Made by a program: the position numbers and the translations under genes. From Octopus bimaculoides (taxonomy: Eukaryota), in NCBI RefSeq assembly GCF_001194135.2, contig NC_068981.1:8701873-8765872 (forward strand): a stretch of 64,000 nucleotides of DNA, in the 5' to 3' direction. The notes beneath the pieces are model-generated. The model had not been told where the DNA came from, made no database searches, and saw only the letters and a program-made list of their open reading frames with translations. Positions 1 to 64,000 of the stretch are shown here, one piece after another. Numbering within the stretch: the first letter of the stretch is position 1; every line of letters starts with the position of its first letter.

Positions 1-256
1 ACACACACACATATATCTACATGTATATTTCGGCGTGTGTGTGTCTCTATTTATTGATGTGTCTACACGCGCGTGTTTGTGTGTATGTATGAGTGTGTCT
101 CTCATATCTGTTAAAACTTTTTCCTTGTTTCGATTCTCGTTCGTGCCAAATACAATTCCCCGTAGGTTGTCAACAGTTCAAGAGAGGCATGCACGCCACA
201 ACATGATCATATCTGTGTTGCAATAAAAACTGAATGACGAAGTTATTGAAATGGTA

Positions 257-320
257 TATCATCATCATCATCATTATCATCATCATCATCCTCATCATCC
301 TCATCATCATCATCATCATC
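257..320. repeat. (ATC)n microsatellite
   Basis: Direct reading; source of the poly-Met and poly-Ile ORFs 170-367 and 234-434. Confidence 0.95.
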
Positions 321-641
321 ATGTACCCCACACTAATAAATGGTAAACGAGGAGATTGTGGCATCATAGATTACAATGCCATGGCTTCATTTCTCTCTCG
401 GTGGGGTAAACACATTCTTATGATTTATCCTTAAACCATATTCTGATTATTTACCATTTCTCAAGGAAAGCAATCAGCAAGAATCAGAGCGCAGAGATAA
501 ACGGCGGCCCCGCGTTCTTTATTTCTTACTCTTTCACCCTCTACTACTAACCTACGTTATAGACTCCCCCTCTCTCTACCTCTCACTCACATATATAGGT
601 CATATATATAGGTCATACAAGCATACATCTGTGTATGTGTG

Positions 642-692
<51 letters not shown>

Positions 693-1185
693 NNNNNNNN
701 NNNNNNNNNNNNNNNNNNNNNNNNNNNNNNNNNNNNNNNNNNNNNNNNNNNNNNNNNNNNNNNNNNNNNNNNNNNNNNNNNNNNNNNNNNNNNNNNNNNN
801 NNNNNNNNNNNNNNNNNNNNNNNNNNNNNNNNNNNNNNNNNNNNNNNNNNNNNNNNNNNNNNNNNNNNNNNNNNNNNNNNNNNNNNNNNNNNNNNNNNNN
901 NNNNNNNNNNNNNNNNNNNNNNNNNNNNNNNNNNNNNNNNNNNNNNNNNNNNNNNNNNNNNNNNNNNNNNNNNNNNNNNNNNNNNNNNNNNNNNNNNNNN
1001 NNNNNNNNNNNNNNNNNNNNNNNNNNNNNNNNNNNNNNNNNNNNNNNNNNNNNNNNNNNNNNNNNNNNNNNNNNNNNNNNNNNNNNNNNNNNNNNNNNNN
1101 NNNNNNNNNNNNNNNNNNNNNNNNNNNNNNNNNNNNNNNNNNNNNNNNNNNNNNNNNNNNNNNNNNNNNNNNNNNNNNNNNNNNN

Positions 1186-1226
<41 letters not shown>

Positions 1227-1316
1227 ACACACAAAGGGTTTGAGGCGTATTTACTGACACTGAATTATAAGTATATTACTCTCTGCAAACCAATTTTTGT
1301 TTCTTTTAGATTTCCC

Positions 1317-2383
1317 ATGGCAGTTAAGATGCTAACATAAGAAGAAAAAACAAGAAAACATGCAGTCATTATTGCCAAATGTATGGAACACAGAAATTTA
1401 AAAATTTCCAGCTCTTTAAACGTTGCACGATTTTTGTACAAAAAGTTGAGATAAAATTGGAAGCCATTGGCAGGAATATTTCAATTGTATCACGGAGAAA
1501 AGCATTCTGTAAGGACACCCCGGTGCGTCGAACAGGTTCAAAACGTTTTTGATGACACTTCTCGAAAAATCAACGTGAATCATCAGCAAAGAACTTCAGG
1601 TACTGGAGTTGATTATCAGAACTGCGCACGAGGACATTCAGTTCAAGTCGTATGAACTGAGAAGCCAATTCATGTCTGCAAAGACACAGGGAAACGGTCT
1701 GATCCATGTAAAGCGATTACTTAGGGAGTTAAAATCCTTCACAATCATAGCATGCTTTGGTTCTTGCTTAATGTGAAAAACTTCAACCAAAAGTCTAAGA
1801 GAAGAAATGACCGATGTTTGTGTGCAGATCCTTCAGATGTCCCCAGAGTGACGCGCACTAAGTTTCCAGCAACTGAAATGGTTTTAGAATTGGTGAGTAA
1901 CGAAAGTCATCCTACCAACACACATCTTTCCTCAGAGTCTTAGAATTGATGTTGATGGAGAGATGAGGTGCTGGAGACAGTTGTTAAGCTCTGAATGAAT
2001 GAAGTACGCAATGGAAGGCTAAATGTATTTCAACAAAGCCCAAGAATAGACGTCAGATAAGCTTTACGATCTTGAAGCACCAAACTTGTGGCTTCCAGAT
2101 TTGCCATATTTAAATCCCATAGACTTCTACGTTTGGAGTTTTGGTGAAAGGGAGAATAACCGACATCTTCCACTGAAGGCTGCCATTGCCCAGGTGACGT
2201 CCGAAGTGAATAAGGACCTTTTAGCGCAGGCATGGCAACGATTCTGGTCTCACATTGAAACAGTCATCAAAGCCGAAGATAGATTCACAGAATAATCTTT
2301 GAAGAATGCTTATCAATCTTTGCGAGATTAGAGTTGTTTTATTAAATTAGCAAATATGTTCTCATACAACTCTCGCACCCTGT
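1317..2383 (+). mobile_element. Degenerate Tc1/mariner (maT/DD37D-like) transposon, transposase pseudogene
   Basis: Frameshifted pieces read MAVKMLT..HAVII, RTPRCVEQVQN, KNFNQ..RRNDRCLCADPSDVPRV.RTKFPATEMVL.LVSNE, FQQ and LNPIDFYVW..ERENNRH...IETVIKAEDRFTE*. The right end is CGCACCCTGT (2374-2383). Family assignment is from motif memory. Confidence 0.85.
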
Positions 2384-2450
2384 TTGCATGGGCGTATATA
2401 TGCGTGTATGTATGCATGTATATACTTATACATACATATATCATAAAGAA

Positions 2451-2497
<47 letters not shown>

Positions 2498-2746
2498 CTG
2501 GCAGACAAATAGATATACAAGTGCATATATAAACACATACACACAAATATACATACACACATACATACATACACCCACAAATACAAACGCACACAAGCAC
2601 ATATGTGTGTAAATAAAAATTACATAAATGTTTAATAAGAGAGTTTGTGTACACAGATGCATGCATATATCATTATGCATATCTATTTGTGTCTATGTAT
2701 ATATGCATGTGTATTGATGTATCTTTTATGCATATTTATTGGTGTG

Positions 2747-2789
<43 letters not shown>

Positions 2790-4065
2790 NNNNNNNNNNN
2801 NNNNNNNNNNNNNNNNNNNNNNNNNNNNNNNNNNNNNNNNNNNNNNNNNNNNNNNNNNNNNNNNNNNNNNNNNNNNNNNNNNNNNNNNNNNNNNNNNNNN
2901 NNNNNNNNNNNNNNNNNNNNNNNNNNNNNNNNNNNNNNNNNNNNNNNNNNNNNNNNNNNNNNNNNNNNNNNNNNNNNNNNNNNNNNNNNNNNNNNNNNNN
3001 NNNNNNNNNNNNNNNNNNNNNNNNNNNNNNNNNNNNNNNNNNNNNNNNNNNNNNNNNNNNNNNNNNNNNNNNNNNNNNNNNNNNNNNNNNNNNNNNNNNN
3101 NNNNNNNNNNNNNNNNNNNNNNNNNNNNNNNNNNNNNNNNNNNNNNNNNNNNNNNNNNNNNNNNNNNNNNNNNNNNNNNNNNNNNNNNNNNNNNNNNNNN
3201 NNNNNNNNNNNNNNNNNNNNNNNNNNNNNNNNNNNNNNNNNNNNNNNNNNNNNNNNNNNNNNNNNNNNNNNNNNNNNNNNNNNNNNNNNNNNNNNNNNNN
3301 NNNNNNNNNNNNNNNNNNNNNNNNNNNNNNNNNNNNNNNNNNNNNNNNNNNNNNNNNNNNNNNNNNNNNNNNNNNNNNNNNNNNNNNNNNNNNNNNNNNN
3401 NNNNNNNNNNNNNNNNNNNNNNNNNNNNNNNNNNNNNNNNNNNNNNNNTACATACACATACATATTTACACACGTACACATATGGTGTGTGCATGTATAT
3501 AAATATGTGGATATATTTAAACAAAAAGAAAACGTTCATTTTTTTTATGACATCCTATTTTTAGTCAGTGAATTATCTCAAATCTATCTTTAACGTTACG
3601 ATGCTATGTAAGATGTCTACCAGATACTTTGATTCTAAGAAGGAGCCCCTCAAAACGTTTATTCCTCGCTATAACCATCCAGGAAAATGACAATAAATGC
3701 TTGACACATCACTAAGAACTTTTCCCAGATGACTTTTACTTTAATAATAGAATTTACGCAGAGAGAGAAACCACAGCTGTTCGTTTCTTTATTATTAATT
3801 CATCAACGATGTCTTCCCGAACCAGCAGACGATCGTTGAAACAGTAGCCGTTAGGTGAGTAGTATTGGATGGATAAATGGATAGATGCTGTTGTGGAAGG
3901 ATTCCGACCACCCCACGAGTGATTAAAGGATGTATGTTGGATATATAACATGCATACACAGTTAGATAGGACGTAGGCTTGGGGTAGACAGGCAGACAGA
4001 CAGACAGGTAGATAGATAGGCAGACAGACAGACAGATGGATAGATAGGTAGACAGAGAGACAGAC

Positions 4066-4113
<48 letters not shown>

Positions 4114-4454
4114 TAAAAAATCAGTGCTATAGGTTGGCCATTATCGAGACGCAGTGAATTACTGTAAGAATTATTAGCAATCTCTTTGACCTCAACAAGG
4201 GTTGCCATTTGTCGTTGTTAGTAAACTTCAAAAATAATGGTCGAACAACCTGGAATCATCTTGACCTCTTATTTGAAATTAAAGGCCTACTTTTTGAAGT
4301 CAATGTTGCCTGGTGGTTACGTCACATGCTCATGCTGGTTGGAGGGGTGTAGTGAAACGTTATGTTATTGCCTGTGAACTGCTTGACTGAAACTGCTTTC
4401 CTGGTGGGGATATAGAAACAAAAGCTTAAGGACGACGAACAACGATTTGTAAGT

Positions 4455-4505
<51 letters not shown>

Positions 4506-4610
4506 CGCGCGCATATAAGAGTGCATGTGTGTATGTGTGTATGTGAGTGTGTATAATTATGCGTGTGCATATGTATAAGTGATGTTGATGAAAGTAAGAA
4601 ATAAGAAAAC

Positions 4611-4651
4611 AATGTATAAGTTTCGGTTTTATTAAACCTCTTCAGTAAAAC
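4611..4651 (-). ncRNA. Minimal type I hammerhead ribozyme motif, stems I and III degenerate
   Basis: Minus strand reads GUUUUA-CUGAAGA-GGUUU-AAUA-AAACC-GAAAC-UUA-UACA. Core intact and 5-bp stem II perfect. Confidence 0.6.
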
Positions 4652-6079
4652 AAACTATTTACTCGAGTAGAATGGCGGGCCCTTTTCCTTTTGCACCTAA
4701 AAGTCAGTAATATATTCGATTCCTTCGTTATAATTTTACACTCCTGATATGATATTACCTACAATATTGTACCTGCTGGGAAGGCAAAGAGTTGGCAGCA
4801 ACATCAACATCAACAGGGTATTTTGTACTAAACAAAACTTTTTTCCTGAAGCATGCAAAGGTTCGTGAAACCAAGATAAAATTATTCGAAGAACGAAAAA
4901 CTGAATATCAACATATCGATATGTCCATTCATTCTTAATGTTAAGAATGGGTGAACACTTGAACGTGAATGTGGTCCATCGCCCAAAGGTCGGGTGTCCT
5001 AGTTGTCCATTTTATGCTTATACACATTGTCGTTCACCGATACGCCACCCAACAGCGAACAACCATATTCAAACCCGAAATTGGAGGGACGCCATTCCTT
5101 TCGTATTTTCCTCATTCCTAAAAGAAACCGGAAAATGTAGAACAGGCAACAACAGCCGTGATTCTTCGGTTACTCGTGCTTCTTTGTCTTCTGTTGGTGA
5201 GATCGGGGGTGTGGGGTTGGTGTGGAGATTTGGTTTTGCCACGCTGGTGTATGTCTTCGTCTTTGTGGGGGAAGGGCATGAGTGGAAGTACTAAATCTTA
5301 AAAAAGGAAAACATAGGGCGCGCAACATGTTGTCATACTTGGCTCAAGTATAATTTGTGTCTTTTAACGTAAACCAGCAACACTAAGAGACATGTGCATG
5401 GCAACACAGCAACTTGAGGATTAATTTCAAAATGGAAAATATAGTAAAAGAAAAAGTCGACACCAAGCCAACGTTGGCGACAGCGACGAAGACGCCGATA
5501 ACAACAATAACAACACCAACAACAGTAGTCGGGGCTGTCATTTATTTTTGCTGATAAGAAGCTAGCAACAACTGAAACCCAATTATTTTATTCAATTCTT
5601 GTGGCTACTGTGGTTTACTGAATTATTAAGATTAAGTAAACTTAATGTTGTACAACTAATACTTGAAAACGGAATGCTTTTCTGTGTCATTGAATGTGTC
5701 CATTATCGCCATTAAAGTGAGATATTCATAAATAAACAGCTTCAAATTATTCCTCTTTCTTTTCATTAGTTCCAACAAAATGAAACTGCGTGTCTTAATT
5801 AATAATATTAATCATTATTTCTTATTTAATTTACTTGTTTCGTTAAGTTGTTGTACGCTGAATTTAACCCCAGATGTTAGACGAGAAAAAAAGCTATCGT
5901 TGAAAATATTCTACTTTCGTGTAGAATCAGTCACTTTTTTTCATCAAAGATCTTCATGCGTTAAGCCTTCGTATAGTCGTCTCTATTACTACACCAGTTA
6001 TTACAACGGGTCCTCGTCCCTCAGTATGGGTTGCATTTAAACTACATTAACTAAAACATTTTAGTATAACGATTGTTTC

Positions 6080-7017
6080 ATTGAAAACACCGGAAACTTT
6101 TATTTGACATATGAATATAAGTACTAACATAGATTGATATTTCCTGTTCCTGGATTGCAAACGCATACCCTTCAAAGAGGGTGGTAGTAATCCGGTTGTT
6201 GGCCCATGCTAGACTTCTCTGATGATCGATGTTACTATCATCTCGAAGCTTTCTACTAATATATCCATTCTTTGTCTTCTGCTCATATACGCTCATCCTT
6301 TCATCTGATGATACATTGCGGTAGTCATGCGACTTCTTTGGAAATGTCTTCTAGGTTATCAGACAAGGAATGCTACTTAAGGAGCTGCCTTCCAAGTCTT
6401 ATGATGTTATCAGCCTAAAGTATGCAAACTTGGTCAAGGGATGCACTTCGACACTTGGTGGTTAATAGATGTTACCGAAGGGATACGATACGACATTCAA
6501 GGGCAATTTGGGTCGATGTTAAGCCTTATTTTCGTTTTAGGTAGAGGCAGTATGCTGGTTAGTATCATCGGAATTTTCAAATCAATGGATCGGATCTCGC
6601 CAAGCGTCCAATCAAGCTGCCCAAATGTTGGTATGAGTACTGGTACTGCAAACACATTGTGAGCCACTGTTATATTGAATGCAGAGAATTCCGAGGTCTA
6701 AATATTCTTTATTCGGCTGTAATATTCTTTAGTGACATTTGTTTTGTGGTAGGTGCCATTGTAAGATATGCTTTCATCCACCCTTAGATACCTGTAACAT
6801 TCCTCATCAGATACAGGGCAAACAGTTAAGCCATTGATGTTGCTACTCTGGTTTACACTTTTCCTCTTTTCACAGTTATATAGCAACATTCTTCCTGACC
6901 AAATTCTAGCTCTATATCCTTTAAGAATGTTGTAACCAGGTCAAGGTTCTTTTTTATTTCATGCATATTCTTTGCATATAATTTCCAGTCATCCACAAAG
7001 AAACGGTGTGTAATATA
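6080..7017 (-). mobile_element. R4/Dong-like LINE fragment (RT catalytic region to thumb/linker)
   Basis: Minus strand reads ITHRFFVDDWKLYAKNMHEIKKNLDLVTTF, PVSDEECYRYLRVDESISY, AVPVLIPTFGQLDWTL and FEGYAFAIQEQEIS. It closely matches the plus-strand copy at 35450-35890. Confidence 0.88.
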
Positions 7018-7039
7018 TGTGTGTTTGTATGACGTTATT

Positions 7040-7800
7040 TAGTAATTTCAAGATGTCTTGCTAATAGAGTAAGAACCGGTTTCTAACCTAGATCCAAGGT
7101 TCCTTCATTGGAAGTTGAACAATATCAACAGGGGCTTGTATGTATGCATGTATGTATGTATGTATGTATGTATGTATGTATGTGTTTGTGTGTGTATGTA
7201 TGTGTGTGTATGTATGTATATGTGTGTGTATATGTGTATGTGTGCATGTATGTATGTATCTATGTATGTATGTAGATTGGAATTTCAACATCAACAGGGT
7301 ATTTTGTGTGATTGTATGTATGTGTGCAGATTTGTATGTTTTGCTTTATATATATATTCTCATACACATAGTTGCATATCTAGACATACTCAAATATACT
7401 TAAATGATTAACTTCAAGAAAGATTTACAGATTCTTACAATTCCAGTGATAGCTTGCATCTGTATTCTTCAAATCAGCTTTTTCTTTCCTAGTTTTGAGA
7501 AGCCTAATTTCTCAAGATTGGTACTTAGGCAATGCAACATATCCCAGTGCTCCAATAATTCCAGGTATAAACCTGAACTTGTAATCCAGATAGAGTAAAT
7601 GTAGATTTCTTAATAGTTCAGCGTAGGCATTTTCTTTACCACTGATCTTTGTTAACATTTGCTGGGCGGCTGATTTCAAGGATTGTACACAGTTTCTCTT
7701 CTCTAACCCAAATCATTATATCAGGTCTATTTCGCTTACATTTTATTGAGGCTTTCCCTGGGACATTGCACCAGTACTCCTTATTATAAGTAACCTATGA
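7040..7800 (-). mobile_element. R4/Dong-like LINE 3' end (restriction-like endonuclease and 3' UTR)
   Basis: Minus strand reads NKEYWCNVP..SIKCKRNRPDIMIWVREEKLCTILEIS, YAELLRNLHLLYLDYKFRFIP.IIGALGYV (PD-(D/E)xK region). The 3' UTR is interrupted by a (TATG)n array. Confidence 0.85.
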
Positions 7801-7893
7801 CCTCTATCATACTGTGGCTTCTTATTTCTTTCACCTCAGGGTTATCCTTCCGACGTATCACATTATACAGTATCTGTCTGTTTGTCTGTCACA

Positions 7894-7940
<47 letters not shown>

Positions 7941-7943
7941 GTA

Positions 7944-7974
<31 letters not shown>

Positions 7975-8239
7975 ATATGTGTGTGTATATATGTGCGTAT
8001 GTATCTTTGTATCTATGCATTTGTATGCGCGCGGCAATATGTGTTTGTGTGTATGCATGTATGTATGTAGGTATATATGTATGTGTACGCACACATATAT
8101 GGCCGCGGACGTCCGCCCTTTGACAGGTTTTGCTTTTTGTCCTGCGGGTTGTCTACCGAAAACTCAAACCCGACTCCTTACTAAACAGGTTTGGCAGGGT
8201 TGTCGGTTTAATCGCCGACTAAACAACAATTAGAGATTT

Positions 8240-8520
8240 AGAAGAGATAAAGTTTGGAGGTGATAAAGAGATCAAAGACTGTTTAGGATTTCAGTGTGTC
8301 GATAATCTGTTGGGCGGGGGTGGGGGTGTAAAGGGTGAAGAAAGTTGAGGATCGGAAAAGATTCGGTTTCTTCACTGACAGCTTTATACGGCGAACGAAT
8401 GTGAGAAGAACAAGAAATGTGGAAGCGAGCGTCGGTTGTGAGTTTGGAAACGGGTGAACTATAAGAAATATGTCTTTAATGCAAGACGAGATATTGTCCA
8501 AAAATGTGTTAGTTTCAACA
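8240..8520 (-). mobile_element. Possible Penelope-like RT remnant
   Basis: Weak resemblance of NTFLDNISS...RRIKLS...TFF...IIDTL to the C-terminal part of PLE RT (FLD...RRLCS...FF...YP..II). Confidence 0.3.
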
Positions 8521-8524
8521 GTTA

Positions 8525-8565
<41 letters not shown>

Positions 8566-9119
8566 GAGAACGAGAGAGGGAGAGAGAGAGAGAGAGGGGC
8601 AGGGAGAGAGAGAGAGAGGGAGAGAGGGAGAGGGAGNNNNNNNNNNNNNNNNNNNNNNNNNNNNNNNNNNNNNNNNNNNNNNNNGAGAGAGAGAGGGAGA
8701 GAGAGAGAGAGAGAGAGGGGGAGAGAGAGAGAGAGGGAGAGAGAGAGAGGGAGAGAGAGAGAAAGGGTACAGATACTTTGGAGTAAAAGGAGGAAGGAGA
8801 CTTTGAGCCAAAGTAAATGAGGTGTGGGATGAATAACGGGGAGGGTGGAGTCTATGTAAGTGCAGACATAACTTATTTCACTGCAAGCTTTTAATTGCAC
8901 TAAATTCCACATATTTTAGTCCACCGAGATTAAGTAGCAGAACATTTAAAGTTATCGAATTAATTAAATGCCTGGGAATTAACTAATTATTTATGTAAGT
9001 ATATGAGATTAATGGTAAAAAGAAAGTCTTATGTTCACTTTTAGTCAGTGGTGGTGATGGTGGTGGTTGTGTAGTCTCATTGTGTGGTGGTTGAATTCAA
9101 CAACGCATCAACATGTACA

Positions 9120-9260
9120 GTTCATTTGATGGGCTTCTGTACAGTTTCCTTGACATTCCTTTGAACAACCTGAAGTTATGATAGAAGACTCTTTCTCGAA
9201 ATGTTGAGCAACAGGATCGATCTCTAGAACCTCATAACTCGGAGATGACAATACTCGCGT
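9120..9260 (-). mobile_element. Degenerate SINE fragment
   Basis: Contains GGGCTTCTGTACAGTTTCC and ATAGAAGAC, similar to the SINE copies at 28133 and 42361. Confidence 0.4.
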
Positions 9261-9489
9261 TCAGTTGACAGTGACAGTGACATCTCCTATGGAAGGCCAA
9301 CGTCTTCTTTTTCATCCACTTCACGTTATGGAACCTGGAGATAAAAACATCCGCAATGTTTCTTTATGTTTCGGGAAAGAATTATTTTCCCTTTTTTTAA
9401 AATTGTTTTTCGTTGAGGCGCGGCTGAAATTTAACCTTTCAAGTGAGAAGTCACTGAAGCGGAACAAGAAATCTTGGTATTTTAAATGT

Positions 9490-9960
9490 TGTCAAACATA
9501 GTCTAGTGCAAGTCAGGTGAGAAGACCGCCTTTTTCGAATACCTGACACGCAACTCCCCAAAAGACTGTTTTATAACAAACTGGTGGGAGGCAAGCGCAC
9601 GCAAGGTGGACAGAAAAAAACGTTTCAAGGATATACTCAAAGCCTCACTGGAGTGCTTTGAGATCAACCCCAAAATATGGGGAAGGCAAGCACAAAACTG
9701 TGCTGCCTGGTGAAGCTGCACCAACAGAGGTGCCACCTCCTACACCCGGAACAGGGTCGAAAGAACACAAAGAAAACGCGAACTACGCAAATCCAGATCC
9801 AACTCCTTGCCTTCATTCCCAGCAGACCACCTGTGCCTGATCTGTAGCAGAGCCTTCAGAGCACACATCGGACTGATTGGCCACAGACGGACACACCGTG
9901 CCCTGTTTTCTTTACCCATATGATGTCCTTTGTCATCGTCGACAACGACGGATGTATTAA
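9490..9960 (+). mobile_element. RTE (BovB-like) LINE 3' end
   Basis: Reads IPDTQLPKRLFYNKLVGGKRTQGGQ/KRFKDILKASL and the terminal zinc finger CLICSRAFRAHIGLIGHRRTH (9835-9897). Ends in CATCGTCGACAACGACGGA, typical of RTE 3' ends. Confidence 0.9.
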
Positions 9961-10203
9961 TAATAATGGCTTCATGACCGACATAGTAAGTCTCGGAGTT
10001 TCGCCTGTATGATCAGGTTGCCAGCTTTCCTTCTCGTCCAAATACTTATATATGATAGATAACAATCCTATCTATATCTCATCGGTGTCGATGACTGTAT
10101 CCAAATAAAAGATATCTGAAGTGTGTAATTAATAATGGATGAATGTTTGTATGCAGAGAAGAAAATGAAACAATATTTTCGAGAGTAATAAATAATAACA
10201 AAC

Positions 10204-10281
<78 letters not shown>

Positions 10282-10703
10282 AAATTATTGATAGCAATGA
10301 GTGGCAGATCCCGATAAACATAAACTCTGTCGATGAGACCACTAAGATTTCTGTAAACATGACAAATGGAATGATTGCTTTGATAATAGCAACAGCTGCG
10401 AGTTCACTACCGAAGACAAATACCAGAAGGTTTGCACATGGTGGTGCAAAAATAAAAAGGAAGAAAGAAATCAATAAGCACAGGATGGTCACCTGCACAA
10501 AACAGGCGACAGCGCTGGTCGTTGATGAGATTATTTTTATTTTTATCTTTACTTCTCCTGTCGCTTTGTTAGCAGTTGCAGGCGACAACATTTCTGTCCG
10601 CTGTCGTTTGGAAGCAATTCTCTTTTATTCTCGCCTGGAACCATAGAAAATCGTCGATGAAAGAAATAAACTCATCGAACTGCTCATTACTTGCTACACA
10701 TAT

Positions 10704-10756
<53 letters not shown>

Positions 10757-11199
10757 TTCACTCTCTCTTTCTCTGTCCATCTCTCCCTCTCAGTCTTCCC
10801 TTTTCTCTCTATTCTCTTTTTCTCTCTATTCTCCTTTTCTCTTCTCTTCTCTCTATTCTCTTTTTCTCTCTATTCTCCTTTTCTCTTCTCTTCTCTCTCT
10901 CTCTCTCTCTGATTCCATTTAGCTGCCACCGTAAATAGACGCCATCTTAGCCCCATCTCACCGCTGTCAATAAAGTCAGCAGTGTGGATTGCATGAGTGC
11001 TTCGTTGGTTTATGATGCAGTGTCGATAGTTTCTGCCTGAGAGGTGCAGAAAGCAACGAGGAAAATTGTTTAGCTTACCTCAAACTGAAAATCGGGACAT
11101 CGGTGACATAACTTCGACGTAAACGGTTACAAAGACAAGACGTTCAATAAGTTATAAGCTAATGAATTATGGGTAATTTTATAGACACCTTATTCTAAA

Positions 11200-11750
11200 C
11201 CCGACAAAAAAAATCAATATATGTAACGAGAAGCTACTTTTTATGATGAATATTTCTCTTCCAAGTCTCTCTTGAAAAAAGTCAGCCCATATCGAGCTTG
11301 GTTCGCATGGAGTTATTGTCCTCTCGAAATACTCGTTGAGGAATTCTTCACATGATCCCATGATCTTATTACCTTCACAGGTGACCCTACACGTCATGTA
11401 TTTATTTCTCTTTTTACTGTTCAATTGGTGTTGTTTAAGAGAGACGATGATGTACCCAAAGGCTGTGTGGACTGATCTTCTGCCTCTCTACCTCCATCCA
11501 TTCGTTTAACATGAATCCTGTCGGTGTCACTACCAGCTGTCTCTAGTATCTTCCCGAGTCCTTAGATCCAAGTTGCACATTTCTTCAAGTGTCCAGTCTG
11601 GTATTCCAAATGTTGGTACAAGCAATGTTTCTTCGTTTTGCCACAAAATATGAAAACTTATCCTGTACAAACTCCATTCTGCGAGAATATCGTGACCAGT
11701 TCCGTTTCTTGGTATCATGACTATTACTTGAGTATAACATAAGGTCATCA
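11200..11750 (-). mobile_element. R4/Dong-like LINE fragment (post-RT region)
   Basis: Reads LLVPTFGIPDWTLEEMCNLDLRTR, SDTDRIHVKRMDGG and SLKQHQLNSKKRNKY. Same family as the 6080-7017 and 34390-35905 fragments. Confidence 0.75.
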
Positions 11751-12059
11751 TCAAAAAAAGTATGGATGAAGTTAATATTTCTCTAATCTGCCGATTCTTT
11801 TATGTAGCTTTAATATTTCCTTAACGGAGGGGTCACTGCTAGGACGAAAAACGTAACAGATAAACCGCATAGTCTACAGTCCCTGGCTATTGGCTATAAG
11901 GCATTATCAGGCTTATCTGCAATTGCGTACATACGTATGTATGGTTATAAGCTTATATGTTTATATGTTAGATGTTATGTGTACATATATGATATATATG
12001 TGCATACACATGTATATTTTTATATTTATAGGTATGTATGTTAATATGTTTTCTTGGCT

Positions 12060-12150
12060 TTATTATTTGAATTTCTGCCCAATGAAGAAAGAGTCAATTT
12101 CTAACTTAGATACAAGATTCCTTCATTGGAATTTAGACAAAATCAAACAG
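12060..12150 (-). mobile_element. 3'-terminal piece of the same LINE family as 7040-7135
   Basis: TTTCTAACTTAGATACAAGATTCCTTCATTGGAA here matches TTTCTAACCTAGATCCAAGGTTCCTTCATTGGAA at 7079-7112. Confidence 0.7.
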
Positions 12151-13129
12151 GTTAGTTTAGTATGTACGTATGCATGTATGTATGTATGTATGTATGTATG
12201 TACGTACGAACGTATGTATGTATGTATGTATGTATGTATGTATGTATGTATGTATGTATGTATGCACGCACGCCCACATGCATGTATGTATGTATGTGGA
12301 CGGGCTGTAGATCTATACACGATTTTTTTACGAAGCTGAGATACAGCTGGATTTAGAAACATTCTTAGCTGATAATGGATGGAATTTCGCCAAAAGAAAT
12401 GTTTATATTTGCCAGTTGAATGTCGAATAATTGTTTTTCAACCCCGAAACTTTTAAATCCCTAAACTTGTGAACCCACACACTGTTTCACCCAATCAGAA
12501 CTATAACTACCAAGCTATTGATAAAATATATATGATACAAAGAAAATTAATATATATATATATATATTATACATGTTGAGGTGTGAGGAATTTCATGCTG
12601 GAACTTTTTAAGAAAAAGGATGGCAGTCGGAGTTTTTCTTTTACAACGAGGTAATATCCTACAATGCATTTAAAACATCAACACTAATTTCGATAATGAA
12701 CTGGTCTATGGAGGAAATCTGCTCCATAGACAATAAAACTCACAAGATACCGACATCAGCTGCAAATTACCATTGAAACTGTGATAATGACAGACTTTGA
12801 GAAGAAAAGAGAGGGAGGAAAAGGACGAAGGTCAATACAGACAGTGTATAACTGCACTCTGACATCACTCGGGCGTCACTGGCAAACAGTAAAAGCAACA
12901 AATATAAAGACATTAAATTAGGCTCGGGAACAGGAGACGATGGGGAGGAGCAAGTGCAACTGCTAACCCCCCCCCCTTTTTTTTTGGTAGGGTTGGAGTT
13001 ATGAAAATTCTTTGAATATCCTCCTGGAAAACTTCATCACTAAAACGAACAAATGTAGAAACATTTTTGGACTGGTTTGAAACATTACTTTCCGATTATT
13101 GGATTTATCTGATTGCATTAATCTATAAA

Positions 13130-13130
13130 T

Positions 13131-13177
<47 letters not shown>

Positions 13178-13208
13178 AATGATGATGATGACGATCATGA
13201 TGATGATG

Positions 13209-13240
<32 letters not shown>
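13130..13240. repeat. (GAT)n microsatellite
   Basis: Direct reading; produces the poly-Asp tract of ORF 13067-13996. Confidence 0.95.
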
Positions 13241-13270
13241 AGGAATGAAATAAAAAATCGAAAAGAGCAT

Positions 13271-25499: not shown

Positions 25500-26500
25500 C
25501 AACTTTCAACCAGTAACGTGTCTTCTGCTAATGTGGAAACTATTGTCAGGTACTTTGGTCGGTGAAATGTATAGATATTTAGAAAAAAGTGGGTTGCTAC
25601 CTACTGAACAGAGAGGGTGTCGAAAGAGGAGTCGGGGAACGAAGGGTCAGCTCTTAATTGGCAATCTAATTATCAGAAATTGCAAGAGAAGACACACAAA
25701 CCTGAGCATGGCATGGGTAGGATGGGCTAAAAAAAGAAAAACTGAAAAAAAAGAGACTGAAAGTATTATAGTGGCAGCACAAGACAGCTTTTGGCAACGA
25801 ATTGGAGGGTCAACCTTAGGAATGAATAAGTGCCTCCGCTGTGCCGTATCTGTAATAGAGTGGACGAAACCATTGCCCGTATCGTGAACGAATGCCCTGA
25901 ACTTGCCCCAAACCACAACAAATTTTGGCGACATGATAAGGTAGCGAAAGTGCTTCATTGAAAACTGTGCAAAAAGCAGGGGACTAGAGAGAGGCAAGAC
26001 ATGGTATGAGCACAGACTGCAGAGAGTGGCAGAGTCAGAGACTAGCAAAATCCTTTGGGATTTCCCAATCCAAACAGATCAGGCGTTAGAACATAACAGA
26101 CAGGACATAGTGGTGGTGGACAAGATGCACCACATATACTATATAGTTGATGTTGCGTGCTCCTTTGACCCACGAATAGTCAAGAAGGAAGGCGAAACAA
26201 TAGATAAATACAAACCTCTTAAGTACGAAATAGCTCGGCTATGGAAAATGAGGAAGACGAAGATAGTGCCAATTATTGTTGGGTCCTTGGGAACAGTATC
26301 AGAAGGCATCAAGGGTAATATAGAGGAAATTGGAATAGAGTCTCCAGTAGAACTGTTACGAAAAGTTTGCCTCCTTAAAACGGCCAGAATAATCAGGAAA
26401 ATATTAAATAGTTGAAAAGAACGGATAGCATGGTACCGTAGGCTGCAGATAGCAAGTCCGCTACGCATGCAAGAATCCAAGAGTTTCAACAAAACTTGAG
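25500..26500 (+). mobile_element. R4/Dong-like LINE with an internal deletion (RT N-terminal part fused to zinc knuckle and endonuclease)
   Basis: Reads [33 protein letters not shown], then [82 protein letters not shown]. Confidence 0.9.
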
Positions 26501-26559
26501 ATAAAAAGAAAAATAATAATATTAACAATTTGTGAATTTTAGCCCAAAGCCAGCGGAGG

Positions 26560-26700
26560 GAGCAAGTCATTTGCGTCTCCCAGTATTTGGCCGGCCCGAG
26601 AAAGGATAAAAAGCTAACGTTGGCTTCGGTGGGGTTCGAACACAGAATGTAAATACTACAAGACATGTTGTCCATTATTCTATCAATTCTGTTATTCATT
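26560..26700 (-). mobile_element. Degenerate SINE
   Basis: CCCAGTATTT..GAAAGGATAAAAGC..TTCGAACACAGAA resembles the reverse complement of the 24440 SINE. Confidence 0.5.
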
Positions 26701-27016
26701 AATAATTACGGATGTTTCAACCGGATATCATCTCTGGAATGCGTTACTTCCGCAGTTATTGGTATTTCTTCCTCTTGTGTTTGAAGAGCGAACATTATTG
26801 AAAGTCGTCCTCTTATTGCAACAATTCCATGTTTGTGTGAAACAATCAACTCGACTGACTCCGTAGTCGCACATATTTCACAGCTGATGTCAGACACGCG
26901 TCTGTGCGTCCCCTCCCCTCCTCCTCTCACAACAATTGTTCCTTTTTCTAATGAATTATTTATTTCAATATTGCAATGTTTTACCAGAAGTGAATTAGGG
27001 TTTCCTTTATATACAT

Positions 27017-27081
<65 letters not shown>

Positions 27082-27616
27082 NNNNNNNNNNNNNNNNNNN
27101 NNNNNNNNNNNNNNNNNNNNNNNNNNNNNNNNNNNNNNNNNNNNNNNNNNNNNNNNNNNNNNNNNNNNNNNNNNNNNNNNNNNNNNNNNNNNNNNNNNNN
27201 NNNNNNNNNNNNNNNNNNNNNNNNNNNNNNNNNNNNNNNNNNNNNNNNNNNNNNNNNNNNNNNNNNNNNNNNNNNNNNNNNNNNNNNNNNNNNNNNNNNN
27301 NNNNNNNNNNNNNNNNNNNNNNNNNNNNNNNNNNNNNNNNNNNNNNNNNNNNNNNNNNNNNNNNNNNNNNNNNNNNNNNNNNNNNNNNNNNNNNNNNNNN
27401 NNNNNNNNNNNNNNNNNNNNNNNNNNNNNNNNNNNNNNNNNNNNNNNNNNNNNNNNNNNNNNNNNNNNNNNNNNNNNNNNNNNNNNNNNNNNNNNNNNNN
27501 NNNNNNNNNNNNNNNNNNNNNNNNNNNNNNNNNNNNNNNNNNNNNNNNNNNNNNNNNNNNNNNNNNNNNNNNNNNNNNNNNNNNNNNNNNNNNNNNNNNN
27601 NNNNNNNNNNNNNNNN

Positions 27617-27654
<38 letters not shown>

Positions 27655-27997
27655 CGCACACACACACACGCGTTATATTAGAGGAAAAATCAAAACCAAA
27701 GCATAGCGAGTATCACAAGTCATTTAAAATAATTTAATTAGGTTAAAGTGAATTTGAAGTCTGTATTCTAAATGGCTTGAGATACTCGTTCTGCCTACGT
27801 TTTGATTCTTCTTCTAATATGATACATACATGCTATAACGGAACCCTAACACAGATCCCTAGATCTAGCCTTAGCTATGATCTTGGAACCCAATGGTCGA
27901 CCAACTAAATCCCTCTAACTCTCTCTCTCTATGTGTATATATANNNNNNNNNNNNNNNNNNNNNNNNNNNNNNNNNNNNNNNNNNNNNNNNNNNNNN

Positions 27998-28031
<34 letters not shown>

Positions 28032-28132
28032 TGGCAGTAAAACCCGTCGTTAATTGGGTAATTACTTTTACTGCTTATCGGGAGCCACATTGAAAGTATT
28101 CTTATATGTATGTGTGTGTACATACTGTCTAT

Positions 28133-28266
28133 TAAATCTCACAAAGCTCTGGTTGGCCCGAGGGTCTTGTAGAAGACACTTGTCCAAGTTGCCATGCATT
28201 GGCACTAAACCCGGAACCACGTGGTTGGGAAGCAAATTTCTTACCACACAGCCACGCCTTCGCCTA
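28133..28266 (-). mobile_element. tRNA-derived SINE head, second family
   Basis: Reverse complement reads GGCGTGGCTGTGTGGTAAGAAATTTGCTTCCCAACCACGTGGTTCCGGGTTTAGTGCC..GACAAGTGTCTTCTAC. Matches 42361-42513. Confidence 0.8.
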
Positions 28267-28404
28267 TTGCTTACCTTTTAATTCAACAACTGACAATTTG
28301 GATTTTGAAGACTCACAATTACTAATTCGATTTATTTAGCTATGAAATGATAGCGATATAAAGTCTCCAAAGTTTCGAATAGGTTTTACAACCAGCAAGA
28401 TTCT

Positions 28405-28685
28405 TTAACTCTTTTGCCACCAAACTACCTGAGATCGCTTCTGGCTCTATGCTACAAACTTTCATTAAAATTACCTAAATTAAAATATTCCATCACAATT
28501 TCATGATAAATTTACGTTCCAAATACAAACTCAGTAATCCTTTCTATAACTTCTAAAATAATCAGCTTGATAATAGCAAACTTATTTTACTAAATCTTTT
28601 TACTAAATTTTTCAAAATTAAGACATTGTTTTTTATAAAAGAAGTGGTGTATTTCAACTGAAGTCTGTTAACAAAAAGCCTAATA
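28405..28685. mobile_element. Possible piggyBac-like MITE, degenerate
   Basis: Left end TTAACTCTTTTGCCACC and right end GTTAACAAAAAGCCTAA are loosely inverted and TTAA-like. Confidence 0.3.
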
Positions 28686-29439
28686 AAATCGACTCCAATG
28701 ATTTCCGTAGAAAGGTAGTTTTATTAACCAAGTTATATATGAAGAAATGATAGTGAAATTTACTGCCATTTTTGCAGTTAAATCGTTACTACGAAACGTG
28801 ACGAAATGCAAGACGACAACGTGTTGTGCCATACAGATTAAAAACGCTAAAAAGCATTTTCTCGTCTCAAATAGTTCACGGGAGATTTCGGATGAACTTC
28901 CGGAAATTACAAATGGGAGGAAGTATTAAGAAGTCTGTAAAATAACACAAATCAAAGAATATCAATAAATAAGTTTTAAAGACTTCACTATCACAGACAT
29001 TTTAAAATAGTCATAAAATTAACCGCTGTCTCTTCCAGTTGTCACATTTTTTCTGTATAAAGTAGCAATCCGTTAGTAACAGTATTTTGTGGTTTGTGTA
29101 TTCTAGGCAAAAACCTAGAAGTGCTCAATACACATCAGTGTTCTAAATTTATAGAGCTTGTTACAGTTGTAAGTTATTTCACAGAATTATCTTCTCGTAC
29201 CTAAAGGTTTTGTGTAACTGACTTTAATCCATCGTACGCATCAGTAAGCCAGCAAGTTTGAAATGAATTATACGCATATGTTCATAAATACATACATACA
29301 TATCTATAGACATATGCGTATAATTCATTTCAAACTCGCTGGCTTGCCGATGGATAAAGTCAGTCGCACAAAACCTTTCGGTACGAGAAAATAATTGTGT
29401 GAAATACCTTACAGTATGTATGTATGTCTCGTGTGCTTG

Positions 29440-30003
29440 TGTAGGCCATCGGACGCGTCCCTAGATGGCGGATAGGGGAACGGCCTCCAGATATGGAGAT
29501 TAGCTGCGAATAGCCAAATAAACAGCCTCGGACTACAGATGCCAAGCCGGTAGGAAGGGCTGGGAGTGAATTCTCACCACACTCACGAACGGAAGCATCT
29601 TGAGACTGGGTTGCACAGAAGGTCTCAGAGCAATCGGTGGCGTAGGTTTTGTGATCAGCAAGGAATGAGCTGAGAATGTCATCTCTTGTCACTTCGTTTC
29701 TACACGAATAGGTGTGCTAAACGTCCCAATCACGAAGAAAGCGACCTTGAAGATCGTCTAGTCGTACGCTCCCACCTGTGCCAGCGACGACAGAAGTGGA
29801 GGAATTCTATCTTGACCCAGAGCATGCTCTAGCGACCAGTTCTACATTCACCGTCATGTTGGGAGATTTCAACGCCAAAGTCGGAAAAGGTGAGAAGTAC
29901 GTGAGAAGATTCGAACTCGGCGAGAGAAATCAGAGAGGAGAAAGTTTAGCCACCATGGCAGTGTCGAAGAGATTGTACATTGATGACAGTCTGTTCAAAA
30001 ATC
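29440..30003 (+). mobile_element. RTE LINE 5' leader and AP-endonuclease fragment
   Basis: Reads RIGVL..LKIV*SYAPT and TVMLGDFNAKVGK..ELGERNQRGE.L. Confidence 0.88.
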
Positions 30004-30745
30004 GTCTTTCTCCACCGGAAAATTCACTGGTGAAGATAGCAGGGCCATATTCGTTGTGCCCCTGGTATTCGCCTCCCTGCGTAGTCACACCTTGTTTCCT
30101 GAGAGTTTGCTGTCGAGGGCTTTCTCATAATCAATGAACGCAACATACAGAGGCAACTGGTACTGTCTCACTCGTTCCAGCAAATGCGTTAGAGTGAAAA
30201 TATGATCTATAGTGCTGTACTTCTTTTTGAACCCTACCAGTTCTCATGACTGCTGCTCATCCAGTTGATATAACTGCTCAGCGATTATCTTCGTGAAGAG
30301 ATTGTAAATATGAGACAGTAGACAGATAGGACGATAGTTCTTAAGATCTTCCTTATCGCCCTTCTTGTACAGCCGGATTGTATTCCATTCTTTCCATTGG
30401 GAAAGTATTGACTCTTCCCCTAGGTAGCGGTTGATGCGTAGAGCGAGGATTTTCCACAACTTCTCCCTGCCATGTCATACCATCTTTTCCCGGTACTTCC
30501 CCTTTGTTCATCAGCTTGAGGGCTCTCTCTCGACTTCACTGATCAGAATGGATGGCACGTTCTCTCCTTTGCTTTCCAACGACGGAGGCGCGACCACTGC
30601 TCTCGATTTAAAAAGGTTCGTGTACAAGGCTTTGCAGACTTCTTCCATACCTTTTCTGTCGGTCACTGATACCGAGAAATTTATGGAGAGCGAAAAAAAG
30701 CTTCTTCTAAGCAAGCAACTCTAGACTTGTGTTTTAAAAAAGAAA
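30003..30745 (-). mobile_element. RTE LINE linker and RT fragment, inverted relative to its endonuclease
   Basis: Minus strand reads TDRKGMEEVCKALYTNLF, LYKKGDKEDLKNYRPICLLSHIYNLFTKII and GFKKKYSTIDHIFTL..LYVAFIDYEKALDS...PVEK. Confidence 0.9.
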
Positions 30746-30779
30746 TCTACAAGTCTGTCTACGAGTGCTTGTGAATCGG

Positions 30780-31100
30780 CGATCGCATCTACAAGTGATG
30801 GTGTGTGCTAGTCTAGTGCGAGTGAAAGTGATTCAAAAAATGGTTATAATAATAATAATATTTTATATTATAAATGATCTTGACATCCTTTTTACTTTAC
30901 ATAAAATATTCTTTACACTCTACTGTTGTTTTATTGCCACTTATTTAAAAGCATTATAAATTTTATAGATAAAATATTTTTCTGGAAATGAATTACGATT
31001 TATAACATTGCTACTATGATAAATTATTGCTCTGCTTTACGAGTTTTCGCTTTACGAGCGATTTCCGGGAATAAATTAACTCGTATATTGAGACATTACT
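30780..31100. mobile_element. Possible pogo/Tigger-like right end
   Basis: Repeated GCTTTACGAG subterminal motifs and a terminal CTCGTATATTGAGACATTACTG. No left end found. Confidence 0.3.
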
Positions 31101-32316
31101 GAATATACATATACACAGTCACACGTAATGTATGTGTGCGTGTGCATGTGTATGTGCGTATATATACACAGAAAGGGTGGGGAGAGAGAGAGAGTCAGAC
31201 GGATTATCATTCTTATGGCGGATGCTCATAAAGCTGATTAGAAAATACAAAACGGCTATAAGAAATCCACAGGGGTGGTCACTGGGGAAAGACGCGTTTC
31301 TATAGAAACAGGATAGGCCTGAAGTTATGATTTAATCTGTGGGTAATTTGCAGATCAATGGAGTTGGATATTAACAAAGCATCGGTGAGGCAGAAATCCG
31401 GACAATTAAAAGAAGCTTTGGGAGCCAAAGGGCTGAGGATTGTCCCTTTTTTATAAGTGTATGCAGAGATTTGGGTTGTGGTGGGGGTTTAGATGGGTGT
31501 ATATGTATAGATAGATAGATGACACACAGACGGACAGATAAATAAATAGATAGACAGAAAGGTAGACAGACAGGTACAAAGGCTGACTGACAGACAGGCA
31601 GACAGACTCGAAATGCTATTCCTACATGGCCTCTCTCTTTCTCTTTCTCTCACACACACACAAATACACTGACATTCACACACACACCAACTCTCTCTCT
31701 CTCTTTCCCTCTCTCCTTCTCTCTCTTTCTCTTTCTCTCTCTTTTTCTCTCTCTCCTTCTCTCTCTTTCTCTCTCTCTCGCTTTCTCTCCCTCTCTCTCT
31801 CTTACACACACCCACACGCTCCACACATGCCCCCACGCCCCCTCACATACACGCCCCACACACTAACATTTACACACCCCTATGCCACTTCTTGCACTAA
31901 TATCTCTTGAAACAACCTCATTCAGCGCCCATCACCCAGCTTCCGGTCAGTCAACGCCCAACATGCAGACTAACTCCACGTGGATAATTTTGTTTCCCCT
32001 GCGATGATTTTTTTTTTTTTTTATATTTGTTTTTTTACTGCATCTTTCAGTTTTATCCTCATCTTTCCTCTTCCCTTTGCCCTCCACACCCGACCCCGAA
32101 GAAGGACAACAACCGAAACATTAGAACAGTCAATTCTGTCCAGTTCTCCACGAATCAAAATAATAACTTTGATTGAATTCTATTCAGCAGATGAAGACTG
32201 ACCTAATCGACATTACAAGTGGAATCCTGAAATGTTTCATGGCAATCCCATGTTCTTGGAAGACAAGGACATAACCTTCAAGAGATGACGTGATATAACA
32301 GTCACGAGTCGAAGAG

Positions 32317-32388
32317 AAGTTACACTTCAAGTTACACTTCAAGTTACACTTCAAGTTACACTTCAAGTTACACTTCAAGTTACACTTC
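32317..32388. repeat. Perfect 12-bp tandem repeat (AAGTTACACTTC) x6
   Basis: Six identical units counted directly. Confidence 0.97.
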
Positions 32389-32944
32389 AGTGTGTGTGTG
32401 TGTGTGTGAACAGGAGATTGGAAAACGTTTTGGGTTTTATTTATTCACCATTACATGTGTTTCTTTTACTAATAGGACTTACAAAATTGTACGTGTGGAA
32501 GAAACATGTAAGACATTTATTAGAAACTCTTCAGACAGAATATCAAGCAGTCATATATGTACACAATATACATATATATATATATACGTTATGTATGTGT
32601 GGATGGATATAAGTATATAGAATGTATGCATGTGTGTGTTTGTGTATTAAGTATGCGTGCATGCATGTATATATAGTTGTATGTATATAGGTATACATGC
32701 TTGTTGGTCTCACTCAGTTTTCTTATTATGGGTCCTTTAATCTAAACAATCTGATTGTTCCTAAGAACGTGCCACCCTAAAAAAATATGTTTATTTTATT
32801 GTGAAAGTTATGTATTAGAGCAGTTAACGACAGCTAGTACGCCAAAACTTTGTCAGAGTCAACCTGGTCCTCATAAGTATATACGTGCACATACACACAA
32901 ACACACACACACACACATGTATACGCATATACATATATGAATAC

Positions 32945-33098
<154 letters not shown>

Positions 33099-34230
33099 AT
33101 ATATTTCGCTTGGGCATAGCGATACTAAATGACCTGGTTTTAAAACACAATATACATATGCTTCAGAATAAAGAGTTAGTCGAGCACAGAGCATAATATC
33201 CATTATTTAAAGAATTGCGAAATCAAATTCATTAAAACTGCATGCTTGTGCATCATCTATAGCAGAAACGGCTGTAAGCTAATGGAGCGAATTGTGAACA
33301 TCAGATCAGAGATTCCAACACTGACAGAATATATCGACCACTCTTGTCTAAAACGCCTCTGTGCTTTTCTTTTGCATCTCCTACCGTCACTCACTATTTG
33401 TCACTTGACAGCCTCCTGCATCCACACTCTTTGTTCGACAACGAACAAAAACACATTGCTAATTATTATACGTGGACGATTATGACTTGGCTATCATAAT
33501 CATCACGAAGTTTCAGCCCAACTTCAAGTGACCATGAGTCAACGATCCTAAACTGCTTTAAAACTGATCTCGAAAAGTCTCTAAACAACAAGCACCATTA
33601 AGCTTGTTATAATCTTCGTGTCGCTTCTGAACACGATTCATCCGAAATGTTATGCCAAAATCCAAACGGAAACTAAGAAATAGAATTTTATAACTGGATT
33701 CAACAGATACTTTATCTCCTCTTCCAACAACAGTTCCATTTGCTTTACCAATCTACAACGAGAATTTCAAAGTTCTCATGAAGTACTTCAAACACTCTTC
33801 AGTAACGCTATCGAGTTTTAGATTCAGATTTCACTACTATTAAATATGGCTTCTTTCAGTTTTTGCCAATGAAGAGATGAGTAAGAAAAGTGTAAATAAA
33901 GCGACAAAATCGTACCGAAAACGTTATCATCAATACATAGTAGTTAGCAGCAAGCAACCCAATCACATTGAGAGAAAAGCTATCGCAGTTTCCAAAAAAG
34001 TAGCCTTTTACTTTTTGCCTGAATCTTCCGTTGAACGCCATTTTTATAAGCAAACATAATGCAACATTGTCCTGGTGCTGAGATCAACAATGTCAGAAAG
34101 ACATTTCTTTCTATTTTGTTAAGCTTATTTCTACAGATATTCTTTAGAACTTATAACCAGCACTGATTTTTGCCACAACGTCTCGTATCGAGACGTCAGA
34201 TGTAACCATTTAATGTAATCGAAGACAAAA

Positions 34231-34298
34231 GTGAGTAACGAGTGTATATACCATATTTCAGGGGTTGTTGCCCCTTCATCAGCACTCATCTAACTCAC
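34231..34298 (-). ncRNA. Type I hammerhead ribozyme, fully paired
   Basis: Reads GUGAGU-UAG-AUGAGUG-CUGAUGA-AGGGG-CAACAA-CCCCU-GAA-AUAU-GGU-AUAU-A/CACUCGU-U-ACUCAC. Complete core, 5-bp stem II, 4-bp stem III, and 7+6-bp stem I with an internal loop. Confidence 0.88.
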
Positions 34299-34389
34299 TA
34301 TTGCCTCCGAACACATTGCTTATGTAGCCACCGCATACAGTGGTGTTAAGTTATTGGATATACCAATTTACGTAGTAGAAATGATGTTT

Positions 34390-35905
34390 GGAGACAGCAA
34401 AAAGGGGACACTCAATTACAAACTGATTACTCTCAAACAGGAGCTAAAAGCTGTCAGTGAAAAAGTCCAAAAGAGAACAACCGAGAGAAGAACAATAAAC
34501 AACAAATTTAACTGCAACCAGGCAGCAGTATACAGAGACATGAGAGGAGGAGCAGTAAACATCACGGAAACTCCTTCACCAAAAGACATAGACTCCTTCT
34601 GGAGGAAAATCTGGAGTGAAGAGAAAGAATTTAACCACGACTCACTGTGACTGGAATAAATCCGAAGAAGTTATTGTTTCTACGTTACATCCAAGACATA
34701 CAACATTGATGGGGAAACTCTTGCAACCGGAAACTCCAGAATGGAAAAGCACCCGAAAGAGACTTGATTGTTGGATATTGGTACAAGAAGCTAACATTCT
34801 ACTGACCATATCTTATCAATTTGTACCAGCAAGTTCTTATTGGGAACAGTAACATACCACACTGGTTAGCTATGACAGAGACAAAATTGATCCCCAAATG
34901 CAGAACCACCCACATGGAAAAAAAACTACCGGCCAATTGCATGCCAGAACTTAATGTATAAGATATATACAGCATGTTTAAACCTCTTCCTCCAAGACCA
35001 TTGTGAAACCAATAACATTATCACAGCAGAACAAGAAGCTGGGAAGAAGGGAATCTAGGGATGTGCCGAGCAATTGTTAATCAACAAAACTGTGATGTCA
35101 GAATGTGCGAGATCATAGAAGGAACCTAGCTTCAATGTGGCTAAACTATAAGAAAGCCTTTGACTCTGTTACCCATTCATGGATGCTAGAAGCCCTTCAA
35201 ATTGCTAAAGTTCCAGTGAGAATAGTCAAAGCCATAACTGACCTTATTTCATCATGGGCCACCATCTTGAAATTAAACACAGGGAGTGACTGTATTATCA
35301 CCGATAGAATACAGTATCGCAAAGGCATATTCCAAGGAGACAGCCTCTCTGTGATGTTGTTTATACTTTCTGTAAACCCCTTGCCATTCATGTTAAGGAA
35401 ATCTGAAGGATATCTCACTGGTTCACAAGGAAACGGAAATACCAAAATTACACACTGTTTTTTGTGGATGACTTGAAACATTATTCAAAGAATATGCAGG
35501 AGATGAAAATGAGCCTTGACCTAGTTACAACATTCTCAAAGGATGTAGGGTTGGAATTTGGTCAGGATAAATGTTGTTATATAATTGTGAAAAGGGGGGA
35601 AACTATAAACCAGATTAGTAACATCTCCATCAATGATTTGACTATCTCCCCTGTATCTGACGAGAAATGTTACAGGTATCTAGGGGTGGATGAAAATATA
35701 TCTTACAATGATATCTGTAACATAACATGTGTCACGAAAAATATGTTAAAGCCGAATAAAGAGAATTTGGACTTCAGAACTCTCTGCATTCAATACAACA
35801 GTGACCCACAATGTGTTTGCAGTGCCAGTACTCATACCAACGTTTTGGCTGCTTGATTGGACGCTTGATGAGATCCGAACCATTGATGCGAAAACCGTCA
35901 GACAC
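34390..35905 (+). mobile_element. R4/Dong-like LINE, RT region pseudogene
   Basis: Reads AVYRDMR..PSPKDIDSFWRKIW, NYRPIACQNL.YKIYT, EQLLINKTV, WLNYKKAFDSVTHSW, GIFQGDSLS.MLFILSVNPL, MDDLKHY and YRYLGV. Several stops and frameshifts. Confidence 0.95.
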
Positions 35906-37134
35906 TGACTCTTTCTATCTCCTCACTCCATTTCAAGCTTCACTCCACACTCTCGACCCTCTCACACCACTCTTCTTTCTCTCTTCTCTCCCCCTTCTCT
36001 CTCAATCCTTCTCTTTCTCCCCTCTATCTCCCCCCTCTCTCTTTCTCTCTCTTCCTGATCGTCACACGGAGGGCAAAGTTCTGCAATGTTAGATTCCCCA
36101 CCCTTACGTAAATCAAACTCACCCAATTCCGTTTGTGGCTAATTGTTGCCAGAGCAGACGACTCTCACCAGTATCCGAACTTTCATATTACACCCTGAAC
36201 CTATGTTGGTGTAATGTCTGAGGAATACATTTTGGGGTGGGGGTGGGGGGAAATGTTATAAGGAAAGTATGGTTGGAAGATATGGTGAGGAAATATTATA
36301 GAGAAAATTTGGAGGGATTCAATGGAGACAAGTTTGGTGGGAAAAAGGATTACGTTGCAGAGTTTAGTAGGGAAATTTGGTTTGGAGGGAGGAGGGGAAG
36401 GAAGAGGAGGAGAAGGAGGAGGAGGAGCAGGAGGAAGTGGAGAAGAAGAGGTGGTGTTAGCAAACTATTGTAGAATAGAGAGAGTGGGGGTGGGGACACA
36501 GCACATTGATGGTGTGGGGGTAGATTGACTATCACTTAGTTGACCTTTACACCAACAGTGATGTGTGTATGTCACGTGGTGTGGTGTAATTAATTATGGG
36601 GTGACATGCAAGAAGGCGGAACAGAAATTAGTGAGGGTGAGAGAGAAAGAAAGAGATTATGAAAGACAGGTCGAGAAATAATTGACAGACAGACAGATAG
36701 ACAGACAGACAGATAGGATTATCGTTAAAAATTTATAAAGAGAGAATAAGACAAAAGTAAAGAGGAAAGCAAAAAAGAGAGGGGAGAGGGAGGGAAGAAA
36801 GAGTAATAGAGACAACGGAGATAACTGGTGGACAGAGAAAAAAAAGGGGGGGGAGAAGTAGAGTGATAAGTATACAGAGAGGAGAGACAGGGTGAGAAGA
36901 TGGGGAAAATAATTCAGCCAGAGATTAATTAACGGATAAATATTAAATTTAGCAAGAATAGAGGAGACATTCTGGGATCTCTGACAAGAAAGAATAAATA
37001 AATAAATATATTGGCTGAAGAAGCTGTTAGGCGAAACTTAAAGTGCCACTCAGTTCCAACTTTATAATGTATTTTACTCGGCTCTCAGGGTTGAGACACT
37101 CCATCAGCAAATGTCCCGTTTTCCTTATTAAACT

Positions 37135-37346
37135 TGATTTAAAGGCCAACAATTTTGGCTGGGTGGGTGGGGGTGGAGCGGCGATAAGTTGATTACATCA
37201 ACCTCAATATTTGACTGATACTTATTTTATCGACATCGAAAGGATGAAAGGCAAAGCTGACCTCGGCGCAATTTGAACTCAGAACGGACGAAATGCCGCT
37301 GAGCCTTTCGCCAGACATGCTAACGATTCTGCCAGCTCGCAACCTT
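37135..37346 (-). mobile_element. tRNA-derived SINE, same family as 24440
   Basis: GAAAGGATGAAAGGCAAAG..TTTGAACTCAGAAC..GATTCTGCCAGCTCGC. Confidence 0.85.
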
Positions 37347-37614
37347 AACTAGATTTAATATAATAACCTTAAACATTCCAATCTTAGTATATATTATGTA
37401 TTTGGTACGTATTAGTATATTATATTTCTAACATTTATATTTTGGTATACGTTTTATATTGTTAAGCATCGACCTTTAAGTGTAAGAGCAGCCAAATGCA
37501 CTTAAATGTTATATCGTAGTGAATCAATGAGCAATTACGTAATATACGCGATATTCTATGAGGAGAATATCACGTACATTCACAAATGGAACGACTCTGA
37601 TGGCATATTTATAG

Positions 37615-37869
37615 CGGTGATTCTCAACCAGAGTCCATAAGGCCCTTGGCGCTCCATATAAGATTTTGTTGTTACATTTTATGTTCAATAAATTGCGTAT
37701 GCTTCAACGATACACAAAATATTTAATTTGTTTTTCATACATTTCCTAATAATATTTAATTATGAAAATATAACGGGATTTTTTAAAGCATCGAATAGCT
37801 ATGGGCGTCAGTATGGTAAAAAAAAAAGGGGGGGTGGATCCATAGGCAAAACATCGTCGAGAACCCCTG
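37615..37869. mobile_element. hAT (Charlie-like) MITE with 8-bp target-site duplication
   Basis: Ends CGGTGATTCTCAACC and CGTCGAGAACCCCTG (10/15 inverted match). Flanks ATTTATAG (37607-37614) and ATTTACAG (37870-37877), 7/8 identical. Confidence 0.78.
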
Positions 37870-37949
37870 ATTTACAGAATTTGAATTGATCTGGCACTAA
37901 ACAACACCAGCAATAACAACAACAACATCGCTACTGAAATAATGATACC

Positions 37950-38780
37950 GACTGGTTGTCTCTCAGACAGTCAACTGAGGAATGGGTTTAGAACAACCAA
38001 TACAATATGGCACTGCATGGACAACGTTTATTAAACAAGAGCAGGGAGAAGATATAAACTAATGAAGTGAAGAGGATATTGTGTTATAGTTTACTAGTGA
38101 AAATTTTAAGAAGAATTTAACGGCTGGGACACTCCAGACATGGATATACCTTAATAAAGATCTGCATGGAGGATATTTTAGACATGAGTAAAAAAGAAAA
38201 ACTAAACTTATTAGTGAAAAATTTTCACCGTGACAAGCAGGACGAAATCAACTTTAAGAAGTCTAGCTTCTTTTGGACTCACAACCACTCCATTACTTTG
38301 GAACGTATGCTTCTGCAATCGAAGAGCGAAGTCCTTACTCCCCAGACACGCGACCTACTATTTCAGTTGTTATTTCATTGAAAAGCATTACACTATAATC
38401 AGCAGCAGCTGAGCCCTAAAATGTTGTCAAACTATTTTTTATGCCGCCATGATGGTCTTTTTACAACAATATCGAATTCCATAGAAAGGTTTGCACAGGG
38501 ATAATCATATAAAAATTCACTACTCATATTAGATGCATATTTATATAGTTTGGCTGAAAGGCGATTAGCGGAACATCCCCTCAAAACATCCGCTTAACAC
38601 AAACAGTCAGACATAATTGTAGAGAAAGGGAAAAACATTGTTGAAAATTAGATTAGAGCAAACTGCACTAATCTAATTTTGTGGGGTTTAATTGACTGCC
38701 CAGAAAATGGGAATATTTCACTCAAAATAGGGAGAAAGAGAATATTTATTTCGAAATGTTTTGTCAACCTACAAGTAATT
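37950..38780 (+). mobile_element. Degenerate L1/Tx1-like LINE C-terminal region
   Basis: TPQTRDLLFQLLFH*KALHY resembles the zf-RVT PKxRDxxWRLLHxAL motif; also NLILWGL..SLKIGRKRIFISK. Confidence 0.45.
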
Positions 38781-39099
38781 TACAAAGGCTATAAATTTAT
38801 GTATGTGTAATTTATTTATATATTTTGTTGGGTTTCGAAAAGTTTAAGCAATAATCAGGACAACTTTGAAGTTTTACATATTAGAAGATATGATCTTCAA
38901 ATACGTATTCTACTAACTTAATCAGTAAGTGGAATAGTGAAAATATGTCTAAATTCCATGAATGGAATTTTTTTGTTTTTTATTTTTGGATTTAGCTGTG
39001 TTTCTTTTGTTTTTATAGAAAGAAATGGAAGAATTGAAAGATTGGATATACATGAAGGGAGACGGAGAGACAAAGACAGAGACAGACAGAGAAAGAGAA

Positions 39100-39208
<109 letters not shown>

Positions 39209-39329
39209 AACAGAAACAGAACTAAAGAACTGTATGTCTTTTATAATTATTTGAATTCATTTTAGAAGAAAGGAACTGGTTTCTAACAAAGAAGCATATC
39301 TCCAGCACCGAAATTTGGTTAAGAAGAAT

Positions 39330-39570
39330 GATAATTATCACATGCTGAACTCTGGAAAAGTATCGTAGATTTTTACTGTTCCACTTCCAGACTCTGTATT
39401 TGTAAAGTATGTATTAACGAATCCAGTTCTTTATTGGAAACCAAAAGCTTTTCATGGTTTTCACGTAAATTTTTACTATTAAAACCAAATGACCCAATAA
39501 TGACTGTTATAAATGCGAATTTATAATCAGGGCAGAGAAAATATGTTTCGAAGCAGCTGCCCGTAAACAC
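39330..39570 (-). mobile_element. R4/Dong-like LINE extreme 3' coding fragment
   Basis: PDYKFAFITVIIGSFG..NL..LIHTLQIQS parallels the 7430-7620 and 40290-40450 fragments. Confidence 0.65.
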
Positions 39571-40249
39571 TCTCCTCCTCACCAATTTTGAACGAAATAT
39601 ATTTACATATGTTGGACGACTGATCTCTGGCTGTGCATATTTATTTTCCGTCCAAAATACTCTAAATCAGGTTTGATATGTTTGACTAGGTAGAAGTTTT
39701 GATGAGAATATTCGACCAATATTCTTTGTGTTCACATATATGTACGTATTCCATAGAAGAGGCGTTGTCTATATTTATTCCAGAACAATCTTTCCTCAGA
39801 ATGGCACCGTAAATTGTTTTAATCACAACATCATGTCACAGTGGCTGATGGTACCTTGATGATTGATGATTGACGATATTTGTTAATCATTTGTTTATTA
39901 TCGTTAATAGAAATGTGATGCAATATGTATTTTTGGTCCATCTTTTGAATTTTTAAGGCCCCTCCTGTGTCTTTTGACCATTCAGTATTTTTTTTTTTAG
40001 TTATCTCCTGTTCTTCGTTAACCTTCAAAATGTGAGATGATGGCCACCAGTGCAAGAGAGTCTTCTAAACATCCTGTTAATAAGAGCATCGTCCTCAAGT
40101 TTATGAGAAACATATTTTGTGGATCATGGTGATTTTCCCTTTCACGATTTTAATGTACGTTCTCTTCTTTTTTAATCTATTGGAAATCTTCCTCTGTGGA
40201 AGGAACAGCTTTTAACAAAGATTGTATCTTTGGAATGTAGATAAAAAAA

Positions 40250-40830
40250 AAGTCACATTTTAAACTTGAAAAAAGTCTTGCATGCTTTTAGTGTTCCGCT
40301 TACAGAGTGTATTTGTAATGAAAACCTTATCTTATCTAGATTGTCCACTTGGGCATTTACTCTCGAAACTAAGTGCGCCAATTATTATTGGTATAAATGT
40401 AAGTTTATAATCCGGATATAGAGGCGGTTTCGAAGCAATTGTCCATAGTTATTTTCTTTCTCTTTGATTTTTCAAAGAGATATTCACATCAGCAGAACAG
40501 CTGATCTCAATGATGATACATACTTACTCTTGTCTGTCCCAAACCATGATATCCGGCCTGTTATTGCTTACACTTAACATATATTTTGATGGGAATGTTT
40601 CACCAGTATTCCTTGTGCTGATATTTGTGTACTTATTCAATAACAGGAGGATTCTCCATATGCATTTCGGGACAGTCTTTTTCTCCGAATAGTATCAGTG
40701 TATATTGTTTTTGCGGCAACGTCGTGTCACATAGGAAAGTAGTACCTTGAGAACATTTTTGGGCGACGGCCAATCACATGTGTGATATCTTCCACAGAAT
40801 TATGTCATAATATACATTTTCGGTTGCATT
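40250..40830 (-). mobile_element. R4/Dong-like LINE endonuclease fragment
   Basis: Reads NRPDIMVWDRQE*VCIIIEISCSADVNISLKIKEKENNYGQLLRN..YPDYKLTFIPIIIGAL. Confidence 0.8.
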
Positions 40831-41336
40831 TGAGGCATCAAGTGCTTGTGTATGTGTGTATGTACATATATATGTTTCTCAAGACAACAAATAGTAAAAA
40901 TTCAGATCTAGAAGACAAGTGTTAAAACATTCTTCCATGTGCAACATTTAAAAAGTGTGTGAAGCGTAGTGGGTGTGTGGAGAGCGTGATGTGTGTGTGT
41001 GGGTTGTGTGTGTCAAGTGTGTGAAGTGTGTATGATGTGGTTAAAAAGTTAGACGGGTTTAATCTTTGCCCTTTCAACGTTACTAGTCTACACTTATAAT
41101 TCAAGTTGTGAGCAAATATTACATATACGAGCGTGTATATGTGTGTGTATATGTGTGGGGCGAGTAAGAGAAAGCCGTAGATTCATTTCCAACATAAACC
41201 TACGTATGTCTTTACATAGACATACAAAGAGACAGCCGAGGCATACATATTTTACGTAGGTCTCTAATGAGATGCATACGCAAACATTACGAGGTCAAAT
41301 GTTGAGTTTGACAAGATTAACTTACAACAGACCTAT

Positions 41337-41374
<38 letters not shown>

Positions 41375-41895
41375 CACACAGAGGCGCATACACACACACA
41401 CACACACACATGCACACTTACCTATCACACACACAAAGTTAAACAGTAACTGCATGGCTGAAGTAGTTGCAGCTGACTCTCAGTTTTGAGTCGTGACTGC
41501 ATGGTTGCCAGGAGCAGAATGAAACAGTGTCATGTGGTTGGCCAAAAGAAACACGACATTCCTCGAGGGCGGCGTCCATCTTGTGGGAGATAAAGGAGAG
41601 AGTGGCAGCAATGGAACGGACTGGAAATGTCAGTCGTCAACAGGAAATGAAGGGATTATCCCCTAATATAGATTGCATAGGAAATACAAATTAAACAGTG
41701 TGCATGTATATATGTATTCATGTATGTATGTATGTATGTATGTATGTATATGTGTATGTATATATATATACATACACACACATACATGCACACACATACA
41801 TACACACACATACATACATACATACATACATACATACGTACATATACACACATACGTACATACGCACACACATACATACACACACACATACATAC

Positions 41896-42310
41896 ATCTT
41901 TTGTTATTTCCTTGTTTCAGTCATTTGACAGCGAAATGAATCGACCCCAGAAATTATTTATTGCTATTCTTAAGCCTGGTACTTATTCTTTTCTATTCTA
42001 GGCAGAAGACCTAAAATTTGGGGGGAGGGGGTCAGTCGATTAGATCGATCCCAGTACGCAACTGGTACTTAATTTATCGACCCCGGAAGGATGAAAAGCA
42101 AAGTTGACCTGGGTGGAATTTGAACTCAGAATGTAAAGACAGACGAAATGCCGCTAAGCATTTCGCCCGGCGTGCTAACCATTCTGCCAGCTCACCGCCT
42201 TAGCGTCATTTATTCTATCGGTTCATTTGTCGAACCGATAAGTTACAGCGATAACACAAAACACCTGTTGTCAAGCGCTGGTGGGGGAAAAACACAGTCT
42301 CGCACACACG

Positions 42311-42349
<39 letters not shown>

Positions 42350-42513
42350 TTATTTATTTATACAACAGGCTTCTTTCAGTTTCCGTCTACCAAATCAACT
42401 CACAAGGCTTTGGCCGGTCCGAGGTTATGGTAGAAGACACTTGCCGAAGGTGCCATGCAGTTAGACTGAACCCGAACCATGTGGTTAGAAAGCAAGCCTC
42501 TTACCACACAGCT
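41896..42513 (-). mobile_element. SINE with central (CA/TA) microsatellite, interrupted by a second SINE
   Basis: Head 42361-42513 matches the 28133 copy. Tail pieces lie at 41896-41989 and 42210-42300. Confidence 0.75.
41990..42209 (-). mobile_element. tRNA-derived SINE nested in another SINE
   Basis: Full 24440-family copy flanked by TTATTCT at 41983-41989 and 42210-42216. Confidence 0.88.
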
Positions 42514-42564
42514 AATATATATCTGTTGTGGGGGTGGGCATGTGTGCGTGCGAGCGTGCATGTG

Positions 42565-42815
42565 TCACGTGATCAGTGACCGATCAGGCTATCAGATGCT
42601 GTTACACATCGCTGGTCACAATGCGCTTTTTGCATTGTTTTAGCCTCAAATGACGCCACCCCGCGTGCTAGGCGAGCAGGCCAACACCCACTTCCTGATC
42701 AAAAGGGACACTTGGGCAACGTGAAATGAAATGTTTTGCTCAAGAACGCAACGTACAGCCCAATCCGGGAATCGAACCTACGATCTAGCGATCGTGAGTG
42801 CAACAACCTAACCAC
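42565..42815 (-). mobile_element. tRNA-derived SINE, third family
   Basis: Reverse complement reads GTGGTTAGGTTG..CACTCACGATCGCTAGATCGTAGGTTCGATTCCCGG..GTTGCGTTCTTGAGCAAAAC (A and B boxes). Confidence 0.8.
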
Positions 42816-43002
42816 ATGTATATGTACATGTATGTAATGTAGTCGTTGGTTATGACCGATCAGAAAGTAACCATTGGCTTCACTTCTCTTATTACTCTTA
42901 TCAATATAGGCGACACATCAGACCTGCTGGCTGGAGGCACAGAACCTCTTTACTAATCATTAATAAAGAGCTCATGTGCCTCTTTATATGTGTGTGTGTG
43001 TG

Positions 43003-43065
43003 ATGGAATCGTAGGTTCGATTCCCTGATTGGGCAGTGCGTTGTGTTCTTGAGAAAAACTCTTCA
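43003..43065 (+). mobile_element. SINE 5' fragment, third family
   Basis: TCGTAGGTTCGATTCCC..GCGTTGTGTTCTTGAGAAAA. Confidence 0.6.
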
Positions 43066-43079
43066 TATATATATATCTA

Positions 43080-43114
<35 letters not shown>

Positions 43115-43495
43115 NNNNNNNNNNNNNNNNNNNNNNNNNNNNNNNNNNNNNNNNNNNNNNNNNNNNNNNNNNNNNNNNNNNNNNNNNNNNNNNNNNNNNN
43201 NNNNNNNNNNNNNNNNNNNNNNNNNNNNNNNNNNNNNNNNNNNNNNNNNNNNNNNNNNNNNNNNNNNNNNNNNNNNNNNNNNNNNNNNNNNNNNNNNNNN
43301 NNNNNNNNNNNNNNNNNNNNNNNNNNNNNNNNNNNNNNNNNNNNNNNNNNNNNNNNNNNNNNNNNNNNNNNNNNNNNNNNNNNNNNNNNNNNNNNNNNNN
43401 NNNNNNNNNNNNNNNNNNNNNNNNNNNNNNNNNNNNNNNNNNNNNNNNNNNNNNNNNNNNNNNNNNNNNNNNNNNNNNNNNNNNNNNNNNNNNNN

Positions 43496-43731
43496 GAAGA
43501 AAAGAAAGGTAGTTTTTACGTTTCGAGCAAAGCTCTTCGTCAGAAACAAGAGACGGATGCTATATATATATATACATTCCCCAAAAACGAACAAACAAGA
43601 GAAAAAAATCTCGAGGACGTGGTACATGCAAAGTATTAGTAGACGCTCAGGGAAGAAAAGAAAGGTAGTTTTTACGTTTCGAGCAAAGCTCTTCGTCAGA
43701 AACAAGAGACGGATGCTATATATATATATAC
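43496..43731 (-). ncRNA. Tandem hammerhead ribozyme unit (156-nt period), candidate non-LTR retrozyme
   Basis: Identical 80-bp repeats at 43496-43575 and 43652-43731. Each reads UUGUUU-CUGACGA-A-GAGC-UUU-GCUC-GAAACGUA/AAAAC, with cores at 43537-43543 and 43693-43699. Confidence 0.8.
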
Positions 43732-43789
43732 GCGATGGAATATCGAGTCGAAGCCGACGTATGAGTGTTCAGTTTTGCTGAACGTCCTG

Positions 43790-44018
43790 CACAAATGATT
43801 TGTTTCTAGTGATCCAATGTATGTGCTGTACATTCGCTCATTCCACTAACTCAAGGTTGCTTGTAGCAAGAGCATGGTGTACCGCACGTCAGGAGTTGAA
43901 GCGATCATAGAGCAATGTGAGATGAAGGGTCTTGCTCAAGAACACAACGCTCCGCACTGTCCAAGAATCAAAACCACGATCTCGCGATCGTGAATGCAAC
44001 ACTCTACCCATGTGGCTA
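43790..44018 (-). mobile_element. tRNA-derived SINE, third family
   Basis: CTTGCTCAAGAACACAACGC..AATCAAAACCACGATCTCGCGATCGTGAATGCAACAC. Confidence 0.75.
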
Positions 44019-44396
44019 TCGTAACAGAAGGCTGGAAAAATTTGGTTTCTTTTTAATTGCATGTTACACGTGTTTCATCACGAGACAGACATCCAAACCT
44101 AATACGACCTTTTAATCTTTGAAGAATCACAGATAGGAGATCCTATACATGTTTTTTTTTCTACATGTGCACCTTTGTAACTCCTATCCTGTAATGAAAC
44201 ATGTGCAGCATGGAATTAAAAATATACCAAACTTATTCCAGTCGTCTCATTTGATTTTAGTGAATTACTCTCCAAATCGAATTCACTAGAAATTTCAAAT
44301 GTTAATCTCATGCGAATAAAATATCTAAATACACACATTGGATTGATGTGAACGATGTGGTACACGACGACACAGCTTCGATTAGAACCTCTTATA

Positions 44397-44619
44397 CAGT
44401 AATCCCTCGATTATCGCGGGTGTTACGTTCCAAAACACACCGCGATGGGTGAAAATCCGCGAAGTAGAAACAGCACTGTACTGTATATTTTTTTTATAAT
44501 TTTTATAATTTCTATATATTTACTTTTATTATAAATGCAAAACAACACCACAGAGGAATCGACGTAAGCTTAAATGATAAACCGCGATAGGTGAACCGCG
44601 ATATGGCGAAGGATTACTG
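44397..44619. mobile_element. pogo/Tigger-type MITE (223 bp) with TA target-site duplication
   Basis: Terminal inverted repeats CAGTAATCCCTCGATTATCGCGG and CCGCGATATGGCGAAGGATTACTG, with TA at 44395-44396 and 44620-44621. Confidence 0.9.
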
Positions 44620-44625
44620 TATGCA

Positions 44626-44656
<31 letters not shown>

Positions 44657-44884
44657 NNNNNNNNNNNNNNNNNNNNNNNNNNNNNNNNNNNNNNNNNNNN
44701 NNNNNNNNNNNNNNNNNNNNNNNNNNNNNNNNNNNNNNNNNNNNNNNNNNNNNNNNNNNNNNNNNNNNNNNNNNNNNNNNNNNNNNNNNNNNNNNNNNNN
44801 NNNNNNNNNNNNNNNNNNNNNNNNNNNNNNNNNNNNNNNNNNNNNNNNNNNNNNNNNNNNNNNNNNNNNNNNNNNNNNNNNNNN

Positions 44885-45565
44885 TTCTGCCGCGAGAAGC
44901 CACTTGATGCAACCCTCAGGCATCAGTCTGTCGACCAGCGTTGTCTGATGAAGTGGTACTACGACGTAGTGCGCCTTTGTTTTGCAGTGCTTCTCCTGTT
45001 TTTCGATTTTTGCGATAGCTGAAACGAAGGAAGAGCATGCTTCCATGAAATTCTATTTACTGCTGGTGAAAAAGGCGGCCAAAACAGTTGTCATGCTTCA
45101 AACAGCTTACAAGGACGCTGCCATGAGCAAAACACGAGTTTACGAGTAGTTTCCACGCTTTAGGAATGGTCACTTGTCGCTTGAAGACCGACCACGTTCA
45201 GGACGACCGTCGACCTCCCGAACGAATGAAAACATCATGAAAATTGATGACCTGATCTTAGAGGACAGTCACCGAACAATTGAACAGTTGGAAGTTGATC
45301 CGGACCACTTTTCAAAGGTCATCACTGGTGACGAAAGCTGGTGCTACGGAATTTTCAGATGCGGAAGAGGTGAAGAAAAAAAACGACGAAGGCGTTAAAA
45401 GGCAATCACTTCGCAAGAGTTCCAGCTCTACTTCGAACAGTGGAAAATGCGTCTGGACCGATTCATTGCTTCAAATGGAGAATACTTTGAAGGCGATAAA
45501 AGTGTAAACATGTAAAAAATAACTGAATAAAACAATATTCCGGTTTCCTTTGGGTAACCCATCGT
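44885..45565 (+). mobile_element. mariner deletion derivative
   Basis: Reads TVVMLQTAYKDAAMSKTRVYE*F.RFRNG..SLEDRPRSGRPST, KVITGDESWCYG and FEQWKMRLDRFIASNGEYFEGD. Right end CCGGTTTCCTTTGGGTAACCCATCGTA. Confidence 0.92.
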
Positions 45566-45710
45566 ATGTATGTATGTATGTATGTATGTATGTATGTAGG
45601 TATTATGTAGGTATGTATGTATGTGCGTAGGTGTATATGTGCATGTATGCATGTACGTATACACACGTACATACATGTACTATACGCAAACATTTATGCA
45701 AACACACGTT

Positions 45711-45748
<38 letters not shown>

Positions 45749-46932
45749 TATGTCTACGTATGTGTGTGTGTCTACGTATGTAGACACACACAAGCGCAAA
45801 AGAAGGAGAGGGAAATGTGGTTGAAAAAGAGAGAGTGAGAGGTGCAGCACGAGATTTGACAATATGTTACGTCGTGGGTTCGCATTCTAAGCCAGTCAAT
45901 ATAGTTTACATTACACCCAAGGGTCCAGACGTTGAAAATGTGTCAATTATACTGGTTGTAAGGTTAGTAAAAAATATTGACATTTTTGAAGAATAAACCA
46001 TTCCCATAACGAAAACCGGAAGCAACTTTCGTCATGAACGAAAGTAAAATTCTATGATAAACCTTGTAAACTCTGAAATAATTTCGTTGCAAACACAGAG
46101 AAGAACAAAGAGGAAAATCTGGCAAAAGCGACGCCATTTCTATATTTTGATAAACTCAGTGTCTGCCTGTTCAACAGACAGGGAATTTGGCTTTGCCTCC
46201 ACAAATATCTGGTTATTAGTTCAAATTCACTGCAAGACACAGTGAACAAATGTGTTCTACAGATGCTTGACGTTGAGCCAAACCTTGTGAAAGACCATCG
46301 AAAGGGTTTTCGTAGTCTTGGATTGCAGACTGATTCTGTTCCCTAGTTTAACACCGCTGTTTGGTCCATAGGGGTTTTAACAGTGTTCATCTCTTAAAAG
46401 CAGAAATAGGGCCATAGAATCAGTCTCAAGGGAATTTCTTTCCATCTTTCTCAGAGCCTACGACAAATGGTCACGTCAGCTTCCACCCCCTCTGACGATA
46501 TCTCGTAAAAATGAACCAGAAACAACAACAAAAAAAAGAGATTAATTTATTAGGTTTACGAAATATTGTTAAAAATAAATGGTTCCTTTCTACCAGGAAG
46601 CCGTTAACGGCATTTCTCTTCTGTTGTGGCAAGATTTTAAAGCACTGTCATGGCAAATGTATGCACGCATATGCGTATATAAGCATGTGCGTGTGATGTG
46701 TGCGCACGTATGTTTATGTATATGTGTATGGTGTATGCGCGTGTGGTTCCAGTAAATGTATGTGTCACCCTCGGGCTACAAGCAACGCCCTCTATCATGT
46801 GATATAATTTTCTAGTTGTGCCTGTGTATGTTTGAGAGTGTATATCTGCACACACACACATGAACACTTATAGCCACAGCCTTAGGGCTGGAACGTCTAA
46901 AAGAATAAAAGCATAAAAGCATAAAAGCATAA

Positions 46933-47006
<74 letters not shown>

Positions 47007-47214
47007 GTATGTATGTATGTATATATTTATGCATATATATAAATATATGCAAATATTCGCACATGTATATATGCATACATGTACACACAGACATTTTATA
47101 CATGCACGTATATATGCATATATACATGCATCAAATGTACGCACATGCAGTACATATATACAAATACATATAAAATTTTGTATAGAAATGTATATGCATG
47201 TGTTTATGCATATA

Positions 47215-47267
<53 letters not shown>

Positions 47268-47576
47268 ACATACACACACATGAATACATTTAACTGTAGC
47301 AACAATTACAGAATTTGCTGTGTGTATGATTTGTTGTGTGTACGTGTGTATGTCTGTGCATATGTGTGTAAGCGCATGTGTTTGTGGATTTGCGCAGATA
47401 GATCTGTGTATGTGTACCTGTGTGTGTGTGTATATATGTACGTGTGCGTGTCGTTGTGCATACCAAACGTGATTGTTCGGGAAAATAAATTTAATGAGAA
47501 AACAATTCCTATATTCTAAAATGTAAATAGTTGTACAGTGGTGTGATTGTATGAACTTTACAAAGGACAACTGGTT

Positions 47577-47661
<85 letters not shown>

Positions 47662-47769
47662 GTGTATGTGTGTGTATGTGGTGGAGTAGATGTAGGTGTC
47701 TATATAACATATCACTGTCAATTGGGTGGAGAAAGCAACGAGAAACGAAGGAGAGCAAAAATTGCCATT

Positions 47770-49600
47770 TGAAATAAAGTTTAAGTTAACTCGAAAACGT
47801 TAGAACATTCCTCGTCTGCTGCGTATTCATTCTGGCAATGAGCCTTTCGAGGCACAAGTCTACAGGCCATAAAATGAATGCAGACATTTCCAGAAATATT
47901 AACACCTGTCCCTGTGATCGTTGCTAATTCTTTTTCTTCAGCTGTTATGTGTACATCTTCTCTAGGATAGGATATAGGCCATTATAATTAACTTTTTTTT
48001 CAAGAATTCTTTCAGTTTGTCAATGAAATTCTCACCATTTGTTACTATAAAGGACACTGAAATCTGTTTGAGGCTTTTAATTTTAAAAACTTTTTATTTT
48101 GATCGTAAACAAAAAAACGTTGTCATTCCTACGAACGACAAACATCAAGATAGTTGAAAGCTTATTGCTTTTAGGCTAGGTGTGATAGTAGTGGCTGTCA
48201 TGAATTTCTTGATGTTAACTGGTCACTGTGTGTTTTAGTCGCTGTCCGTCCATTGTTTTTGTGTTGTGACTGCGCTTTGGCCAGCTGCTGGTTCTGCTAC
48301 TGTCGTGATCCTGCTCACAAAAAGGGTGCCAAAGATGAAACTGTTGCTAGATCCGGTTCCACATGAAATTTTGAATGGTCAGATCTATTTATCGTGATCG
48401 TATTCTTGAATTGCACTTTTTTTTTTTTTTTTTGCATCGGATATGGTGATCCGGGTTCCATTGCTAAATATTCGTGCAGTATTTTTTTGTTTACTATAAA
48501 AATAAATATTTCTTTATTAAAAATCTCAAACAGAATTCTGTATTCCTTACCATATCACAACTACAGGAGTTGTCAAAGTCATGGAAGGTTAGGAATTTGC
48601 TTCGTAAAAATAGGTTTCGGTTTCAGTCTCACTGGTCGACGTTTTGAATTGAAACTTTCTTCTCTAAATAACTGAAGGATTGGTCTATTTATTGTATGAC
48701 ATATTAGTTGAGATTTGCCTGTGTTACAGACGAGAAATGAAAAAGGGAGATAATTTCAGTAAATTCTCTCAAAGTTAATCTTGGTACCCACCAAAACTTT
48801 GTGGGTGAAACTGTTAAATAGAAACTATGTTGAAGCCTGGCAGAGAAACCATTAGCGTTGTTGTGTGGTAGACTTAATCCATTGCCAGGTTTCGCATCAC
48901 CACCTTGCCTTTGGTCTGACATACGTAGCCTCCTTGAATTTGAACCCCACCCTCTCTGTTGAATCGCCAGTATTCTACCGATTCGGTGATCCGAACAGAT
49001 TTTTATAGATTTCACATTTATTTCAGAATTTCTGCAATTAATTTTTTTTTAAATGCTTTCAAAGAAATGCTAGAGTGCCGTACTAAATGTCTTATACTAG
49101 CTCTGCTTTTTTCTGACTTCAAATCTCGATCTATACTCCGAGTATTTGTTTATCGATGCCAATAGAATAGACTCGAGTTATATTGCATTGTTACAACTTG
49201 ATCAACATTTCTGTCATCAAAAACACTCCGGCTGTGACCGATTTTTCAATCATTGTACACTATTAAAGGTATCCTTCCTTTTTTAAAATTTTTATAGAGA
49301 TGGAGATTTAGCTGGTATTACTATCAAGTCAGTTATCTCGTTCACTTATATATTCTGGTATCGATATTCTTGCACATTTTATGGATTCTAGTGTTGTCTT
49401 AGATTAAAAGGAACTAGAATTTCTTTCAGTTTGGTGAACAAGTCTGATCCAGGCCGAGTGAAAGTCTGATGCAAGGGCCCTGCGAAATTGGACCCCATAG
49501 AACACGAACCACTGATTCTTCGGCTTGATGGCTTCATGCAGAATCGATGCAGCCTCTCCATGTTCTATATATTTTCTTGCAAACAAACAAAACGAATTTA
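47770..49600 (-). mobile_element. Possible highly degenerate L1/Tx1-like LINE
   Basis: Only scattered motif echoes (KQILGV, REGG) in A-rich, stop-riddled frames. Confidence 0.25.
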
Positions 49601-50430
49601 CATGGTATGTTGATCTGTTTGATTCTGACAGAGAAATTCAGGTAAAAAAAAGTTTAAAAGGTTCGGGAGGAAGAAATTTCACGAGATGATAGGGGCAGTA
49701 TTGAACTCACAACTCAAACTTTAAAAAATTCAAGTATAGAACAACACAACCATTTTGTCAGGAAAACAATTCGACTGTATCGATATCGATAGAAAAATGA
49801 AACTTCAAACAGAACAACAACAAAAACATAGCGCTGGATTAACCATGCAAGATGGGGGGCACCATAGAAATGGTAAAGGTTTACGGCACAAAAGAAATCA
49901 CTTTAAATTTGCTAAAGTAATATTCGCTATGATAACTGGTGTCATGGTGTCAAAGCGAGGATCTGATCAAAGAATTTACATTTAAAACAATAGGAGAATA
50001 GTTGATATGCAAGATAAATAAAATGGAAGTATACAGAAATAAACATGATTTTTCCTTTTGCCGTTAGTTTTGTTTCTTTTTGAAAAGTATAAATTATTTT
50101 ATGGATTATTATTGTTTATATTCATGAGGGCACGAAAATCTTTTAAGTGCTGAAGCCTTTTATGGGTCTCAACCCTAACCCTGCAACAACGGCAGCATAA
50201 CAAACAACAATAACAACATTAACAGAAACAGTAAAAAAAAACAGTAATGTCTAGTTGACATTGACCTTCCGATGTTTAGAATGGAGATCTGCTTAACAGG
50301 TTGAAATTAATATTGTAGATATAAGTTGGAGTAGGGAACAGGAAAATGCCCCATATATTTTTCCTATTGTCTCTCTAGTACTCTCCAGTGCTCCCTCTCT
50401 CTGTTTCTTTTTCCCTCTCTTCTTTTATCT

Positions 50431-50502
50431 TCTCTTTCTCACGAGACTCCAATAAATCCGAAACGTCAAAACATCCCTTCTTTCTTCAGCGTAAAACTAA
50501 TA
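50431..50502 (+). ncRNA. Degenerate hammerhead-like motif, same family as 21.4 and 43.6 kb
   Basis: Reads CUCUUU-CUCACGA-...-GAAACGUC-AAAAC...AGCGUAAAACUAAUA. G5 is changed to C and stem II is broken. Confidence 0.5.
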
Positions 50503-50591
50503 ACAGGTATCGTCTTATTTCTTTATATTGCTCTTCTTCATTTCATTTCACTTTTGAATATACATATGTATATATGTGTGTGTGTGTGTGT

Positions 50592-50631
<40 letters not shown>

Positions 50632-63423: not shown

Positions 63424-64000
63424 CTCGCTATATACCTATGTTTATATGTGTATGTATATAACTATAATGAAAGCTGATGACGGCGGTAGTGTTGTCATCA
63501 CCAGTTCGTCCAACAAATAAACCGTTGGCCTCATGGAATCACTAGACTTGTCAGAACTTTTCTTAAATCTTAGCTTAATTTTGGAAAAGAAACAAAACAA
63601 AAAAATTACTTTAAAGTTTTACTCTTTTACTTCCACAACTATTTTTTTTATTTAACATGAAATCTCATATATTTCTTCACTAAACATATCTTACAGAGTT
63701 TTTCTTGGTTCATTTTATATATTTTTCATGGAATTGTTTTTCAGTTCGTTTTTCAGAGAACATTGTGTACAAAACACTTCATCACCAGGCTGTATCATTT
63801 TTCTTTTTCTGTGACTTTCAACCAATTTTTGAAATTGTTTGCCCGGAACTAAAGAAGTGAATTGCGAACTACATAAGATTGGCGGGATGGGTGGGATCGA
63901 GAAAGTGATGGCCATCACTACCGACACACACACACACACCATAGAACTCTGTGAATAGTGGCAACACGGAGTTTGAAATAACTCGCTGTGAACTCTCAGC

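What the first reader, a model, noticed from the sequence alone, without database searches (positions are those of the whole stretch)
43496..43731. Tandem hammerhead ribozymes 156 nt apart in a (TA)n-bounded unit: candidate cephalopod retrozyme / circular RNA system
Seen: an 80-bp sequence is repeated exactly at 43496 and 43652. On the minus strand each copy reads CUGACGA-A-GAGC/UUU/GCUC-GAAACGUA. This is an intact hammerhead core with an extra A after A9, a 4-bp stem II and a self-complementary ACGU in place of stem III. The unit is non-coding, begins after (TA)7 and runs into a 381-N gap whose other side is (TA)n, so more units may be collapsed. Established: minimal type I HHRs with palindromic stem III occur in Penelope-like elements and non-LTR retrozymes, work as dimers in tandem transcripts and release monomers that can circularise. 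Inference: cleavage at 43673/43672 and 43517/43516 would release a 156-nt monomer, a non-autonomous element possibly mobilised by PLE RT and favouring (TA)n. Caveat: stem I is weak (3 A-U pairs plus one G-C across a bulge).
Basis: partly seen in the sequence, partly recalled or inferred. Interest (0 to 1): 0.85.

Follow-up and report, generated by a model that had tools for sequence, protein, structure and literature searches.

The report
Penelope-type minimal hammerhead in short retroposon
A short non-coding repeat in what looks like an octopus genome carries two identical copies of a stripped-down hammerhead ribozyme motif of the kind already described in Penelope-like retrotransposons. It is a credible but ordinary member of that class, and neither self-cleavage nor circular RNA has been shown.

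Summary
An exact 80-nt repeat lies at 43496-43575 and 43652-43731, 156 nt apart, and the first copy abuts a 381-N gap. On the minus strand each copy reads UUU-CUGACGA-A-GAGC/UUU/GCUC-GAAA-CGU-A|AAA.

This matches point by point the 'minimal hammerhead' (min-HHR) of Penelope-like elements (Cervera & de la Pena 2014). It has no helix III, a palindromic 15.2-16.2, an extra base between A9 and G10.1, a G10.1-C11.1 pair and a short helix I. A descriptor for this motif is expected 0.007 times per window by chance.

Two decayed relatives lie at 21357-21536 and about 50359-50557. The majority sequence of the three core boxes is the intact CUGACGA. All three copies end 90-97 nt past the predicted cleavage site, against a TA-rich microsatellite, and their 5' extents vary. 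That is the pattern of a retroposon inserting into (TA)n.

Against an active retrozyme:
- No Rfam hammerhead model matches.
- Helix I is three A-U pairs.
- The double-hammerhead fold scores +2.2 kcal/mol against an MFE of -47.9.
- Only 1.5 units are assembled, and TRF does not call them a tandem repeat.
- Published min-HHRs cleave poorly.

Verdict: a new member of a known kind. Interest is low to moderate.

The parts
43652..43731 (-). 80-nt repeat copy; the 5' (upstream) copy on the sense (minus) strand: (TA)7, a 17-nt leader, the min-HHR and 21 nt beyond it
   Evidence: D3, 100% identical to 43496-43575
43670..43702 (-). Upstream minimal hammerhead: UUU (helix I 5'), CUGACGA, extra A, GAGC-UUU-GCUC (helix II), GAAA, CGU, A17, AAA (helix I 3'). 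Predicted cleavage 43673|43672
   Evidence: descriptor hit; core box 43676-43699
43576..43651 (-). 76-nt spacer between the two repeat copies. It holds the second family-conserved block, GAGCGUCUACUAAUAC, and the 3' terminal segment ...UUCGUUUUUGGGGAAU that abuts the inner (TA)7
43496..43575 (-). 80-nt repeat copy; the 3' (downstream) copy on the sense strand, cut off by the gap
   Evidence: gap edge
43514..43546 (-). Downstream minimal hammerhead, identical to the upstream one. Predicted cleavage 43517|43516
43717..43730 (.). (TA)7 at the 5' boundary of the upstream unit
43561..43574 (.). (TA)7 at the junction between the two units; same length as the outer tract
43115..43495 (.). 381-N assembly gap on the sense-strand 3' side. 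It could hide at most about 2.4 further units
43065..43114 (.). (TA)n microsatellite (25 units, 91% matches) beyond the gap; probable 3' target-site tract
21357..21536 (+). Decayed family copy C2. Hammerhead relic at 21414-21447: UUU-CAGUUGA-A-GAGC-GUAC-GCUC-GAAACGU-U-AAA, with U4 and A6 mutated. It starts at a gap edge and ends against (TA)13 at 21537-21562, 93 nt after the site
50359..50557 (+). Decayed family copy C3. Hammerhead relic at 50435-50470: UUU-CUCACGA-...-GAAACGU-C-AAA, with G5 mutated and helix II lost. It is preceded by ATATAT and ends against a TA/TG microsatellite 90 nt after the site

Best explanation
The locus holds one and a half head-to-tail units of a short retroposon (about 140-215 bp), either non-autonomous or 5'-truncated. 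The retroposon carries a Penelope-like-element (PLE) type minimal hammerhead ribozyme and sits in (TA)n microsatellites.

Shown:
- The motif, with every published min-HHR hallmark.
- A dispersed family of at least three loci in 64 kb.
- A fixed 3' end 90-97 nt past the predicted cleavage site, always against a TA-rich tract.
- Variable 5' extents (17, about 50 and about 85 nt before the hammerhead).
- No room for a PLE ORF at this locus: at most 236 + 381 nt lie between unrelated flanks.

Inferred:
- The family derives from the pLTR / 3' end of a (TA)n-targeting PLE, Neptune-like in behaviour. It was copied by target-primed reverse transcription using a PLE RT/GIY-YIG endonuclease supplied in trans or by a full-length parent.
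- The tandem arose either by unequal exchange or slippage between the flanking (TA)n tracts, or by the partial-tandem insertion typical of PLEs. The inner junction repeats the outer (TA)7 and the same 5' truncation point exactly.
- If a transcript spans both units, the two ACGU palindromes could pair into a 4-bp intermolecular helix III. That would form a double hammerhead that cleaves after GUA and frees a 156-nt RNA.
- I expect this activity to be weak or factor-dependent, and circularisation is speculative.
For: - Exact repeat and motif.
- Descriptor expected by chance 0.007 per window.
- Match to the published min-HHR definition. That definition is no helix III/loop 3, palindromic 15.2-16.2, a conserved extra base between 9 and 10.1, G10.1-C11.1, helix I of 4-5 bp (2 bp in D. 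virilis), mostly solo copies attributed to truncated PLEs: PMC4209133.
- Family: the composite signature GAAACGT-N15-30-AGCGT-N1-6-CTAATA hits exactly three loci against 0 expected. BLAST of C2 against the unit gives E=7e-5.
- The majority rule of the three core boxes (CUGACGA, CAGUUGA, CUCACGA) is the intact CUGACGA.
- Helix I UUU/AAA, GAAACGU and a non-G base at position 17 (A, U, C) are kept in all three copies.
- The hammerhead segment is better conserved than the flanks for M-C2 (79% against 58% and 42%) and M-C3 (68% against 58% and 36%).
- The 3' ends lie 97, 93 and 90 nt from the site, each against a TA-rich tract.
- (TA)n targeting is documented for Naiad and proposed for Neptune PLEs: PMC8557442.
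- PLEs are abundant and recently active in octopus genomes: PMC13282606 and PMC8967140. The window looks octopod.
- Retrozymes are now argued to be pLTR-derived non-autonomous PLEs with consensus lengths of 51-972 bp: preprint 10.64898/2026.07.22.740005.
Against: - No Rfam hammerhead family matches at the gathering score or at E<=10 on 43400-43900.
- Helix I is only three A-U pairs, and helix II is 4 bp, whereas many PLE min-HHRs have 6-8 bp.
- The double-hammerhead fold evaluates to +2.2 kcal/mol against an MFE of -47.9, which is dominated by (UA)7:(UA)7 pairing and by hairpins that sequester GACG and GAAA.
- The circular monomer is no more stable than shuffles (z = -0.23).
- There are no compensatory changes among the three copies, and both relatives have lethal core substitutions.
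- A block outside the hammerhead (AGCGUnnnACUAAUA) is conserved as well as the hammerhead itself. Between C2 and C3 the hammerhead segment is no better conserved than the flanks.
- No PLE RT or endonuclease was found in the ten ORFs tested, and no full-length parent could be searched for.
- The first copy starts at a gap edge, in an assembly that has at least one other gap-edge duplication.
Confidence: 0.68

Rival explanations
1. Active mini-retrozyme. The locus is part of a longer collapsed tandem array of 156-nt monomers. Its transcripts self-cleave as double hammerheads, the 156-nt monomers are ligated into circles, and rolling-circle reverse transcription by a PLE RT makes new tandem insertions in (TA)n.
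For: - Two complete, identical min-HHRs lie 156 nt apart on one strand.
- The unit size and 38% GC fall within published retrozyme ranges of 150-450 bp and below 45% GC, or 51-972 bp (GC).
- The contig breaks at the repeat, as expected for a collapsed array.
- C2 upstream of its hammerhead resembles the 3' part of the M spacer (T7-8 CTC(C)TTGTTT), hinting at more than one unit there too.
- The 2026 pipeline accepts minimal hammerhead models.
Against: - TRF does not call a repeat at 1.5 units.
- The gap estimate allows at most about 2.4 more units.
- The unit junction carries (TA)7 exactly where solo copies have their 3' end and target tract. That points to a linear template with defined ends plus DNA-level duplication.
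- Retrozymes as first defined carry canonical hammerheads with loop-loop contacts.
- Min-HHRs have low in-vitro activity.
- For the one PLE studied biochemically, cleavage was dispensable and no RNA-seq ends mapped to the site (PMC11167929).
- The active fold is energetically disfavoured.
Confidence: 0.15
2. Fortuitous hammerhead look-alike. The family is an ordinary T/C-rich SINE-like or LINE-tail retroposon, mobilised for example by a microsatellite-specific non-LTR element. The M copy happens to spell CUGACGA...GAAA.
For: - No Rfam hit.
- Only one of three loci has an intact core.
- A non-hammerhead block is equally conserved.
- Helix I is weak and the energetics are unfavourable.
- A chance rate of 0.007 per 64 kb scales to hundreds of hits per multi-Gb genome, and the finding was selected by eye for looking like a hammerhead.
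- Dong-R4 and other LINEs are abundant in octopus. That some members of that clade target microsatellites is from my own knowledge and was not checked here.
Against: - The motif also shows features the descriptor did not require but that are specific to PLE min-HHRs: a G10.1-C11.1 closing pair and the extra base at 9/10.1.
- Helix I UUU/AAA and a non-G base at position 17 are conserved in all three copies.
- The three-copy majority restores the intact core.
- The hammerhead segment is the best-conserved stretch between M and C2.
Confidence: 0.12
3. The tandem is an assembly artefact. The genome has one unit at this locus, and the second 80-nt copy comes from mis-extension at a contig end (reads from another family copy or the other haplotype). 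This rival concerns only the tandem arrangement and is compatible with the best explanation for the motif.
For: - The first copy begins at the first base after the gap, and the two copies are 100% identical, including the mutable (TA)7 length.
- The same assembly has a 281-nt, 98.2% identical duplication straddling the gap at 13558-13702.
Against: - Both copies lie in one contig with 76 nt of unique sequence between them, so reads spanning the join from the 80-nt copy into the spacer must exist somewhere in the genome.
- The known artefact at 13.5 kb has a different topology, with copies on opposite sides of the gap.
- Only 2 of 17 gaps show any non-simple edge duplication.
Confidence: 0.2

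Closest known systems
Minimal hammerhead ribozymes (min-HHR) of Penelope-like elements (Cervera & de la Pena 2014, PMC4209133; Lunse, Weinberg & Breaker 2017, known to me only through citation in PMC6765202)
   Same: Type I topology. No helix III or loop 3, with a palindromic 15.2-16.2 so that two copies must pair. An unpaired extra base between A9 and G10.1. A G10.1-C11.1 pair. Short, poorly defined helix I. Mostly dispersed solo copies with heavy sequence decay. Low-GC context.
   Different: Helix II is only 4 bp with a UUU loop, whereas Schistosoma and Drosophila PLE versions have 6-8 bp. The dimeric helix III would be only 4 bp (ACGU). No PLE ORF or pLTR context could be shown here. No covariation is available from three copies.
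Non-LTR retrozymes of metazoans (Cervera & de la Pena 2020, PMC7229834; Li, Clavereau & Pollet 2026 preprint 10.64898/2026.07.22.740005)
   Same: Short non-coding unit (156 nt, 38% GC) with one type I hammerhead per unit. Two consecutive units each have a complete motif. Presumed dependence on PLE machinery.
   Different: The original definition rests on canonical hammerheads with loop 1-loop 2 contacts and efficient cleavage. Here the motif is minimal. Only 1.5 units are assembled, with no TRF call. A microsatellite sits at the unit junction. Expression and circles are untested.
(TA)n-targeting PLE clades: Neptune (carries hammerheads) and Naiad (lacks canonical hammerheads) (Craig et al. 2021, PMC8557442)
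   Same: Insertion bias for (TA)n. Partial tandem structures. 5'-truncated copies. Cephalopods carry PLE families.
   Different: No RT or endonuclease sequence links this family to either clade. Naiads lack canonical hammerheads, so a Neptune-like or Penelope/Poseidon-like parent would be needed.
Sm-alpha / Sj-alpha SINE-like elements of Schistosoma and the newt satellite 2 repeats (as summarised in PMC6765202 and PMC7229834)
   Same: Short non-autonomous repeats carrying a type I hammerhead with a weak helix III that works as a dimer in tandem transcripts.
   Different: Those carry canonical cores with loop-loop contacts. The Schistosoma SINE-like elements also have an upstream promoter (PMC6765202). 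No promoter boxes were looked for or seen here, and the unit is much shorter.

Membership tests
Hammerhead ribozyme (any type) | Conserved core boxes C3-U4-G5-A6-N7-G8-A9 and G12-A13-A14, with A15.1-U16.1 and a non-G base at position 17 | tested here: met
   CUGACGA ... GAAA-CGU-A on the minus strand of both copies
Hammerhead ribozyme (any type) | Helix II closed by G10.1-C11.1 | tested here: met
   GAGC-UUU-GCUC, 4 bp, predicted as a hairpin in every fold. It is kept in copy C2 with a different loop, GUAC
Hammerhead ribozyme (any type) | Helix I able to close the three-way junction | tested here: inconclusive
   Only U2.1-2.3 / A1.1-1.3, then a G/A mismatch. The pairs are conserved but invariant in the three copies
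Hammerhead ribozyme (any type) | Match to a curated covariance model (Rfam Hammerhead families) | tested here: not met
   No match at gathering scores over the whole window, nor at E<=10 on 43400-43900. None is among the 150 listed sub-threshold hits for the window. A miss might be expected if those models require a helix III hairpin, but I did not inspect the models
Hammerhead ribozyme (any type) | Site-specific self-cleavage | not testable with these tools
   Needs in-vitro transcription of monomer and dimer constructs
PLE-type min-HHR (Cervera & de la Pena 2014) | No helix III or loop 3; positions 15.2-16.2 palindromic so that two motifs form an extended helix III | tested here: met
   GAAA-CG-UA; ACGU is self-complementary. 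Definition
PLE-type min-HHR (Cervera & de la Pena 2014) | [quoted passage not shown] | tested here: met
   A between A9 and G10.1 in M and C2. Feature listed
PLE-type min-HHR (Cervera & de la Pena 2014) | Genome-wide consensus families rich in covariation and compensatory changes | tested here: inconclusive
   Only three loci are reachable. The majority core is intact but no compensatory change is seen. External scans found nothing
PLE-type min-HHR (Cervera & de la Pena 2014) | Location in the pLTR of an element encoding RT and GIY-YIG endonuclease | tested here: not met
   At this locus at most about 617 nt lie between unrelated flanks, and ten ORFs of the window have no Pfam domain. Whether a full-length parent exists elsewhere in the genome is not testable here. 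The published class consists mostly of such solo copies
Non-LTR retrozyme | Tandem repeat (TRF call) with at least two consecutive units, each holding a complete hammerhead (Li et al. 2026 criterion) | tested here: inconclusive
   Two complete motifs lie 156 nt apart. TRF, with the published parameters and with relaxed ones, reports no repeat because only 1.5 units are assembled. The gap hides the rest
Non-LTR retrozyme | Canonical type I hammerhead with typical helix sizes and loop 1-loop 2 tertiary contacts (Cervera & de la Pena 2020) | tested here: not met
   The motif is of the minimal type, with no loop 1 and a 3-nt loop 2. Definition
Non-LTR retrozyme | Monomer of roughly 150-450 bp with low GC | tested here: met
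   156 nt, 38% GC
Non-LTR retrozyme | Expression as linear and circular monomeric RNA | not testable with these tools
   No transcriptome is available. The circular monomer fold is not unusually stable (z = -0.23)

The most novel reading that the evidence does not exclude
The 156-nt unit is a working mini-retrozyme, among the smallest known in an invertebrate and, as far as the library I could search shows, the first described in a cephalopod. It is built on a minimal rather than a canonical hammerhead. Its monomer carries its own (UA)n tract. After cleavage and circularisation, that tract anneals to nicked (TA)n microsatellites to prime reverse transcription, which would explain both the target preference and the TA tract at every unit boundary.
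Probability: 0.1. Interest if true: 0.55.

Novelty: new member of a known kind. Interest (0 to 1): 0.3.

Why it matters
If the motif is active, it extends ribozyme-bearing PLE derivatives to cephalopods. It would also give a compact case (156 nt, 4-bp helices II and III) for asking how minimal hammerheads work in vivo, which is still unresolved. The fixed 3' end against (TA)n in three copies is a small, clean data point on microsatellite targeting by this class. As it stands, the finding adds an expected member to a class already reported as massively widespread in metazoan genomes. It does not open a new question.

Tried and rejected
- **Rfam at gathering and at permissive thresholds.** No hammerhead match. 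The sub-threshold hits are microsatellite-driven miRNA false positives.
- **Fishing for more family copies outside the window.** Two metagenome scans were run. One search used a pattern I had made too strict, which did not even match the unit itself. One search returned one locus, L001, whose local sequence shows no resemblance to the family beyond the pattern itself, so I take it as a chance match. One viral-contig scan found nothing.
- **Protein search with the + strand frame that stays open through the 52-codon period.** The hope was that gene callers had translated other copies. No hit.
- **Reaching octopus contigs through transposon-protein hits.** One protein was not on record and the other sat on a 743-bp contig.
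- **nhmmer profile of the three copies against the window.** No further significant member. The borderline hit at 47784-47820 was inspected and rejected.
- **Other CTGANGA...GAAAC hits** at 4620, 22498, 34282, 37015 and 46492. None has a valid helix III plus a non-G base at position 17, and none shows homology to the unit.
- **Pfam scan of ten gap-free ORFs for PLE RT or endonuclease.** Nothing.
- **ARAGORN.** No tRNA.
- **A full-length PLE at this locus.** Rejected, because there is no room between the flanks.
- **Two independent insertions as the origin of the tandem.** Rejected, because the two units share the same 5' truncation point and the same (TA)7 length.

Full report
**Observation**

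The window contains an exact 80-nt direct repeat at 43496-43575 and 43652-43731, with start-to-start spacing of 156 nt. The first copy starts at the first base after a 381-N gap, 43115-43495. On the far side of the gap is a (TA)n tract at 43065-43114.

Read on the minus strand, each copy is G(UA)7-GCAUCCGUCUCUUG-UUU-CUGACGA-A-GAGC-UUU-GCUC-GAAA-CGU-A|AAA-ACUACC.... The description is therefore accurate.

**Is it more than chance?**

I wrote a descriptor that requires:
- CUGANGA;
- 0-1 extra base;
- a helix II of at least 4 bp with a 3-10-nt loop;
- GAAA;
- a palindrome of 2-6 nt after A15.1;
- U16.1 and a non-G base at position 17.

It finds only these two sites in the window. In 2000 dinucleotide-preserving shuffles it averaged 0.007 hits per window. 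The looser pattern CTGANGA-N8-24-GAAAC occurs 6 times against 0.67 expected.

The two copies are a single duplication, so this counts as one motif. A rate of 0.007 per 64 kb still allows hundreds of chance matches in a multi-Gb genome, so the motif by itself is suggestive and not conclusive.

**What class of hammerhead is it?**

No Rfam hammerhead model matches, either at gathering scores or at E<=10 on the local 500 nt. The literature describes exactly this architecture, however. Cervera and de la Pena (2014, PMC4209133) defined the 'min-HHR' of Penelope-like elements (PLEs). Its features are:
- no helix III or loop 3, only the conserved bases, so that two copies must pair;
- palindromic positions 15.2-16.2;
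- a conserved unpaired base between 9 and 10.1;
- a G10.1-C11.1 pair;
- a short, ill-defined helix I (4-5 bp, and only 2 bp in Drosophila virilis);
- occurrence mostly as dispersed single motifs ascribed to truncated PLEs;
- low cleavage activity in vitro, even as dimers.

The candidate shows every one of the structural features. The differences are a helix II of only 4 bp and a dimeric helix III that would be only 4 bp.

**Family context inside the window**

BLAST and pattern searches found two diverged relatives:
- C2 at 21357-21536 (+), reading UUU-CAGUUGA-A-GAGC-GUAC-GCUC-GAAACGU-U-AAA.
- C3 at about 50359-50557 (+), reading UUU-CUCACGA-...-GAAACGU-C-AAA.

A composite signature, GAAACGT-N15-30-AGCGT-N1-6-CTAATA, hits exactly these three loci with none expected. 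Both relatives carry substitutions at essential core positions: U4 and A6 in C2, and G5 in C3. Even so, the majority rule of the three boxes is the intact CUGACGA. Helix I (UUU/AAA), GAAACGU and a non-G base at position 17 (A, U, C) are kept in all three copies.

| Pair | Hammerhead segment | 3' flank | 5' flank |
|---|---|---|---|
| M-C2 | 79% | 58% | 42% |
| M-C3 | 68% | 58% | 36% |
| C2-C3 | 59% | 59% | 64% |

These identities are; M is the unit at 43.5 kb. The hammerhead is therefore better conserved than the flanks for two of the three pairs. A second block outside the hammerhead (AGCGUnnnACUAAUA) is equally conserved. With three copies there is no covariation test. I read this as an old hammerhead-bearing family whose inserted copies decay, with M the youngest. 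The support is moderate, not strong.

**Ends and target**

In all three loci the sense strand runs 97, 93 and 90 nt past the predicted cleavage site and then meets a TA-rich microsatellite:
- (TA)7 in M, with (TA)25 beyond the gap;
- (TA)13 in C2;
- ATATACATATGTATATATG... in C3.

M and C3 share a terminal UUYRYUUUUG(GGG)AAU. Upstream, the copies begin after short TA remnants and extend 17, about 50 and about 85 nt before the hammerhead. A fixed 3' end, a variable 5' end and a microsatellite on both sides form the signature of target-primed reverse transcription into (TA)n. (TA)n bias is documented for Naiad PLEs and attributed to a zinc-finger linker in Neptune PLEs (PMC8557442). The association of gaps with microsatellites is general in this assembly, so the gap itself says little.

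**What the tandem means**

The inner junction repeats the outer boundary exactly, with the same (TA)7 and the same 17-nt leader. Two independent insertions are therefore excluded.

The junction lies where solo copies have their ends, not at the cleavage/ligation site. This fits two origins at least as well as reverse transcription of a circle:
- unequal exchange or slippage between the flanking (TA)n tracts;
- PLE-style partial-tandem insertion.

A monomer that includes its own (UA)n is not excluded. Only 1.5 units are assembled. TRF does not report a repeat with either the published retrozyme-pipeline parameters or relaxed ones. The gap estimate leaves room for about 2.4 more units.

An assembly artefact cannot be dismissed. 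The copy starts at the gap edge, and the same assembly has a 281-nt, 98.2% duplication straddling the gap at 13558-13702. That case has a different topology, though. Here both copies are in one contig with unique sequence between them, so reads joining the 80-nt copy to the spacer must exist.

**Activity**

Nearest-neighbour folding predicts helix II. It otherwise favours three competing pairings:
- an upstream CGUC with the core GACG;
- a hairpin that sequesters GAAA and the cleavage site;
- in the dimer, pairing of the two (UA)7 tracts.

The domain-swapped double-hammerhead evaluates to +2.2 kcal/mol against an MFE of -47.9. The circular monomer is no more stable than shuffles (z = -0.23). 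These models ignore tertiary contacts, so they do not exclude activity.

Three published results point the same way. Min-HHRs cleave poorly. For the one PLE reconstituted in vitro, cleavage was dispensable, and no RNA-seq ends mapped to its site (PMC11167929). I therefore put efficient self-cleavage and circle formation at roughly 15%.

**Comparison with known systems and membership**

The motif passes the sequence-level tests for a hammerhead core and for the PLE min-HHR subclass. It fails the Rfam model test and the pLTR-of-an-ORF context at this locus: there is no room for an ORF, and ten ORFs had no RT or endonuclease domain.

As a non-LTR retrozyme the record is mixed:
- It meets the size and GC criteria.
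- It holds two complete motifs in consecutive units.
- It fails the canonical-hammerhead criterion of the original definition (PMC7229834).
- It is not called as a tandem repeat as assembled.

A 2026 preprint argues that animal retrozymes are pLTR-derived non-autonomous PLEs, with consensus lengths from 51 to 972 bp and many solo monomers. Under that view the distinction between 'truncated PLE end' and 'mini-retrozyme' is one of degree, and this locus sits on the boundary.

**Organism and novelty**

A transposon ORF at 13.7 kb is 89% identical to an Octopus bimaculoides protein. PLEs are abundant and recently active in octopus genomes.

In the library available to me, only two distinct papers came up for 'hammerhead ribozyme' together with 'cephalopod'. 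One is a PLE survey and the other is a study of twister ribozymes. A description in cephalopods would therefore probably be new in detail.

The class has been reported as massive and widespread across metazoans since 2014. I rate this a new member of a known kind, with interest of about 0.3.

**What failed**

All attempts to reach more family copies outside the window came back empty: metagenome and viral pattern scans, a protein search with the open frame of the unit, and contig look-ups. The decisive test is a genome-wide family alignment plus a search for a full-length parent, and it could not be run here.

Noticed in passing
window 13277-13557 and 13703-13983 (gap 13558-13702 between them): A 281-nt segment is duplicated on either side of an assembly gap at 98.2% identity (276/281). 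This is either an unmerged haplotype or overlap artefact, or a real tandem. It encodes the C-terminal part of a transposon protein (CFLIDVSIPADDNV...IIVGALG...LLGTAHILRKTL). That protein is 89% identical to Octopus bimaculoides A0A0L8I0U5 and about 60% identical to uncharacterised proteins of shrimp, coral and beetle.
   Followed up: partly
window 42703-42823 (-), 43008-43066 (+), 43899-44019 (-): Three copies of a repeat that looks like a tRNA-derived SINE (a GGTTCGATTCCC box-B-like segment) surround the hammerhead locus. Two form a 59-nt, 88% inverted pair. ARAGORN calls no tRNA.
   Followed up: partly
window 4620-4645 (-): A second hammerhead-like core with a good helix II (CUGAAGA-GGUUU-AAUA-AAACC-GAAAC). 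It lacks a valid helix III or cleavage triplet and has no helix I, and it shows no detectable homology to the 43.5-kb unit. It may be a decayed hammerhead of another family.
   Followed up: partly
window 34246-34282 (-): CUGAUGA-AGGGG-CAACAA-CCCCU-GAAA followed by UAUG. The core and a 5-bp helix II are present, but position 17 would be G, so it is not a valid hammerhead.
   Followed up: no
window, all 17 N gaps: Many gaps are bounded on at least one side by a microsatellite: (TA)n at 693, 2790, 22903, 27997, 43115 and 52096; (CA)n or (TG)n at 1185, 27082, 44657, 57293 and 62880. Gap placement therefore reflects simple repeats in general.
   Followed up: yes
window 43497-43730 (+), frame 2 of the repeat: The + strand frame is open through the whole 236 nt, and the 156-nt period is exactly 52 codons, so an array would read as one long ORF. 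The product is low-complexity (KKRKVVFTFRAKLF...) and has no homologue in the 5.8-billion-protein collection. I regard it as fortuitous.
   Followed up: yes
window 44038-44088 and 44184-44234: An inverted repeat with 51-nt arms (78% complementary) and a 95-nt spacer lies just downstream of the SINE-like copy. It looks like a MITE or a hairpin.
   Followed up: no
window-wide (e.g. 41720-41897, 32872-32998, 51006-51216, 60026-60177): There are many sub-threshold Rfam hits to miRNA families (mir-297, mir-466, mir-3149, mir-5014). All lie on (TG/TA)-type microsatellites and all score below gathering, so they are false positives.
   Followed up: yes
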